Sequence record: LC768500.1
DNA length: 64,000 nucleotides
Reading direction: 5' to 3' (one strand)
Shown here piece after piece: positions 1 through 64,000 of this stretch; positions within the stretch are counted from its first letter, which is position 1; the number at the start of each line of letters is the position of its first letter. Both the position numbers and the translations under genes were made by a program. A model generated the notes under the pieces. The model worked only from the letters and a program-made list of their open reading frames with translations. It was not told where the DNA came from and did no database searches.

Positions 1-130
1 TACTGGTGAAATTCCTCTTCGAAAGTTACCTACTTTCTCAAACCCACCGCAAAGAACAATAAGAGACGATAAAAAACCTTCATCACTCTGGGGGATGGTT
101 AGAGCTCTGTTCTTTGTATTCATGTGATAC

Positions 131-160
131 TATTCCTCTACCCACGTGGGTAGAGGAATA
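131..160. terminator. Intergenic inverted repeat, likely intrinsic terminator
   Basis: TATTCCTCTACCC-acgt-GGGTAGAGGAATA (13 bp) followed by a T-rich tract; near copy of the hairpin at 9495-9526. Confidence 0.75.
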
Positions 161-195
161 ATAACGCTTTTTTATTTTTTAAGGTTATCTCACTC

Positions 196-234
196 ATGGC
201 TAAAATTTATTTCACTTACTCTTCTATTGTATAG
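196..234 (+). pseudogene. Dead 5' remnant of thymidine kinase (MAKIYFTYSSIV*)
   Basis: RBS-like TAAGGTT at 180-186, ATG 196; 7 of first 10 aa and 26/33 nt match the tdk start at 1228 (MAKVFFTFSSM). Confidence 0.8.
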
Positions 235-259
235 TAGAAACGCTTATGGGGAAATAGAA

Positions 260-1228
260 ATGCCGAAAATTAGTGGCTACAAAGAACATCCGGTAATAAA
301 AAACCTTTTCATCCATCCTACGGAAGATAATCACGTCCTGTATGTTAGGAAGAAAAAAGTATCTCGGATAAAGACCCATGTCGGTAAACGCGGATATGTG
401 ATTTTTACTATGTGGTTAAATGGGAAATCCAAGGGTTTTCGCTTCCACAAATTGAAAGCTGAAACGTATCTCAAGAAACCCAGTTCAGACCACACCCTAG
501 TTGTCAATCATAAGGACCATGTTAAGATCAATAACGATCTCGATAACCTAGAATGGGGGACTCAGAAAGAGGATGTCGATCATTCATTAAATATCCGTCA
601 AAAACTTTTTCCCCTCTATCGGATAATGGATTTGACTACGGGGAGATGGTGTACGGCCGGCAGTCGTAAAGGGGTGATAGAAATGCTAGCTTGCACCCAC
701 CGACAACTCTCTAACCATATTAAAGACCCTCGCTATCCATTGCTCTTCAAGTGGGAGGTAACAAGGAGTTCCACTTGGAATCTTTCAAAAGATGACGTGG
801 GTAGATATAACCCACGAGAGCTTCTTCCTTATGTGGTAGAAAAGAATGGTGTCGTTTTTTACCTGGCGACATTAGCTGAAGTTGGTGAATTGACAAAGAT
901 TACTAAATACACGATTACAGTTGGTTTAAAAAATCAGCCGGTTCTGCATGCCAAGGGATTCAGTGTTCGGTTCATTAATTCCTATGAAGAATGGATGAAA
1001 ACTGTTATTGAGAAATCTTATATTGATACCATGTTGAATAGAAGTAAAGGAAATAAAAAACAGATTGAGGTAATAAACACTCTTACGAAGGAAAAAACCA
1101 TGCTGAACGGAATTATAGAGTTAATGGAGTTGACTAATTATTCACGATCTACCATCGACCGGGCAATGAAAAGTATGCGTGAAGACGGATGGGTGACTTT
1201 CAAAAATCTAAAGATAAGGTTTATATAA
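260..1228 (+). CDS. Free-standing HNH homing endonuclease
   Basis: VVNHKDHVKINNDLDNLEW HNH motif; the track's GTG at 146 lies inside a terminator hairpin, so ATG 260 (MPKISGY) is preferred; stop overlaps tdk start (TAATG). Confidence 0.85.
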   Translation: MPKISGYKEHPVIKNLFIHPTEDNHVLYVRKKKVSRIKTHVGKRGYVIFTMWLNGKSKGFRFHKLKAETYLKKPSSDHTLVVNHKDHVKINNDLDNLEWGTQKEDVDHSLNIRQKLFPLYRIMDLTTGRWCTAGSRKGVIEMLACTHRQLSNHIKDPRYPLLFKWEVTRSSTWNLSKDDVGRYNPRELLPYVVEKNGVVFYLATLAEVGELTKITKYTITVGLKNQPVLHAKGFSVRFINSYEEWMKTVIEKSYIDTMLNRSKGNKKQIEVINTLTKEKTMLNGIIELMELTNYSRSTIDRAMKSMREDGWVTFKNLKIRFI

Positions 1229-1815
1229 TGGCTAAGGTATTTTTCACTTTCTCTTCGATGAATTCTGGGAAGACCACTGGATTGTTGCAATCGGCTTACA
1301 ATTACGTTGAAAGAGGAATGTCCGTCTTACTTCTTAAACCGAAACTCGATAATAGAGAAGGGGACGATCCGATAATTAAATCAAGAATAGGATTAGAAAG
1401 CGAGTGTGTTTTTATTCCTGATGACGGGGATGAATTAGTCGACCTCATTCATAATAATAAAGGTGTTTCGGCGATATTCATCGACGAGGTTCAGTTCGTT
1501 CCAGTGCGAGTGCTTAGCGCGATCATGGTAATGTGTGACACCATGGATATTCCTCTTCTCTGCTACGGTCTCCGTAACGCTTATGATGGTAAGGGATTCC
1601 CGGGATCTGATTTCTTATTACGTCACGCTGATAAACTGGTTGAATGCAAATCGATTTGTTGGTGTGGTAAAAAGGCGACCCACAACATGATGGTTGTCGA
1701 TGGGAAAGTGGTAAGGGAAACCACGTCAGGGGGAAATATGGTTGTCGGCGGTAATGAACTGTATCACGCCGTTTGCAGGTATCATTTCTTCGAAGGCAAA
1801 TACAAAGAAGATTAA
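1228..1815 (+). CDS. tdk: Thymidine kinase
   Basis: SMNSGKTT P-loop, FIDEVQF, CYGLR, Zn-binding CWCG...CRYH; start ATG 1228 with TAAGG RBS inside the HNH gene end. Confidence 0.95.
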   Translation: MAKVFFTFSSMNSGKTTGLLQSAYNYVERGMSVLLLKPKLDNREGDDPIIKSRIGLESECVFIPDDGDELVDLIHNNKGVSAIFIDEVQFVPVRVLSAIMVMCDTMDIPLLCYGLRNAYDGKGFPGSDFLLRHADKLVECKSICWCGKKATHNMMVVDGKVVRETTSGGNMVVGGNELYHAVCRYHFFEGKYKED

Positions 1816-1833
1816 CTTATATTTATTTTGAGA

Positions 1834-1853
1834 TCTACATTATCATGGTGTAA
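1834..1853 (+). promoter_or_regulatory. Putative early promoter
   Basis: TCTACATTATCATGGTGTAA, 17/20 identical to 58145-58164, which contains the phiKZ early-type TATATTAC. Confidence 0.55.
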
Positions 1854-1893
1854 GCATAGTACGTTTTTATTTTCCTTTTTAGGAGTTAACATC

Positions 1894-2388
1894 ATGATGA
1901 GCCAACTTGTAAATATTCTGAGTGAACACAGATCGGCGTTTATTTGGCCTTCCAACATCCTTCAGTTAGAAGATGAATACTTCTATCTCTCGGTCAAGAT
2001 TACGGAGAGTGGTGTGGTCAAATGTATCTTCCGGAACAAGCTCACCAAAGACGTCCGTAAGTTCGACTTCTCTGATAGCATTTTTGATAAAGAGGGGTTA
2101 TGGGATTACTTCAATGCGATCGGCAAAGAAGTCTACGCCATTGGGATTGACTACGGTAAAGGGTTCCAGCTGAAGATGTTGTTTGAGCCGATTAAGGCGA
2201 TGATCACCGATAAGGCACATAAGCCTTATAATGGACATCTTCCAAGAGACGTAAGAGCACCACTATTTTCCCCGGTTAACGCCCACAGCATTTATCTCGA
2301 CGAAAACGGCGAAGTCACACTCGATGGCTTCGAATGGGCTTCTCGTGGATTGCAATTAAAAATCATCGAAGAGCTCTTAATTAACTAA
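1894..2388 (+). CDS. Hypothetical protein
   Basis: AGGAG RBS then ATG 1894; open to TAA 2388. Confidence 0.7.
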   Translation: MMSQLVNILSEHRSAFIWPSNILQLEDEYFYLSVKITESGVVKCIFRNKLTKDVRKFDFSDSIFDKEGLWDYFNAIGKEVYAIGIDYGKGFQLKMLFEPIKAMITDKAHKPYNGHLPRDVRAPLFSPVNAHSIYLDENGEVTLDGFEWASRGLQLKIIEELLIN

Positions 2389-2431
2389 TTAATGTTATGC
2401 TAATTAGCTCATCACTGTAAAGAGGATTAAG

Positions 2432-2908
2432 ATGAAAAACCTGCTCGATTTAGTGCTCAAATTTTTCATTGGGCTTAACCCAGGCCTGGCCGTACTGATG
2501 GAAGGTGGTTCGATCGTCAATGTGGTTGAAAAACCAGAAATCGATCGTTACGCCGGTGATATCATGCGTCCGGACGGCACAACCAAGCTTCTGTCGGTAA
2601 CCTGGAAACCGGGTACATTTAAAGGCGTGTTCGGCCTCGATCCAGCCTTTGCTCCCGTCACGCAGGATGAAGCAGGCACCACTGAAGGTATCTTCCTGAA
2701 GACCGACGGCACGCCTTACTTTGCGTTGACGGCTGAAAATGCTACCGAAGCCAAAATCGAAGAAATCCTCGGATATGCTTTCGAAGAAGGTACGGTCGCA
2801 GTAGACACCGAAACCAAAAAGGTCAGCTTCGCAACGTCTACCATCGTTGCTGAAATCGATCTGGTCGTTATCGAAGCGGCTCCGGTGGCCGACGGCCAAC
2901 TGCCGTAA
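2432..2908 (+). CDS. Hypothetical protein (acidic, high-expression codon bias)
   Basis: GAGGA RBS, C-ending codon bias, followed by a hairpin. Confidence 0.75.
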   Translation: MKNLLDLVLKFFIGLNPGLAVLMEGGSIVNVVEKPEIDRYAGDIMRPDGTTKLLSVTWKPGTFKGVFGLDPAFAPVTQDEAGTTEGIFLKTDGTPYFALTAENATEAKIEEILGYAFEEGTVAVDTETKKVSFATSTIVAEIDLVVIEAAPVADGQLP

Positions 2909-2916
2909 TAAGTAAC

Positions 2917-2950
2917 CTACTCCTACGTCCTTAACGGGGCGTAGGAGTAG
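2917..2950. terminator. Intergenic hairpin, CTCCTAC family
   Basis: CTACTCCTACGTCC / GGGCGTAGGAGTAG arms directly after stop codon. Confidence 0.7.
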
Positions 2951-3013
2951 TTCGTTAATTATAACTGACTTTTTTAATATATAACCACCAACGTTCATTT
3001 AGGACATAACACC

Positions 3014-3220
3014 ATGTTGTATGACGCAATTGAAGTTTGTTTTATCGTAATCTCCATTCTTTCCTTTATCTGGGTAATGAAGAAGAAAGGAACTGGGGCG
3101 ATGTTAATTATTGCGTTTTCTATTGTTGTCGTGGCAGGATGTCGTTATCAAGATAACGCCGATACCGAACAAGCTTTAGAGCATCCAAAATATACCAAAT
3201 CTAACTGCGGCTGTTTATAA
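3014..3220 (+). CDS. Small membrane protein / possible lipoprotein
   Basis: AGGA RBS; two hydrophobic segments; internal MKKK...VVAG-C lipobox-like signal. Confidence 0.6.
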   Translation: MLYDAIEVCFIVISILSFIWVMKKKGTGAMLIIAFSIVVVAGCRYQDNADTEQALEHPKYTKSNCGCL

Positions 3221-3232
3221 GAGGAACTGATT

Positions 3233-3526
3233 ATGTTTTATGATTTAGTCAAGGTTTGCAAGGAACTCGTATTTTCTCATACCTTCAACGAAAGCAATCC
3301 TGACAAGGGTTACTTCGATACCTGGAAGTGGCGTAAGTTACTCATTAACGTGGTAAGCGTAACGTATCACACCCCTAAGCTTGCCGCGCTCAGTCCGCTC
3401 TTAAAGGCTATTTCCAGTAAGCAAGACGGGCTGACAATTTCCCCACAAACCGACAGCCAAGGACGGGTCACGCGAATTACGGTGACACACAATAATAAAT
3501 CAGTGGGTTTCAGATTCAAACGTTAA
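3233..3526 (+). CDS. Hypothetical protein
   Basis: GAGGA RBS, tight operon spacing. Confidence 0.65.
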   Translation: MFYDLVKVCKELVFSHTFNESNPDKGYFDTWKWRKLLINVVSVTYHTPKLAALSPLLKAISSKQDGLTISPQTDSQGRVTRITVTHNNKSVGFRFKR

Positions 3527-3539
3527 AGGAATAATCGTC

Positions 3540-4112
3540 ATGGGATACATCGAGCTTAAACACGGAACTGATAAAGACTACGTTCCCTACCGCACCAATG
3601 ACATCTACGAATTAGATGAAGATATCACCGTCTTAACCGACGATACTCGGGTTATCGACGAAAATAAAGAAACCTACTTTTTTGTGCCAGGGGTGGACGC
3701 AGAAAACATCAAGGTTAAGGTCGGTGACGTGAACCAGTTTTTACTTTTCTGGCCCGTGAAGGAAGGGGTTGAAATCAGACTTGTTTCGTTTGGGACTGGT
3801 AGAAAAACCACAAAAGTGGTTGGGTTCCTCATGACCGAGTTTCATCACCATTCCATTTACGCCAGCGTGTTCTCGTCCCTGCTGCATCGAGAATCGAAAA
3901 TGAATTTCCGCAGTAATAAACTGGCTACAGGGATCATGTGTAAATTACTTCACCGGTGCCTCAAAAGCTTTAAGCTCAAGCATCCTTCGCTCGGACGTAT
4001 CTATCTCGATATCGTATCTGATAACGGTGTTATTAAGTACGTTAACCAACACGGTAATTTTAGTGGATTGTATTATCGATTCAATCCAGGATTTAAACCA
4101 GAATTACGCTAG
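3540..4112 (+). CDS. Hypothetical protein
   Basis: AAGGA RBS, operon spacing. Confidence 0.7.
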   Translation: MGYIELKHGTDKDYVPYRTNDIYELDEDITVLTDDTRVIDENKETYFFVPGVDAENIKVKVGDVNQFLLFWPVKEGVEIRLVSFGTGRKTTKVVGFLMTEFHHHSIYASVFSSLLHRESKMNFRSNKLATGIMCKLLHRCLKSFKLKHPSLGRIYLDIVSDNGVIKYVNQHGNFSGLYYRFNPGFKPELR

Positions 4113-4120
4113 GAAAAAAT

Positions 4121-4663
4121 ATGTCAGATATTATCGCTTACAATAAAGCGCGGCTGGTTAATGGGTTTGAACTCGTTTGCCATCATCGCACTATTCACCT
4201 GTTCGAAGATGTTTTCGAGAAGGGCAGGTACAATAAAGAGTTCGTTGCTAAATTTGACGAACTGGAAGTATTTTTGGATGTTCGTTACGCGATCATCTTA
4301 GGGAGAAAAGATAAAGATCTCACACTGCATCTAATTCGCAGTAATGCAGCTCGTGAGATCGTCAGCTGGGATTATCATTACAAGTCCAATGATAACCGAT
4401 CTGACAATTGGAAGATGGAGGCCATCGGGCAGTTTATCATCAGTGACATGGAGCAGGGGTATTTCTCCCTCTCCCCTGGTTATCGAAGTGATATCAACGA
4501 CCTACTGACTTATATCGGTGGTCAAGAGAAAGAGGTCAATATTCGCAATACAGAAATCAGCGTCAGTGAGGGTAAATTTAACTTCGTAGGCCGTAACGGA
4601 CAGATCGGCCCGGGTTTGTTATCAGAGACCAAACCCGTTAACCTCATTAAGTTGTGGGCATAA
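4121..4663 (+). CDS. Hypothetical protein
   Basis: AGGA RBS; ends at a 17-bp hairpin. Confidence 0.7.
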   Translation: MSDIIAYNKARLVNGFELVCHHRTIHLFEDVFEKGRYNKEFVAKFDELEVFLDVRYAIILGRKDKDLTLHLIRSNAAREIVSWDYHYKSNDNRSDNWKMEAIGQFIISDMEQGYFSLSPGYRSDINDLLTYIGGQEKEVNIRNTEISVSEGKFNFVGRNGQIGPGLLSETKPVNLIKLWA

Positions 4664-4702
4664 TAATAACTCCTACTCCCGATAAGGGAGTAGGAGTTAT
4701 TA
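4664..4702. terminator. Perfect 17-bp hairpin terminator
   Basis: TAATAACTCCTACTCCC-gataa-GGGAGTAGGAGTTATTA followed by T-tract. Confidence 0.85.
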
Positions 4703-4732
4703 ACTTTTTTGTTTTTAGAATAGGAGGGTGTA

Positions 4733-5986
4733 GTGCACGATGATTTTTATGACCGCCATGACCACGTTTTCGTTTTCGTGCAAAAATTTGATTTAGCTCA
4801 TCCTGAACTAATAGACCGAACCGTAGAGGAGAAATTCGAAATTTATACTAAGGACTATCCCGATTATGATTGTTGGGCTCAACTGGTTTATTATTTCAAG
4901 GACGGCGGGGTGTTTTCACCAGAAGGGGTGAGACTTTCAATGAGGGGGATGGTGGTTTCTCCGTTGAAAAGACTCAACCGACCCATCCACGAAAGAATAA
5001 ACGAAATGGTGTTCAGGGAAGGGGCGAAAAAACAGTCAGGTTATCCTAGGATAATGATCGGCGATTTAGGACTTTCAATGCACAGACTGATCGCATCTAC
5101 TTTCATAAAAAGACCCGATCATTTAAAGCTTATCCCATTTATGCTTTTACACGTCAATCATAAAAATGGGATTAAGAACGATTACAGACCTAATAACTTA
5201 GAATGGACTACTCCTAAGGAAAACGCGATCCATAGCGCCATGACGGGACTCACGCCACAGGGACTAGCCCACACAAAAACAATATCGGTACTCGGGTTCT
5301 TCTCTTTACCAGGAAAGTGGTTCGGGAAAACCATTTCATTTAGTGGAAATAAAGAGATTAATTCCGCAGAACTGTTTTCTCAAACAATGATACACGAAAA
5401 GGTTAGGGAAGGTGGGTTGTACAAGGGTTTTAAGTGGATTAGCGTATCTGAAGAAGAGTATAACAACCATCCACACGGTTTAGAAGATCCAGAATTTAAG
5501 AGATTTATCGACGAAGGGGGAAACACTTACCTTGATGAAAGAACTAATTTTCTTATAGGGACAGTGATTCACGAATGCGCTTATAAAGGGCTGCAATTTA
5601 TTATTTTCGGTGAAACAATGATCGAGCGTAACGGATTCCCGGCTAATCGTTTAATGGAGTTTTATAAATCCAAAGAATCGGATTCTTATTTATCAAAGGG
5701 ATGTCTTTTTGTGAGGGGGGATCTGTCCGACCTTGAAAAATTTCCGCGTGGAATACCCGATGAGCTGGTAACCATTTTATCTAGGGAGAGGGGAGATAAG
5801 TTCTATCCCGTGATCGCCAATAAAGATGGAGAGGATAAGTTATTTGCATCTAAAGAAGAGTTATCCGCGAACGGGTTTATTTATAAAGAGGTTAAGAAAA
5901 ATATACGGGGAGAGACGGGAAGTCATAGGGGTCACGCATTCAGATGGGCGGAACGATTATCGGGGTCGTTCCAACCGTCAGACTAG
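4733..5986 (+). CDS. Free-standing HNH homing endonuclease
   Basis: HRLIASTF...HVNHKNGIKNDYRPNNLEWTTPKENAIH; GGGAGG RBS before GTG. Confidence 0.85.
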   Translation: MHDDFYDRHDHVFVFVQKFDLAHPELIDRTVEEKFEIYTKDYPDYDCWAQLVYYFKDGGVFSPEGVRLSMRGMVVSPLKRLNRPIHERINEMVFREGAKKQSGYPRIMIGDLGLSMHRLIASTFIKRPDHLKLIPFMLLHVNHKNGIKNDYRPNNLEWTTPKENAIHSAMTGLTPQGLAHTKTISVLGFFSLPGKWFGKTISFSGNKEINSAELFSQTMIHEKVREGGLYKGFKWISVSEEEYNNHPHGLEDPEFKRFIDEGGNTYLDERTNFLIGTVIHECAYKGLQFIIFGETMIERNGFPANRLMEFYKSKESDSYLSKGCLFVRGDLSDLEKFPRGIPDELVTILSRERGDKFYPVIANKDGEDKLFASKEELSANGFIYKEVKKNIRGETGSHRGHAFRWAERLSGSFQPSD

Positions 5987-6078
5987 GACGTATCATGTGG
6001 TCCGCTGGCACGGGTAACCTCAAAGACACCATTGGACAAAGTAAACCCATCCCCGCCTCTCCAGAAATCACTGGTTAA
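5944..6078 (+). pseudogene. Possible 3' remnant of a displaced gene overlapping the HNH stop
   Basis: 44-codon frame (MGGTIIGVVPTVRLGRIMWSAGTGNLKDTIGQSKPIPASPEITG*) ending 8 nt before a terminator; weak similarity to the C-terminus of 4121-4663. Confidence 0.35.
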
Positions 6079-6086
6079 ACTTTATA

Positions 6087-6116
6087 ATAACTACCGGGAG
6101 ATTTCCCGGTAGTTAT
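6087..6116. terminator. Bidirectional terminator, TAACTACCG family
   Basis: ATAACTACCGGGA-gatt-TCCCGGTAGTTAT between convergent genes. Confidence 0.8.
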
Positions 6117-6119
6117 CAG

Positions 6120-8174
6120 TCAAAATAAATCCATGACGTTAGAGAGATATTTATTTAACGGTAATGTTTCTGATTCATTATTCATGATATCAAATGACTC
6201 ATTGCCGTCTATAACACGTAATGCTGGGTTATTAAGAGAACTCTGAGCTAATAATTGCTCGACGTTCTCTTTAGACCACTGCATGATATCTACGCTTCTG
6301 GTCATGATGTTTATTTCATTTCCAGTATCGAGTTCAATTAACCAGAAGAAACAAGGGGCGTCCTGCCCCTGTCTAAAGATCCTCGCCTTGGTTTGTTTCA
6401 TTTCGTAATCGCGCCAAGGGGCGTCCATCATAATCTCCTGATTTGCAACGACCATGTGCGCCCCTTCCTTTAGGGTCTTAAAGGTCGTAACCCCAGGATT
6501 ATACGTCGGATCATCAGTGAATATACTAATGAGTTTCTCTTTACTTAATTCTGCGTCCCCGTAAACGAGTAAGGGTTTTAATCCCTCTTCCTTAAGATAA
6601 GTGTTAACTTCATTAAGGACGTCGACATAAGAAGTAAAGATTAATGTTTTCTTTTCTACCTGATTAATAAGCCCTGGAAGATTAGCATGCCTTACTACTG
6701 ATCTGACCGCATCAATCCTCGCTTTACCCAAGACATTCCCTAACGCCTCACCTTTGATCTTTAATCCCACATATTTTACTGCTGATTTAATATTTCTGAA
6801 TTGTTTCAGTTTATCTCCTCGTAAGCGGGCTTCAATATCGATCTCGACGTTCTTAGCATATTGAGAGTCTTCGGAGTCGGTGAAGTTATTATATCCTTGT
6901 GTTCTGAACTTATTAACGATCTGACGATAACGAACCAATCTTCCTAATTGGGATGGATCGTCTTTTACATAATGTTCGTAATCTTCCAGAACGTGATTAA
7001 AGAAATTGAGGAACGTTGGCATGTTTGTTTCGTAAAACTTAACACGCTGTTGTATGTAAGCTAACATGTCAAGTCGTATTGCTTTTAGAGTGAATCTTTC
7101 TCCGCCGGGTACGACGACTGGAAGCATGACTACGTCAGGTTCTTCATCTAGCCCCACAACGCTGTCTATGACGTATCTCGTCTTTCCTAAGCGATGGGCG
7201 AGCAATTCATTGAGTTTATCTCTGGACAAGCCATAGGACTTCAGGAAGCGTTCTCGGGCATTGCCTTTAAAGAATGGATCGATCGCACAGAACATCGGAT
7301 ATGTTTCTTTCCCGGAATTTTTTAACAAGGTTCCGCTCATAGGCAGAGCGTCTTTAAAGTCGAAGTGGTCTACAACGGAAATCAAGTTTTGCGTTTGTTT
7401 AGAGGAAAGTTCGTTAAAGTTATGGCTTTCATCGATAACAAGGTCGACCCCACCGTTGCCAGCAAACTCAAAAATGCGTTCCACCGCTTTAAAGAAATCC
7501 GGTGATCGGGTGGCTTCGATATGGAATACGTAATATTCGGCGTCTCTATCCAACGGTCTATTTTGTCGAGTGGTCCAGTATTTGGGGGGAGTGACGAATA
7601 CCTTTTCTTCAATGTGAAATTTCCAAACTGTATTTAGCACAACGTCAGGAGCAATAATGATATGTTTCTTATTCCCCGTCAGACGCGTCCACATTAAGGC
7701 CGTAGGCGTTTTTCCTGAACCAGGTTTAGCGTCTAATAGCAATCCCTTTAGGTGATAAGATGACTTAATTCCTTTATACATTTCTAAGAACCCCATCTGA
7801 GTAGGATGTGGTTTTATTTTAAACTGCTTTAAAAAAGAAGCTTTGTCTATCGGATAAGCTGTAGGGGTAACGGTATCCTTTATCCAAGTATCCGTTCTGA
7901 GTTTAATTTGGAGTTCGTTAAGGTTCTTGCGACTACTCCAGGTATTTCTTGACTGGAGTATCTTTGTTATTAGATGATCCAACTCCAATAAGAAAAAGTT
8001 ATCCGTAACGAACTTATTGGACCCAACACGTCTGAACATATAACGACCTGGCGTGCTTGTACCATACGCGGTCTGTATGTCGTCATTAAAGTTACGGAAG
8101 TTAACATGATTGATTTCCGTAATAGTCGGTCCTTGTTTAACATCAGGCCCAAAGATATAGTTTAACATCACCAA
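6120..8174 (-). CDS. SF2 (SNF2/DEAD-like) helicase
   Basis: DAKPGSGKT motif I, VIDESH motif II, SGT motif III, QTKARIFRQGQ motif VI; ATG at 8168 is an alternative start. Confidence 0.85.
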   Translation of the reverse strand: MVMLNYIFGPDVKQGPTITEINHVNFRNFNDDIQTAYGTSTPGRYMFRRVGSNKFVTDNFFLLELDHLITKILQSRNTWSSRKNLNELQIKLRTDTWIKDTVTPTAYPIDKASFLKQFKIKPHPTQMGFLEMYKGIKSSYHLKGLLLDAKPGSGKTPTALMWTRLTGNKKHIIIAPDVVLNTVWKFHIEEKVFVTPPKYWTTRQNRPLDRDAEYYVFHIEATRSPDFFKAVERIFEFAGNGGVDLVIDESHNFNELSSKQTQNLISVVDHFDFKDALPMSGTLLKNSGKETYPMFCAIDPFFKGNARERFLKSYGLSRDKLNELLAHRLGKTRYVIDSVVGLDEEPDVVMLPVVVPGGERFTLKAIRLDMLAYIQQRVKFYETNMPTFLNFFNHVLEDYEHYVKDDPSQLGRLVRYRQIVNKFRTQGYNNFTDSEDSQYAKNVEIDIEARLRGDKLKQFRNIKSAVKYVGLKIKGEALGNVLGKARIDAVRSVVRHANLPGLINQVEKKTLIFTSYVDVLNEVNTYLKEEGLKPLLVYGDAELSKEKLISIFTDDPTYNPGVTTFKTLKEGAHMVVANQEIMMDAPWRDYEMKQTKARIFRQGQDAPCFFWLIELDTGNEINIMTRSVDIMQWSKENVEQLLAQSSLNNPALRVIDGNESFDIMNNESETLPLNKYLSNVMDLF

Positions 8175-8198
8175 TCACCCGTTATTAGGAGTAGTAAA

Positions 8199-9476
8199 AT
8201 GAATTCTGTCGACATCAACACCTATAAGAAATTCTTCTCTGCTGTTGCCGCTGAACTGTTCAGTAATCTGGAAGATCTCAAAATCGTTTCCCATCGTCAC
8301 GCGCTGTTAAATATTCTGTTTATCGACGGGATCAAAATCAGTACGGGTGAACGTCGCCGTTATGCCTTCCACGAAAAGCATCTGAAGGCGGTCAAAGAAC
8401 GCATTAACCTGGGCGACTTCTCTTTCCTCGATGAGCAGGTTCGGGATAAAGATTTCCAGCCGCGACAGTATAAAGGCGTCGAAATCGATCACGCTTACGG
8501 CTATGTGGTCAGCGCGGTCCCGGTCTTCACTTCCATGGAACAGCGCGGCACCGGCGATAAGGAATTCGACAACATGACCACCGGCCAGCTGGCACGCGTT
8601 GATCAGTGGTTCACCGACTACGCTAAGAAAGAAACCGACCAGCTGAAAACCATCGCCGATCTTACCGAAGCCTGGGGTAAATTCACCACGACGGTCAAGG
8701 ATCACGATCTCTACTTCGGATTCGACATCGAAGATCATAAAATCAGTCTGACGCTGGATAAAGCACCTCCTATCGCTGATGAGATCAAGATCCTTCGTCA
8801 GCCGGTTACTCTGGAGCAAATCGCCGAGTTCTCTGAAGATGACCAGAAACACATCGCCGGTGTTCAGGCTGCCATTGACAAGATGAACGAACTCACTTCT
8901 GAGTTCTTCGGTATCGAGCTGGGTAACAAATACCTCACCCAATTCCGTGAGCGTATTTGGGAACAGAACTTCTCCATGCCGCTTCAGTACCAGACCAACA
9001 TCGTCTATGAGTTCACCGATAACACGCCTGAAACTCGTGCCCTCGTAGAGGAACAAGTCGAAAAGGCCATCAGTCTGCTGAAAGATAAAGAAGCTGAGCT
9101 GGGTAATCGCGTCTACCTCGACACTAACTCGCTGGCGACCTTCGTTATTAACGAAGAAGGCGCTAACGAATACTACGATTACCCAGTTGTCCGTGAGATG
9201 TGGTCGAAGTTCGTTCGTTCGTTCGGTAAAGCCATCCTCAACCTGATGAACCAGACCGAATCGGTTTACTTCAAACCCTACATCTCTAAGGTAACCAAAG
9301 TGGAAACCGAAGATACTGTAGCGGCGCCGGCTCGTGGCGAAACCCCACATCTGGTTGCAGTGGATGAACCGGCTTTTGTAGATGGTGATGCAGAAGTGGC
9401 GGTTGAGGGCGATTCTGCCCAGGATGAAACCTATGCGCTCGAAGGCAACGCTCAGGCTCCTAGTCAAACCGTTTAA
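8199..9476 (+). CDS. Hypothetical, probably abundant protein with acidic tail
   Basis: TAGGAG RBS, strong C-ending codon bias, Ala/Glu/Asp-rich C-terminus. Confidence 0.8.
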   Translation: MNSVDINTYKKFFSAVAAELFSNLEDLKIVSHRHALLNILFIDGIKISTGERRRYAFHEKHLKAVKERINLGDFSFLDEQVRDKDFQPRQYKGVEIDHAYGYVVSAVPVFTSMEQRGTGDKEFDNMTTGQLARVDQWFTDYAKKETDQLKTIADLTEAWGKFTTTVKDHDLYFGFDIEDHKISLTLDKAPPIADEIKILRQPVTLEQIAEFSEDDQKHIAGVQAAIDKMNELTSEFFGIELGNKYLTQFRERIWEQNFSMPLQYQTNIVYEFTDNTPETRALVEEQVEKAISLLKDKEAELGNRVYLDTNSLATFVINEEGANEYYDYPVVREMWSKFVRSFGKAILNLMNQTESVYFKPYISKVTKVETEDTVAAPARGETPHLVAVDEPAFVDGDAEVAVEGDSAQDETYALEGNAQAPSQTV

Positions 9477-9494
9477 TCGATAACGCAAAGAAAC

Positions 9495-9526
9495 TATTCC
9501 TCCTACCCTTACGGGTAGGAGGAATA
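9495..9526. terminator. Bidirectional terminator
   Basis: TATTCCTCCTACCC-ttac-GGGTAGGAGGAATA between convergent genes. Confidence 0.8.
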
Positions 9527-9543
9527 TATTTCTGTTATTTTTT

Positions 9544-10203
9544 TTACGGCGTTTGTTCATTCTTAGCGGCTATTAATGCAGCCTCTAATTCCTGAATGTA
9601 CAATTGTTGTTTGGTTATGGTTTCGGCTTGCTTAGCAAGTTTGATTTGATCCGTCTCTGCATTAGCGATAGCGTTAAGCCGAGTAGATTCAAATATTTCC
9701 GCGTCTTCTTTCGACACATAAGCCCTGGTAGGAATACTACCAATGTAGCTCTTCGCGTTGACAAGTCCGAAGTTAGTTTTCGCGTAATCTTGGAAGTGAT
9801 CGATCAACGTGTTAATTTTATCCGCCATCTGAGGAGGGCATGCCCCCAGGTCGGTGTAAACAACAAATCTTTCAAAGATCACCCCGTCAATTAGGGGAAA
9901 TGATTTGATATAGGTGCTGGGAATATAAACCGGAGATCCGTTTTTAGAGGTCAGGGTAATGATTGCCCCGTTATTCTCTTCTACGAGATCTAAGATACTT
10001 TCATAAGCATCTTCCGAAATCCCTACTGGTTCGAACATCAATCCCCAAACATCAATATTCCTGTTTCGGAACTGTGCCGCCGTACAGACGTCTTCCACTT
10101 TATAAAAGATGGACTCGTCGACCACTGTTGTAAAGGGTGTGATCGCGGTAAATTGTCCCGCGGCATAGAGTGAAGGAATGACGTTTTTATCAGTGTCTGC
10201 CAT
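9544..10203 (-). CDS. Putative virion structural protein
   Basis: Long ORF downstream of 10214-11551, C-terminal coiled coil; structural call is from context only. Confidence 0.6.
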   Translation of the reverse strand: MADTDKNVIPSLYAAGQFTAITPFTTVVDESIFYKVEDVCTAAQFRNRNIDVWGLMFEPVGISEDAYESILDLVEENNGAIITLTSKNGSPVYIPSTYIKSFPLIDGVIFERFVVYTDLGACPPQMADKINTLIDHFQDYAKTNFGLVNAKSYIGSIPTRAYVSKEDAEIFESTRLNAIANAETDQIKLAKQAETITKQQLYIQELEAALIAAKNEQTP

Positions 10204-10213
10204 GGACTAACCT

Positions 10214-11551
10214 CTATTCGGTAATAATCCCGTCTTTAATAAACTGGGCCTTGGTCACCATTTGGAATCGGGTGGACCCCACTTGAATGGTTGCGAAGAG
10301 AATATTGTCCTTGACCAGACGTTTGATCCCTGCCGGCACCAGACCGTCTTCAGTTAACACTTCTGCTCCGCTGATCAGTGTTTGCATGGCGGTGATGAAG
10401 TCGGTTGTGGCCGTAGACATCCATGCGAACTGGGAATCGGTAGAAGGGATGAGCTGATAATCAGGGTAGAGTTCTTTGATTTTAGTCACGCCGTTAAAGT
10501 TCGTCGGTTTACCGGCGAAACAGACTTTAGCGGATTTATAAAGGAAAGGAACAACCTGCGCTGATTTTATGATGTTATCTGACGTAAAACCTATGAGGTA
10601 TTTCGTCGGATTTGTTAAAAGTGTTTCGTAGCTGGCAATCGGAGAGTACAGCGAACTTCCATCTGTTTTATTCTCCAGGCCTAATTCATCCCAATAAGGG
10701 ATCGCAACAAACTGCGTCGGGTTAAAAAGATCAGGGATGGCGTTCTCCCAATCCTCTTCACTTTCAGACGTTAATGCCAAAATGGCATTTGCTATCTCGG
10801 TGTAGATCTGATCTTCCTGATCGTCGGCGTTACCGTAAACCAACACAGTGAAATAAACGGTGTTGTAATTCGCGGTGTTTACCAAGTCATAGACTTTGAA
10901 CGGATAGACGAAACGAGAGCTGTATCGGTATTCGCCGTCATTGGTTGCTGCTAAGACGCGTTGCTCGATCACGCTAGGGGTTTCTTGAGCAAGTCTGGTA
11001 GCGAGCTGCTGATAATTCAGTGTGACGAGTTTATCAATTTCGTCATCTGGAAGTACCAGGATGGGGACGATTTCACAATAAGGATATTCCGCTTCAAAGT
11101 AAGCATTAGCGAACCAGATTTTAAAATAAACGGTATCCCCGTTAGTCAGCGTCTGGGTACCCTCAATATGAGAAGGAAGATAAATGACACTATTCGTGAC
11201 CATCGTTCCTACACCGCTAAATACCACGCCAGCGGTAAATTGCGCTTGCACTAACTGCAAACATGCTGTACTATCGTTAGTTAATACTCCGGCCACCGCC
11301 TGTTGATATAGCCACTGAGCGATGTCCAGCTGTTTGTTTTTTGTTTCGTCCGGCATGATTTCGGCAACATCATCCTTCACGCCATAAAAATTAATTAAGG
11401 TGGGGATGCGATCATCGCTGCGATAGAAACCCGGATCTTTCGAATACGCTCTCGTTTTGCTAGACAGCTCCCCTAACGGGGAAACCACTTTCTCGTGGTT
11501 ATCACTTAGCGCCGCAATAGCACTAAATGAAAGGTATGAATATTTGCTCAT
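10214..11551 (-). CDS. Putative virion structural protein
   Basis: 445-aa ORF with Asn/Thr/Tyr-rich composition typical of the structural genes here; call is from context. Confidence 0.6.
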   Translation of the reverse strand: MSKYSYLSFSAIAALSDNHEKVVSPLGELSSKTRAYSKDPGFYRSDDRIPTLINFYGVKDDVAEIMPDETKNKQLDIAQWLYQQAVAGVLTNDSTACLQLVQAQFTAGVVFSGVGTMVTNSVIYLPSHIEGTQTLTNGDTVYFKIWFANAYFEAEYPYCEIVPILVLPDDEIDKLVTLNYQQLATRLAQETPSVIEQRVLAATNDGEYRYSSRFVYPFKVYDLVNTANYNTVYFTVLVYGNADDQEDQIYTEIANAILALTSESEEDWENAIPDLFNPTQFVAIPYWDELGLENKTDGSSLYSPIASYETLLTNPTKYLIGFTSDNIIKSAQVVPFLYKSAKVCFAGKPTNFNGVTKIKELYPDYQLIPSTDSQFAWMSTATTDFITAMQTLISGAEVLTEDGLVPAGIKRLVKDNILFATIQVGSTRFQMVTKAQFIKDGIITE

Positions 11552-11571
11552 AATGTCGTCCGTTAAGGAAA

Positions 11572-11985
11572 GTGAAAATGTTTCCCATAGCCAAAGAACT
11601 GGTAGATAGGTTCATAGAATGGCTCCTCAGGCGCGCGTCTGGAGAGACTTTAGAAGAAAAACAGAACTCGGCTATTCGGTATATTTCCTACGTCGCCGGG
11701 GGATTATTGTGGGCGGTTTTGACCCTCGTCGTCATCGATATTAATTTATCTTTACGTATACACACGACTGAAGGTGCTGCTGCGGCGGTTAACAAAATGT
11801 TCTCTACGGATAGAAACCCTATAGATGAACTGATTAAAATCAACCGCACGTTAAGCGACAGGGTAGAATCGCTCAGGGAAGAAAACATTCTTTTAATTAA
11901 GGATAACTTGCGTCTATTGGATCAAGCTAAGATCATGGAAGATGTTGTAAAAACCTGCAAAAGACCATCAACCAAAAAACAGTAA
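11572..11985 (+). CDS. Membrane-anchored coiled-coil protein
   Basis: Hydrophobic YVAGGLLWAVLTLVVI segment then heptad-like helix; AAGGA RBS. Confidence 0.6.
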   Translation: MKMFPIAKELVDRFIEWLLRRASGETLEEKQNSAIRYISYVAGGLLWAVLTLVVIDINLSLRIHTTEGAAAAVNKMFSTDRNPIDELIKINRTLSDRVESLREENILLIKDNLRLLDQAKIMEDVVKTCKRPSTKKQ

Positions 11986-11992
11986 TATTTTT

Positions 11993-12026
11993 ATACTAGG
12001 GATCCCAAATATGGGATCCCTAGTAT
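11993..12026. terminator. 15-bp hairpin
   Basis: ATACTAGGGATCCCA-aata-TGGGATCCCTAGTAT. Confidence 0.65.
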
Positions 12027-12051
12027 TACACAATGACAAAGGCCTTGAACT

Positions 12052-13542
12052 ATGTCTGAGATTAATCTCGTTTATTATTTAGTGAGTCGAAAAGTAGAAG
12101 GTAAGAAAACAGAAAGGGCTTGCGCAGGCGCTTTCGGTTATTCTTACGACGTATCCGTGGTGGGTAAGAAGAAGTTACAGAAAGACGTTCCGACTACGGT
12201 AGGGTATTATGTCGGGAATACAACGAGCAACGGAACTGTAGTAGAACCTATCGATTCCCTTTCTGTGGTTGTTTCTGATAGGGCTTTGGAGATAGAGGCT
12301 CAGCTGGACTTACTCAAAGTTATTCTGGAGGACGCTGTAGAACATGAGGATGTTAAGAACATCGGGTTAATTGGGAAATACCCATTGCTCGAAAAGCTTC
12401 TTACAGTGGACCCTTCCAAAATCGTAGAAAAGGAATATAAGTTAGGTAAAACGGAATTTAATAAAGAGGCGGTTAAATCTCTTACAGATATCCAAGCTCT
12501 TATGGATAAACTAAAGGGAAGAAGTAAACTCGTCTTTAACTTCACACTAAGTGTCGAAGGTGGGATGGGTCCTAAGATGGCGTGGCAGTCGGCTGGTATC
12601 GCCGAGGTTGAAACGGTTTGGGGAATGGAACCCATTGCGGCTTTATACCGTCAGCCGATGAAAACTTTCCTTAATCCGGAGAGTGACTTTAACCGTATCA
12701 TTTGCGGTAGTCGGTGGTATTTTAACACTGGCGAAGGTAACGACTTCTACGAGCTAAAAGAAGGATACCGCCGGTATGGTTTCGGTAAAGTCGAGAAAGA
12801 TAAGAAGTATTACGGTAAGCTCACTCCAGATGTGACTTATTCCTCTTTCTACACACAGACACCGATAGCACTGTTGGATAAGCTTTACGACTATACCGAG
12901 AAAAGGACACATAACCCTAAAGGGTTGATGCTCGCCGGGAACATGCAGTTCGTCAGATCTAAGGAAATAGCCAGGCTTATCGATAACTGCCCTGGGGTGG
13001 TGAGAGAAAAGGACTTGATCGTTCCGTTTAGAATGGGTTCTCAGGACGAGCCTACTTTAGTAGAGCTGATTGACCCGCCTGGACTCACTTACCGCATCTC
13101 CGACGTCATGGAAGAACATGACATTATCTTACACAGTTTCTTAAATAAAGACGAGTTCAATAAATTCGGTCAATATCAAAAGTTCTACGATATAACAAAT
13201 ATCATTTTTGAGAAACTCCCAAATAAAAAAGGGGAGATCAAGTTAAAGCTTCAGCCAGACTTCACTCAAAACACCCAAACGTTTAAAGTCAACGTAGAAC
13301 ACCGCAAAGCGGTTAAAGCAGTACCTATAACGTTGAGCGTCGGATACGATTTACCAGAGCGAAATGCATTTAACTCAGTAAAGGATCCCGATGTTCAAGT
13401 TTGGGTTAACATTGACGAAGCCAACGACGGATGTTTGATCTACCGCATCATTGTTAAAGCGGAAGACTGGATTTACATACATGCGTCTGGATGCGCTAAT
13501 GTAAGGGTCTTGAATAAAGCCGAGCTAGGTAGAAAAGATTAA
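12052..13542 (+). CDS. RNase H-like protein (phiKZ gp155-like position), catalytic acids apparently degenerate
   Basis: AFGYSY strand, ALEIEA helix and GGMG...A..AG motif; synteny with uvsX and vRNAP beta-C. Confidence 0.55.
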   Translation: MSEINLVYYLVSRKVEGKKTERACAGAFGYSYDVSVVGKKKLQKDVPTTVGYYVGNTTSNGTVVEPIDSLSVVVSDRALEIEAQLDLLKVILEDAVEHEDVKNIGLIGKYPLLEKLLTVDPSKIVEKEYKLGKTEFNKEAVKSLTDIQALMDKLKGRSKLVFNFTLSVEGGMGPKMAWQSAGIAEVETVWGMEPIAALYRQPMKTFLNPESDFNRIICGSRWYFNTGEGNDFYELKEGYRRYGFGKVEKDKKYYGKLTPDVTYSSFYTQTPIALLDKLYDYTEKRTHNPKGLMLAGNMQFVRSKEIARLIDNCPGVVREKDLIVPFRMGSQDEPTLVELIDPPGLTYRISDVMEEHDIILHSFLNKDEFNKFGQYQKFYDITNIIFEKLPNKKGEIKLKLQPDFTQNTQTFKVNVEHRKAVKAVPITLSVGYDLPERNAFNSVKDPDVQVWVNIDEANDGCLIYRIIVKAEDWIYIHASGCANVRVLNKAELGRKD

Positions 13543-13552
13543 CTTGGTTGAA

Positions 13553-13588
13553 TATAACAGTTAGGGTCGTGAGACCCTAACTGTTATA
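13553..13588. terminator. Bidirectional terminator
   Basis: TATAACAGTTAGGGTC-gtga-GACCCTAACTGTTATA (16 bp) between convergent genes. Confidence 0.8.
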
Positions 13589-13592
13589 CTGT

Positions 13593-14390
13593 TTACTTTA
13601 ATTTACCCAGTTCTGCTGTTTGAGATTCAAAAACAGCGGTCAGTTCATTTAAGAGAACCAGCCCAGCACCAGTAACATTAATCAACGTATTATACGTATT
13701 AATGGTATCCTGGAGCGTTTTTAAACTATCCTTGTCGAAGACCAACTGGGACGTTTTGATCTTGTCAACGATAATATTTCCCAGATGATAGACTTCGTCA
13801 ATGCGATCAGCGAGGGAACGAATGTCAGAGGACTTAATACCAGATACCGCTCCATTGAAATGCTCGACAGTATCGTAGAAGGATTTGAATGAATCGTAAT
13901 ACTGGTTAAGCCGATGATGAGTATTACGAGAAGACTGGATCCCTTCCATAAAGGACTGCAGATCGTTGGCCAGTGTATCCGTCTTACTCACACTGAACCA
14001 GAACGAAGAACCGACTGTCCCCGTCTTAGCAACGTCTTTCAGCCACTTGTAAATGCGACCGGATTCTGTTAACGCGGTAGAAAGCAGCAGCGCGGTGGAA
14101 GAAACCATTTTAACATAATAGCTCCATTCGGTTTTCTCCGGATCAAAATAAGCTGGGCCGGTCAAAGGAACCATTGTATGTTTAAAGTAATTTACTGTGG
14201 CGAGGTGTTTGGCTGTCTTGCCGTAATCGATGGTGTGGGCCGATGATTTAAGTTGACGAAACGCCTCTTTAAATCCACGTGATATTTCGGTCATTTTAAG
14301 TGAAAGAGACTCACCGACAGAAAGTTTTTCAGAACCGTCTATACCGAAAATAACAGGTTGCTTAACCTGTTCGATAAAACTGTTATTCAT
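13593..14390 (-). CDS. Putative virion protein (phiKZ gp153-like position)
   Basis: Helical 265-aa ORF between the RNase H-like gene and uvsX. Confidence 0.55.
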   Translation of the reverse strand: MNNSFIEQVKQPVIFGIDGSEKLSVGESLSLKMTEISRGFKEAFRQLKSSAHTIDYGKTAKHLATVNYFKHTMVPLTGPAYFDPEKTEWSYYVKMVSSTALLLSTALTESGRIYKWLKDVAKTGTVGSSFWFSVSKTDTLANDLQSFMEGIQSSRNTHHRLNQYYDSFKSFYDTVEHFNGAVSGIKSSDIRSLADRIDEVYHLGNIIVDKIKTSQLVFDKDSLKTLQDTINTYNTLINVTGAGLVLLNELTAVFESQTAELGKLK

Positions 14391-14449
14391 TACTGGCGCT
14401 CCGTATTATTAGGTCAATAGCGTTTTTCATAGAATCCAAGAGGTAAACG

Positions 14450-15904
14450 ATGAGTACCCCTTTTCAATTTTTACAAAATGTAAAAAGCAGCCCGATGGTT
14501 CACATCGGTTTTAACTATAGTCCGCTTTTTGATATGATCAATGGCCGGTTCTTTAAGGGATACGATGAACAGTATTACCTGAACGGTGGGATCATGGACA
14601 ACAACGCCACAGTAGGAGGAAGCAACACGCAGAAAACCGGACAGTTGGTATTTGCCTGCCGTCGTTTCCTGCAACGTTTCCCTATGGGGGTAATCATCTA
14701 TGTTGACAGCGAGTCCACGTTAGACATTGGACGATTGGCTGATGCTGTCGATGCTGATTTCGGTATCCCTGGGTACTTCTACGATGAGATCTTCGACAAA
14801 CGGTTCATCTATAAAACGAGTAAAGATGAATTCGATGGCACCGCTTTCCACAACCTCATCAAAGACGCTTACAACAACTTCAAGGACAACAAAGATAACC
14901 CGGACATGTATGTCCAAACTCCGTTCCTGGATAAAGAAAATAAACGGATCAAATGTATTGCGCCGATCATGGTTATCTGTGATTCTTTAAGCGACCTTCG
15001 TTTCACCGAGGCTTCCGCCAAATTCACAGAAGGTGATGTGGACGAGGGTGGTAAGAAACGCACTCGTGATATGGAGTTCGGTAACCTCAAACGCGTTGTC
15101 TTTGAAGACTCCAGCAACCTGGGTGGCATCGCCGGCCTCAGACTGTGGTGGGTGGGTCAGATCGCCGACATGATTAACATGGACGGTAAGCCGATGGAGA
15201 AACAATCCACCTTCATCCGCCCAGGTAAGAAGATCGCCAAGTGTCCTAAAGCGATTCTCCAGCTCCCGAGCATCGGTTATGAGATCATTAAAGGCAGTGG
15301 GTTGAAAGTCGATCAAGAATGGATGTACCCGAATCCATTCGGTCGCGATGTTGTTATCGACGCCGACGCCAGAGAAAACCCGGATTTATTACTTTACAGC
15401 TTTACAATGTATCGTAATAAAGGCGGGAGTTCCGGACTACAATGTTCTTTCATCGGTTCTCAGTCAGACGGGATCCAGGAAGGGCTGAGCATGTATCACA
15501 CCATTAAAACCGACGGTTATTTCGGTTTAAGTGTGGGCAGCAAGGTCAGTCACGCTTGTGACCTCATGCCGGACCTTAAAGTTGGCCGAACCACCATTCG
15601 TAAAATCGTCAATGAGAACCACCAATTCTACAGGGCGATCACTATCTGTTACCAGATGTGGTTCATGCAGAACTATTGGATGCGTTTGGATCACAAATAC
15701 CGCATGACGCCAGCCGAATTATATGCGAAGGTGGCTGAAGCCGGTTACGACTGGACAGAATTATTGGAAAACTCCGTCGATTACTGGCACCTCAACCCGG
15801 ACATCAAGAAACATACTCTGACCACCATGCAGCTGTTGGCTGTTGCGTGTGGAGAAGGTTCTATTCCGTGGGCTTCTAATCGTTTATTAAAGCAAGCGGC
15901 ATAA
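14450..15904 (+). CDS. uvsX: UvsX/RecA-like recombinase
   Basis: Atypical Walker A GGSNTQKT (T4 UvsX also lacks the G before K), YVDSES, Walker B VICDSLS, YRNKGGSSG; gp152-like synteny. Confidence 0.8.
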   Translation: MSTPFQFLQNVKSSPMVHIGFNYSPLFDMINGRFFKGYDEQYYLNGGIMDNNATVGGSNTQKTGQLVFACRRFLQRFPMGVIIYVDSESTLDIGRLADAVDADFGIPGYFYDEIFDKRFIYKTSKDEFDGTAFHNLIKDAYNNFKDNKDNPDMYVQTPFLDKENKRIKCIAPIMVICDSLSDLRFTEASAKFTEGDVDEGGKKRTRDMEFGNLKRVVFEDSSNLGGIAGLRLWWVGQIADMINMDGKPMEKQSTFIRPGKKIAKCPKAILQLPSIGYEIIKGSGLKVDQEWMYPNPFGRDVVIDADARENPDLLLYSFTMYRNKGGSSGLQCSFIGSQSDGIQEGLSMYHTIKTDGYFGLSVGSKVSHACDLMPDLKVGRTTIRKIVNENHQFYRAITICYQMWFMQNYWMRLDHKYRMTPAELYAKVAEAGYDWTELLENSVDYWHLNPDIKKHTLTTMQLLAVACGEGSIPWASNRLLKQAA

Positions 15905-15909
15905 TTTGA

Positions 15910-15930
15910 AGGGGAGGGAGACCTCCCCCT
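15910..15930 (+). terminator. Hairpin terminator after uvsX
   Basis: AGGGGAGG-gaga-CCTCCCC stem then T-rich tract. Confidence 0.6.
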
Positions 15931-15959
15931 ACTTTTATTATTTAAGGATTATTAGGGTT

Positions 15960-16328
15960 ATGATTAAACCAGAACTAACCATTTTGATTGTCTCGGATTC
16001 TAACTTTAAGAATCTTTGTGATGACCCGACGAGTTATGTCGAAAAGCTCTACGGGATCTTAAACAATCGGTATAAGGTTCCTATCAAGATCATTACGGTC
16101 AGTGGTCGTTACGGACTCAGCGCAATCGATAGTAACATTGAGACGCTCGATGTTGAGGATCGGAATAAGACGCTGTTCACCCAAACTATCGAGAACCACG
16201 CAGCGGTATTTGACGAACTGCAGATCATTTCTTTAAGTAACATCGTGGATCCCTTTATCGAAGGTGTAGCAGATACCATGAGTGCGTTACAAAAGAACAT
16301 TACTCGTTATTCGTACAAACGTAAGTAG
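15960..16328 (+). CDS. Hypothetical protein
   Basis: ATG 15960 preferred because the TTG at 15906 precedes a terminator hairpin. Confidence 0.65.
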   Translation: MIKPELTILIVSDSNFKNLCDDPTSYVEKLYGILNNRYKVPIKIITVSGRYGLSAIDSNIETLDVEDRNKTLFTQTIENHAAVFDELQIISLSNIVDPFIEGVADTMSALQKNITRYSYKRK

Positions 16329-16334
16329 GTTAAC

Positions 16335-17009
16335 ATGGGTAACAGAAAAGCTGCCGAAGACGTTATTTTGGATTTCGTGGGCAAACTCACTAAAGGTGGG
16401 TTTAACCTGAAGGTCTATACCGACCTTTTTAAAAACATGAACGACGCTCAGTTTGAACAGTTTATCGATAAGATCGATAAACAAGGTGGTATGCCGCTAT
16501 GGACATCCAACTGGGATAAGAACGAGCATATCGAATACGACACTGTCCTCGGACTAGCCAAAGAATACGGGGTAGAACTCGAGACCCAACTCATTATCAC
16601 CGATGAGGACACTGGGGTAGAACTCATCACACCAGAAACTTATTTGGTTGGGATAGCCGAGATCCGTAAACAGCGTCAGATGCTCGTTAAAAAGTTTGGT
16701 GCTGCTAAAGACGATACCAGCACCGACGACTTAACGGGTCAGGTTGTTGGGGATAGCCGAGGGACGGGCATTTCCTCTCCGGAGATTAAGATCCTTATGG
16801 CGCTCGGGCTCAACACCGTGGCAAAAGAGATCTACGATGTCAAAGGCGGTGATGAAAAGGCATTGGAAGTTTATAGAACAGAGCTCATGGAGACTGGATC
16901 GACTAACGTTAACAATGCCTTGAAGCGCGGCAGTGGTGTCAAATCCCTTCAGACCACCCATTATCTGTTTAACGCCAGACACATCGAAAACAATATCGAT
17001 AAGAGGTAA
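16335..17009 (+). CDS. rpoB: Virion RNA polymerase beta subunit, C-terminal part (phiKZ gp149-like)
   Basis: RQMLVKK...LTGQVVGDSRGTGISSPEIKILMALG aligns with the RpoB C-terminal HLVDDK...TQQP...GQRFGEMEVWALEAYG. Confidence 0.8.
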   Translation: MGNRKAAEDVILDFVGKLTKGGFNLKVYTDLFKNMNDAQFEQFIDKIDKQGGMPLWTSNWDKNEHIEYDTVLGLAKEYGVELETQLIITDEDTGVELITPETYLVGIAEIRKQRQMLVKKFGAAKDDTSTDDLTGQVVGDSRGTGISSPEIKILMALGLNTVAKEIYDVKGGDEKALEVYRTELMETGSTNVNNALKRGSGVKSLQTTHYLFNARHIENNIDKR

Positions 17010-17011
17010 CG

Positions 17012-17440
17012 ATGGAACACATCAATCGAGCTGTAGAAGTCTGGGCTCAAGAATTTGCAACGCTGGCAGAAATCGACGAGCTCAAAGTTCTGCAAGATGC
17101 GATCAGTAATGCGATCATTACGAAGAGCATCCTTTCTTTTGACGAAGGCGTTTCTGAGCTCGAGCAAAGTTTATCCGCCCAGCCGGAGTACTACGATCAG
17201 ATCCATGGTGTGATCTTCCGGCTATTGGCTGAGGTTCCTTTGGATAAGCTTAAAGCTGAACTTAACGAGATCGTTACGGAAATGAATGAAACCGGGTATT
17301 TCAAACACTTACGCCCCACTCTGGATACTCCGATGGATGTTTTCTGTTTCGTTTTAAAGATCTACTACAAACAGATCATTGCAGAGCTGGGCCGGCACAT
17401 TCAAATCCCTACGAAGAAAACTCGCCCAACCAACGTGTAA
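17012..17440 (+). CDS. Hypothetical protein
   Basis: GAGG RBS, operon spacing. Confidence 0.7.
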   Translation: MEHINRAVEVWAQEFATLAEIDELKVLQDAISNAIITKSILSFDEGVSELEQSLSAQPEYYDQIHGVIFRLLAEVPLDKLKAELNEIVTEMNETGYFKHLRPTLDTPMDVFCFVLKIYYKQIIAELGRHIQIPTKKTRPTNV

Positions 17441-17449
17441 AGGATTCTC

Positions 17450-18148
17450 ATGAACACGCTTAACGTTTACACCGAACTCGATTCACTTTTTGATTCCCGG
17501 CGTGCGACTTTGGAATCACTCCTCCCTAGTAATGAAACCTGGGAAGGTGTTTACGCCAAGCAGTATAAAGAACGTAAGCTGGATCTATTCGAACGAAAAG
17601 AACTCGGGATAACCCAATCCATTTACGAACAGGCTTATGACAAAAGAGACCTGTCTTTATTCACCAACATCAAACCGACTCAAGTACTGAGCAAGCTCCT
17701 GCTGTTAGTACTGGATAGCGAACAACTGGTCGGTAAACCAATCGCTTTAAACGTCGTCAACATCACCATTAATCTTTATCCCTACGATCTTGACGAAGAT
17801 TTGGTTAACGAGTTAGAAAAGAATATCAAACAAGCTTTGGTTTTCAAAAATGAACTCACTTTTGTTTCCAAACCTCCTACCGAACTCGATGCGAAATATT
17901 TTAAAAACTTTGATAACGTTTTTAAATACGACATCCTGATCGGTAAAGATTCTAAAACGTTCATGGAATCCTTAGCGAAAACTCCTATTAAAGACACGAA
18001 GTTCTTCGTACCGGATCTTTATGTTAAACAACCGGATAACGGGATCGTTTGCTCCCCTGAAGAACTTGTTGAAAGTTTTAGTTTAGTGCTTGCGCCAGCG
18101 CTTACATTACTTTGCGTCCGACATAGCGTTTATGATTACATGGAATAA
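17450..18148 (+). CDS. Conserved jumbo-phage hypothetical protein
   Basis: AAGGA RBS; NVYTELDSLFDSR N-terminus; operon with vRNAP beta-C. Confidence 0.7.
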   Translation: MNTLNVYTELDSLFDSRRATLESLLPSNETWEGVYAKQYKERKLDLFERKELGITQSIYEQAYDKRDLSLFTNIKPTQVLSKLLLLVLDSEQLVGKPIALNVVNITINLYPYDLDEDLVNELEKNIKQALVFKNELTFVSKPPTELDAKYFKNFDNVFKYDILIGKDSKTFMESLAKTPIKDTKFFVPDLYVKQPDNGIVCSPEELVESFSLVLAPALTLLCVRHSVYDYME

Positions 18149-18150
18149 CA

Positions 18151-18175
18151 GGAGAGAGGGCATTGCCCTCTCTCC
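18151..18175. terminator. Bidirectional terminator
   Basis: GGAGAGAGGGC-att-GCCCTCTCTCC between convergent genes. Confidence 0.75.
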
Positions 18176-18179
18176 CATT

Positions 18180-18674
18180 TTATACTGATGGCTTAACAAT
18201 TTCACCTTCAAAGTCAACTGATATGGCGCCCATATCAAGTTCTTTGTCTTTGATCCTGCCGATATCGGCGAGTTGTGAAAGTGGAACATTAGGATCCAGG
18301 AAGGTAGGCTGACCTGGCGCGAAACTAGGAAGTTTTAATTCACCGGTGCTTAATGACTGAAGTGCGTCGACCATTTGTTTGAATGAAACTTTGTTGTCTT
18401 CATTCTCTTTTTTCTTCGCGCGTTCTTTTCTGTCATCTCGAACTGATTTTTCCAACTGAGTTAACAAAGAAGAAATCGCTTCCAGTAATTTAGGGTCACC
18501 GGGTTTATTGGAGTAAGCCATAGAGGCGATATCCAGTATCATACTACGGTGTGACTGCACCGCCTGAATGAGCTGAGTCTGTTCAATATCTTCGTCAGTC
18601 GGATGGAGAGCAGCATTGATTGCAGACATCACCTTTTCTATCCGTATCTGAACGGGTGCTTTTTCGTCCATCAT
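18180..18674 (-). CDS. Hypothetical helical protein
   Basis: 164-aa ORF with charged coiled-coil segment. Confidence 0.7.
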   Translation of the reverse strand: MMDEKAPVQIRIEKVMSAINAALHPTDEDIEQTQLIQAVQSHRSMILDIASMAYSNKPGDPKLLEAISSLLTQLEKSVRDDRKERAKKKENEDNKVSFKQMVDALQSLSTGELKLPSFAPGQPTFLDPNVPLSQLADIGRIKDKELDMGAISVDFEGEIVKPSV

Positions 18675-18744
18675 AATTTTTTAAACCTACATTATAGAAG
18701 TAGTGGAATAAATAAAATGTTTTTAGCCCTTAGGGAACGTTAAC

Positions 18745-19338
18745 ATGCTTAAGAAATTTTTCAACTGGCTGGGGTTTAAAAGCAAATCGATAGGTAAGGC
18801 AGATACCCCGTTAGACGTCATAGAACGCATCAGGGAAGGCTTTCTTCCTAAGAACATGCGAAGCTTAGATAAACCGTTGTCTCTTCTATACGATTTAATT
18901 AAGACGCTTCCTGAGCTGGAATACAATGATTATAAAAAGTTACAGCGTAACACAGTTAAGGTTAGATCGCTGAGTTCGTTAGACATGTTCCATCTTTTAA
19001 AATCATCGGTTTTATCCAGCCAAGCGGAATATATGGATGCGGTGCAACGTTTAAATAGCGTCGCTACCGAAAGGCCCTTTCTTCATTGGTACTCTGGAGA
19101 GGAAAGCGCTATCGCACTTAACGAATTGTTTTTAAAACTTCTACCTAAAATAATCCTTTTCCACCAACTTAACAACCAGAGTACATTTCAACAGAATGAA
19201 GATATAACCGGATTTACGAATATCGAGATCCGGTTCTTTAGTTCTGTTCAGCTAAGGTATATGGTCGAAGACTATATCAGCATGTTGGAAGTGCTACTCT
19301 CACATCATTTTGGAGGCTCGGTTGAAGAAGCCCACTAA
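18745..19338 (+). CDS. Hypothetical protein
   Basis: AGGGA RBS, 197-aa ORF. Confidence 0.7.
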   Translation: MLKKFFNWLGFKSKSIGKADTPLDVIERIREGFLPKNMRSLDKPLSLLYDLIKTLPELEYNDYKKLQRNTVKVRSLSSLDMFHLLKSSVLSSQAEYMDAVQRLNSVATERPFLHWYSGEESAIALNELFLKLLPKIILFHQLNNQSTFQQNEDITGFTNIEIRFFSSVQLRYMVEDYISMLEVLLSHHFGGSVEEAH

Positions 19339-19738
19339 ACATCCCGTAGAACTTGAAATCTCTAAGTTATCCAATAACTCATGCGCTGACAGTGATTTAG
19401 CTGACGAGCCCGCAAGGTTATTCCGTAAGCTTTTACGTAAGCTTAACATGAATGTCGACAAACTCTGTTTGCTTATGAACGAGTATGTTAAGTGGACCGT
19501 GACGGGAGAGGACGAGGCTGAAATCAGAAAAAGACGTTCTTACACAATGGGGAACATTAAAGACACTTACTTTAAGAACCCCACACTGACTTTCAGCAAA
19601 CTTATCGAGGGATTAAGTATCCTGAGAATGAGCAAAGTCGAGGTCATTCTCAGAGTCTATGATAAGAAAGGCAATATGACCGAGGTCTCAGAAACTGTGA
19701 GAATCATCAGCAGCCCCGACGATAAAAAAGACGACTAA
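19322..19738 (+). CDS. Conserved jumbo-phage hypothetical protein
   Basis: GGAGG RBS before TTG 19322 (track start 19310); GNIK...LTFSKLIEGLSIL motif. Confidence 0.6.
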   Translation: MKKPTKHPVELEISKLSNNSCADSDLADEPARLFRKLLRKLNMNVDKLCLLMNEYVKWTVTGEDEAEIRKRRSYTMGNIKDTYFKNPTLTFSKLIEGLSILRMSKVEVILRVYDKKGNMTEVSETVRIISSPDDKKDD

Positions 19739-19750
19739 TCTTATAGCCCG

Positions 19751-19779
19751 AATACTCCTACCTTAGGGTAGGAGTATTT
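19751..19779. terminator. Hairpin, CTCCTAC family
   Basis: AATACTCCCTACC / GGTAGGAGTATT arms with one bulge. Confidence 0.65.
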
Positions 19780-19810
19780 AACCCTATTATTTATTTTTTA
19801 GGATATCGTC

Positions 19811-20929
19811 ATGGATTTAAATCCCAGTAGTATTTTTGACAACATCGATTTTAATTCTCCCGTATCCGACATTAAAAAAGAGGCGGATACTAAACTCGCC
19901 GATTTAAAAGGTAGCGTCCTTAACCCTATCAGCTCTAGTACCGCAAGGATTAAAGACGGCATCGCCCTGTTAAACAACATGGACACTAAGTTTAACCAAG
20001 CGGTAACAGGATTTAAATCTGACGTCATGGGTGTCGCTAACAGTATTATCGGCACCCTTCAAGATGGATACTTCACCATTAATGAATTAGTGAGTATGGT
20101 CATAGGGGCTTACACCAGCCTGACTAATCTCGCTAACATTGGTGATGATCTCAAATCCATACTGGGGACTAACGTCAGTAATATCGACGGGTTCTTAGAT
20201 CGGTTCAGCAACATCTTCGTCAGTAGCATCAACTCGAAGGTAAGAGCGAGCGGGTACAAATCCAATACGGTTAGTAGCGGTGGCGAATTCCTCACCATCA
20301 CTCAGAGTAATAATAATCCGTCTTCCCAAGCCATCATCGCAGCGTTGGGCAAGCTGTCAGTAGGCGATCTTCAGGATTCTTACGATAGTTCAGTTTCCAC
20401 CGCGGTATACAGCACCCTCTTAGCACAAGCCGTTTCCAGTGGATTGACTTCTTCCTACGCCGATCTTTATAACAAGATCACGGATAAAACCGAAGCCGAT
20501 AAGGCAGTTGTCTCGGCAATAGGTAACGCCCTTGCTAACGGCGATCTGACTTCAATTGAAAATCTCTTAGCGTTGATTACTAACAGCGGAGCGAAACTCA
20601 CTATTGGTTCCACCTATCCCAATGCTGCCGAAACCCTGTTAAGTAAATATAAACCTCTGGATTCTCAAGATGTTTCAGATTACCCGGCTATCTCCGAACA
20701 GCTGAAAACTATTTTGGTTCTCTTCGGGGGAGTGAATTGGTGGAAGGTTTACACCGCATTAGGTTGGGTTCCTAATTTACTTATCGCTTCTAAGCTCTCA
20801 AGTAGTGTCAGAGATATTTGGATGGAAGACGCCGAGCTCTTTGCATTAGTGGCTTGCAAAGGTTTCTTTAAAGAGATGACCGCACGTAAAGCCTTCTTAA
20901 CCAACTTTCCACAAACCCCGATAAGTTAA
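19811..20929 (+). CDS. Putative virion structural protein
   Basis: TAGGA RBS; Ser/Asn-rich helical 372-aa ORF; call is from context. Confidence 0.6.
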   Translation: MDLNPSSIFDNIDFNSPVSDIKKEADTKLADLKGSVLNPISSSTARIKDGIALLNNMDTKFNQAVTGFKSDVMGVANSIIGTLQDGYFTINELVSMVIGAYTSLTNLANIGDDLKSILGTNVSNIDGFLDRFSNIFVSSINSKVRASGYKSNTVSSGGEFLTITQSNNNPSSQAIIAALGKLSVGDLQDSYDSSVSTAVYSTLLAQAVSSGLTSSYADLYNKITDKTEADKAVVSAIGNALANGDLTSIENLLALITNSGAKLTIGSTYPNAAETLLSKYKPLDSQDVSDYPAISEQLKTILVLFGGVNWWKVYTALGWVPNLLIASKLSSSVRDIWMEDAELFALVACKGFFKEMTARKAFLTNFPQTPIS

Positions 20930-20964
20930 ATAACTACCGTCTCCCTTTGGGAGACGGTAGTTAT
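20930..20964. terminator. Bidirectional terminator, TAACTACCG family
   Basis: ATAACTACCGTCTCCC-ttt-GGGAGACGGTAGTTAT (16 bp). Confidence 0.85.
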
Positions 20965-20980
20965 AATTAGATCATTTTTT

Positions 20981-21004
20981 TTATCTTGGGAACTGCTGAT
21001 GGAA
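20981..21004 (-). pseudogene. Dead 3' remnant (FHQQFPR*) of the 22146-24296 gene
   Basis: Minus strand ttc cat cag cag ttc cca aga taa vs the live end tgg cac caa caa ttt ccg agg taa at 22146-22169. Confidence 0.8.
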
Positions 21005-21005
21005 A

Positions 21006-22058
21006 TCACTCTCGCTCAATTCTTTTAATAAAATAATTCTTATACATTCCATTGTTCCGATAAGACCGATTCAGGTTAGCCGAGTTGGTTCCGAAATTGG
21101 TTAACTCTATTGTTCCGGTTAGTCTGGTGACGCACTTAGTGCGTTTATGAGTCAATTCCCATATCACTCTGTCAGACCTATTCGACTTCCTCCCGGTTCT
21201 ATCGTAATTATAATCTCTTATTGCATTTATCAAATTCTGCTCGGGATCTTTATAGTGTTTGGTGTACTCTTCCTTGGTTACCTCTTCCCATTTACATCCC
21301 TTATAGGTTTTAGCTTTACCTGTCCTAATGGCGTGAAGATTACGATTATCCAATCCAAATTTAGCGCATTGTTCCTTGCCGCAAACGTATATCACTCTTT
21401 TCTTGAATCCTGGGATATCAATCACAGTACCTTTCATGGGAATGACGAAAGGATGCGACAAGTGCTTATGGGATACAAGGAGGTTATTCTCTTTGGCATG
21501 TTGCTTGTTCTGTTGTGGCGTGGTCCATTCTAATGAATTTACGTCGTTATCATCCTTTCCCTTTAAGTGGTTAACTTCAAGTTCAGAATAATCGTAAAGA
21601 TTGAGCTCATCAGGTTTTGGAATCCAGGACGACGCAACGATCCTGTGCACCATCATTACGTATCCTGATTTCATATATACTTTATAACCAAAATGGCTAA
21701 ACGTTCCTTTAACCATTTTGTACGTTCTTAAATTAAAAATTCTACCTCTGTTACTCACCCAAATATAAGTAAAAGATGTTGATGTTTTCTTATTAATATT
21801 GAGGTTCTTCGGGCTGTACGGAAAATAACTTGCCGGAACCCAATACTCTGATCTGGGATCTTCTTTTAATAATTTTGTTAACTTGGCATAATAAGCTTTC
21901 TTACGTTCTTCGTGCGATAAAAGATTCAATAAAGCGTTAGCCTTTTTTCCCATCGCATCAATAATAGATTTATATTCTTTAACAAATAACGGGAGATTTC
22001 CTCTAGCTATTTCATCCCATTCTTCTTCAGTTCTTATTCGCGGCGGTCTGATTTTCAT
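21006..22058 (-). CDS. Free-standing HNH homing endonuclease
   Basis: VSNRGRI, HRIVASSW, EVNHLKGKDDNDVNSLEWTTPQQNKQH; GGAG RBS favours ATG 22058 over 22091. Confidence 0.85.
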   Translation of the reverse strand: MKIRPPRIRTEEEWDEIARGNLPLFVKEYKSIIDAMGKKANALLNLLSHEERKKAYYAKLTKLLKEDPRSEYWVPASYFPYSPKNLNINKKTSTSFTYIWVSNRGRIFNLRTYKMVKGTFSHFGYKVYMKSGYVMMVHRIVASSWIPKPDELNLYDYSELEVNHLKGKDDNDVNSLEWTTPQQNKQHAKENNLLVSHKHLSHPFVIPMKGTVIDIPGFKKRVIYVCGKEQCAKFGLDNRNLHAIRTGKAKTYKGCKWEEVTKEEYTKHYKDPEQNLINAIRDYNYDRTGRKSNRSDRVIWELTHKRTKCVTRLTGTIELTNFGTNSANLNRSYRNNGMYKNYFIKRIERE

Positions 22059-22145
22059 GGTTACACTGCTCCAGATTACATTATTTATCATATAATAAGA
22101 AGCAGTGGTTTTCCATTAACAATACAAACCCTTGATATTAAAGGG

Positions 22146-24296
22146 TTACCTCGGAAATTGTTGGTGCCAGACGCGTCCAATATCTCCGATAATCGAGTCG
22201 TTCACAATACCCGCGATATTACCCGCAGAAACAGACTGACTTATCGAGTTCTTAGCCGTGGTTAATCTCCTTGATAATTTGTTCCATCTTAAAACGGTAT
22301 CAAGGTAATCCGACCCGGATAATCTCGTAATGTAGTCGGTATATTTCCCGGTATCGATCAACATCCTGTTAACCGCTTCAGCAGGGTTCGTCATATCGAG
22401 TAAGGAGACCGCCCTGGAGATAGGAAGCGAGACATGTTTTTCTAAATCGACAAAGGAGATATCAACAGTACAGTTCAACGGTTTACGGTCTTTCTTCCAA
22501 CCACCAACACCTTGTCCAAAGGAGATCGTTGCGGAATCGACCATACACGTTCTCATGATGGCACGACTCTTAGAAAAGATCTTACACAGGAAGGGTGATG
22601 TGTGAGCTGAAGGACCTGCGCTTAACGGCAGAATGATCGGCATCAATAATGATAGCGGAACCCAGATATTCATCAGTTGCGAATAAGGGTGTGCGTAAGT
22701 CGCCTCAAAATAGAAACGATAAGTTTCTTTATGTAGGTTTGCTGACGATTCGGCCCAGTGATCAGGAATGTTGATATAAGAGTTGTTCATTAACGCCATG
22801 GGAATGTTAGCGATCCCTATGGAGTTAATACCACCCATAGCAACTTCTTTCAAACCACTAATAACGCCGTCAACAACACCAACGCCTGTCATTCCTCCGG
22901 CTAAATCAAAACGAAGATCGTTAGCCGCTTTTGACATACTGTTGAATTTATCCGCTACGGCTGACTGGGTGGCAGAGTTAGAGAAGTTATCCGTTACCTC
23001 ACCTAAATGTTCTACTCGCCAAGTAATAGCATCTAGACCGCCGTACCAAGATGTTTTAACGAGATCAGCAACTTGTCCCGCCCACGAAGAGTCAGTGACG
23101 TTATCCGTAGCCGCAGTTAATCTCGCTGTAACGGATTCCAGACTCTCCGAAGCAGAGGAGAACTCACCTTGCCCGGAAGAGGCCGTGGTGGTCGTTCCAC
23201 TTCCGTCAGTATTCATTGACGAAGCATCCGATGGTGCGGCAGTCGCCGTCCCTGTCCCGGTCGTATCCGTGGTAATTGCTTGCGGGAGTATGCTCGTGTA
23301 AGCATCTTGATCGGTAAATGCCGAGGCTTTCTCCGGGTAATACCCTTCTTCTTTAGCACGATATTTACCGGTGGTGTTCAATTCCTTTTGCATCAACTCA
23401 TTGACACCATACTGTTTCCCAGAGAGAGTTTCGGCATTGAACTGGATGTTTTTGGCAATATCTGCCATCGCATCGTATTTTTCCTGAGCGGAGTTAATGA
23501 TGCGTTCGTTGAGCTTCTCAATTTCGGATAAGAACTTCCGATATTTTCTCGTCCCTAGTGAGACCAGTCGAATAACGTCTATTGTTCCGTCGTCGTTAAT
23601 ACAGTCCGGAAATAATGCGTTTAATCGCGCTATTTCATTATAGTAATTCCCGGCTTCTTCTGGGTCAACACCATTGATAGGCGCTCCTGGCGGTTTCTTA
23701 ATAGCAAGAACGGGTTTTATAAATCCTTGAGCTGTAGCAACGTCGTTTAAGAAGTTATTAGCTGCAGTCAGGTACATCCCCATGCTAGGCTTCACGTAAT
23801 AATACTGATTACGCGGAGTATCCATGAGGAAGTCTAAGAACGTCATCCCGATGCTGATCAGCTGGATGGGCCAGAATGCCAAAGTCCCTAACCCCTGACC
23901 GAAATAAAACGCCAGGCTGGGGCTACGGCCTTTATTAGCCTGAATAGCTGCTACTGGGTCGAACATGCGTTCTAAGAAAGTCAGTATCCCTGTGAATTCT
24001 GGAACACCAACAGTGATGGTAAGAAGAGACGCATTATCGTCATAGATCTTCTTATACTGTGTTCCCATCCCGCCGTATGAGGAAGACAAAAATTGGGAAT
24101 AACGGGGGTCTGTCGCCGGCCCAAATTGAGGGACTGGGTTGATGTACCGGTTATCCCCAATCGCACTACTGAAAAAGTTGTAATAAAGGTCTTTGTTAAG
24201 GTGATCTCGGATAGTGACGTTATCTATCCCAGTGCACATTAATTTGAAAGACTTAGCGATGAGATTTCTATCTCGTAAAGATATGCTGTTAGCCAC
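22146..24296 (-). CDS. Tail/baseplate-associated virion protein (phiKZ gp182-like position)
   Basis: 716 aa, directly downstream of the giant tail lysin gene; Thr/Ser-rich central linker. Confidence 0.65.
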   Translation of the reverse strand: MANSISLRDRNLIAKSFKLMCTGIDNVTIRDHLNKDLYYNFFSSAIGDNRYINPVPQFGPATDPRYSQFLSSSYGGMGTQYKKIYDDNASLLTITVGVPEFTGILTFLERMFDPVAAIQANKGRSPSLAFYFGQGLGTLAFWPIQLISIGMTFLDFLMDTPRNQYYYVKPSMGMYLTAANNFLNDVATAQGFIKPVLAIKKPPGAPINGVDPEEAGNYYNEIARLNALFPDCINDDGTIDVIRLVSLGTRKYRKFLSEIEKLNERIINSAQEKYDAMADIAKNIQFNAETLSGKQYGVNELMQKELNTTGKYRAKEEGYYPEKASAFTDQDAYTSILPQAITTDTTGTGTATAAPSDASSMNTDGSGTTTTASSGQGEFSSASESLESVTARLTAATDNVTDSSWAGQVADLVKTSWYGGLDAITWRVEHLGEVTDNFSNSATQSAVADKFNSMSKAANDLRFDLAGGMTGVGVVDGVISGLKEVAMGGINSIGIANIPMALMNNSYINIPDHWAESSANLHKETYRFYFEATYAHPYSQLMNIWVPLSLLMPIILPLSAGPSAHTSPFLCKIFSKSRAIMRTCMVDSATISFGQGVGGWKKDRKPLNCTVDISFVDLEKHVSLPISRAVSLLDMTNPAEAVNRMLIDTGKYTDYITRLSGSDYLDTVLRWNKLSRRLTTAKNSISQSVSAGNIAGIVNDSIIGDIGRVWHQQFPR

Positions 24297-24338
24297 GCCG
24301 TGTCTCCTGATTGGTGGGGCTTTCGCCCCACCGTATGG

Positions 24339-27300
24339 TTATTTGCTCGTATACCCCATCCTAGGATCTGGAGCTTTCTGGTTCTGGATTTCTTTAAGCA
24401 ATTGAGCGAGTAAATCGTTAGTTCTTCCTTGGGCTTGAACTTGAGCCGTTGCGACCGGATCGGGTTGCTGAACCGGTTTAGCCAACGGAGTTGGCGGCGC
24501 AGAAGTACTTTGCTCGGTCGGGACCTTAACACGATTAAGTGGGTTAGCCGGATCGGATTTGTACGCGACCGATCCCTCACTCACCGGGGTAGAAGGCACA
24601 GCTCCGATAGGTTTAGGTCCTTGATTAACCGACGGAGTAGTAATCGCTGAAACTGCCGCGACACTGTTAGCTGTTCCTACGTTTTCCGATTTCATCGTAG
24701 GCGGTTTGGCGTCAGGGCTGACAGAGGAAACCGAACTCGGAGGAGTTTCCCCAGAAGAGGAAGGCGTCGCTCCAGCATTAGGATCCACCGTCAACTCATT
24801 GGAAGTCAAACGTTTCATATACTGCTGATAAAGTCTTGTCCTCGCCGGCATATCAGGCAAGCCGTTGGGGTTAAGTCCTTGAGCTGCATATTCAAACGAG
24901 TTGTTCTTCACAATGGACTGAAGTCGTTTACCAGTCGAGCCGTTGGAGAGATACCAGATCAAGGTTTTCGCCATGACTTCTGGATCAGTAGAAACTAACT
25001 CTGGATTCTTAACGAGGTCTTTCCCCACATACTGAGAGGCAGCTCTGAAGTTATCCTTACCCGTAAGCTGAATGAACCCACGGCCTCTGTAAAGCCATCC
25101 GTCGTTAGGACCACTGTTACCCAACCTACCGCCATAAACCGCGTTAGCGATGGCCTGAGGGCCACCAGCCACGATCTGCTGGGCCTGCCCCATCGACTTC
25201 ACTCTACCTGGGAAAATTTCCAACAGCCGACCTGGCTTGTAGTTCATGTTTTCCGCGGTATTCTTAAATCCTCCGCTTTCAAAGTTAGCCAGAGCTAACA
25301 TTTCAGCAATAAGACGAGGATCCGTGAAGCCGGCCTTAATCATCTCCTTCATGATTAATTGCTCTGCGGCTTTCTGGGGAACGCTAACACCTTTGTCTCC
25401 ACCTCCCGACCCGCCTACCGGAGTGACACCAGAAAGATCAACTGTCGACGTATCGGTATTACCCGTAATAGGTTTATAGTTGATGACTGGCTGACCGCCC
25501 GCGATGACGTTATCGCCCATTGCAGCGGTCGCAACAGCCTGATTTAATCCACCCTCACCCATTGAGTGAGCCGAGGTATACGGAACGACTTCTTTAGCTC
25601 CAGAAGCTTTAACTTCTTTGTCACCAAAATTCAATTTCGCATTCTTCGCGGCGGTATCGAGGTTATTAACGATTGCTTTAACCTGAGGTGTGATCGACCC
25701 AGAAGTTGTATTAGGGAACGGCGACCATTTAACCTCCCAAACGGAAGTTGGGGTTTTACCGATATTCACTTTGAGCCCTAAAAGCTCTTTTGCGAAATCA
25801 AAAGCGTTAGTGGCAGTCATGGACTTCCAACCCGCGCTTGGTTTCACCCCCCTCATGATCCTCACGTATTTCACCCACGCCATACAGACTGGGAGGAAAC
25901 GATCCCGGAACCACGTACACCATTGGTTAGCTTGGTCGTCAGTTATTCTGAATGAGTTCTTAAAGAGGTTATACACCGCACCTGTGGTAGAAGTGAATCT
26001 AGCGTCGTTACCGATTACACTGATGTAATCCTCACAATACCGTTCTAACTTCAACACAGCTTCAACACGCCATGGGATGTGTTCCGTGTCACCGTAGGCT
26101 GCTAATCTTAATGCGGTTATCCCGGCCAGAGGTTTATCGCCCCCTGGTAAAAGATCGGTGATGTTAATTTCCATAACCGATTTTGTTACCGGATAACGTT
26201 TATTGATCTCTTCAATATCAGAACGATCCTCGTACGTCCCACCCACTCTCATTTTAAGACTAGACCACCAACCTGCCTTCTCAGATTTTTCAACCTGTTC
26301 GGCGGAGGTCTTCATGGTCACAATGCCTTCTTTCTCTATCCCCTCAGCTGTTCTTCCGTGTCTTTCGTTAAAGCTTTTCAGTTCGTCCAAATACAACCTA
26401 ACCTGATTAATGGTTTGGTCTTTACCCATTATAGGTGTGGCTTCATCGAACTGAGCGGCTATCTGATAAGGATAAGGATTGATGGTACCGATCCTGTCGT
26501 TGATGGTGGAAACAGTAGAGTACAATTTAGCGTCGGTCGATTTATCGAACGTCTCAAAATCCCTGTACCCCGCGGTATCGATCGCAGAAGCGTAAGTCAG
26601 GAAAATAGGTTTGAAACGAAGATTAAACCAAGTGAAGTAAGCCTGCTGCTGGCCCTTGTCATTGGCTTGAGGTATGAAGCTTTGGAATATCTGTTCGAGA
26701 GGAGCTGATTTAGCTATTGAAGCCACCCCAGCGGTTACGACGACATATTCACGTAATGCTTCTTCGGCAGATCTGATCTTAGCGGCTAAATCTGACTCGA
26801 CGTCCTTGATACCATATTGAGCCATACGAAGTTTGAACTGCGACCCTTTGCCTTTGGCGTAATACTTATAGATCAAATACCCGGCAACTGCAACTGCCCC
26901 AATCCCCAACGTTACTGGATTAAATAACAGAGGAGCGACGGCAGTAGCCAAAGCACCTGTACCCGATACAATAGCCGACCCGGCAGCACTCGCACCAGAA
27001 GCAATAGCTGATCCGATCCCGAGGTTAATCCCCATAGCCGACATGGCGCTAGAACCCAAAGATACCGCCGAAGCCGCAGTAAGCGTATTGCTCGCCACAT
27101 CCTTCCAGTTAGTCCCTTCGTGTTCTTCATTGGTGGCGTCGAGGTACATTCCTAATCCAGCGGTAGCCAAACCCGCTAAGCCGAATTTAAATGCCCTTCC
27201 TCTACCTACCCTACCGCCTCTAGTTCTTCTTCCTCTACGTCGGCCTGAAGCCCCTCCTGCAGCATCAACAATATCGTCAACACCATCAGATGCCCGGCGA

Positions 27301-30300
27301 CCTAACAGACCAACAGTAAGGATCTTAGCTAACGACGTTAATCCACTTACAATAGCGGGTAGAGTGGTGATACCGAGGGTTAAGAATTTGGAGAGTTTAA
27401 CACCAAGTCCGGCGACCCCACCCAAAATAGTTCCCATGGGGTTCTTAACGAAACCCAAGAGACCATTAAGGAATCCGCCACCTTTCTTCTCTTCATCGGG
27501 AGAACCGGAACCTCTCTCTCCTTCTCTATGACCGGCGAGATCGATAATAGCGTCCTGATAACGAGATTCACGTTCAGCTTTCGCTTTACGTTCCTTATCT
27601 TCTAAAGAGTTTAAGCGAACATCATCCGTGTTTCCCATTCGGCTTGTTTCATTAACAATATCAGCCTTGATATCCGGCATGTCGTTAATGTCATAACCAA
27701 ACTTACGGCAAAGCAGAGCGTAAATACGATCGACCGAATTGGTAATAGGCGTATAGTCCGCGGTTACAAGATCGTTGATCTTATCTCCAGCTCGCTTACC
27801 GTAACCTTTAGCTCGATCACCCAGTTTCCTGCCCAGGTCAAGAAGTTTACCACCCATTACTCCCGTCATACGTTTGAGGGATTCTATTTTCATCCCCCCT
27901 GATGTAATGAGCCCATCCTCGTATTCGGCTTGGGTAATAATGACGTCGCCGTTCTCATCATACACCGGTCCGTCGATATCTCTCCAACCCTTTACAGGAA
28001 CAACGCTACCATTCAAACGTTTGAAGTATTTACCGTTCTCAAAACCCTTCCTTGTCAGAACAGGGGAATCCTCTCCGACTCGATAAACATCCATTTGGGT
28101 TATTCGATTGGTAATACCCTGACCTATGCCTTTCAATCGGTTAAGAGGATCTAACCAGTTAAAGAGTTTTAATCCGGCTGATTTCACCGCGTTTAAGCCA
28201 CGAAGCACGACGGCCTTGCCTTCGGCACTGAACAGTTTACCCGAAAGACGTTTAGCGGAGATCACGACCTTGGTTCCGAGATCAACGATCGATCCTTTGA
28301 TCTCTTTCCAGCTGGTGATAATTTTCTTTAAAACTTTGTCGTAATACTGACGAGCTCTGAGTTTACGCGCTTCGAGTATTGGATCTTCACTCTCCCCATC
28401 GTAAATGTCTTCATCGTCACTGACGTCTCTGGCGTCCGCCATACTACGAACTTTGGTATATAACGCCCAGGCTGCAGCACCACCACCGATCAACGCCGCT
28501 GTTTTAGGATCGTGAATCGCCAATCCCGCTAACCCACCTAACATCCCACCCAGCATCAGTGGTTCGTGAGCCAGCAGTTTATCCATGCCAGCACTGAAAA
28601 TATCCTTAATCCCACCAAGACTTTTAATGCGGTCGAGGATGGTTTTCTTCTGTGCGGTATCAGCGGCATCTTCAGCATCAGTTTTGGGCTTATTCACTTC
28701 GGCTGGCTGACGAGAAAGGATTTGTTTCAGGACTTCCAATTGTTCCTGATTAATATCCCTTATTCCCATTACAGAATCCGTTAAAGATTTAACTTGCTCT
28801 GGGCTTAATGCATTTCCATCTTGTCTGCCGGGAATCCCGAGTTTAAGCTGCTCGGTGAGTTCCGATAGGGCGGTAACTAATTTACCGGAATCCTTCCCGG
28901 ACAACCCACGACGGTTATTGATAATGGTTTTCGAATTACCCCCACCCATTCCACCACGAGTAGGGAGAGGGCCTACGTCATCCTCTTCGATAAGGCCTTC
29001 GTTACCATTAAGCTCTGATTTTAACCGGTCCCATATCGCATCGGTGTTAAAGAAATCTGACCCGTTTTCACTATTAATCAAATTCATTTCTCTTAATAGT
29101 GGATCGTAACCAGCGTTTCGTAACAAATCGATTTGCTGAGAAATATTAGGGAGATAGCCTTTGAGGTTTTTGGCTCGCAGACTAAGATCGGCCGCCAAAC
29201 GTTTACTTTTAGCGGTCGGCATGTTCAACTGAGCTTTAATACCAGCCAGCCCAGATTTTTTAGCCGCTTCAATATGCTGGTCGGTTAACCTGAACGACCC
29301 CCGCATCACTTGTTCAATTTCTTTACGAATCGATGGAGTTAGCCCGTCTTCGTCTTCCATCCCGAAATAGTTGAACGGGTTGAATCCTTTATCTTGGTCA
29401 ACGTCTCTCGCCAAACGATAAGATAAGAAACGTTTAGCTTCTGGTGACAACGTCCCATTTTTGTCAATGACAGAAACCATGTCGGACGTACCTGAGGCCA
29501 ACCCACTAAATTCTCTCCCATTCAACAAATTACGTTTAACCGCATTTTGGGTTTGTTTATGGCTTAAGAACTTCCCACTGCGATAATCGAAGCGCTCTTC
29601 TTTCAGGTTATCATTACCCGTGCGTATCTTTTCCAAGCTCAGATGAAGCTTAGCGAACCACCCAGGAATGATTTCATTTAACGTACGATCGGATTGACTG
29701 CTCCAGTAGCTTGGCTGAGTCAAATCCATCAAGTTACGTTTCTTGAGTTCGTACTGTTTACCGCGGGAATCGTTGATATTAAAAGAAAGATCGTTTAACC
29801 TATTTCCCAGGAAATTTTTACCTGTTTGTTTTAAACGCCACGCTCTTTCACTTAACCGTTTTTCACCGGGAGCAAGTGAGTCAAGGTAATCGTCGTAGGT
29901 AGAAAAGTCTTCTTCGTAGTTAGCGTTATTGCGGAGAATGGTTCCTGCTAAACCAGCCGCGTTAGTTCCAGCGTATGACAGAACGCTACCCAACTGTTCC
30001 AACTTGCGATATTGCCGGCGGATGTTTTTGGCTTCTTTTGGATAGAGGGTCGCAAGTTTATTAATAAGCTTAGCACCCTGCCCAGATTTAAAGAAAGCTG
30101 GTCCTCTCTCAATGACCTCGTTAGCTAGCATCTGCCCGATAATGGTTCCCATATTGAGACCCATTCCTTCGGACATCTCCATCCCCATTCTACCCGCGCC
30201 AACCATTCCGCTTAAACCAGAAAGCATTCCTTCTCTGGCTTCTTTACCGAACGTCTCGGACAGATAACCCATCACCCCACCGGACCTACGTCCGATTGTG

Positions 30301-31145
30301 GAGAAGATGGAATCACGCAATCTACCTTTAGCTGCCATAGCCAGGGAAGTTTTCTCGTAATCACTCTTACCCGAATTAAGAGTGATCTTTTTAAGCTCGT
30401 CAATCTGACGATGCATCGAGGCTTCCATGAACTTGTAGTATTTAGCGTTGGTTAAATGCATCCGAGCCAATAAGTTGATTTTAACCGCATCGTTCTTAGC
30501 CTGGATTTTATTCTGGTAACGCAAAATACCTTGAAGGGTGGTCGAGATCCCGCCTAACAGCGAATTGGTTGCTTGTTGCTGAGCTAATTGACGACCGCCA
30601 ACTACCGCGGTCATGTTGTTGATAGCCCGCCCAATACCCACCATTGTTCCTGTCTGCTGGGCCGTAACTCCGCTTATAAAACCGGCTAAGCCATCTTCAT
30701 CGACTTCTCCCATACTTGGATCAGAAGGCGTGTATCCTCCTTGATCCCAATGGCTAAAGTCCTTATTGCTGAAGGTCTCCAACCCCTGGGCAATTTTATT
30801 AGGAGCCTTGTCGCCGTGGCGGTCTAAGGTCATCTGAGCAATTGCCTGGAGATCTTCCACCATATCTTTTGATCCGGCTTTGACCTCACTTAGGATCTCC
30901 TGCTTCTTCCAATCAAACTCTCTTTTTAAATCAAAGACAGTCCCAAATGATTTTGGGAGGAGCATTTTAGCCGTTCTCAACCTACCTTCTGAACTTCCTA
31001 TCGTACCGCTGTGGAGCTCACTGAGAAAACCGCTCCCCATGCTCGCAAAGAAACCTTTTTTAGGTGCGTTATCGAAGTCGAAGTCGAAATCTATATCGCC
31101 GGCGAATGGGTCGTCTCCCCAATCGTCGAAATCATCTTTAGCCAT
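24339..31145 (-). CDS. Tape-measure-like tail protein with C-terminal GH19 peptidoglycan hydrolase (phiKZ gp181-like)
   Basis: 2268 aa, Gly/Ala-rich hydrophobic tracts; ANFESGG...ANAVYGGRLGN...DGWLYRGRGFIQLTGKDNF; divergent from vRNAP beta'. Confidence 0.85.
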   Translation of the reverse strand: MAKDDFDDWGDDPFAGDIDFDFDFDNAPKKGFFASMGSGFLSELHSGTIGSSEGRLRTAKMLLPKSFGTVFDLKREFDWKKQEILSEVKAGSKDMVEDLQAIAQMTLDRHGDKAPNKIAQGLETFSNKDFSHWDQGGYTPSDPSMGEVDEDGLAGFISGVTAQQTGTMVGIGRAINNMTAVVGGRQLAQQQATNSLLGGISTTLQGILRYQNKIQAKNDAVKINLLARMHLTNAKYYKFMEASMHRQIDELKKITLNSGKSDYEKTSLAMAAKGRLRDSIFSTIGRRSGGVMGYLSETFGKEAREGMLSGLSGMVGAGRMGMEMSEGMGLNMGTIIGQMLANEVIERGPAFFKSGQGAKLINKLATLYPKEAKNIRRQYRKLEQLGSVLSYAGTNAAGLAGTILRNNANYEEDFSTYDDYLDSLAPGEKRLSERAWRLKQTGKNFLGNRLNDLSFNINDSRGKQYELKKRNLMDLTQPSYWSSQSDRTLNEIIPGWFAKLHLSLEKIRTGNDNLKEERFDYRSGKFLSHKQTQNAVKRNLLNGREFSGLASGTSDMVSVIDKNGTLSPEAKRFLSYRLARDVDQDKGFNPFNYFGMEDEDGLTPSIRKEIEQVMRGSFRLTDQHIEAAKKSGLAGIKAQLNMPTAKSKRLAADLSLRAKNLKGYLPNISQQIDLLRNAGYDPLLREMNLINSENGSDFFNTDAIWDRLKSELNGNEGLIEEDDVGPLPTRGGMGGGNSKTIINNRRGLSGKDSGKLVTALSELTEQLKLGIPGRQDGNALSPEQVKSLTDSVMGIRDINQEQLEVLKQILSRQPAEVNKPKTDAEDAADTAQKKTILDRIKSLGGIKDIFSAGMDKLLAHEPLMLGGMLGGLAGLAIHDPKTAALIGGGAAAWALYTKVRSMADARDVSDDEDIYDGESEDPILEARKLRARQYYDKVLKKIITSWKEIKGSIVDLGTKVVISAKRLSGKLFSAEGKAVVLRGLNAVKSAGLKLFNWLDPLNRLKGIGQGITNRITQMDVYRVGEDSPVLTRKGFENGKYFKRLNGSVVPVKGWRDIDGPVYDENGDVIITQAEYEDGLITSGGMKIESLKRMTGVMGGKLLDLGRKLGDRAKGYGKRAGDKINDLVTADYTPITNSVDRIYALLCRKFGYDINDMPDIKADIVNETSRMGNTDDVRLNSLEDKERKAKAERESRYQDAIIDLAGHREGERGSGSPDEEKKGGGFLNGLLGFVKNPMGTILGGVAGLGVKLSKFLTLGITTLPAIVSGLTSLAKILTVGLLGRRASDGVDDIVDAAGGASGRRRGRRTRGGRVGRGRAFKFGLAGLATAGLGMYLDATNEEHEGTNWKDVASNTLTAASAVSLGSSAMSAMGINLGIGSAIASGASAAGSAIVSGTGALATAVAPLLFNPVTLGIGAVAVAGYLIYKYYAKGKGSQFKLRMAQYGIKDVESDLAAKIRSAEEALREYVVVTAGVASIAKSAPLEQIFQSFIPQANDKGQQQAYFTWFNLRFKPIFLTYASAIDTAGYRDFETFDKSTDAKLYSTVSTINDRIGTINPYPYQIAAQFDEATPIMGKDQTINQVRLYLDELKSFNERHGRTAEGIEKEGIVTMKTSAEQVEKSEKAGWWSSLKMRVGGTYEDRSDIEEINKRYPVTKSVMEINITDLLPGGDKPLAGITALRLAAYGDTEHIPWRVEAVLKLERYCEDYISVIGNDARFTSTTGAVYNLFKNSFRITDDQANQWCTWFRDRFLPVCMAWVKYVRIMRGVKPSAGWKSMTATNAFDFAKELLGLKVNIGKTPTSVWEVKWSPFPNTTSGSITPQVKAIVNNLDTAAKNAKLNFGDKEVKASGAKEVVPYTSAHSMGEGGLNQAVATAAMGDNVIAGGQPVINYKPITGNTDTSTVDLSGVTPVGGSGGGDKGVSVPQKAAEQLIMKEMIKAGFTDPRLIAEMLALANFESGGFKNTAENMNYKPGRLLEIFPGRVKSMGQAQQIVAGGPQAIANAVYGGRLGNSGPNDGWLYRGRGFIQLTGKDNFRAASQYVGKDLVKNPELVSTDPEVMAKTLIWYLSNGSTGKRLQSIVKNNSFEYAAQGLNPNGLPDMPARTRLYQQYMKRLTSNELTVDPNAGATPSSSGETPPSSVSSVSPDAKPPTMKSENVGTANSVAAVSAITTPSVNQGPKPIGAVPSTPVSEGSVAYKSDPANPLNRVKVPTEQSTSAPPTPLAKPVQQPDPVATAQVQAQGRTNDLLAQLLKEIQNQKAPDPRMGYTSK

Positions 31146-31165
31146 TTTAACCTCGTGGTGCGAAT

Positions 31166-32605
31166 ATGCAACCTACTAATATTACGTTATTGAACCCAAA
31201 CAAAGTGGCTTGGGCTCTCATGAAAGCCGTGACGTCAACAGACGTCCATGAGGGGATGACCAACAACCTTCATGAAGATGGTTTATACTCTCCAACAATC
31301 TTCGGTCGTGTCGGTACCGACCAACGAGATAAAACTCAATCTTACATCAATGTTAAGATTCCTGTCTTCAACCCGACTTATTTTAAGGCTTTGATTGGGT
31401 TAAAGGGTTTGTATCTCGGAATAATCAAAGGGACGGAATACGCCCTTTGGGACGCATCAGAACGCGACTTCATAAAATCAAACCTCCTGGAAGGAGAAAC
31501 CGGCTACAGTTTCTTTATGCGTCACTTTTACGACTTAGAGCCTAAGTTAAACGAAAGTTATAAACGCAAACAGCGCGTAGAACTCTTTAATAAATTTAAA
31601 GACATCGCGTTGACTAAAAACATCATTGTCCTGCCGGCTGGTATTCGCGATATTCAAATAGAACCTAACGGACAAATCGTCGAGCCTGAAATAAATGATT
31701 TCTATCGTAAACTGATCTTCCGTAGTCGCAGCGTGGTTATCCAGGAAGGTGAAGAAGATAATCCGATTTACGATAACATCCGTTGGGCGATTCAAAGCGT
31801 GTTTAACGATATCGATGATTATATCTTCCGACTGATGGAAGGTAAGCGTGGATTCTTACAGCGCCGAGTCTCAACTCGTGGTGTCGTCGGGGGTACTCGT
31901 AACGTTATTACCGCTCGTAAAGTTTCTGTTGCTGATGCGGATGATGATAATGGGGTTGACGTTAACACCACAGATATCGGGATGTATCAAGCGCTGTTGG
32001 GTTTCCAATACGTTGCACGATATGCGTTACTTAAAGGTTTCTTAAGCCGCGTGTTTACGGTAGGGTCAAGTACGGCTAAACTCGTCGACCCCAGAACCTT
32101 TGAATATCAATACGTTGAAGTTGAGAGCAACATTGTTGACAAATGGTTGTCAGCCGATGGACTCACCGCTTTGTTCAACGGATTCGGCACCAGGCACTTG
32201 CGTCATAAACCGATCAAAATCAACGGTTATTACATGGGCCTGACCTATGATGACGGTAAATATGTCAAGTTACTCGGTGACGTAACCGAACTTCCTCCTG
32301 GGTTTGATAAGAAGTTCTGCAAACCATTGACTTACATGGAACTCTTCTATTTAAGTTGTGTCGAAGAAATAGAAAAGAGGATGCTTCAGGTTACCCGTTA
32401 TCCGATTACTGGGATGGGGTCCATCTATCCTAGCTTCATCAAAATCAAAACAACGACTAACGCCCAAAAAAGAATTATTTTAGATGATTACTGGGAAGAA
32501 GGTTATCGTTGCACATACTACCCAGTCAGAGAAACTAAACCAGATTATTTCGACGCCATGAGTGTCGATGGTAGTCGGTTAGGATTACTCGGCGGGGACT
32601 TCGAT
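31166..32605 (+). CDS. rpoC: Virion RNA polymerase beta' subunit N-terminal part (phiKZ gp180-like), exon 1
   Basis: GLYSPTIFG, MEGKRGFLQRR, RNVI, QVTRYP, ends LGGDFD just before a TGA; completed by exon 2. Confidence 0.9.
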
Positions 32606-32985
32606 TGATTGCAAATCACATTTGCACAGTCCCACTAGACGCGAAAGCTCTAGTGCGTATCTCCTTGAATTGTCTGGGAAGCTCACAAAAGTCTGATGCC
32701 TGCTTAGCAGGAGCCGATAAGGCAGAAATAAGTTCAGACCTGACCTATGCTAAACAATAAGGCTAAGGGTTATTAACAAGGGGCCATCAGCAGCGAACCC
32801 TACTTCGGTAGGAGACGTTCAACGACTAGAGCGGAAGCGCTCGTACTCTTTACAGGGAGTAAAGAGGAAGTGGGGAGAGGGCTAAGTTCGGCACTAGCCG
32901 AATACGTCTAAGATATAGTCTCGACGTCCAAGGTAAGACTTGGAGTACGCTAAAGCGTAGGGGTGTGGAAACACCTTAAGAACCG
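32606..32985 (+). mobile_element. ORF-less group I intron (380 nt) in the DFD^GD catalytic motif
   Basis: 5' exon ends in U, intron ends in G; Q ATCAGCAGCGAA 32786-32797, R ACGTTCAACGACTA 32815-32828, S AAGATATAGTCT 32910-32921, P7 GACTA/TAGTC; removal restores DFDGD. Confidence 0.9.
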
Positions 32986-33159
32986 GGCGACCAGTTGAAT
33001 TCTAATTCAATCAACGGAGAGGATGCTATTGCTGAAGCTAAAGCTTTAATGGGCAGACGCGATTACTATATCACCGGCACGGGGCAGTTCCTTTACAGTC
33101 CAACGGTGGAACCTCACGAATTCTTATTCCGAAATCTCAGTAACGGACTCAACCTATGA
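32986..33159 (+). CDS. rpoC: vRNAP beta' exon 2 (not in ORF track)
   Basis: GDQLNSNSINGEDAIAEAKALMGRRDYYITGTGQFLYSPTVEPHEFLFRNLSNGLNL*; spliced product 537 aa; stop overlaps beta ATG (ATGA). Confidence 0.88.
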   Translation, partial: GDQLNSNSINGEDAIAEAKALMGRRDYYITGTGQFLYSPTVEPHEFLFRNLSNGLNL

Positions 33160-36100
33160 GCGTATTATACCAACAGTTCTTCCGTAATTTTGTTCTTAGG
33201 AAAAAACAAGAAATTACAAATCCTAAGTTTCACCATCTGACGGATATGGTGTTGCCGAGAGAATCGGTAATGATGTATCTACCGAAGACGCAAGAAGATA
33301 TCGGCCCAAGTACCGAGGAGCCCTTAATAGGGACTTACCCTGATGGGGTTAACATTTATTTCAACAGTCTTTATATAACCCCCATCGGAAGAACTCGACC
33401 CGTTCCCTTTAACGAAAAGCAATCTATACAGCTTTATCGTAAAAGCCATTTCAAATACAACTGGGCGAGGACGCTGTCCAACTACCTGAGCCGTCGTCAG
33501 GAACTGTTGGTAAACAACATAGCGATGGGACCCCATCGTCACCGTTATGTCTTTACTCGCTTTGTTCAGTTCGAACGAGCTTACAACCAACTGGCTTCTG
33601 GGATTGAAGCCGTTAAGCAAATGAGTAAGGAAACGACCCGCAATCAATACTGGCGAATAGAACTTCCTCCAAGCATCCCCGATTATCGTCAACTGCTGGT
33701 AGCCGTCGATCATTATAAGAAGGCGTTCAAAGACGGTGTTTATACCACCACTGACAATCAGGCTGTACTCCCGTTTAAGGGCTACGGTTCTTATTGGATC
33801 ATGGATTGGTACCTCTTCTTGATAGGCGAAAAGAACTACAGTCTGTTTAATCGCTTAGATAAAGAAGAAATGGATAAACTCCACATCATCTTTAGTCATA
33901 ATGGACTCAGCTGGGTAGTTAACCTTGGTATCGTCTCTCAATGGATGGAAGAACTTAACGACAAGCACGGCAATCCCACCAGTATGCGTGTTAACGCGGC
34001 TAAACGGTTCCTGCTTGGATTTAGGGCTCTGATAGCGGGCGGCACGCTAAGCGAAACCATAGAGGAGAAATCTCATGCCGCTGAGAATGTCGGATTGGGT
34101 ACTGGAACGCCAGAAGAGGAAAGAAGAAGCCAGGAAGCTAATAAGGAATCAGAAGAAGAACCGCTGGATCTCGATGAGTCTGAAGAGATTACTGATCAGT
34201 CTGTTACTATGCTTGATCTTTTCATGGGCAGCAAAAAGGCTGATACAGAATCTGATGATGACCAAGGAGGAGAGGATTCAGGAGGAGCTGATGAGAATCA
34301 CGGAGAAGAGTGGGCTGCAGCGGTCGACGATGAATTACTTTATAACGCCGAAACAGAAGGATTAGGGGAAACCAAGAAAGTTATTTTCAGTACCCCAGAA
34401 TCTGGTATCCTGAGAGCCTTAGAGCAAAGAGCCAAGGCCGGGACATTAACTGTTGCGGAACAACGTTATTACACTAATCTCGCGCAATCATACAAAACGA
34501 TCAAAATGCCTAACGGTGAAAGTCTTGAAAGTTTTGTTAAGATCGATCAGGCCAAACTCCGCCACCTTCCTGCTAAAATTGCTCCTGAGATGAGAGGGAT
34601 CATCGACCCTTCTCAGCTACAAAGTAGAGCGACCAATCTTAAAACGAAATACTCTGAAGAATTCCTTAATCGGGATATAGCCGGGATGATACTGAACATT
34701 CAGAACGCCGGTATCGTTTTAACCGACCTGAAACGTGAACGTATCGTCAATGCGGAATCGGCTTACGACGTTTATACCATGAACGTCCATCCTGTTGGCG
34801 GATCGCCTAAGACCGCAATGTTCCGCATCCCCAAAATTGACAAAGACGGAACCTTCACTGTCGATGGGGTAAAACAACATCTTCAACTTCAGCGTATGGA
34901 AATACCAATTCGTAAGATAAACTCTGAGCAGGTTGCTTTGACGAGTTATTATGACCGCAAGATCATGATGTCTCGTTCGACAAAGGTTGCAGATGATTAC
35001 GGATTGTGGCTGAACAAACAACTTATTCTGTTGGGTGAGGCCGGTAAAGTATCTGGGGTGTTGGGCGATGTCTATAATCGTAGTTACGCTGTTCCTCGTA
35101 CTTATTCTGCGTTAGCCAAGCGGTACCGAACATTAAAGGCTGGTGGGATTGAATTCAACTTCGATCTTTCTAGTCTTGTTGGCTCAGAGAAAGAAATCAA
35201 GAAACTGATTTCTCCTAACTGGGTTCCGGTGGCTAAAGAAGGTGACGGCTTCATCTTTATGGATGATGGCGGTAACCTTTACAAAGATAAGACACACATT
35301 GGTTCTTTCGAAAGCCGCTGTGGAATTGACACGACGAAGGCCCCAGTCGATATCGTTACGGTGAATGTAAACGGATACGCTTTCCCTATCGGTGTAGTGC
35401 TCGCTTACTACTTCGGATTCGACGAACTTCTTAAAGCACTCAATGCTGACTATCGGACCGTTCCGGCCGGTGAGAAAGTTCGGATGGGTCAGGACGAATA
35501 CGCGATAACCTTTAACGACGAAACGCTTATTTTCAACAGACGGGATAGTTTAACCGCACTTATCATGGGCGGATTCCGGAAGTTAGCGAATCTCAGTAAC
35601 TTCTCTCGCTATGACCTAAACACAAAAGGTGTATGGGTGCCGGCTATCGGGGATAAGAAAGTCAAACCTGGTCATTTTGATGAAATGCGTTTGATGTTCG
35701 AAATGTTCATCGATCCGATCACCAAATCTGAACTGGTTAAAAGGGGCTATCCGACTGAGCTTCATTATCTCATGATCGAAGGCGTGAAAATGCTGAACAC
35801 CGATCGAACTGCTCACGAGATAGAATTAACTGAGCAACGTTTCGTTGGGTATGAACGTTTTGCTGGCCGAGTCTATAATGAGATTGTTAAGTCAACGCGT
35901 CAATTCAGGAATAAAGGTAACGACAAACGTTTCACCTTCGATATGAACCCTGAAGCGGTTATCATGAGTATCATCACCGATACAAGTGTAAACCTAGTCG
36001 AAGAGGTTAACCCCATCCACGAAATCAAAGAACAGGAAGTTGTTACCTTTGGTGGTACTGGTGGGCGAAGTGAAACGACAATGGTCAGACGTACACGTGG

Positions 36101-36303
36101 TCAGCAAGAGAACTATGCTGGGGTTATCTCCGAGGCTGGTAAAGACTCCGGTAAAGTTGGGTTCGTGAGTTACTTAACGAGCAACCCTAAGATCGCCGAT
36201 TTCCGTGGTAACGTCGACCTAAGCATGCCTGACACTCTGAGCGGCAGACTGTCGGTAACATCCAACCTTTTAGCTCACTCGACCTCCGATGACCCAAAAC
36301 GGT
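33156..36303 (+). CDS. rpoB: Virion RNA polymerase beta subunit N-terminal part (phiKZ gp178-like), exon 1
   Basis: GTFTVDGVKQ, EVVTFGGTGGR, SEAGKDSGKVG, ends STSDDPKR. Confidence 0.88.
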
Positions 36304-36317
36304 TAACTGTAATATTT

Positions 36318-36350
36318 TCCTGAGTACAATATTATGTTGAGACTCAGGAG
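36318..36350 (+). promoter_or_regulatory. RBS-sequestering hairpin with TATG in loop
   Basis: TCCTGAGT (36318-36325) pairs with ACTCAGGA (36342-36349), covering the AGGAG RBS; TATG at 36333-36336. Confidence 0.6.
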
Positions 36351-36359
36351 CAAATTAAG

Positions 36360-37412
36360 ATGAAACCAATTGAGTGTAAAGATTTTCCAGGGTATTACGA
36401 GATACCCAATTTTTCCAAGTACTGCATTAATAAAAAATCAGATATTATTCATAAACGCAAAAACAAAAAAATCAGACAGTACGACGTTAAATCTTCTGTG
36501 ACGTCCAGGCCAGAAACCGGGTGTTATAAAAGAGTGACGATGTATTCTGATGATAAAAAACTCCACGCCTTTTCGGTCCATCGGTTAATGGGCTTGGTGT
36601 TTAAACATCCTGGTGCCGGGTTTCACTCTCTACAGGTCCACCACGGAGATGGGATAAAATTTCATAACGACATCGATAACTTAGAATGGGTTACACCCAA
36701 GACCAATATTGTTTTAGCAAACGATTATTACATGGGTAAAGCTAAAATACCTGTCCAAGCTAGGTCTAAAAACGGTGAAGTTCTAAATTTTTCTAATCTA
36801 AGTGATTGTGCTAAATTACTCGGGATCCATAGGACAACCCTTATCTCCAGATTAAGTACGTTTGGAGAAAAGTTTGTTCACCCAGAGGGCTATCAACTGA
36901 GGTACGGAAATTCCGATAAGCCATGGGTTGCACCAGACGAAGAATCAGCTAAGGACTTAGATGAGTTTTACTCGTCACCCATTTTGGTAAAAAATCTCAA
37001 CACTGGCGAAGTGAGGGAATTTAAAACAGCCAAAGGCGTGATGGAATTAATAGTAAGATCTCCGTCAAGCATAAGTACTTTGAGTAATGATTCGACTCAA
37101 CCCATTGTGATGGGTAAAGATAACGTACCGTACATTCTCATAAAAAAATATTCTGGGGTCGATTTCAGGAGAGTTGACGATCCAATGAATGATTTTGTCG
37201 AACAACAGACCAATACCAGAACGGTAGTTGCGACGAATGTTACGACTAATGAAAAGAGAGTTTATACGACCGCGCAGGCGTGCGCATCTGATTTTGGAAT
37301 AGGAAAAACTACACTTAATTGGCGTCTTAAGAAACCCATCCCTGGTGTTTTCGACGGATGGATTTTTAGATATTACGAGGCCCGTATGGGAGGAAACACC
37401 CATACGCAATAA
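36360..37412 (+). CDS. Intron-encoded HNH homing endonuclease
   Basis: FPGYYEI N-terminus, VHRLMG, QVHHGDGIKFHNDIDNLEWVTPKTN; repeated putative DNA-binding modules C-terminally. Confidence 0.88.
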   Translation: MKPIECKDFPGYYEIPNFSKYCINKKSDIIHKRKNKKIRQYDVKSSVTSRPETGCYKRVTMYSDDKKLHAFSVHRLMGLVFKHPGAGFHSLQVHHGDGIKFHNDIDNLEWVTPKTNIVLANDYYMGKAKIPVQARSKNGEVLNFSNLSDCAKLLGIHRTTLISRLSTFGEKFVHPEGYQLRYGNSDKPWVAPDEESAKDLDEFYSSPILVKNLNTGEVREFKTAKGVMELIVRSPSSISTLSNDSTQPIVMGKDNVPYILIKKYSGVDFRRVDDPMNDFVEQQTNTRTVVATNVTTNEKRVYTTAQACASDFGIGKTTLNWRLKKPIPGVFDGWIFRYYEARMGGNTHTQ

Positions 37413-37737
37413 TCTTTAATTGTTCTGGGACGATCTCGAAGACTCTCATACCAAAGCGGAATACGAAAGTATAGACGTCATGGTTTTAAAAGTTGAGAAG
37501 AGAGACGATCTAGCAGCGAAGCACCTACGTATCTTCGAGAGAAGAGATAGGGTGAACGTTCAACGACTATGGGTGAAACTCCCAGTAGATTTTACATGAA
37601 GTAATTTCGAAACAGGATTCCCTTCGAGTGAGCTGAAGAAGCTCGATACTCATGGGTGAAATATAGTCTGCTCCCTACGGCGACGTAGCGGCGGGTGTCA
37701 TAGCACACCGGGTTGAAGGAAGCAACCGGACATAAGG

Positions 37738-38846
37738 CTCTGTTCTCCGGGGTTCAGCAAAGCCAGGGGGTGTCTGCGACTAACTATCAGACCAACTGGT
37801 TACGTACCGGGGATGAATTGGTTATCGCACACCGGACATCCGAGCTTTATTCTAAACCAGCTAAACTCGACGGTAAAGTAATAAAGCTTACCAAAGAAGG
37901 CTTGGTGGTCGAATACAAGGATGGAACGACGGACAGTTATCCGTTAGGCTTAACCATCGGCAGTGCGTCTGGTGAATTCCACAGACACACAAGAGTCACT
38001 GATTTAAAAGTTGGTGATAGTTTCAATGCCGGGGATATTATCGGTTGGGACGAAATGTACTTTGAAAGGGATTTGGCTAACCCTAATCAGGTGGCGTGGA
38101 AATGCGGGGTAATGGTGAGGATTGCCTTTGTTGAGAATCAGTTCACGTTTGAAGACTCCATTGAGGTTTCTAAAGACTTCGCTGAGCAGACGAAAACGCC
38201 TTATTTGAAGTTGAAAGAATTCTCTTTAGACTTCGAACAAACTCTCGTCCCTCACGTAGAAGTCGGGTCGGAAGTCGACATGGACGCGATTTTATGCTCG
38301 ATAGAGGATCCCCACGTAAGTGGTCTGGACGATTCTGATGACACTTTCTCAGGATTAGAGCGTTTAGGGGTTAAACAAATTCGGTCTAACCATCATGGCC
38401 GTGTTGTTAAAATTGAGTGTGTTTATAACGGTTCAATTGAAGACATGTCAGATAGCCTGAAAGGGTTTGTGGCTAAGTTAGATAAAGAACGTCAACAGCT
38501 CAATAAGGTCACTCATACCGGGATCGTTAACGGTAACGTTGGGGGAAACACGTATGTTAAGAAAGCCAGTGTTGAACCTAATCGGGTTACGGTTAAAATC
38601 TTTATTGAGGATCTCAATAGCTCCGAAACCGCCGATAAATTTGTGGTCGGTAACCAGATGAAAGGTACCGTGGGGAATATCGTGAACTACACAATGCGTA
38701 CACTGGATGGTCGTATTGTCAAGATTCGATTCTCATTTAAATCGATGTTCAACCGTATGGTTCTGAGCTTACGAGATAAAATGGGCATCAATGAAGTTAA
38801 CGCCAACCGCACTTCGGCAGCAGTTAAAGCTTTCAGAGGAAAATAA
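37738..38846 (+). CDS. rpoB: vRNAP beta exon 2
   Basis: ENQFTFEDSIEVS (RpoB GYNFEDS) and KFVVGNQMKGTV (GDK..GRHGNKGV); spliced product 1418 aa. Confidence 0.88.
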
Positions 38847-38847
38847 A

Positions 38848-39708
38848 ATGTCTATCGCCCTAACCAAAGCGATTAAAGATATCCAGGTATCTTTAAAAGA
38901 GGTGGGGCTTTATCCTTCTAAGATCGATGGTGTATGGGGGGATGGGAGTTCAACTGGCTTCCTTACCCTCATTAACTATTATGCGTCTAAAGAAGGTAAA
39001 GCGTCTCAAGTTAAAATCGGTCCTAAAGTCGGCAACGAAGTAGCCTTTAAAACAGTTCAGCAACAACTCCAAAACATCGGGCTTTACACCGGCGCGATCG
39101 ACGGACTTTGGGGTAACGGAACCAAAACCGCTTTGGCAACTCTGAACAGCGCCTTCCGTTTAGGTTATCAACTGCCTAAATACAGCGCATGCTGGAGTAA
39201 GAAGGTTGAACCGGCATTCGTTGCCCGTTGTAAGAAATGGGTGGACGACGAAGCTCTGGTTCCTGAATGCCTTGATTACGTCATGGCGATTATGTGTTTC
39301 GAATCAGGTGGTACCTTCCGACCGGATATTCAGAATGGTGCTGGTGCCAACTATTGGGGTTTAATCCAATTCGGTACTGCGGCCGCAACCGATCTGGGTA
39401 CTACTCTTGACAAACTCAAGAAGATGACTCAGATGGAGCAACTGGAGTATGTGTTTAAATACTTCAAGATGCGGATGAGATCGTACAAACTGAAAAGTCT
39501 GGAAGATTTCTATATGTCCGTATTTTACCCGGCCGCTATAGGTAAATCTCCTGACACCATGATCTTCGCCAATGGTTCTGTTGGCTATCGTCAGAACATC
39601 GGTCTGGACGTTGACAAAGACGGTAAGATTACCGTTGGAGAAATCAGCGTTAAAATCTATCAAACTTACTACGACGGGATGCTACCCGTTAATCGGAGAA
39701 TTGTCTAA
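38848..39708 (+). CDS. Modular endolysin (two PG-binding repeats plus lysozyme-like domain)
   Basis: Two LxxxGLY...IDGxWG repeats; MCFESGG...YWGLIQFG; ATG 38848 preferred. Confidence 0.85.
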   Translation: MSIALTKAIKDIQVSLKEVGLYPSKIDGVWGDGSSTGFLTLINYYASKEGKASQVKIGPKVGNEVAFKTVQQQLQNIGLYTGAIDGLWGNGTKTALATLNSAFRLGYQLPKYSACWSKKVEPAFVARCKKWVDDEALVPECLDYVMAIMCFESGGTFRPDIQNGAGANYWGLIQFGTAAATDLGTTLDKLKKMTQMEQLEYVFKYFKMRMRSYKLKSLEDFYMSVFYPAAIGKSPDTMIFANGSVGYRQNIGLDVDKDGKITVGEISVKIYQTYYDGMLPVNRRIV

Positions 39709-39869
39709 TGGACGATACCATTAAAGAAGCGGTCGCTATCGCCAATTTGTTTGAATTGGTTAAAGCAACGACCGGGAAAGTCGGACTTGAATATATGGCC
39801 CCCATTGATGATTCTCGTGCCGACGAAATTATCAGCGGTGCTATCAACGCGGCAGTAAAAGGACAATAA
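39708..39869 (+). CDS. Small hypothetical protein, 53 aa (not in track)
   Basis: TAATG overlap with the endolysin stop; MDDTIKEAVAIANL...AAVKGQ*; fills the gap to the next gene. Confidence 0.65.
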   Translation: MDDTIKEAVAIANLFELVKATTGKVGLEYMAPIDDSRADEIISGAINAAVKGQ

Positions 39870-39871
39870 CA

Positions 39872-41371
39872 ATGATCAAGCAATCTTCCGTTTTCATTGC
39901 GTTGCCTATCGCAGAAAGTTTGGTTGGTGTTAACAAAACCTTTGCTGATAAAAGCCATCCGCTCATCAAAGGCCTGAGCGATTGCAGCTATGGGTTGGTT
40001 CCCTATACCCTCGATAACCTTCCTTTGACTTTACCGGAAGTTACTCACGAGGAAATGGAACACGGTTTGCTGCTGGATGAAGCCAGTACAACACTCGCTG
40101 AATCTGTTCGTAAGAGTTTCCAGCAAATCAGCCATTACCTCAAACCTTTCGCGAAAAATCTCATCGAAGAAATTTACAAGGCGACGGATATTGATGAAGA
40201 CGCTACACGTCAGATTTTCGACCGTCTTCAGATTGAATACCGTAAGCTCGATTACAGCTTCTTCGATAGCCCGTTTTACCCGAAAGAGATTGACGGCTCT
40301 ATCGACTACAGCAAGATCCCTCTGAAAGATCTGATGTTGCCGGATAACGCAGTTGATAAAGACTTCGGCGGGTTCGCCGATTATATCCAGGCGCCTAACG
40401 CAGAGATCAAAGAGATCTTTGAAGCTTATCAGCCGGGTTGGGCGTTCGATAAATTTATTGGGAACAACAACTGGGCTGACGTCTTCAATATTTTCAACGG
40501 TAATGTTGATCTGACAACGGCCGGTTACAAAGACCCGGCGCCTCTGTTCAGTCTGTACGTGCTGTTTACGAAAATGAAAGCGGATGAAAATCCGGCTCCA
40601 TTCGTAAAAAATATCGAACTCCATCAGTATCGTGGTTACGTCAACCGGATGCATAACTTCCTGACCGTAGCGCTTGTTTTTTGTTCTCGCTACTATCGGG
40701 GTTTGAAACTCACTCCAATGCCTGTTTTATCTTTGGTAGGTAAAATGGAAATGGATCGTGGGATTAACCTCCTGCGCGGTAAAATCGTCGTAGGTCTTAC
40801 CAAAAAAGGTCTTGATCTTTACGCAGCGGCGGCACCTGAAGGTTCTGTGAGTGAAGCTCTGGCCGGTAAAGCCGTAGCCATGATCGCAACCAAGTCCGAT
40901 AAAGCTGGTTTGAACATCGTTGCAGGCGCAGAGTACTTCCAGGAAGTATTCCGCAATTACCTGGCTGGCGTAACGGGATCTCTGAATGCTAAGATCACTG
41001 AATCCTGTCGGGGCGCAGTTGAGAATGCGCTGATCAAGTTCCAAAACGAACACGCGGAACTCAAAGATACCGTGATGGGTCTCAATGACAAAATTGAATT
41101 CCGTCGTCTGAGCCACGCTCTGCAGTCTGACGTGGATGCGTTCGTTGGTGGTTATAAATCGCAAGTTGTCGCTAACGGTGTTCCGTTGTCTAAATACGTC
41201 ATGGGATCTGATCTCGTCGCCTCTCTGGGTAACCTGATGGGTATGACGTTCGCGGCGGATGTACTGCGCACCAGTTCTCGCTTGATCGGTTCAGGTGAGA
41301 TCACCGATGTTCAGAAACGCGAAGCGCTGACCGAAGCGGTTGTAAAATCTTTAGTTAAACATCTTGTCTAA
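39872..41371 (+). CDS. Virion head-associated protein (phiKZ gp177-like position)
   Basis: 499 aa, strong codon bias; two genes upstream of the prohead protease. Confidence 0.6.
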   Translation: MIKQSSVFIALPIAESLVGVNKTFADKSHPLIKGLSDCSYGLVPYTLDNLPLTLPEVTHEEMEHGLLLDEASTTLAESVRKSFQQISHYLKPFAKNLIEEIYKATDIDEDATRQIFDRLQIEYRKLDYSFFDSPFYPKEIDGSIDYSKIPLKDLMLPDNAVDKDFGGFADYIQAPNAEIKEIFEAYQPGWAFDKFIGNNNWADVFNIFNGNVDLTTAGYKDPAPLFSLYVLFTKMKADENPAPFVKNIELHQYRGYVNRMHNFLTVALVFCSRYYRGLKLTPMPVLSLVGKMEMDRGINLLRGKIVVGLTKKGLDLYAAAAPEGSVSEALAGKAVAMIATKSDKAGLNIVAGAEYFQEVFRNYLAGVTGSLNAKITESCRGAVENALIKFQNEHAELKDTVMGLNDKIEFRRLSHALQSDVDAFVGGYKSQVVANGVPLSKYVMGSDLVASLGNLMGMTFAADVLRTSSRLIGSGEITDVQKREALTEAVVKSLVKHLV

Positions 41372-41386
41372 TCGGGAATTTAATCC

Positions 41387-42112
41387 ATGAACTATTCGGC
41401 TCTAACGAGAAATAAGGATCGGGTCTTTAAAGCATTAAAAGAGTTAGAGGACCATTCGGTTATCGCTCTGGAGCCGTTAGAGGTTCATATCCCCAAACGC
41501 TTTATCGAGCGATCACTAGCCGATATCGGTGATAAGGTTGAAACGATCGGTGTTCTGGGGATCGTCATTCCCGATGTCGCTTATTGCTGCATGTATCGCG
41601 TGGCTACTGTAACACTGTCACCAAGTAACATCAGGGAAATCACAATAGACGGCGTAAGATATGTTGTATTGGATTTCGAGAAGGGCGATACAGTCTTTAA
41701 CAACATCGAGGTCGTTAAAGACGAACATCTCAACTATTCTTATTACATGGAGTTCGGGTATTTCGCAAGGGTTCCTTGGTACGTCGATGTAACGATGGCA
41801 CCTAAGCTTTTCGATTACGCCGGGCTGATCACCGGTAAGAAAGTAGGGACCAGTCCTCAGGTATTCAGGGTGCTTTACGGATTATCATATCGAGATCCCG
41901 ATAACTACGAGATCGCTTATCGTTACGGTCCAGGAATTAAGGCCGGGAAGAAACCTCACCTGGTGGGGCTCAACAACGGCAGCATGTTGATAGATGGAAC
42001 GTTCAACCGCCTCATGGGCGGATATCTGGCCGACAACACCATTGCGGCTATTCTTAATCCTGATACCAAAGTCACTGATTCAGAAAAAGTGATGAAGGGA
42101 TCGCCAGAATAA
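41387..42112 (+). CDS. vRNAP-associated virion protein (phiKZ gp176-like position)
   Basis: Directly upstream of the protease; LARLMGGY-like FNRLMGGY motif near the C-terminus. Confidence 0.6.
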   Translation: MNYSALTRNKDRVFKALKELEDHSVIALEPLEVHIPKRFIERSLADIGDKVETIGVLGIVIPDVAYCCMYRVATVTLSPSNIREITIDGVRYVVLDFEKGDTVFNNIEVVKDEHLNYSYYMEFGYFARVPWYVDVTMAPKLFDYAGLITGKKVGTSPQVFRVLYGLSYRDPDNYEIAYRYGPGIKAGKKPHLVGLNNGSMLIDGTFNRLMGGYLADNTIAAILNPDTKVTDSEKVMKGSPE

Positions 42113-42126
42113 AATAAGGGTAAACC

Positions 42127-42990
42127 GTGAGTCAGTTTTCTTTCGGCAACATTATTCTTGCCAGCAACGGTAAGAAAGGACTACTAAAGCCGATCGATGA
42201 TTCTGGTTACTATCTGCTTAACGCGGGGGGATTTAACGTCCCTAACCGTAACGGGATTAAATATACTGCCAATCAGTATATTCAAGAGTGTATGTCCGAG
42301 GACTCCGATCTCATGCGTCGTATTAAACGCGGTGAGGTTTATGGGGAATGCGGACATCCTCCTATGTTCTTTTACGAACGCGTCAACGGTGTGATAGTAA
42401 GAACCAAGATCACCGATCTGTATCAATGGATCATGCGTCTTAAAACTATCGACATGGACAGGGCGGCTTTCCACATTCGCAATATCCATTTTGATACTGA
42501 TGCATGGACCCCTAACAACAACGGTCCAATCTATAACAGTATCGAAGTTAAACCTTACCTTTCAACGGTGTTTGGTAAGATGTTTGAAGAGAACCTGTTA
42601 ACGCCTGATATGAATACCTCTGTCTCTATCAGGACGGTCACCGCTCCTCAGCAATTCGGTCATAAGTCTCGTGAGGTCGAATACTTCACTGGCTACGATT
42701 GGGTTTATGAGGCGGGTATGGATTGGGCTAACAAACACATGACTGCCGGATGCGAAGCCTTCCTGCAAGAAATGGTGTTTGATGAAAAACAATCCATGAC
42801 GCTGGATACCGATACAGCTATTCAGTTGATCGAAGCAGGGCTGGAGAAGGTAGACAATATTCGTAGCGTTGAGGGCGTCGAAGCCTTTGAATCTATCAAA
42901 GGACTGCTCGGGTCTCTTAAACGTCACAACGAAGATCGTAAACAGAAACACACCATTTCCTACGCTTCTAACTGTCTGGATTTATTCTGA
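42127..42990 (+). CDS. Prohead protease (phiKZ gp175 / T4 gp21 family)
   Basis: YGECGHP (His) and SVSIRT (Ser) motifs; NRNGIKY. Confidence 0.85.
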   Translation: MSQFSFGNIILASNGKKGLLKPIDDSGYYLLNAGGFNVPNRNGIKYTANQYIQECMSEDSDLMRRIKRGEVYGECGHPPMFFYERVNGVIVRTKITDLYQWIMRLKTIDMDRAAFHIRNIHFDTDAWTPNNNGPIYNSIEVKPYLSTVFGKMFEENLLTPDMNTSVSIRTVTAPQQFGHKSREVEYFTGYDWVYEAGMDWANKHMTAGCEAFLQEMVFDEKQSMTLDTDTAIQLIEAGLEKVDNIRSVEGVEAFESIKGLLGSLKRHNEDRKQKHTISYASNCLDLF

Positions 42991-42991
42991 T

Positions 42992-43023
42992 AATAACTGG
43001 AGGGGGAAACCCCTCCAGTTATT
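42992..43023 (+). terminator. 14-bp hairpin terminator
   Basis: AATAACTGGAGGGG-gaaa-CCCCTCCAGTTATT plus T-tract. Confidence 0.85.
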
Positions 43024-43076
43024 TTTTACTCACATCCTATTTTTATGTCGACATAACACAATAAGCGAGTTTAACC

Positions 43077-43727
43077 ATGTTTAAGAAAGATCTCTCACTC
43101 ACTCAACTTAACGATCTGGCAGCAATCAATTTTCTGGTAACCGCTCCTCTGGAAGTTAAATTGATCAGCAACCTTTACGGTGAGATGGAACGTATTTGGG
43201 GTCAGATGCGCGATCAATATGGCGAACATCTCATCGAACGCAATCTCGGGGGCGGGGTTAAATCTGACGGCGTAAGAGATTATGCCGAGAAACTCACCGT
43301 TCTCGTTTTTAACTCCATCGGATCATTCCAGCGTGGCCTGTCAAAGAAAACCATCGGTGATAAAAATGATGAAGCGACGACGCTCATTCGTCGTGTACCC
43401 GCATACACCGATCTGTCGAACGAAAAACTTTTCAAGATCTTCATGATCAATCTATTCGGTTACGACGAAGATCTTATCGCAATCTCTTTTGCGACTAACG
43501 ATAAAGATCGTAGCAAACTGCTCTTCCGATACATCCTCAATCGTTTTGACGTCGTTCGTAACAATCCTGAGTCCGAAGAACTTATGGAAGGTTTCTATCC
43601 TGATAACTTCTTCGAGATCGTTGCCGAAAGACCAAGCGACGTTTATCAGGAATGTTTCGCGTACATCGTGGAACAGGGTTATCCGGTCATGAAAGCGCTG
43701 CAGTACTACGCGTCCTCATTACGCTAA
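43077..43727 (+). CDS. Hypothetical protein
   Basis: 216-aa ORF with phage-like codon usage. Confidence 0.7.
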   Translation: MFKKDLSLTQLNDLAAINFLVTAPLEVKLISNLYGEMERIWGQMRDQYGEHLIERNLGGGVKSDGVRDYAEKLTVLVFNSIGSFQRGLSKKTIGDKNDEATTLIRRVPAYTDLSNEKLFKIFMINLFGYDEDLIAISFATNDKDRSKLLFRYILNRFDVVRNNPESEELMEGFYPDNFFEIVAERPSDVYQECFAYIVEQGYPVMKALQYYASSLR

Positions 43728-43750
43728 AAGTTTTAAGACCTATATAACTA

Positions 43751-43817
43751 AGGTGAGGCAAACACAGACAAAACAGTCTGGGTGATGTTGTAACATCATC
43801 TTTTTGTTTCCTCATCT
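43751..43817 (+). ncRNA. Candidate structured leader / small RNA (three-way junction)
   Basis: 13-bp outer stem enclosing 5-bp and 8-bp hairpins, just after the promoter-like CTATATAAC (43740-43748). Confidence 0.4.
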
Positions 43818-43857
43818 TTCTTATTTTAACATCCAATTTATTATCGAGGACCGAAGA

Positions 43858-44301
43858 GTGAGCAAACTTAACAAAACTTATGCTGAATCCCAAACTGCCG
43901 CTATCGCCAATCTGACCGAACACGCGAGCTACGACAAAGCAACGGCGCACACTACCTTTTCAGCAGAAAAGTTTTCTTTGCCTGAAGGGGTAACCCCTGA
44001 AAGTATTAAGACGCACAAAGATCTCTTCATTGACATCACCGGTGCGATCGAAGAAGCTACCGCGCAACAAACGCTGGCTGCTCATAAGGCCGATGAAAAA
44101 ATTCTCACCACCACGGGTTCTCTGGAACTGGGCGGGGTCGTCTTTACCTCTCAACACCACCTGAAACAAAAAGTAGGGGAGCACGAACTGTTCGGCGGGA
44201 GTGTAACCAGCGTCGATTACATCTATTCTCCTGAAGCGACCGAATGGGCGGCAAGCATGCGCGCCAATAACGCGAGTATCGCCGAAGATCTTTTTAAATA
44301 A
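43858..44301 (+). CDS. Hypothetical protein
   Basis: GAGGA RBS then GTG 43858 (track start 43804 lies in the leader). Confidence 0.7.
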   Translation: MSKLNKTYAESQTAAIANLTEHASYDKATAHTTFSAEKFSLPEGVTPESIKTHKDLFIDITGAIEEATAQQTLAAHKADEKILTTTGSLELGGVVFTSQHHLKQKVGEHELFGGSVTSVDYIYSPEATEWAASMRANNASIAEDLFK

Positions 44302-44308
44302 GGCATTC

Positions 44309-44335
44309 TTACTCCTGCCCTAAGGGCAGGAGTAA
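44309..44335 (+). terminator. Hairpin terminator, CTCCT family
   Basis: TTACTCCTGCCC-taa-GGGCAGGAGTAA. Confidence 0.75.
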
Positions 44336-44371
44336 ATAAGGCGTTTTATTTTTTTAGGGGAAGAAAGTAGA

Positions 44372-44650
44372 ATGGCTTCTAAGTCAACCACAAGAATCTA
44401 CGAACTTGCTGATGGTGGGATTCGGATTGGGTTTGTGAGAAATGAAGGATCGATCAAGGTTAAGGTAGAACAGTTTGACCGAGAGCGCAAACTCATGAAT
44501 CTGTATGGCGCAACCATCCATATTTTAGAAAAAGCGGGCGCCATCACTGAACTAAGAAAAGTATTAGGTAAACAATTTCCGCGTTGGGGATTCGACATGA
44601 ATCCCGAAGCAAAGGAAGACATCGTGCTTACTTTTATCAAATTGTTCTAG
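44372..44650 (+). CDS. Hypothetical protein
   Basis: 92-aa ORF after purine-rich RBS. Confidence 0.6.
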   Translation: MASKSTTRIYELADGGIRIGFVRNEGSIKVKVEQFDRERKLMNLYGATIHILEKAGAITELRKVLGKQFPRWGFDMNPEAKEDIVLTFIKLF

Positions 44651-44769
44651 TATTTTATGGTAGGGGTGCTTTGGGCACTCCTACTGGACTCATCATGCAT
44701 TTTAATTCAACACACAAAAAGAATGAGACCTGTACTATTAAAGTAAGAACAATGATAGGAGTTGCTTTC

Positions 44770-45453
44770 ATGGATTCAATAAGCTGGTACGGAAAATTTA
44801 AAGCAGTAACCGAGGATTTGATTCCGGTTGATCTTTTACGGTACTGCTTATGGTCGATCACCTTTAATGACAAAGCGCATGATTTGAATCACGTTTATCA
44901 TGTTTGTAAACAAGGGAACGATCTTGCATTATTACAAGATTACGATGACCACTGGCGAAGCCTAGTATTGGCCGGTTGCCTGCTTCACGACATTGGGTGT
45001 CGTTACGATCGTAAAACCCATCATCTCATAGCGTATGGGTTGGTCTTCGATTTAACCCATCGTTATTGCACCGGACACTATTCGCCAGAAGAGACATTGA
45101 TCATTGCGAAAAGTTGTCTGGAGCACAGAGCAAGCTGGGAGGGTGATTTCAGTCATCCTATTTCAGAGACCGTCGCTCTGGCCGACAGAGGTATTCCTGA
45201 TTTCGAGTTATACTGCAAACGAGCCGTTCAGTTCAGGTTAGATCAAAACCTGACTGAAGATGTTTTGGTAGAAGAAGTTCGCGTTCACATGTTAGACAAG
45301 TTCCTACCTAAGACGGGTTACGTCTGGAAAAACTATCCTGAATTAGGATTGTCTTTATATGAACAAGAATGGAAAGTGTTCCACGATAAACTTAAAGATG
45401 AAGCTGTCTTTAGAGAGGCTGTACTAGAAGCGTACCGTAAATTAAAATCTTAA
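44770..45453 (+). CDS. HD-domain phosphohydrolase
   Basis: HDLNH...LLHDIG...HH...EHR...ALAD metal-binding pattern; AGGAG RBS before ATG 44770. Confidence 0.8.
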   Translation: MDSISWYGKFKAVTEDLIPVDLLRYCLWSITFNDKAHDLNHVYHVCKQGNDLALLQDYDDHWRSLVLAGCLLHDIGCRYDRKTHHLIAYGLVFDLTHRYCTGHYSPEETLIIAKSCLEHRASWEGDFSHPISETVALADRGIPDFELYCKRAVQFRLDQNLTEDVLVEEVRVHMLDKFLPKTGYVWKNYPELGLSLYEQEWKVFHDKLKDEAVFREAVLEAYRKLKS

Positions 45454-45457
45454 TCTA

Positions 45458-45492
45458 TATTGTTAACGTCCTCATAAGGGACGTTAACAATA
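45458..45492. terminator. 14-bp hairpin without U-tract
   Basis: TATTGTTAACGTCC-tcataag-GGACGTTAACAATA; overlaps promoter-like CTATATT. Confidence 0.5.
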
Positions 45493-45510
45493 ACCTACGA
45501 GGAAATCACT

Positions 45511-46005
45511 ATGATTATTTTACTTGCTGTTTTTGCTATTATCCTTTGTATTGGTTTTTGTTATAAAAAGATCAATATCAAAAACGACATCGGAATCAAG
45601 GTTAACAACGCCACAAAGATGGTCATCAATATTAACCTTGGTAAAATTAAAGGCGAATTCAAGATCGTTAAACACAGTCGCTGTTTCAAACCCAGAGTCT
45701 CTCCTGGTCTAAATGGATTGGTTTATACCGTCCCTGTGTTTTGTACGTTATCTGAATTCATCACCGGCTTATATTCTGAAGAAATAAGACCTTACGACAA
45801 ACAAAAAGATAAACACCTCTTAGACGTCGTCAGAGCCATCGTAGGGGCCGAATTAAAGGACGATGGTATGATTGCCTTATTCGACGACACGACCCTTTGT
45901 GAGACCGTAGAGAGAGCCAGAGAGTCATTTGTGATGAATAAGGATTATTTCTTCTCTGAGAAGGGGTGGAACCGAGGCAATGTTATTGCACCTATCAACC
46001 TTTAA
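45511..46005 (+). CDS. Membrane-anchored hypothetical protein
   Basis: GAGGA RBS; N-terminal hydrophobic helix. Confidence 0.65.
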   Translation: MIILLAVFAIILCIGFCYKKINIKNDIGIKVNNATKMVININLGKIKGEFKIVKHSRCFKPRVSPGLNGLVYTVPVFCTLSEFITGLYSEEIRPYDKQKDKHLLDVVRAIVGAELKDDGMIALFDDTTLCETVERARESFVMNKDYFFSEKGWNRGNVIAPINL

Positions 46006-46019
46006 TTAAGGATTTTAAA

Positions 46020-46160
46020 ATGTCTGACATGTTTGACGTGGATCAACTCAACAACCTGAACCTGGAAGCGGTTGAAGAGAAAGTCGAATCTCTTCGTGAT
46101 GGTGGCGGTGAAGTTGTCGAGGCTTCCGATGAATGTGAAGGCGGCGCCTGCAAAATTTAA
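46020..46160 (+). CDS. 46-aa acidic peptide ending in RNR-like redox tail CEGGACKI
   Basis: TAAGGA RBS, ATG 46020, own terminator downstream. Confidence 0.75.
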   Translation: MSDMFDVDQLNNLNLEAVEEKVESLRDGGGEVVEASDECEGGACKI

Positions 46161-46169
46161 AACGTGTAA

Positions 46170-46203
46170 TAACTCCTACTCCCCATGCGGGGAGTAGGAG
46201 TTA
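46170..46203. terminator. Bidirectional terminator, CTCCTAC family
   Basis: TAACTCCTACTCCCC-atgc-GGGGAGTAGGAGTTA; arms nearly identical to 4664-4702. Confidence 0.85.
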
Positions 46204-46224
46204 GCAGTACTTATTTTTTTTTTC

Positions 46225-47121
46225 TTACAGCATGTATTCAGGAGCGGTAACTTTAGCCGCTTCACGAGTCATCGCAGCAAGAGTACCAGAATCGGTAAGA
46301 CTCTGGAGAATCGCCGTAGGCTGTAGGAATCCGGATTCGGCACCGCGACCAGCTGGGTTATACATCGGGAGTTTGCTCAGGAAAGAACGAGCAATCTCTT
46401 TAGCGGCCTGGGTATCGAAATCGATCAGACCGGTGTATTCCATGTTGATGTCACGCATCTGACCGGCTTCGTCTTTGTTACGACGCATCTGGATTTCAAC
46501 GGTGTTACGCGGCATGATACCTACTGCAAGAGCAGCATGGGCAACATCACGCATATTACGCGTCGGTTCCAGATAAATGTTCGCACAAGAGATTTGGTCG
46601 ATCAGGAGATCGCCTGGATCGTCGAGGATAACCGCACGAGGATGGCCCAGATCCGGATCGTTCAAACCATACAGAGACCAGGAACGATGGAGGTTAGTAT
46701 AAACCTCACCTTCGATATCCACGCCAGCATGGTTGATAACACCGAGGGTACGAGTACCGCCCGACGGCACTGAGAATACACGGCCAGAGAAACGCTGTTC
46801 TGCGAATTCGGTCTCAATACGTTCAGAGAGACCGGTGATTTCACGACTACGCGTTTCAAACCAGGATTTCGCCAGTGAGTGGAGGATGTTACCTGCCGGC
46901 ATACGGCTAAACAACGCAGGGGTACTGATACAGAAGCACCAGGTCTGCTGCTGAATATGCGGATGCTCGGAGACCATGTTGGCGATATTGGGAGCCCAGC
47001 CATACTGGCCCCCTTGAGGGCCATTCAGAACATGACGGTCGCCCACGCCGAACGCAGAGTACCATTCAGAACTCCCAGGTACCAGCGTGCTTGTGTTCCT
47101 AAACGGAGTGTTGCTTGACAT
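46225..47121 (-). CDS. Tail tube protein (phiKZ gp30-like)
   Basis: Directly downstream of the sheath; 298 aa with strong high-expression codon bias. Confidence 0.75.
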   Translation of the reverse strand: MSSNTPFRNTSTLVPGSSEWYSAFGVGDRHVLNGPQGGQYGWAPNIANMVSEHPHIQQQTWCFCISTPALFSRMPAGNILHSLAKSWFETRSREITGLSERIETEFAEQRFSGRVFSVPSGGTRTLGVINHAGVDIEGEVYTNLHRSWSLYGLNDPDLGHPRAVILDDPGDLLIDQISCANIYLEPTRNMRDVAHAALAVGIMPRNTVEIQMRRNKDEAGQMRDINMEYTGLIDFDTQAAKEIARSFLSKLPMYNPAGRGAESGFLQPTAILQSLTDSGTLAAMTREAAKVTAPEYML

Positions 47122-47136
47122 TTAGAGTCACCTTAC

Positions 47137-49296
47137 TTAGGAGTTAGTGGTATCGAGATCTTCTTCGTTATACGCAGCAAGACTCATGTTCATCATGTAC
47201 TTACCTTTACGGAACCAGACGTTGGCAACGCTGTTCAGAACAGCTCGGCTACCAGCACCGGTTTCGTTGTAAGTGCAGTCAACCCGGAGGTCTTTGAACA
47301 TGGTACCCATACGACGACGGATAGCTGCTTCAGAAGTATCTTTGACGGTTGACGCATAAGTTGTAGCATCAATGGTCGTATCACCGGATACCAGTGTCCA
47401 CGCATCGGCTACGATCTTCTCAATACAAACCGCGGTGAAGTTAGTGATCAGGTCCTTCAACACGGCGTCGTTATCGTCGTACACTGTTGGAAGTGCAGGA
47501 CGGTAATACTGAGACGTGTTGTAAGGACGAAGACTGATACCACCTTCATCGAAGTTATTCGCAGCAGCGTCATCACCTTCGAAGTCCATGGTCGGAGAAT
47601 GCATCTGGGTCAGAATGCGATTATCGCCATGATCCGGAGAATTCACCGAGCTCAGGTTACCGGAGCTGTTACCGCCAAGACGAGCGAAGAAGTAAGCCAG
47701 GTCCAGCGTTTGCGGGAATTCAAGGCCGGTGCTTTCGTCGATGATCTTAGCATCCCACAGGGAGATAGCTGCACGGGACGCCGGAGTGCCGTAAAGCGAA
47801 GATTCCGGATACAGACGAATCTTAGTCGCCAGAGACTGCATCATGGAATAACGCTGGGCGATGGTGTTGTCTTCCAGCCATTCGGAAGCCTGCAGGATCA
47901 GAATCTGATCTTTGCGGGTGTTCCAGAGCTCGATCAGGGCGTTCTTAATATCCAGGTTATAACCCACGTCCCAGATAACAGATTGACGGTTGCGCGTCCA
48001 ATCGTTAACAGTGGATGATTGGGCATAAGCCTTAATATCAGCCAGATACAGAGACTGGGCTACAGTCCAAGCGTCTTTGATGCTCAGCTGGTCGATATGG
48101 CCGTTGTTGGTCGCCGGGTCGAAGTTGTAAGTTCCTTCAACCGGAACTGGCGTAGTCCGGTCCGCTTTCAGGAACGGAGAGATGCCGCCAGCAGCGTCAA
48201 TGTAACCGGAGTTAGCGAACGGGTTAGCGTCATCCACCAACATACACGCATAATACGGAACGTTGGTATGGTTAGTCAGCGTGAACGGGTTCATCTGACG
48301 AATTGGGTTGACACCCGTTACGTTAACAAGCGCTGATTTACCAGCAGCCAATTCCGCCGCATACAACGCCGCACAAACTTCCTGGATGTTCTGATCGTAA
48401 ACCTTGACTTCGTAGAACGGAGCAGGGCGCAGAGTTACCTGACGGTTAACGTTAGCGTTGGTGAAGTCGCCCACTGCGGTCGCCAGGCTGTAACGAACAT
48501 CGTACTTGTCTTTGGTGTTGAACAGCGTGTACGTTGCCGATTCACCGCCATTAACGTTGGAGAAGAAAGTCGGGACGCCCGTAGAAGATTTTACGTACAT
48601 TCTCATTGAGAACGGGAACACGCCGTATTCTTCAACGAAATCTGACACCGAATCCCAATCCGTGGAAGCATTGAGGCCCATGGTCAAACCGTGCAGGTTA
48701 TATGCGTCACCAACACCAGCCGGGAGTTCGAAGAACGGATACTGAGTAAACGTAACTTCTTCCCCATTCACCGTTTCGGTGAACGTCGATTTTACGAGCT
48801 TGCCGTATTCTGGCGTGGTCGGCGCGGTAACGTCGAGCTTAACCAGTTTAACGTAAACGCCCGGCACCGCGGTACCACCGGTAACAGGGATCAGTTCACC
48901 ATCGTCGTCGAAAAGATAGCTGCCGTCAGTCGCACGCTGATACTGAGGAATAGATGTACCGTTCCCGATAGCGATAGCGTAAGCAACACGAGCTACTACG
49001 GTGTTGGCGGAAACACGGCGTACACCAAAACCACCCTGACCGCCGGAGGTGATCATCGAGATCAGCTGAGATACCGCGGAGTAATAAGGGGTATCAGGAT
49101 CCAGGATATCGCCGTAAAGATTGGTAAAGTCACTTGAGTTTATGAAACTCTGTCCGAGTTCACCCTTAGGGGTGACTACGGGAATAACCGGGTAATGACA
49201 AGGATACGTAGGCAGAGACGTTACCGGGTTTAAGCGGCTCTTATCGTCCATACCGTTATTGATGACTTGTCCCGGAATGATTTTTGTAAAGCTCAT
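47137..49296 (-). CDS. Tail sheath protein (phiKZ gp29-like)
   Basis: 719 aa; GMDDKS...P..YP.H.P N-terminus; RLYPES..YGTPASRA; canonical position divergent from the terminase operon. Confidence 0.85.
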   Translation of the reverse strand: MSFTKIIPGQVINNGMDDKSRLNPVTSLPTYPCHYPVIPVVTPKGELGQSFINSSDFTNLYGDILDPDTPYYSAVSQLISMITSGGQGGFGVRRVSANTVVARVAYAIAIGNGTSIPQYQRATDGSYLFDDDGELIPVTGGTAVPGVYVKLVKLDVTAPTTPEYGKLVKSTFTETVNGEEVTFTQYPFFELPAGVGDAYNLHGLTMGLNASTDWDSVSDFVEEYGVFPFSMRMYVKSSTGVPTFFSNVNGGESATYTLFNTKDKYDVRYSLATAVGDFTNANVNRQVTLRPAPFYEVKVYDQNIQEVCAALYAAELAAGKSALVNVTGVNPIRQMNPFTLTNHTNVPYYACMLVDDANPFANSGYIDAAGGISPFLKADRTTPVPVEGTYNFDPATNNGHIDQLSIKDAWTVAQSLYLADIKAYAQSSTVNDWTRNRQSVIWDVGYNLDIKNALIELWNTRKDQILILQASEWLEDNTIAQRYSMMQSLATKIRLYPESSLYGTPASRAAISLWDAKIIDESTGLEFPQTLDLAYFFARLGGNSSGNLSSVNSPDHGDNRILTQMHSPTMDFEGDDAAANNFDEGGISLRPYNTSQYYRPALPTVYDDNDAVLKDLITNFTAVCIEKIVADAWTLVSGDTTIDATTYASTVKDTSEAAIRRRMGTMFKDLRVDCTYNETGAGSRAVLNSVANVWFRKGKYMMNMSLAAYNEEDLDTTNS

Positions 49297-49332
49297 GCTC
49301 TAAGCCTCATATTCGGAAAACGTTTTATTAAG

Positions 49333-49356
49333 ATATTTTTTTGATCAAAAAAATAT
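49333..49356. repeat. Perfect 24-bp palindrome in divergent promoter region
   Basis: ATATTTTTTTGATCAAAAAAATAT is its own reverse complement. Confidence 0.8.
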
Positions 49357-49454
49357 AGATGGCCGGCAATCGTATGTCTAGAGTCACCATAAGTTACTCT
49401 CGTTTAATTTAACCGAACCCGGCACATAACATTCAACATAAGGAGCGGGGAGTC

Positions 49455-50333
49455 ATGCTTCTCAACGCATACGAAACCACAGTTGGCAAACCCTTTGCGA
49501 TCATGGATAAAGTCCAGGGCGTCCTAAAATCGTTAGCGACGATGGATGACTTAGACCATTCCAGTAAAGAAGGGGTTTATTTCATTACTTATGAAAACGG
49601 CAGCCAACTTCCTCTTTTTATTTTCCCTTTAAGTTTATTGGATCATCAGCGTCGTAAAATCACCGTTGTTGACAAGCGCCCCTTCTCCAATAAAAAAGAC
49701 ATCATCATTAGCCCTGTGGAATTTATCGGGCAGTTCACCGCGGCGTGCATTCAGCAAGATGTGTTTGAAGGAAACTTAAACACCATCAAAAATTCTCGTT
49801 ATCTGACGACTCGCGGATACGCCAAATCCCTCAGCAATCGCATTGGGCGTCAGAGCGGTTTAGACCCAAGAGAAATGATTGAGCTCGCCATCATTCTAGG
49901 TCACTTCTTTGTGTGTCTCACAGAGAAGCAAAACGACGATTACCAGTTCGTTAGCGCCAACGTACTGAAAAATGCGTTGCAATTAGATCAGAGTATGACT
50001 CAGCCTATTATTGAAGAGATGGGGTTCATTTCAACCATCCCTGAGCTGACCAAATATATCGCTGATCGACCGGGCTTTTTCAAACTGAAGAATTTCACCC
50101 AAAAAGATTTTATCGGGTTGGGTAGCAACATCATCTTCAGTAACCTCGGCAAACAGGTTGTTGGTGCAGCTCTGGAACACCCTCCATTATTTACCGGATT
50201 ATGTTTTATGGCGCTGAAGAACAGAATGTACCTTCAGACTGTTTTGGGTCAGCAAATTGATCCTAAGTACAACGAAAGATTAACCGATAGCTTTGTTAAA
50301 ATGATCAACGGGAATTATCCCGTCCAACTTTAA
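49455..50333 (+). CDS. Virion structural protein (phiKZ gp28-like position)
   Basis: GGAG RBS; NAYETT N-terminus; first gene of the operon ending in terminase. Confidence 0.7.
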   Translation: MLLNAYETTVGKPFAIMDKVQGVLKSLATMDDLDHSSKEGVYFITYENGSQLPLFIFPLSLLDHQRRKITVVDKRPFSNKKDIIISPVEFIGQFTAACIQQDVFEGNLNTIKNSRYLTTRGYAKSLSNRIGRQSGLDPREMIELAIILGHFFVCLTEKQNDDYQFVSANVLKNALQLDQSMTQPIIEEMGFISTIPELTKYIADRPGFFKLKNFTQKDFIGLGSNIIFSNLGKQVVGAALEHPPLFTGLCFMALKNRMYLQTVLGQQIDPKYNERLTDSFVKMINGNYPVQL

Positions 50334-50338
50334 AAGGA

Positions 50339-52942
50339 ATGGACATGAGTGTGTCGTTAGTTCAACCAAGAACTGACTTGATACGTTACGCCGAGTCCAA
50401 TATGTGGTCGTCTCCCTATAACGATCAACAATTCAGGCTGGAGCTACAACGTATCAGTCCCCCAGTAGGGTTGGTCAATACCTTTACGTATATGGGTAAA
50501 GGGAGAGGATTACCCGATTCCACTACCCCTCATCACGTCTATACTCTTAGTGGTACCTCGCTAGGGTACTGGAACTTCATCAACAAAAATATAAAAACTA
50601 ATCCAGTTGATACCTGGGTGAGAGTTGATTGGCTCAGCCATCAACGTGGTGTTTATATTGAACTTTATCGCCCGGACGGCAGAATCTATCCAAGAGATTG
50701 CGCGTGGATCATGCGGACTTATGACGGTGCACACCTTCTTTGTGTGGAACGTTTAACCAACTACCCGCTGCCATTAAACGATAACTTCTATCTACGGTGT
50801 TATACCCCTGATTGGGATATTTATCGTGGGGTGGAAGGAACCGACGAAAATAACGGGTTTCAGTATACCAGTTTCGTTGGTCCAACTCAGGCTAATCTCA
50901 CGGCGCTCCAAACCCAACTCAATACGTGGAGTGGTTTAGGCGGATTATCGTCCATTTATGTCGATGGAATAAAATGTCCGTCTCTTCCTACCGTGTCGGC
51001 TGTTACGTCGAATACCATCGTAGAGATTTTCTACGATCCGACCGTTTATAGAGTCGATAACTACGACTTGAAAACTCTGCCGGACTTCTATTCTGATTTG
51101 GATAGCAAGCGTAAATACATCGTCCACCCTCCTAAGGTTGAAGGTGACTGGGCGTTCCGGTACTTCGACGATTGCGACATCTACATCACGACCCCAACCG
51201 GGAAAGGGTTATATTTCAATATCAATAGTCCGGATGCATTGCGTCAACTCACTCACGCTGACTATAGTGTGAGCGCTGATTACGTCGCGACCCTTATTGA
51301 TACCCTGGCTGATCTTAAGAATCGAGACGATCTGAAATTGCAGGTGATTTATCGCAGCACGAACTGGAGTCACGATCTCGTATGGGAAGCCAATCGAATC
51401 AGGTACCTTTACCGTCTTGATGATAATGGAATAATCAACGCAATGACTGCGGTTCACTCCACGTTGCCTGAATGGACAGCCAGTGGTTTGGAAAATTCTT
51501 ATTCCATGCTGATCAACAGACAGAAATGGGGAGAGCTGACCGATGAGAATATCGTTAAAGCGTTAGGGTTTAATGCCCTGACACAAGCTTTAGCATCATC
51601 ACCGGTATCAATGCCCTACGTGGAAGGATACGCCGGTTACGACGTTCCTGTTAGCTTCCAGGAAGCTTGCGTGGCTTTTGAGTACGATGCCGATGGATTG
51701 CTCATCAACAATTATCCGTTGACTAACGCACTGAAATACGCTCCTAACAATCCAACCTGCGCCATGGTGGAGTTCATCGCTGGTAGTCCGGCCATCACCA
51801 GACATCAAGTGATTGGGAGTGATCCGGTTACGCTGTTGAGTAACTGGTCTTATTTAGCATTGCAATCCGGCCGGTTAGTTTCCACCGGGGAATCTGACGG
51901 GAAATGGGCACCTGCGGTATTGGGGACTGACTATACCGTTACCAATGGTGTTCTTACCTGGATCCATGATTCAACAAACCGGATAGGTAGAGTTATCTTT
52001 AACGATGTTTTCCTTTACAAGGATTTCACGTTATCGCATCTCGACAACTCTATTTATTTCGCCATTACCGAAATATGGGAAGGCGGCGGGATAGCTGCGG
52101 ACATCGCGCCGGCCAACATCTATATTTGGATGAACGGTCATCCCCTCATTCTTAACGTCGATTACGTGATGGATTACCCTAGAGTGTTCATCAATAACAA
52201 GATGTATTTGAATGAGAGCGGAGAAAACGATTTTGTCGTGGCTGCGTTCGGGATAAGTACGAGTTTAACTCAGCCGGTAGAAGAATCTGAATTAGGTTAT
52301 ATCGTCGGTGGGACCATAGGGGTTAACGGACGTTACAATATCCGGGACGGAAGGGATACAAGGCTTATCGCTGCGGGTCGCTTATTCCCATCTGGCGGTA
52401 TCGATGATTCAGAGCAACACGCTCCTCAGAACGCCGGTTATTCTCTCAACGGTTACCCGTATCAGGTTAAGCACGTTTATCAGACCGTTCAAAAAGCGGT
52501 GGATTTTAATAACTATCCTCGGTACGCCGAAGACAGGGATTTGGATAATCGCATCTGTACTTACCTGACGACGTATTGTGAGAAACCAGGACCTATTGTT
52601 TGGCCTAACATCTCCGACAAATACAGATTGTTTAGTCCTTTCCTGAATCAGATCGTAAACGCAATATTGCTGAAAATCATTACCGTCCCTGCACCAACCA
52701 CAGGTGGGGTATTCAGTAAACAGGTGATCAATGAGCTAACCAAAGATTATCAATGGTTGCTTGATTACGATCCGGCTTTCTTGAAATACGACTTACGGTA
52801 TTACACGATCAATCCGTTTTCCATGGCGGGTATGCAAACTGTAACAACCGCCCAGTTACTCTTCATCACTCAGGTTAACGAAATCTATCTCAATAGCGCG
52901 TGCGGCATAGAGGGATATTTTGAGGTAAATAATAATGTTTGA
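50339..52942 (+). CDS. Virion/baseplate protein (phiKZ gp27-like position)
   Basis: 867 aa, aromatic-rich; synteny sheath-gp28-gp27-gp26-terL. Confidence 0.7.
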   Translation: MDMSVSLVQPRTDLIRYAESNMWSSPYNDQQFRLELQRISPPVGLVNTFTYMGKGRGLPDSTTPHHVYTLSGTSLGYWNFINKNIKTNPVDTWVRVDWLSHQRGVYIELYRPDGRIYPRDCAWIMRTYDGAHLLCVERLTNYPLPLNDNFYLRCYTPDWDIYRGVEGTDENNGFQYTSFVGPTQANLTALQTQLNTWSGLGGLSSIYVDGIKCPSLPTVSAVTSNTIVEIFYDPTVYRVDNYDLKTLPDFYSDLDSKRKYIVHPPKVEGDWAFRYFDDCDIYITTPTGKGLYFNINSPDALRQLTHADYSVSADYVATLIDTLADLKNRDDLKLQVIYRSTNWSHDLVWEANRIRYLYRLDDNGIINAMTAVHSTLPEWTASGLENSYSMLINRQKWGELTDENIVKALGFNALTQALASSPVSMPYVEGYAGYDVPVSFQEACVAFEYDADGLLINNYPLTNALKYAPNNPTCAMVEFIAGSPAITRHQVIGSDPVTLLSNWSYLALQSGRLVSTGESDGKWAPAVLGTDYTVTNGVLTWIHDSTNRIGRVIFNDVFLYKDFTLSHLDNSIYFAITEIWEGGGIAADIAPANIYIWMNGHPLILNVDYVMDYPRVFINNKMYLNESGENDFVVAAFGISTSLTQPVEESELGYIVGGTIGVNGRYNIRDGRDTRLIAAGRLFPSGGIDDSEQHAPQNAGYSLNGYPYQVKHVYQTVQKAVDFNNYPRYAEDRDLDNRICTYLTTYCEKPGPIVWPNISDKYRLFSPFLNQIVNAILLKIITVPAPTTGGVFSKQVINELTKDYQWLLDYDPAFLKYDLRYYTINPFSMAGMQTVTTAQLLFITQVNEIYLNSACGIEGYFEVNNNV

Positions 52943-54650
52943 TACCAGCACCACATCGACCACATCAAGTACGAGTGTTGCGGCGACGGGTCCTCAGTTA
53001 CCTAACTCGAATGATCTACTCACCCCACTCGATATTTCCAACCTTTACGATCCGGATACGGTAGCTGATTCTGATGCGTCCAAATACATCGTTGGTCGTG
53101 AAGGCCAAACTGTCATAGACGGATTGAACCAACGAGCTTACGTCATTACTCACGTTGGTACCGAAGATGCGAAATACAAATCAACGTTAAAACGGATAGG
53201 ATTCGTTACGGATAGCGACGACAACTCCAGTGACATCATTGGTTTACCGGGACGTTTTGCCGGCAATGGTGTTTTGGGAATCGACTACAGTGTCAGGCCT
53301 CCTCGGGCTGTCGTCGACGGCCGAGTATGGGCTCCTGATGCAGCTTACGGTTTGCTTTATAAAGGTGTAGTTATCGGTGATACCGGTCAGGTCATTTCTG
53401 TTCAATACGCGACTAACGGTGATTTGATTTCTAATCAGGTCCCGACTAAATTAGCTGCGGTTAACAACATGACCAACCACAGCATCTTCACCACTACTGC
53501 GTTTTCGGTGACTCAAACAGCTGATGAACTCCCTGACGGAAGTTTGTGTACGCTGGTGTTCTTCGATGCCGCCGGTAACATGATTCCTGAACCTTATGAA
53601 CTTGGCGTGATGCACACTGCGTTGCTGAGAGATCATCAGATCGGGATCAAGTATGTTTCGGCTATTGAACTGATTTCTCCTTGGTTCACTGATACGACCG
53701 ATCCTACTACGCTGAACATTCCTATCAACGTTGCGATGAGTTCGGTTCAATTCTCTGCGCGCATCCATTATAACGATGGATCAACCAAAGAGCAATTGAT
53801 TGACGGAACCAAATGTGCGATCATCGGGCTCAATGAATACAAACCTACTACGGTAGGTCAGCGTGCTTCGATCGTACTTCGTTATTCGTTCGATGAGGGC
53901 GAACAGGCTTTAATTGCTACGCCTAATTATCCCGACATGATCACCCAGGCTTATCAGATCGTTTGTACTCAGGTTAACGGTGCTTACTCTCCAAAACTCT
54001 ACACGTATCCAGTGTGGAACGGAACAGGGTATTCGCTCAAACATTACCTGTACGATCTTACCCGCCGATATGCAACTGACGTCACTCAGCACGTTACGCT
54101 CAACGACACGTCGCCAGCCTTCCAGCCGGCCAACTATGGCGTTCAGCAAGACATGGTGTTTAACCTGACGTTGTCAGACGTATCTTCGACGTTTAAAGCA
54201 TGGACGCTGGTACAACATACTTCTATTACGTTGTATAAAGCGAATACCGGGACGGGTCGTCGTTGGGGCATTCGGTACTCTTCTGCGAATAACCCTTACG
54301 TCGCTTATAACGTCGGGTATACCGAAGCCAATGGTGTTCAGTCCATTAACCTGGCTGGCTCCATCCTCACGATTTCTGATTGGTTGAATCGACTCTACTA
54401 TCCGGTAGAACCATTGATCGATACCACGAAAGAATCGGCGGCTCTGGTTCCTAACTATATCCGGTTGGTTGACACTAACGGGGTTACTCACGACCTTGAA
54501 ATCAACGATTGGAATAAACCTCAAGCTCTCACTTCTCCTGTTGCAAGTGGTCAAACCCTCTTCCTGCAATGGATTCAGAAATCAGAGAACGGGGCCGAAC
54601 TCCAATTGGCGACCACGGGTGTTGTTGTAGACGTCGCTCCGAGCAATTAA
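52935..54650 (+). CDS. Virion/baseplate protein (phiKZ gp26-like position)
   Basis: 571 aa, Thr/Ser-rich beta-type composition; synteny. Confidence 0.7.
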   Translation: MFDTSTTSTTSSTSVAATGPQLPNSNDLLTPLDISNLYDPDTVADSDASKYIVGREGQTVIDGLNQRAYVITHVGTEDAKYKSTLKRIGFVTDSDDNSSDIIGLPGRFAGNGVLGIDYSVRPPRAVVDGRVWAPDAAYGLLYKGVVIGDTGQVISVQYATNGDLISNQVPTKLAAVNNMTNHSIFTTTAFSVTQTADELPDGSLCTLVFFDAAGNMIPEPYELGVMHTALLRDHQIGIKYVSAIELISPWFTDTTDPTTLNIPINVAMSSVQFSARIHYNDGSTKEQLIDGTKCAIIGLNEYKPTTVGQRASIVLRYSFDEGEQALIATPNYPDMITQAYQIVCTQVNGAYSPKLYTYPVWNGTGYSLKHYLYDLTRRYATDVTQHVTLNDTSPAFQPANYGVQQDMVFNLTLSDVSSTFKAWTLVQHTSITLYKANTGTGRRWGIRYSSANNPYVAYNVGYTEANGVQSINLAGSILTISDWLNRLYYPVEPLIDTTKESAALVPNYIRLVDTNGVTHDLEINDWNKPQALTSPVASGQTLFLQWIQKSENGAELQLATTGVVVDVAPSN

Positions 54651-54662
54651 CGTTCGTTATCC

Positions 54663-54692
54663 TAACTACCGGTCTGAAAAGACCGGTAGTTA
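54663..54692 (+). terminator. Hairpin, TAACTACCG family
   Basis: TAACTACCGGTCT-gaaa-AGACCGGTAGTTA. Confidence 0.75.
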
Positions 54693-54734
54693 TATTTTAT
54701 ATCGAGACCGAGACAAACCGACAGGATAAAAAAC

Positions 54735-57700
54735 ATGTTTGCAAGTAAAGACGAATTAGAACTACATCTTGCAAGAGAAAAACTTGCTATGATAGGAGCG
54801 ACAGAAAGTCAGCTCCCCGAATACCTGCTCGATGACGACACAGAAGCGCTTCCCATCAGGACCCCAGAAGAGTTGCTTCTAGCCCATTATCGAGAAGATA
54901 CGTTAAGCGCGATCAAAACGGTCAGGTTCTTAAAGGACTTCGAACGTTATAACGCTAAACCGGATCTGACGACGAAGAACATCTCTTTCTTAAAGGTTGC
55001 TGAAATCTTTAGACTGATGGGAATAAAGAATTACTATTTCTGCCTCCAGCTCAACAATCCGTTGCTGATAGGGGTGGATCCTTACGACCCCAACCTGACA
55101 GATGAACAAAAATTCATGATCCTCCAGGAGTGCCGTGAAAACTTCTGGTATTTCCTCCGTGAAGTACTTCATTTGAGTGGGGGTATTCAGTTCCAGGCAA
55201 ACAGAGCAAACATCTGTTTCTTATGGTGTTATTTGTGTCACGTCAACACCATGCTTATCATTCCCCGCCAATTTGGAAAGCTGAGCAAGCTAGATTCCTT
55301 AGTGAAGATCCCAAATGGATGGCGTAGAATGGGTGACATCAAGATTAATGATGTGGTTAGTACTCCAGATGGGGGTACGGCTAGAGTCTCTGGTGTTTAT
55401 CCTCAGGGCGTTAAATCGTTATATCGTGTTACCTTTTATGACGGTCGTACGGCGGATGTTGGCGCCGAGCATTACTGGACTGTTTGGGACCCAGGTAAAG
55501 GCGACGGTGGCATCTGGCGCACACTCACTACGTTAGAATGCCAACAACGCATGACTGAGATGAAGAAGTCGCATAACTATCTCTCCGTTCCTTTGGTTCA
55601 GCCTGATAATGACCCGGACAAGAAACTCGCCATTCATCCTTATGTCTTAGGTGTATTGCTGGGTGACGGCGGTATTTCTGGCAGTTCTGTTTTAATAACC
55701 AAACCCGACAAAGAACTTTACGATAAAGTCTGTAGTCTCATTCCTGATACTCTAGTCGCCGAATGGTGTAATGAAAAAACATTTGTCATTAAGCGCAGAC
55801 CTGATGTTGAAGAAAAGACTAACGTAATGAAAGATAGTCTTAAAAGTGTTGATCTGATGGGCCTTCGGTCCTGGGAGAAATTTGTTCCTACAGATTATTT
55901 AAACGGCTCTTATCGTCAGCGTTTAGAGTTGTTGCAGGGTTTACTCGATACTGATGGACACGCAGGTACCGGTGGTAACATTGAGTACTGTACGACGTCC
56001 CCCAAACTCGCTAAAGACTTCGTTTACCTTGCTCGTAGCATCGGTGCTATCTGTACTTGTAAAGAACGCCAGACGTATTATACCGACAAAGGAGAACGTA
56101 AACCTGGCCGGGTTTCTTATCGCATTAGCGTTCGTTATACGAAACCCTGGGAACTCTTCACGTTAAGTCGTAAACGGGATCGTTTAGTTGACAAAACACG
56201 AGGGTTAAAATTTAACAGCCGTTTAACCATGCGTTCCATCGAGTATGTAGGGGAAGAAGAGACTCAGTGCATTGAAGTGGACCATCCTGATCATCTTTAC
56301 ATCATGGATGATTTCGTCGTCACTCATAATACTGTTTCTGCTCAGAGCATTATGTTCTGGCTAACTTACTTAACCGGGAAGTCTTACGAGTCCCACTTAA
56401 TCACCCTGAAAGACGATAACCGTAGTCAGTTCGTAGAGGCGTTAAAGGGTATCCGTAACAACATCCCGAGTTACTTAACCAACGTGGGGTGGCGAGATAA
56501 GGATAGCGGTAACTCGTTAACCTATAGTGCGTTTGGGGATGATAAGAAAAACATCTTCCGTATTAGCGTGCCGCAAATCGGTAGAGAAGCCGCTCGTAAC
56601 GTCGGTCGTGGTTTGACTATCAAAACGCGTATGATCGACGAACCGGCATATATCAACTTCATGGAAGAGATACTTAACGGTGCAGGTCCTAGTACGCTAA
56701 CGGCTCGTGCTAACGCCAGAAGAATAGGCGAACCCTACGGGACGGGATTCATTACCACGCCTGCGAGTAAAACGACAGCCAGCGGCGAATACATGTACAA
56801 CATGTTGATGGATGCGACCGAGTGGCGAGAAACGTTCTTCGACAGTTTTAACGAAAGTCATCTGTACCAGCGTTTGATTAAAGCGAGTCCTGTGGAGGGA
56901 ATCACCAGTCCTACCGTAGGCATGGTTTTCAACTACTTGCAGTTGGGTAGGAATAAAGACTGGGTTAAGAAAACCATAGACGAGTTAAAGTTAAGTTTAG
57001 CCGAAGCGAAGATTGACTTACTGTTAATGTGGGACGATGCCAGTAAAGGTAAACTTTTCGACGACTTAACTCGAGAAGCATTAAACGAGGGTAAACGAGG
57101 AATACTCTGGAGTCAGGAAGTAGGGAGTACGGGGTTGTTCATCGACTGGTTTATTACGCCAGAAGAACACACTCAAATCATTACTGGGAATAGTCAAACC
57201 TTTTACGTCGTCGGTTGTGATACTTCCGCTGCGCAAAACCGAGACGCCTGTACTGTCGTGATAAGAGACGTCATGGACGGTAAAGTGATTGGGGTGGGTC
57301 GTTATCCGATAGCCTACTTAATGGACGTAGGCGAGGTATTACAGACGATCCTGTTAGAGATTAAGAACAGCTTACTGATCATCGAGCGTAACTTCGCGCA
57401 CCACATGATCGACCAACTGCTCGTTAGTCTTCCTGCATTAGGCATCGATCCCTTTAAACGTATCTTTAATCAGATCGTACAAGATCCGGTTAAGTACGAA
57501 AAAGAAATGATCGAGTTTAAACAACGTAATTTCGCTAACAGAGACAGTCACTTCTATCTGAGATTCAAACATCTGTTTGGGTTCGTTACCAATGCCAAAA
57601 CGCGTGACGAAGTATATAGTTTTATCCAGGAAGCCGTAGGGACGACCGGAGATAAAATTTACTATACCAAACTCATCGACGAGCTGGTTAACCTCAAAGA

Positions 57701-58133
57701 GAAGGGAGGTAGGATAGACCACGAAAACAACAAACACGATGACCTGGTTATCGCTTGGTTGTTGGGATTCTGGTTCTTGAAACTAGGTAACAACAAAAGT
57801 GAGTACGGAATTCCTCCAGGCATTAGTTTGAGTAAAATCAGCTTAATGCGTGTTGGGGACGATAAGAATGAGGAAACCAACAGTGCGCACAATGAAGCGA
57901 TGGTTGCACTCTATCGTCGTAAAGTTGAAGAGCTGAGTGACAGACTTATTAAAACCACCGACAATACCGTAGCTCAAAGGATCGAGTACATGATTGACAA
58001 ACTCAGCAGCATGATCCCTCAGGATAAGCGTAAGAGTTTGACCATCGATGAAATCGTTAGGAAAGCCAAGGAAGAAAGAGGCCGTCGAGTATTGGAAGCA
58101 CGTAAGTTACGCAGTCGTTACGTGTATATCTAA
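54735..58133 (+). CDS. terL: Terminase large subunit, intein-containing
   Basis: NFWYFLRE, Walker A IPRQFGK^T, Walker B MIDEPAY, nuclease VGCDTS and HDDLVIAW. Confidence 0.92.
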   Translation: MFASKDELELHLAREKLAMIGATESQLPEYLLDDDTEALPIRTPEELLLAHYREDTLSAIKTVRFLKDFERYNAKPDLTTKNISFLKVAEIFRLMGIKNYYFCLQLNNPLLIGVDPYDPNLTDEQKFMILQECRENFWYFLREVLHLSGGIQFQANRANICFLWCYLCHVNTMLIIPRQFGKLSKLDSLVKIPNGWRRMGDIKINDVVSTPDGGTARVSGVYPQGVKSLYRVTFYDGRTADVGAEHYWTVWDPGKGDGGIWRTLTTLECQQRMTEMKKSHNYLSVPLVQPDNDPDKKLAIHPYVLGVLLGDGGISGSSVLITKPDKELYDKVCSLIPDTLVAEWCNEKTFVIKRRPDVEEKTNVMKDSLKSVDLMGLRSWEKFVPTDYLNGSYRQRLELLQGLLDTDGHAGTGGNIEYCTTSPKLAKDFVYLARSIGAICTCKERQTYYTDKGERKPGRVSYRISVRYTKPWELFTLSRKRDRLVDKTRGLKFNSRLTMRSIEYVGEEETQCIEVDHPDHLYIMDDFVVTHNTVSAQSIMFWLTYLTGKSYESHLITLKDDNRSQFVEALKGIRNNIPSYLTNVGWRDKDSGNSLTYSAFGDDKKNIFRISVPQIGREAARNVGRGLTIKTRMIDEPAYINFMEEILNGAGPSTLTARANARRIGEPYGTGFITTPASKTTASGEYMYNMLMDATEWRETFFDSFNESHLYQRLIKASPVEGITSPTVGMVFNYLQLGRNKDWVKKTIDELKLSLAEAKIDLLLMWDDASKGKLFDDLTREALNEGKRGILWSQEVGSTGLFIDWFITPEEHTQIITGNSQTFYVVGCDTSAAQNRDACTVVIRDVMDGKVIGVGRYPIAYLMDVGEVLQTILLEIKNSLLIIERNFAHHMIDQLLVSLPALGIDPFKRIFNQIVQDPVKYEKEMIEFKQRNFANRDSHFYLRFKHLFGFVTNAKTRDEVYSFIQEAVGTTGDKIYYTKLIDELVNLKEKGGRIDHENNKHDDLVIAWLLGFWFLKLGNNKSEYGIPPGISLSKISLMRVGDDKNEETNSAHNEAMVALYRRKVEELSDRLIKTTDNTVAQRIEYMIDKLSSMIPQDKRKSLTIDEIVRKAKEERGRRVLEARKLRSRYVYI
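55281..56330 (+). mobile_element. 350-aa LAGLIDADG intein, class-3 signature, N-terminal Leu
   Basis: Inserted between K and T of Walker A; ends VVTHN with +1 Thr; LGVLLGDGG and LQGLLDTDG motifs; block B EHYW, block F QCIEV, block G THN. Confidence 0.9.
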
Positions 58134-58144
58134 ATTTTTATAAG

Positions 58145-58164
58145 TCTATATTACCATGATGTAA
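58145..58164 (+). promoter_or_regulatory. Putative early promoter
   Basis: Contains TATATTAC (phiKZ early-type motif) after a T-tract; paralogous to 1834-1853. Confidence 0.6.
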
Positions 58165-58195
58165 ACCTCGTATAAACTTTTTAGGAGCTAACATC

Positions 58196-58411
58196 ATGAA
58201 CAAGTTTAATGTTACCTTTATCCGTCACGACGATGCTCTGGTCGCTAACGTTCCTTGTGTCAACGAGGAAAAGGATGTGTTACTCGGAGGTGGGTTGGTC
58301 GATTCTCGTTTAGGTCATCTCGAAGTCGATATCAAAACGGGAACTCTCGTTCTCAGATCCAATTGCGCCAACGATTCACTTACGACGGAATGTCGCCTGC
58401 ATTACATTTAA
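58196..58411 (+). CDS. Small hypothetical protein
   Basis: TAGGAG RBS; promoter upstream and terminator downstream. Confidence 0.7.
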   Translation: MNKFNVTFIRHDDALVANVPCVNEEKDVLLGGGLVDSRLGHLEVDIKTGTLVLRSNCANDSLTTECRLHYI

Positions 58412-58414
58412 CAT

Positions 58415-58448
58415 TATACCCCTACGGCGTAATCGCCGTAGGGGTATA
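58415..58448. terminator. Bidirectional terminator
   Basis: TATACCCCTACGGCG-taat-CGCCGTAGGGGTATA (15 bp). Confidence 0.85.
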
Positions 58449-58456
58449 GTTTTTAT

Positions 58457-59065
58457 TTAGTTTCTAATGTAATCCACCAACGCTTCAAAATCACCGTCGT
58501 AGAAATACGGCTTAATTTTGATTAAAGAACAAGCCGCAGACAAAGTGTTTTCGTAACGATGAACGAATCGCTCAAAATACTCTCGGTTGAGAAGACGGGT
58601 TTCTTGATCATCTAAAGATACTCTTTTATTCCAAGCTCTATCTAAAAACGTATCATAATCGATTTTTACAAAGATAAGTTTATCGGGGTACATTTGGGTG
58701 TTGAATATTTTTAAAGCCTTTACGTTGCGTTCTATAACACTGTAAAGACCTATTCGACCATTACCCTGATAAACCGCAGTAGAAATAAAACAGCGATCGG
58801 AGATAACTGTCTTCCCTTGATTTAAAGCAGGAACAACAACTTTATCTCCTAACTCTATTCGCTGAGCAATAGCGAGATAAAGTTTTGCTTCTTCACAAAT
58901 CCCGTTATCGATAATGAGATTACGGATGGTTAACAAAGAGTCCGGAGACTTAGCCGGTTCTTCCACTTGAAGAACGTCGTAATTATCGGTCTTCAATCTC
59001 TCTGTTAGTTGTTTGGTTAAAGTTGACTTACCCGCTAAGTCCATGCCTTCGAGAACAATGTACAT
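58457..59065 (-). CDS. tmk: Thymidylate kinase
   Basis: IVLEGMDLAGKST P-loop, EEP, VISDRCFISTAVYQG. Confidence 0.92.
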   Translation of the reverse strand: MYIVLEGMDLAGKSTLTKQLTERLKTDNYDVLQVEEPAKSPDSLLTIRNLIIDNGICEEAKLYLAIAQRIELGDKVVVPALNQGKTVISDRCFISTAVYQGNGRIGLYSVIERNVKALKIFNTQMYPDKLIFVKIDYDTFLDRAWNKRVSLDDQETRLLNREYFERFVHRYENTLSAACSLIKIKPYFYDGDFEALVDYIRN

Positions 59066-59135
59066 AGTGAATTTCTCCTGTAGATTTTTATCACTATAAC
59101 TTATTTATAACCGTTTTAATTTAGGAGTTAGTATC

Positions 59136-59477
59136 ATGGCTGAACACAAGAATACCTTAAACGAAATAACAGGCGGAATGAAGCGAGGAGAGTTTTATTC
59201 TTTATCGGCGTCAACCCCTCCTGAAAAATCGGTCTTTCATAACACCTACAGTAATTCCGCTACACCTGAAAACAAAGTAGCGAGTATGAAACTTTTTATC
59301 TTCGATTATTACAACAATCTTAAACCGGATATGGTTTTCGCTTATAATCAAGAAGAAGCGATCGCCATGATCAAAGAAGCGGTGATTACGGGTCAACCAG
59401 ATAAATTTTATTCTTCGGTTAAAGAGATTGAAATTCCCGCAGATCCAGCTTACGTTCGTTACAATTCCGGAGAATAA
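59136..59477 (+). CDS. Hypothetical protein with DnaB-like P-loop fragment at the N-terminus
   Basis: TAGGAG RBS; LNEITGGMKRGEFYSLSASTPPEKSVF. Confidence 0.65.
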   Translation: MAEHKNTLNEITGGMKRGEFYSLSASTPPEKSVFHNTYSNSATPENKVASMKLFIFDYYNNLKPDMVFAYNQEEAIAMIKEAVITGQPDKFYSSVKEIEIPADPAYVRYNSGE

Positions 59478-59480
59478 AAA

Positions 59481-60407
59481 ATGGAAAAGAAAAAAGAACC
59501 ATCTTTGTCTAAATCAGACTTGCCTGAAAATATGCTAAGAACTCCGTTTGATCTTGTTGACGATTATCAAGAAAATAAAAAGGGTGTGGTTAAACTCGCC
59601 TTACCTAACGATCAACTCCCTACAGATGCGCTGGGTCGGACCCCTGACTTACGGTCGGACGGTTCTCCTGCTTTTAGAAGAGAAGATCTTTTTAAAGGTT
59701 TACGGGCCGTCGAAATAGCACCTGTACCAGAAAAATCATCGGACTCCGGTAATGTGCAGCAACAAAGAATTGAACTTCTGATCAAAAAGATAGCAGAGAT
59801 GTTCGATTGTTCTGAAGAACGGGCAGCTGGCATCGTAAAGGAAGCCCTGGCCCAAAGGAATATAGACCAAACGCTAGACAGTATGTTTGATAACATTAGT
59901 AAATTTCAGGAAATCGGGGTTGTAAATGGAATGCCTCCAAAACTCATCCCTCCCGCCTCTGGTGTCATGTGGATCAATCTAGTAGATCCGGCGACCGGAG
60001 AACCTATTAAGAGAGAAGATCTCGTTAAAGCAATGCAAGACGTCGATCTGGAAGAGGCATATCCGGGTACTCGTAAAACAAATCCTGAGCTATACCGGAC
60101 TTCACCTTATCCGACTCCCGAAGAGATGATTACTTCTCAGAACATCGGCATGGGTAAGTTGGTACACGTTACCGACAAATGGTTCTTCTATCGTCATCAC
60201 CAATTCCACAGCATTCATCACAAACGTCGTAAAGCACACTTCGATGAAATCAGTCTTATGCTGATTCGTTTTAACTGGGTTCAGTACAAAGAAGCGCTGC
60301 ATAAGAAGAAATATCATATCTTCGATAAGACCCCTCGGGCTAAGGCTGAACGTTTAGCACTTAAACGTTCCAGAGAAAAGATTAAATCAACTTTGATGAT
60401 TAGTTGA
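59481..60407 (+). CDS. Hypothetical protein
   Basis: GGAG RBS, 308 aa, basic His/Lys/Arg-rich C-terminus. Confidence 0.75.
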   Translation: MEKKKEPSLSKSDLPENMLRTPFDLVDDYQENKKGVVKLALPNDQLPTDALGRTPDLRSDGSPAFRREDLFKGLRAVEIAPVPEKSSDSGNVQQQRIELLIKKIAEMFDCSEERAAGIVKEALAQRNIDQTLDSMFDNISKFQEIGVVNGMPPKLIPPASGVMWINLVDPATGEPIKREDLVKAMQDVDLEEAYPGTRKTNPELYRTSPYPTPEEMITSQNIGMGKLVHVTDKWFFYRHHQFHSIHHKRRKAHFDEISLMLIRFNWVQYKEALHKKKYHIFDKTPRAKAERLALKRSREKIKSTLMIS

Positions 60408-60715
60408 GGTTAGGCGTGGAGATTCCATTAGTAAGTTCAGGGGTTGGGATACACGATAGGTATTACGAGATAATCAGATATGGCTTTAACGAGTGTTTAA
60501 ACGGATTGGATGACGAAAACAACCAAGCCAGTTACAAAGATTATCATGGCAATATTTTTACGGCATCCCGATTGAGACCTAACAATAGCTCTAACTTTAT
60601 TTATTCTTTCAGGGTAGGAGAACGAACCCTATTAACAGGTGTAACTGATCCAAGTGCGGTGGACTTAACGGAATACCGTAACCTTTTTAGGTTCATTAAA
60701 ATCAAAGGTTATTGA
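60404..60715 (+). CDS. Hypothetical protein
   Basis: Overlap-coupled in operon; start uncertain (TTG 60404 or GTG 60416). Confidence 0.6.
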   Translation: MRLGVEIPLVSSGVGIHDRYYEIIRYGFNECLNGLDDENNQASYKDYHGNIFTASRLRPNNSSNFIYSFRVGERTLLTGVTDPSAVDLTEYRNLFRFIKIKGY

Positions 60716-61149
60716 CGATGAATGAACAAACCACTTATAAATCAGGTTATCTCCCCATCCAACTCGAAGGGTGCTCTAAAGAACAACTCATTGACATCAA
60801 CGACCAGTTATTCAGCAGGCTTAAAGAACTTCGTAAAACCTATCTTCCGGGAGATTACGAAATCACCCTCATCACCGATATTCTGAAAGGCAAAGAACCC
60901 GAAAAGAATAGTTTCTTTTACAGTTTGGTCGGAACTCATACCACCCATCTGGGAGATCGTCTCGACTCAGAGTTTAAAATCAAATTAAATTCTGTGGCAA
61001 TTTTCCCTTACTCTTGGGTTCTCAGGGGTCATAAAGCCAGAAACGATAAAGATCCCGAAATTAAAAGATTGAAGAAACACCTCTTTCGTATTTATAAACA
61101 CAATCTTCATAAGCGGTCTAAATTCCATAAATTAAGGAAAGGTCAATGA
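60712..61149 (+). CDS. Hypothetical protein
   Basis: Coupled to upstream stop; ATG at 60718 probable. Confidence 0.65.
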   Translation: MTMNEQTTYKSGYLPIQLEGCSKEQLIDINDQLFSRLKELRKTYLPGDYEITLITDILKGKEPEKNSFFYSLVGTHTTHLGDRLDSEFKIKLNSVAIFPYSWVLRGHKARNDKDPEIKRLKKHLFRIYKHNLHKRSKFHKLRKGQ

Positions 61150-61466
61150 GAGCTTGTAAGCAACCCTTTACGATACATCGATACCCTAGTGTCGATAAGT
61201 TAATAAGCGAACCCGGGAACAAATCTCTGCTGTTATTGAGTTTCTTCAACTTAGAGATCAAAATCAAGAACGCAGAGCTTAGGGCCGTTAACAATCCATT
61301 TCCAGGAGATGTTTTCTTTACTGAGGAAGTCGGTAACGATAAAATTCTCTTAGTTGTCCGGTTTAACCTCGGTACCGGGGAACGTTACTACCAACTCAAT
61401 AATCTGGAATGGGTTGTTTGCACTAACTCTCTCACCGTGAGAGAACTCACTTTACTTTTAGGATAA
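61146..61466 (+). CDS. Hypothetical protein
   Basis: ATGA overlap; AAGGA RBS. Confidence 0.6.
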   Translation: MRACKQPFTIHRYPSVDKLISEPGNKSLLLLSFFNLEIKIKNAELRAVNNPFPGDVFFTEEVGNDKILLVVRFNLGTGERYYQLNNLEWVVCTNSLTVRELTLLLG

Positions 61467-61471
61467 TCATT

Positions 61472-61978
61472 ATGAACGATATTTTTGTTGTTGGTAAAGC
61501 AGAACAATCTGTTATTGATAAAGCACGCGCCTACAATAACCTCGTCAATGAAACCGATTTCGGAGACGGTAAAATCAAAACGGTTAACGAAGCTATCGTG
61601 CAGCGTCTGCTCTGTGAAGCAGAGGAGCTCGGTTTAGATATCGATCAAGAGCCGTTTGCTTCTCTGGGGAATCGCCAATTCACATTCTACCGCGTCCCGG
61701 AAGACGCTCATCTCATTCCATGGCATAACCATGTTTTCAACATCTGTCAAGTGGAAGACAAACTTCAGGCACGTGACGCTAAAATCGTCGCGATGACATT
61801 GAACGGATTTGACTACCAGATCGAGGTTGATTCGGAACGAGGAACTCGTACCTACTACCTTAACGGTCAACGTATTTGCGATTGCACCGGTACTCCGACG
61901 TTACAAGATTTCAAAGATCTCTTCTCCGAAGAACGTCGTCGTTATTTCCAGCGATTAGAGCAGACCCTTCGGGGTTAG
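61472..61978 (+). CDS. Hypothetical protein
   Basis: TAGGA RBS. Confidence 0.7.
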   Translation: MNDIFVVGKAEQSVIDKARAYNNLVNETDFGDGKIKTVNEAIVQRLLCEAEELGLDIDQEPFASLGNRQFTFYRVPEDAHLIPWHNHVFNICQVEDKLQARDAKIVAMTLNGFDYQIEVDSERGTRTYYLNGQRICDCTGTPTLQDFKDLFSEERRRYFQRLEQTLRG

Positions 61979-61986
61979 GAGTTGAG

Positions 61987-62481
61987 ATGGATAAGAAAGG
62001 TCAAGGTTCTCTTTACGGTAAACTCTCCTTTTTGGGTTTTCGCACCGGTGAAAACCCAAAGGAAGGTTTCGATCTCCTAGATTTCGTATGGGGGGGGGTG
62101 ACACCCGGTGAACTTTCCAATTCCGAAGTAATGGGGGTGTATTTAGATCCGTTCTCGCTTAAAGTAGAGAAAGTGGTGCTGAAGACGGGCGAAGAGGTAA
62201 TGACGGCCGGTTGTACTCTAAACTACTCGGGTATAGCCGCTAATCACACAAGTCATATCTACCATGTCCGGGCGGAGGTCTATGGAAGGGGTAATTGCAA
62301 CTTCGGATTAATTTATGATCACGAAACTGAGAAACTCCATTTCATTGAACGCAGTGATATTGACATCAAAGAAAGTGAGGAGCTTCAACACACAACTATT
62401 GAAAAACTCATACTTTCTTACGACGTGGTAAAATTCGAAGGTAGTCCGCAAGAATACATCGAATTTATGAAAACCCGTTAA
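61987..62481 (+). CDS. Hypothetical protein with G9 tract
   Basis: TAGGAG RBS before ATG 61987 (track start 61876 overlaps the previous gene). Confidence 0.7.
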   Translation: MDKKGQGSLYGKLSFLGFRTGENPKEGFDLLDFVWGGVTPGELSNSEVMGVYLDPFSLKVEKVVLKTGEEVMTAGCTLNYSGIAANHTSHIYHVRAEVYGRGNCNFGLIYDHETEKLHFIERSDIDIKESEELQHTTIEKLILSYDVVKFEGSPQEYIEFMKTR

Positions 62482-62488
62482 AACCAAC

Positions 62489-62523
62489 TATACCCTCCTC
62501 CCCGATAAGGGGAGGAGAGTATA
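62489..62523. terminator. Bidirectional terminator
   Basis: TATACCCTCCTCCCC-gataa-GGGGAGGAGAGTATA (one mismatch) plus T-tract. Confidence 0.8.
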
Positions 62524-62540
62524 ACTTATTTTTTTTTTTC

Positions 62541-64000
62541 TTACCGGTAGGCGTCTTTAGTCAGCGTTCGTAAAACGATATACAGCATCAGACTCGTTCT
62601 TAATGAACTTACTGTAATTCGGGTTTTTATCCCCGTCAGTTGTCTGACAATGTCATCGCCTTCATCTCGCATCTTAAAGACACTTTGGTTTTGACTACGG
62701 CTACTGAGGTACGCGCCCCGCATTCGACGTAACACTTCTCTCAGGTCGTTAGCCCGAATGCCGTTTTCCGTTAAGTATTCGAACAGGTGGGTGGTAACTT
62801 CGTCGACGAACTCTCTGTACTTAGCTCCCTTCGGCGAGTTATACTGATCGGGGAATACCCGGATAATTCGCTCCAGTTTATCCCTGGGAGAGTTGTCAAT
62901 GGCTTCCGCAGCGTAACCTACCAGCTCGTCCTTGTAAAAGCCCGCAGAAGAACTGAGGACGTTTTGGATGTAGTTTTTATACTGAGTAACGTTCTTCGTC
63001 ACCTCTCGTACACTCACTCCATCTTCCAGCGTGACCATCCCGCCGTCCAATCTGACGATATTCGTTTTCGATTTCACTTCATGGAAAACTTTGTTAATGT
63101 CGTTGATCACGCCTCTGAGTCGATCCTGGATATCACCGACCATGTAAATGATTTTCTTATCATCATCCATGGTGGTAAACGTTTTATAGTGAATCCCTGT
63201 TTTGGGATCTAAAATAAACTCGGCTCTAGCTCGAATTAACGCCATCCAACTACCGTAACGTTTGATATCATAACGCATACTTAAACGGTTATAGGTTTCC
63301 ATGGCGATCTCTTTCTTCGCCAGGTACTTATAATCGTTCGCCATAATACTCGTCAAACATTTGTAATGGTACATCGCTAAGATGTTAACCATCGCATTGT
63401 GTTTAACGCGATCATGGAGATCGCTATGAAACGTCCGGTACAGCAGGTAAACGATGCTTAGGTTAAATACGTCACCGGTCACTTTCCAGGTCGCATTGAT
63501 CAGTTTACAGGCGTGGAGGTTTTCTCGTAATTCTTCTTCGTCGACATCGAAGATTTCAGTGAACCAGCGATTTCTGTCTTCTGATGTGAAAACGATTCGG
63601 TGGATACCCAAATAGGGATTTCCGAAGAATTCCACGTACTGTTCGTTCTTGGTGGTAAACCCAATGACATACCGAGTTAATCTATCGGCCCAACGGTTAT
63701 CGATTTCTAAATCGTGTCCGAATGCGTTAAACACACCGAGTATCGCGTGATCGGTATTGAAATTGTAGTTGGGCAGCAGGGCTTCAAAACCAGATATCCC
63801 AAATGTTTTTTGAAGGAGTTTTTCGATTCCCTTGTCGGGAGTAATCTCTTCGAACATTTTGACTTCAGGTTCGGCGTCGTACATCCCGTCTTCGACCAAC
63901 ATCGGATCGCCGCTTAAAATCCCGCTAGGATCAAATACAGGCAGTCCAGAAAGTTTATCGAACCATTGACGGTCGTCATTCTGAAAATAGCTCTCAGAGC
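62541..64000 (-). CDS. Conserved phiKZ-like core protein, probably 5'-truncated by the window edge
   Basis: Frame stays open upstream of ATG 63902 to the window end; FFGNPYLGIHR, WKVTGDVFNLS and MRYDIKRYGSW motifs. Confidence 0.65.
   Translation of the reverse strand, partial: SESYFQNDDRQWFDKLSGLPVFDPSGILSGDPMLVEDGMYDAEPEVKMFEEITPDKGIEKLLQKTFGISGFEALLPNYNFNTDHAILGVFNAFGHDLEIDNRWADRLTRYVIGFTTKNEQYVEFFGNPYLGIHRIVFTSEDRNRWFTEIFDVDEEELRENLHACKLINATWKVTGDVFNLSIVYLLYRTFHSDLHDRVKHNAMVNILAMYHYKCLTSIMANDYKYLAKKEIAMETYNRLSMRYDIKRYGSWMALIRARAEFILDPKTGIHYKTFTTMDDDKKIIYMVGDIQDRLRGVINDINKVFHEVKSKTNIVRLDGGMVTLEDGVSVREVTKNVTQYKNYIQNVLSSSAGFYKDELVGYAAEAIDNSPRDKLERIIRVFPDQYNSPKGAKYREFVDEVTTHLFEYLTENGIRANDLREVLRRMRGAYLSSRSQNQSVFKMRDEGDDIVRQLTGIKTRITVSSLRTSLMLYIVLRTLTKDAYR

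Follow-up and report, generated by a model that had tools for sequence, protein, structure and literature searches.

A nuclease-free group I intron within the DFDGD codons of the virion RNA polymerase beta' gene of the Klebsiella jumbo phage phiKp_32

The DNA analysed here (the window) is a 64,000-nt stretch of sequence record LC768500.1, derived from the Klebsiella jumbo phage phiKp_32; the exons and intron elements described below lie on its plus strand. An open reading frame of 480 codons (31166-32608) ends with ...LGLLGGDFD and a TGA stop codon. A second frame starting at 32986 reads GDQLNSNSING... and continues for 57 codons up to a stop codon at 33157-33159, which overlaps the start of the next gene. 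The two frames form exon 1 (31166-32605, translated up to GGDFD) and exon 2 (32986-33159, 57 codons plus stop) of one gene, separated by an ORF-less group I intron of 380 nt (32606-32985), whose first three bases are the TGA ending the unspliced reading frame. In the GenBank record of phiKp_32 only the truncated ORF is annotated, and no feature covers exon 2.

Searching 300 records for orthologs gave one best locus per genome, including PHIKZ180 of phiKZ (33.7% identity, E 8e-70); the ortholog in PhiPA3 is gp212. The gene is located between a 2268-aa gp181-like gene and a gp178-like beta gene, and its DFDGD motif falls at the end of the DPBB region. Judged by orthology, it is the gene of the virion RNA polymerase (vRNAP) beta' N-terminal subunit, corresponding to phiKZ gp180 and SPN3US gp240, and the assignment made in the first-pass annotation is thus borne out (PMC10612078). 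Neither exon product has a match in Pfam, and a phmmer search of the PDB with the intact protein of phage Miami yielded nothing significant (the motif matched ADFDGDEMN of RPC1 locally, with an E-value of only 1.5), so the subunit identity is taken from the orthology with phiKZ gp180. The latter is a vRNAP subunit whose DFDGD motif is essential (PMC10612078). The protein was shown in virions for phiKZ gp180 (PMC10612078) and SPN3US gp240 (PMC5105663).

The boundaries of the insertion were obtained from the intronless allele of Miami. In a blastn alignment, 31166-32605 correspond to positions 1501-2940 and 32986-33400 to positions 2941-3355 of the Miami locus (L001). Since these two stretches are contiguous in Miami, the insertion comprises exactly 32606-32985, and the match is lost as soon as either boundary is moved by one base. 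The same 1614-nt gene is uninterrupted in YC1, KPN8 and BUCTxx100, giving four intronless alleles (537 aa) together with Miami. Exon 1 is 99.2% identical to CPT_Miami_232, and the exon 2 protein is identical (100%) to residues 481-537 of Miami. The intron follows U32605 and ends in G32985; no other terminal base would restore the frame and agree with the intronless alleles. The same boundaries had been proposed earlier by reasoning from the motif, along with a junction restoring DFDGD; the alignment now confirms both, as the two exons joined equal the intronless gene. The 380-nt insertion inside the DFDGD codons is therefore confirmed as real by sequence alignment.

An Infernal comparison, proposed earlier as a check, gave a match to the Rfam group I model RF00028 at 32613-32943 with 37.5 bits (E 5.6e-6 for the whole window). 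This is below the gathering score of 50; at the gathering threshold the intron is not reported, and it appears only under an E-value threshold. The aligned relatives score 49.9-68.9 bits, most of them passing, except for the closest relative, that of Raoultella phage VB_ZK_P1 (34.5 bits). In an alignment of 11 introns (the phiKp_32 copy and ten relatives) 92% of the 62 consensus pairs were canonical and 42 of the 62 exhibited compensatory changes, compared to 34-44% canonical pairs in slid controls and at most 76% in shuffled ones. P7 was 100% paired, with one compensatory change, and the covariation supports the conserved P3-P4-P6 and P7-P3-P8 core including the P7 pseudoknot. All helices and core junction sequences are intact in the phiKp_32 copy, including the P, Q, R and S elements, and the helices P1 to P9.2 as well as P7.1 and P7.2 could be identified.

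Downstream of P1 the intron contains the P2 hairpin (32633-32655), which has a GAAA loop and covarying pairs and is intact here, and the 5' strand of P3 (32661-32666). The latter pairs with 32872-32877 in the comparative structure, and four of the six pairs show compensatory changes across the family. The comparative structure also yields the P4-P5 domain (32671-32792), consisting of P4 (32671-77/32787-92, with the P and Q elements), P5 (32681-84/32781-84) and a P5a-c extension (32685-32780). It is followed by P6/P6a (32793-32818, CCUAC-UUCG-GUAGG) and by J6/7 with the 5' strand of P7 (32819-32828; R element, UCAACGACUA), a block invariant in the 11 introns. In P7, GACUA (32824-28) pairs with UAGUC (32916-20). 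The segment 32829-32866 folds into the hairpins P7.1 (32829-42) and P7.2 (32846-66), both present in the single-sequence fold, and P7.1 covaries. Two such hairpins between P7 and the 3' strand of P3 are the hallmark which places the intron in subgroup IA. P8 (32879-32909), J8/7 and the 3' strand of P7 (S element, AAGAUAUAGUCU) occupy 32879-32921, and P9, P9.1, P9.2 and the 3' tail with the terminal G extend from 32927 to 32985.

P1 with its capping hairpin (32603-32631) was found in the MFE as well as the centroid fold (z = -4.6). The exon bases GAU and the intron bases UG (32603-07) pair with the guide CAGUC (32627-31), with the wobble pair U32605·G32629 at the 5' splice site. In 10 of the 11 family members guide and exon covary: AGUC is found with GAU^U, UGUC with GAU^A and AGCC with GGU^U (^ marks an insertion point or exon junction). 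The exon contributes only three paired bases. P1 is capped by a hairpin (UGCAAAU/CAC/AUUUGCA, 32610-26) with a 3-nt loop; this stem differs in sequence in every relative but always pairs, and in relatives it closes the loop containing the HNH ORF. Alternatively, exon GGGACU might pair with AGUCCC as P1, but this would place the splice site 5 nt off, and the pairing is absent in EL, VP4B and TSL2. For P10 we found at most one pair (G32987-C32627) in the phiKp_32 intron, none by eye in five family members, and no consistent pairing across the family. Of the two helices which the first-pass annotation had left open, P1 is resolved, and no convincing P10 was found. The group I identity is upheld by the core helices, the covariation, the U·G wobble and the terminal G.

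A scan for stop-free stretches gave a maximum of 50 codons within the intron, and in a tblastn search with six HNH proteins the best E-value was 2.7, without any HNH remnant. Both results agree with the earlier description of the intron as ORF-less. The nuclease gene was either lost from the phiKp_32 intron or never there.

Taken together, the segment 32606-32985 is very probably a functional self-splicing intron of the phage type (subgroup IA, T4/SPO1-like) that was gained by recombination and has been passively inherited; we infer both the splicing activity and the route of acquisition from the sequence. Pairing of the guide CAGUC with GAU/UG would set the wobble U32605·G32629 at the 5' splice site, where guanosine would attack, and the terminal G32985 would then define the 3' site. 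Ligation of the exons would give ...GAC UUC GAU^GGC GAC CAG... (predicted junction GACTTCGAT joined to GGCGACCAG) and a protein of 537 aa. From unspliced RNA a product of 480 aa without the third Asp would be expected. As phiKp_32 is a viable isolate, the gene must yield an active enzyme.

Similar cores containing P7.1 and P7.2 are known from the self-splicing introns of T4 (td, nrdB, sunY), SPO1 and Twort (IA2) and from the RNAP introns of AR9. These, too, are located in active-site codons of essential genes and exist in ORF-bearing and ORF-less forms, but in other host genes or phage groups. The RNAP genes of jumbo phages have been described as 'frequently disrupted by introns' (bioRxiv 10.1101/2020.12.14.422802; PMC5105663 Fig. 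7). In the literature we found nothing on phiKp_32, nor on introns in connection with the DFDGD motif. Interruptions at this motif occur in roughly one tenth of the deposited relatives and use four positions inside a 12-nt stretch, and one intron lineage was found after each of the three Asp codons, since its guide reads little more than GAU. Neither this pattern nor an HNH gene in the P1 loop was found described in the literature searched. By sequence comparison, members of the lineage are found in the codons of the catalytic loop of both chimallivirus beta' paralogs. The phiKp_32 intron is not unusual, but one more occupant of a hot spot that is used repeatedly across the family.

In relatives, the P1 loop harbours an HNH gene similar to I-HmuI, and the ORFs belong to HNH_3, some with NUMOD1. 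The intron of Pseudomonas phage EL (between gp184 and gp186, with the HNH gene gp185) interrupts the same gene at the same point (DHD^GD) and belongs to the same family, sharing with phiKp_32 the GAU^U:AGUC P1 and the core (Rfam 51.1 bits). It differs in having an HNH_3 gene of 423 aa in the P1 loop instead of 3 nt, and its core is only about 62% identical. The closest relative of the ribozyme core is found in VB_ZK_P1, in a nearly identical host gene, but its insertion point lies 6 nt further downstream (DFDGD^Q) and it has an HNH gene of 424 aa (gp270). The exon flanks of VB_ZK_P1 are Miami-like apart from a private C to T change at its own -1 position. An alternative junction in this phage, G^DNRQ, was rejected; it would give C at -1 plus two extra codons. 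Members of the family without a nuclease gene are present in the vRNAP gene of Vibrio phage VP4B (DYDGD^Q) and in the non-virion RNAP (nvRNAP) genes of Salmonella phage SPLA3 (MANG^DKQDFDGD) and Vibrio phage 2 TSL-2019 (NAD^FDGD); in all three the small exon 2 is annotated separately. Their insertion points differ from that of phiKp_32, and VP4B retains a P1 loop of about 60 nt compared to 3 nt in phiKp_32. The earlier reading had overlooked this recurrence, both the HNH-bearing relative at the same position in EL and the other ORF-less copies.

In the gene of phiKp_32, 13 of the 28 private substitutions lie within -34 to +24 nt of the intron, and all 13 are synonymous. Five are located at 32572-32593, within the last 34 nt of exon 1, and eight at 32994-33009, within the first 24 nt of exon 2. 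No other 24-nt window in 15.1 kb is as divergent as these first 24 nt of exon 2 (fraction 6e-4). Substitutions among these phages are patchy elsewhere, too, with nine private changes at gene positions 489-519, which weakens this trace of co-conversion. Nowhere else in 15 kb are synonymous changes clustered as densely as next to the intron, and this points to its acquisition by recombination. Most likely the intron would have entered from a diverged intron-bearing allele, leaving short co-converted exon flanks, and would at present be inherited passively. A donor of the flanks was not found among 60 loci, and exact-pattern scans of IMG/VR and the JGI metagenomes for the P2-P3 segment of the intron were empty, as were scans for the recoded start of exon 2.

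The recoded flanks might, moreover, have a function. The ORF-less intron and its flanks may persist by destroying the recognition site of a sister-intron HNH nuclease of the VB_ZK_P1 gp270 or EL gp185 type, which in co-infected cells would otherwise nick the DFDGD region of an intronless allele. We regard this as possible, though somewhat less than an even chance. Such an immunity allele adds a function to acquisition by recombination and does not replace it. The idea is favoured by the closest intron-bearing relative, which has an HNH-bearing sister intron 6 nt downstream, and by the eight synonymous changes packed into the first 24 nt of exon 2. Enzymes of the I-HmuI type make most of their contacts in the region at the start of exon 2. 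That such nucleases harm intronless competitors is seen for gp210 of PhiPA3 (PMC11620839). The protection of the site from a competitor's nuclease, suggested earlier, is a plausible hypothesis. On the other hand, neutral co-conversion from a donor explains the recoding equally well, and phiKp_32 and VB_ZK_P1 were isolated on different hosts. Tentatively, a GAU-reading lineage may have hopped across the three Asp codons of DFDGD and the nvRNAP paralog, with the phiKp_32 copy and its recoded flanks being an immunity allele against the HNH of the sister intron located 6 nt downstream. If this is true, sister introns compete for overlapping sites.

Changes of the insertion site are suggested by a tree of the intron cores (11 tips, modest support). 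The phiKp_32 intron (phiKp32_i1, DFD^GD) is sister to that of VB_ZK_P1 (VBZKP1_v, DFDGD^; support 0.975), and EL (DFD^GD) groups with VP4B (DFDGD^). As the tree pairs introns from different sites, insertion sites have changed within the clade. It has to be considered whether reverse splicing into RNA, with subsequent reverse transcription and recombination, carries the lineage from one GAU codon to another; the mobile ancestor would then have been the ORF-less form, and the HNH genes would have joined it later as passengers. The site changes, the guide reading GAU plus one base only, and the second Asp being the sole GAT codon of the three in Miami-type genes fit this route. We consider it unlikely, given the small tree with its modest support and the co-converted tracts, which favour recombination at the DNA level in phiKp_32. 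To our knowledge, these phages have no reverse transcriptase.

A second, HNH-bearing intron (intron 2, 36303-37736) is located in the next gene downstream, encoding vRNAP beta (gp178 homolog), 9 nt from the site of the PhiPA3 gp210 intron. Intron 2, and not the DFDGD intron (intron 1), is thus the phiKp_32 counterpart of the gp210 intron. The latter was assigned to an nvRNAP gene in the first-pass annotation, which is wrong, as it is an intron of the vRNAP beta gene (PMC11620839). Like intron 1, it is of group I and interrupts a chimallivirus vRNAP gene at a catalytic or conserved position (PMC11620839), but it differs in the subunit concerned (beta), in its position after a conserved DD and in carrying a nuclease, a distant homolog of the DFDGD-site nucleases. 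Birkholz et al. (2024) demonstrated that such elements act in inter-phage competition (PMC11620839).

It was also proposed earlier that intron 1 spreads by co-conversion with intron 2 or by collaborative homing with a free-standing nuclease. Among six Miami-like phages, phiKp_32 and VB_ZK_P1 have both introns and the other four neither, and the window holds three HNH_3 genes, as would be expected from these routes. Yet 3.3 kb of ordinary lineage sequence (97.1% identical to Miami) separate the introns, whereas the recoded tracts reach only -34 and +24 nt; between phiKp_32 and VB_ZK_P1, intron 2 is 99.0% identical but intron 1 only 70.9% and at a different site. The nearest HNH gene is the one within intron 2, 3.3 kb off, and the others are at least 10 kb away. 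The similarity of the free-standing HNHs to the DFDGD-site nucleases is limited to the catalytic core; this includes the one at 4724-5983, rejected as a close relative on these grounds. Furthermore, no VB270-type gene of phiKp_32 was among the 40 listed of 43 tblastn records (E <= 1e-8), and no cognate free-standing nuclease for classical collaborative homing was found in this phage. Both routes are consequently very improbable. Finally, a dead, unspliced intron leaving a pseudogene or two separate polypeptides would agree with the sub-threshold Rfam score, the missing P10 and the annotation of the truncated ORF alone, but is hardly credible, because every core helix and junction sequence is intact, the exon 2 protein is 100% conserved, the earliest start codon in exon 2 (TTG at 32995) lies past GD, gp180 cannot do without its DFDGD (PMC10612078) and phiKp_32 is a plaque-forming isolate.

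The catalytic subunit of the phiKp_32 vRNAP is accordingly mis-annotated as a truncated hypothetical protein with an exon missing, and many other jumbo-phage genomes have been deposited with the same error. Group I introns of other phages depend on coupled translation; this raises the question of how such introns splice in phages separating transcription from translation. The comparison shows that one intron family, together with its HNH nucleases, crowds into the Mg-binding loop of both RNAP beta' paralogs of these phages, which extends the picture of intron-nuclease warfare known from PhiPA3 gp210 beyond the beta subunit to the catalytic beta'. Alleles without an intron, with an ORF-less intron and with an HNH-bearing one, at sites separated by 3-12 nt, form a natural series, which is suited to testing nuclease-free introns as immunity alleles as well as the change of intron sites.

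By megablast, the window is 100% identical to Klebsiella phage phiKp_32 (LC768500.1), with window position 31166 corresponding to 217166 of the record. The ORF 31166-32608 encodes 480 residues ending in ...SRLGLLGGDFD, followed by TGA. In the GenBank record this truncated ORF is labelled as hypothetical protein and 32986-33156 carries no feature. From 32986, a frame of 57 codons (GDQLNSNSINGEDA...) runs up to a stop codon (33157-33159) overlapping the ATG of the next gene. An uninterrupted gene of 1614 nt encoding 537 amino acids (480 + 57) is present in the Klebsiella phages Miami, YC1 and KPN8 as well as in Stenotrophomonas phage BUCTxx100. Positions 31166-32605 and 32986-33400 align to contiguous Miami sequence (blastn), so that the insertion, termed intron 1 here, comprises exactly 32606-32985 (380 nt). 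It follows U32605 and ends with G32985, and this is the only boundary pair that reproduces the intronless sequence. The first-pass annotation had proposed an intron with these boundaries, after U and ending in G, joining DFD to an exon starting with GD; the intronless alleles fix the same positions.

The split gene lies between a 2268-aa gp181-like gene and a gp178-like beta gene. In 300 jumbo-phage records, tblastn placed its product, the RNA polymerase (RNAP) beta' N-terminal protein, at what is essentially a single locus in each genome, PHIKZ180 in phiKZ and gp212 in PhiPA3. The phiKZ protein gp180 is a virion RNAP subunit packaged in the particles, and DFDGD was described as its essential Mg-binding element (PMC10612078). 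The equivalent subunit of SPN3US, gp240, was detected in virions (PMC5105663). Orthology with these proteins supports an assignment of the phiKp_32 gene to the virion RNAP. A Pfam search with the products of the split gene gave no match, and the only hit of a PDB sequence search, to the ADFDGDE motif of RPC1 (E = 1.5), was uninformative.

The Rfam model Intron_gpI matches 32613-32943 over its full length with 37.5 bits (E 5.6e-6 for the whole window), which is below the gathering score of 50. Using intron 1 alone as blastn query, related cores were found in jumbo phages of Raoultella, Pseudomonas (EL group), Vibrio/Photobacterium, Salmonella/Proteus (SPN3US group) and Aeromonas, most of them passing or touching this threshold (49.9-68.9 bits). 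An alignment of eleven cores was used for covariation analysis. The RNAalifold consensus contains P2, P3, P4, P5 with its extension, P6/P6a, P7.1, P8, P9 and P9.1, with compensatory double changes in 42 of the 62 consensus pairs. Consensus pairs are 92% canonical, compared to 34-44% after sliding the 3' partners by 1-3 columns and no more than 76% over 500 column shuffles. In the P7 pseudoknot (GACUA/UAGUC), pairing is 100%, with one compensatory change. All helices are intact in intron 1, the few seeming mismatches being register shifts in variable hairpin tips, and the P, Q, R and S blocks were all found. The Rfam match, the covariation and the intact helices bear out the earlier reading of a group I intron with Q, R, S and P7. 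Since intron 1 contains both P7.1 and P7.2, its sequence assigns it to the phage-typical subgroup IA. The longest stop-free stretch comprises 50 codons and a search with six HNH proteins revealed no HNH remnant; intron 1 is therefore ORF-less, as had been noted before.

P1 had not been clearly resolved in the first-pass annotation. In the fold of 32597-32657, P1, a capping hairpin and P2 are present in both the MFE and the centroid structure (z = -4.6). The predicted P1 pairs exon GAU and intron UG (32603-07) with CAGUC (32627-31), placing a U32605·G32629 wobble at the 5' splice site. It is capped by a 7-bp hairpin (32610-26, loop CAC) and followed by P2. In the six virion-RNAP members of the family, exon GAU|U is paired with an (N)AGUC block that directly precedes P2. 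This guide block reads UGUC in the non-virion copy of Vibrio phage 2 TSL-2019, whose intron starts with A, and AGCC or UGCC in SPLA3 and Proteus phage 7, whose exons end in GGU. Because the guide changes along with the exon or the first intron base, the family comparison confirms the P1 model. The capping stem differs in every member but always pairs (phiKp_32, GCAAAU/AUUUGC; VB_ZK_P1, AUGUGUUU/AAACACAU; EL, AGUGAUG/CAUCACU; 2 TSL-2019, GAAUUAGU/ACUAAUUC; AVP1, ACACUAACACUC/GAGUGUUAGUGU), and in the ORF-bearing members it closes a loop containing the nuclease gene. No convincing P10 pairing was found in any family member.

When the intact Miami protein was used as query, alignments stopped just short of the motif in VB_ZK_P1, PDCC-1, VP4B, 2 TSL-2019, PS1, PS2, ACP1, CF8, Yong MS32 and the EL group, the motif being interrupted in roughly one record in ten. 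In IMG/VR, 4 of 42 loci are interrupted, all four being known isolates. From the junctions, four points of insertion (^) were read, all within 12 nt: D^YDGD (2 TSL-2019), DFD^GD (phiKp_32, and EL as DHD^GD), DFDG^D (PS1, ACP1; insert unrelated to the intron 1 family) and DFDGD^Q (VB_ZK_P1, VP4B). By these alignments the DFDGD site is a recurrent hot spot and phiKp_32 is not singular. One and the same intron family occupies all of these points except the third, always after a GAU codon, which fits a GAU-reading guide. EL, VB_ZK_P1 and 2 TSL-2019 carry HNH_3 proteins of 416-424 aa in the P1 loop (VB_ZK_P1 gp270 and EL gp185 share 33% identity over the full length); the VP4B intron resembles intron 1 in being ORF-less.

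In the core tree, the virion-gene introns cluster together. Intron 1 is sister to the VB_ZK_P1 intron (support 0.975) although their sites are 6 nt apart, and EL (site 2 of the family, DHD^GD) groups with VP4B (site 3 of the family, DFDGD^Q). Sister introns at unlike sites indicate that insertion sites have changed within the lineage. The family also occurs in the non-virion paralog, the beta' N-terminal gene adjoining the nuclear-shell gene: at NAD^FDGD in 2 TSL-2019 (locus L013, 2460-2851, ORF-less) and AVP1 (L015, 1315-2782, with HNH), and at MANG^DKQDFDGD, four codons upstream of DFDGD, in SPLA3 (L014, 2386-2732, ORF-less) and Proteus phage 7 (L012, 1437-2831, with HNH).

Further irregularities were seen in the virion gene. 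The insert of Aeromonas phage PS1 (L005, 5443-5702), also present in ACP1 (L008), is ORF-less, about 260 nt long, follows GGU and ends with G. It is structured (z = -3.5), matches nothing in Rfam at a cut-off as loose as E = 10, and is presumably another intron type. The intron of Photobacterium phage PDCC-1 (L006, 5432-7151) is a chimera, matching 2 TSL-2019 in its 5' splice site, its HNH ORF and the left half of P2, and VP4B in the remainder. The 12 nt coding for YDGD are missing, P2 is disrupted and C occupies the -1 position; in its deposited form the gene could not specify the catalytic motif, and the intron may be a mis-assembly or a recombinant. In Goslar, LucasX, U1B, sp. LC, Parshik and pEa_SNUABM_43, tblastn alignments end near residues 443-444, while close relatives reach 532, a possible sign of a further insertion site roughly 36 codons upstream of DFDGD.

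The neighbouring intron 2, likewise of group I (36303-37736; Rfam match 37354-37690, 51.9 bits), interrupts the gp178-like virion RNAP beta gene at SDDPKR^A, 3.3 kb from intron 1. Its HNH_3/NUMOD1 ORF (36360-37412) occupies the 5' part and extends into P2, and the annotated CDS 37713-38846 begins within the intron. Comparison with Miami places the junction at R^A, where the -1 base is G instead of U. If both sites are moved by +1, a U·G wobble and a terminal G result, at the cost of an Ala-to-Ser change; relatives have Ser or Thr at this residue. The site is 9 nt from that of PhiPA3 gp210, which lies in the virion RNAP beta gene (PMC11620839) and not, as the first-pass annotation stated, in a non-virion RNAP gene. 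Intron 2 was found in phiKp_32 and VB_ZK_P1 only and is 99.0% identical between them. Intron 1 is 70.9% identical and located at different sites, and the stretch between both introns is ordinary sequence. The two introns thus have separate histories, and a spread of intron 1 by co-conversion with the HNH gene of its neighbour, as initially suggested, is unsupported.

Three insertions specific to phiKp_32 relative to Miami carry ORFs: free-standing HNH_3 genes at 128-1225 (insertion 225-1227) and 4724-5983 (4725-6219), and a 361-aa ORF on the minus strand (21006-22091; insertion 21006-22145) without Pfam match, at whose equivalent place VB_ZK_P1 has an ORF, too. Together with the intron 2 ORF these are probably the "four HNHs" of the first-pass annotation. 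Both HNH_3 genes have only the catalytic core in common with the DFDGD-site nucleases, and no gene of the VB_ZK_P1 gp270 type was found in phiKp_32 among the matches listed (40 of 43 tblastn records). In phiKZ, the free-standing HNH gene PHIKZ179 (AF399011.1, 186687-187517) directly downstream of gp180 is homologous to the DFDGD-site nucleases (26.7% identity, E 6e-16) and may be a relative parked beside its target gene.

Against a background divergence of 2.7% between phiKp_32 and Miami, there are 8 mismatches in the first 24 nt of exon 2, more than in any other 24-nt window of the 15.1 kb compared (fraction 6e-4 of windows), and 5 in the last 34 nt of exon 1; all 13 are synonymous. Judged against five relatives, the gene has 28 phiKp_32-private substitutions, of which 13 fall within -34 to +24 nt of intron 1. 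The recoded flanks look like co-conversion from a diverged donor, for which a search found no candidate, and the recoding would also alter a nuclease recognition site. Nine private substitutions within 31 nt of exon 1 (31654-31684, gene positions 489-519), far from any intron, show that short mosaic patches arise in this gene independently of the intron. The intron of VB_ZK_P1 has a single private substitution in the roughly 75 nt around it, GAC to GAT at the third Asp codon (L002, 2946), which sits exactly at the -1 position and provides the U needed for the splice-site wobble.

Phages offer classical examples of ORF-less group I introns at active-site codons. For the RNAP subunit genes of jumbo phages, introns have already been recorded in AR9, the Staphylococcus jumbo phages, the SPN3US/phiKZ scheme and PhiPA3, and intron 1 is a previously unannotated addition to this known kind. 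We infer its splicing, and the origin of its ORF-less state and any immunity function are likewise inferred. In the literature searched we found no description of one lineage at each of the three catalytic Asp codons via a GAU-reading guide, nor of competition of the kind apparent here, in which sister introns seem to compete for overlapping sites.
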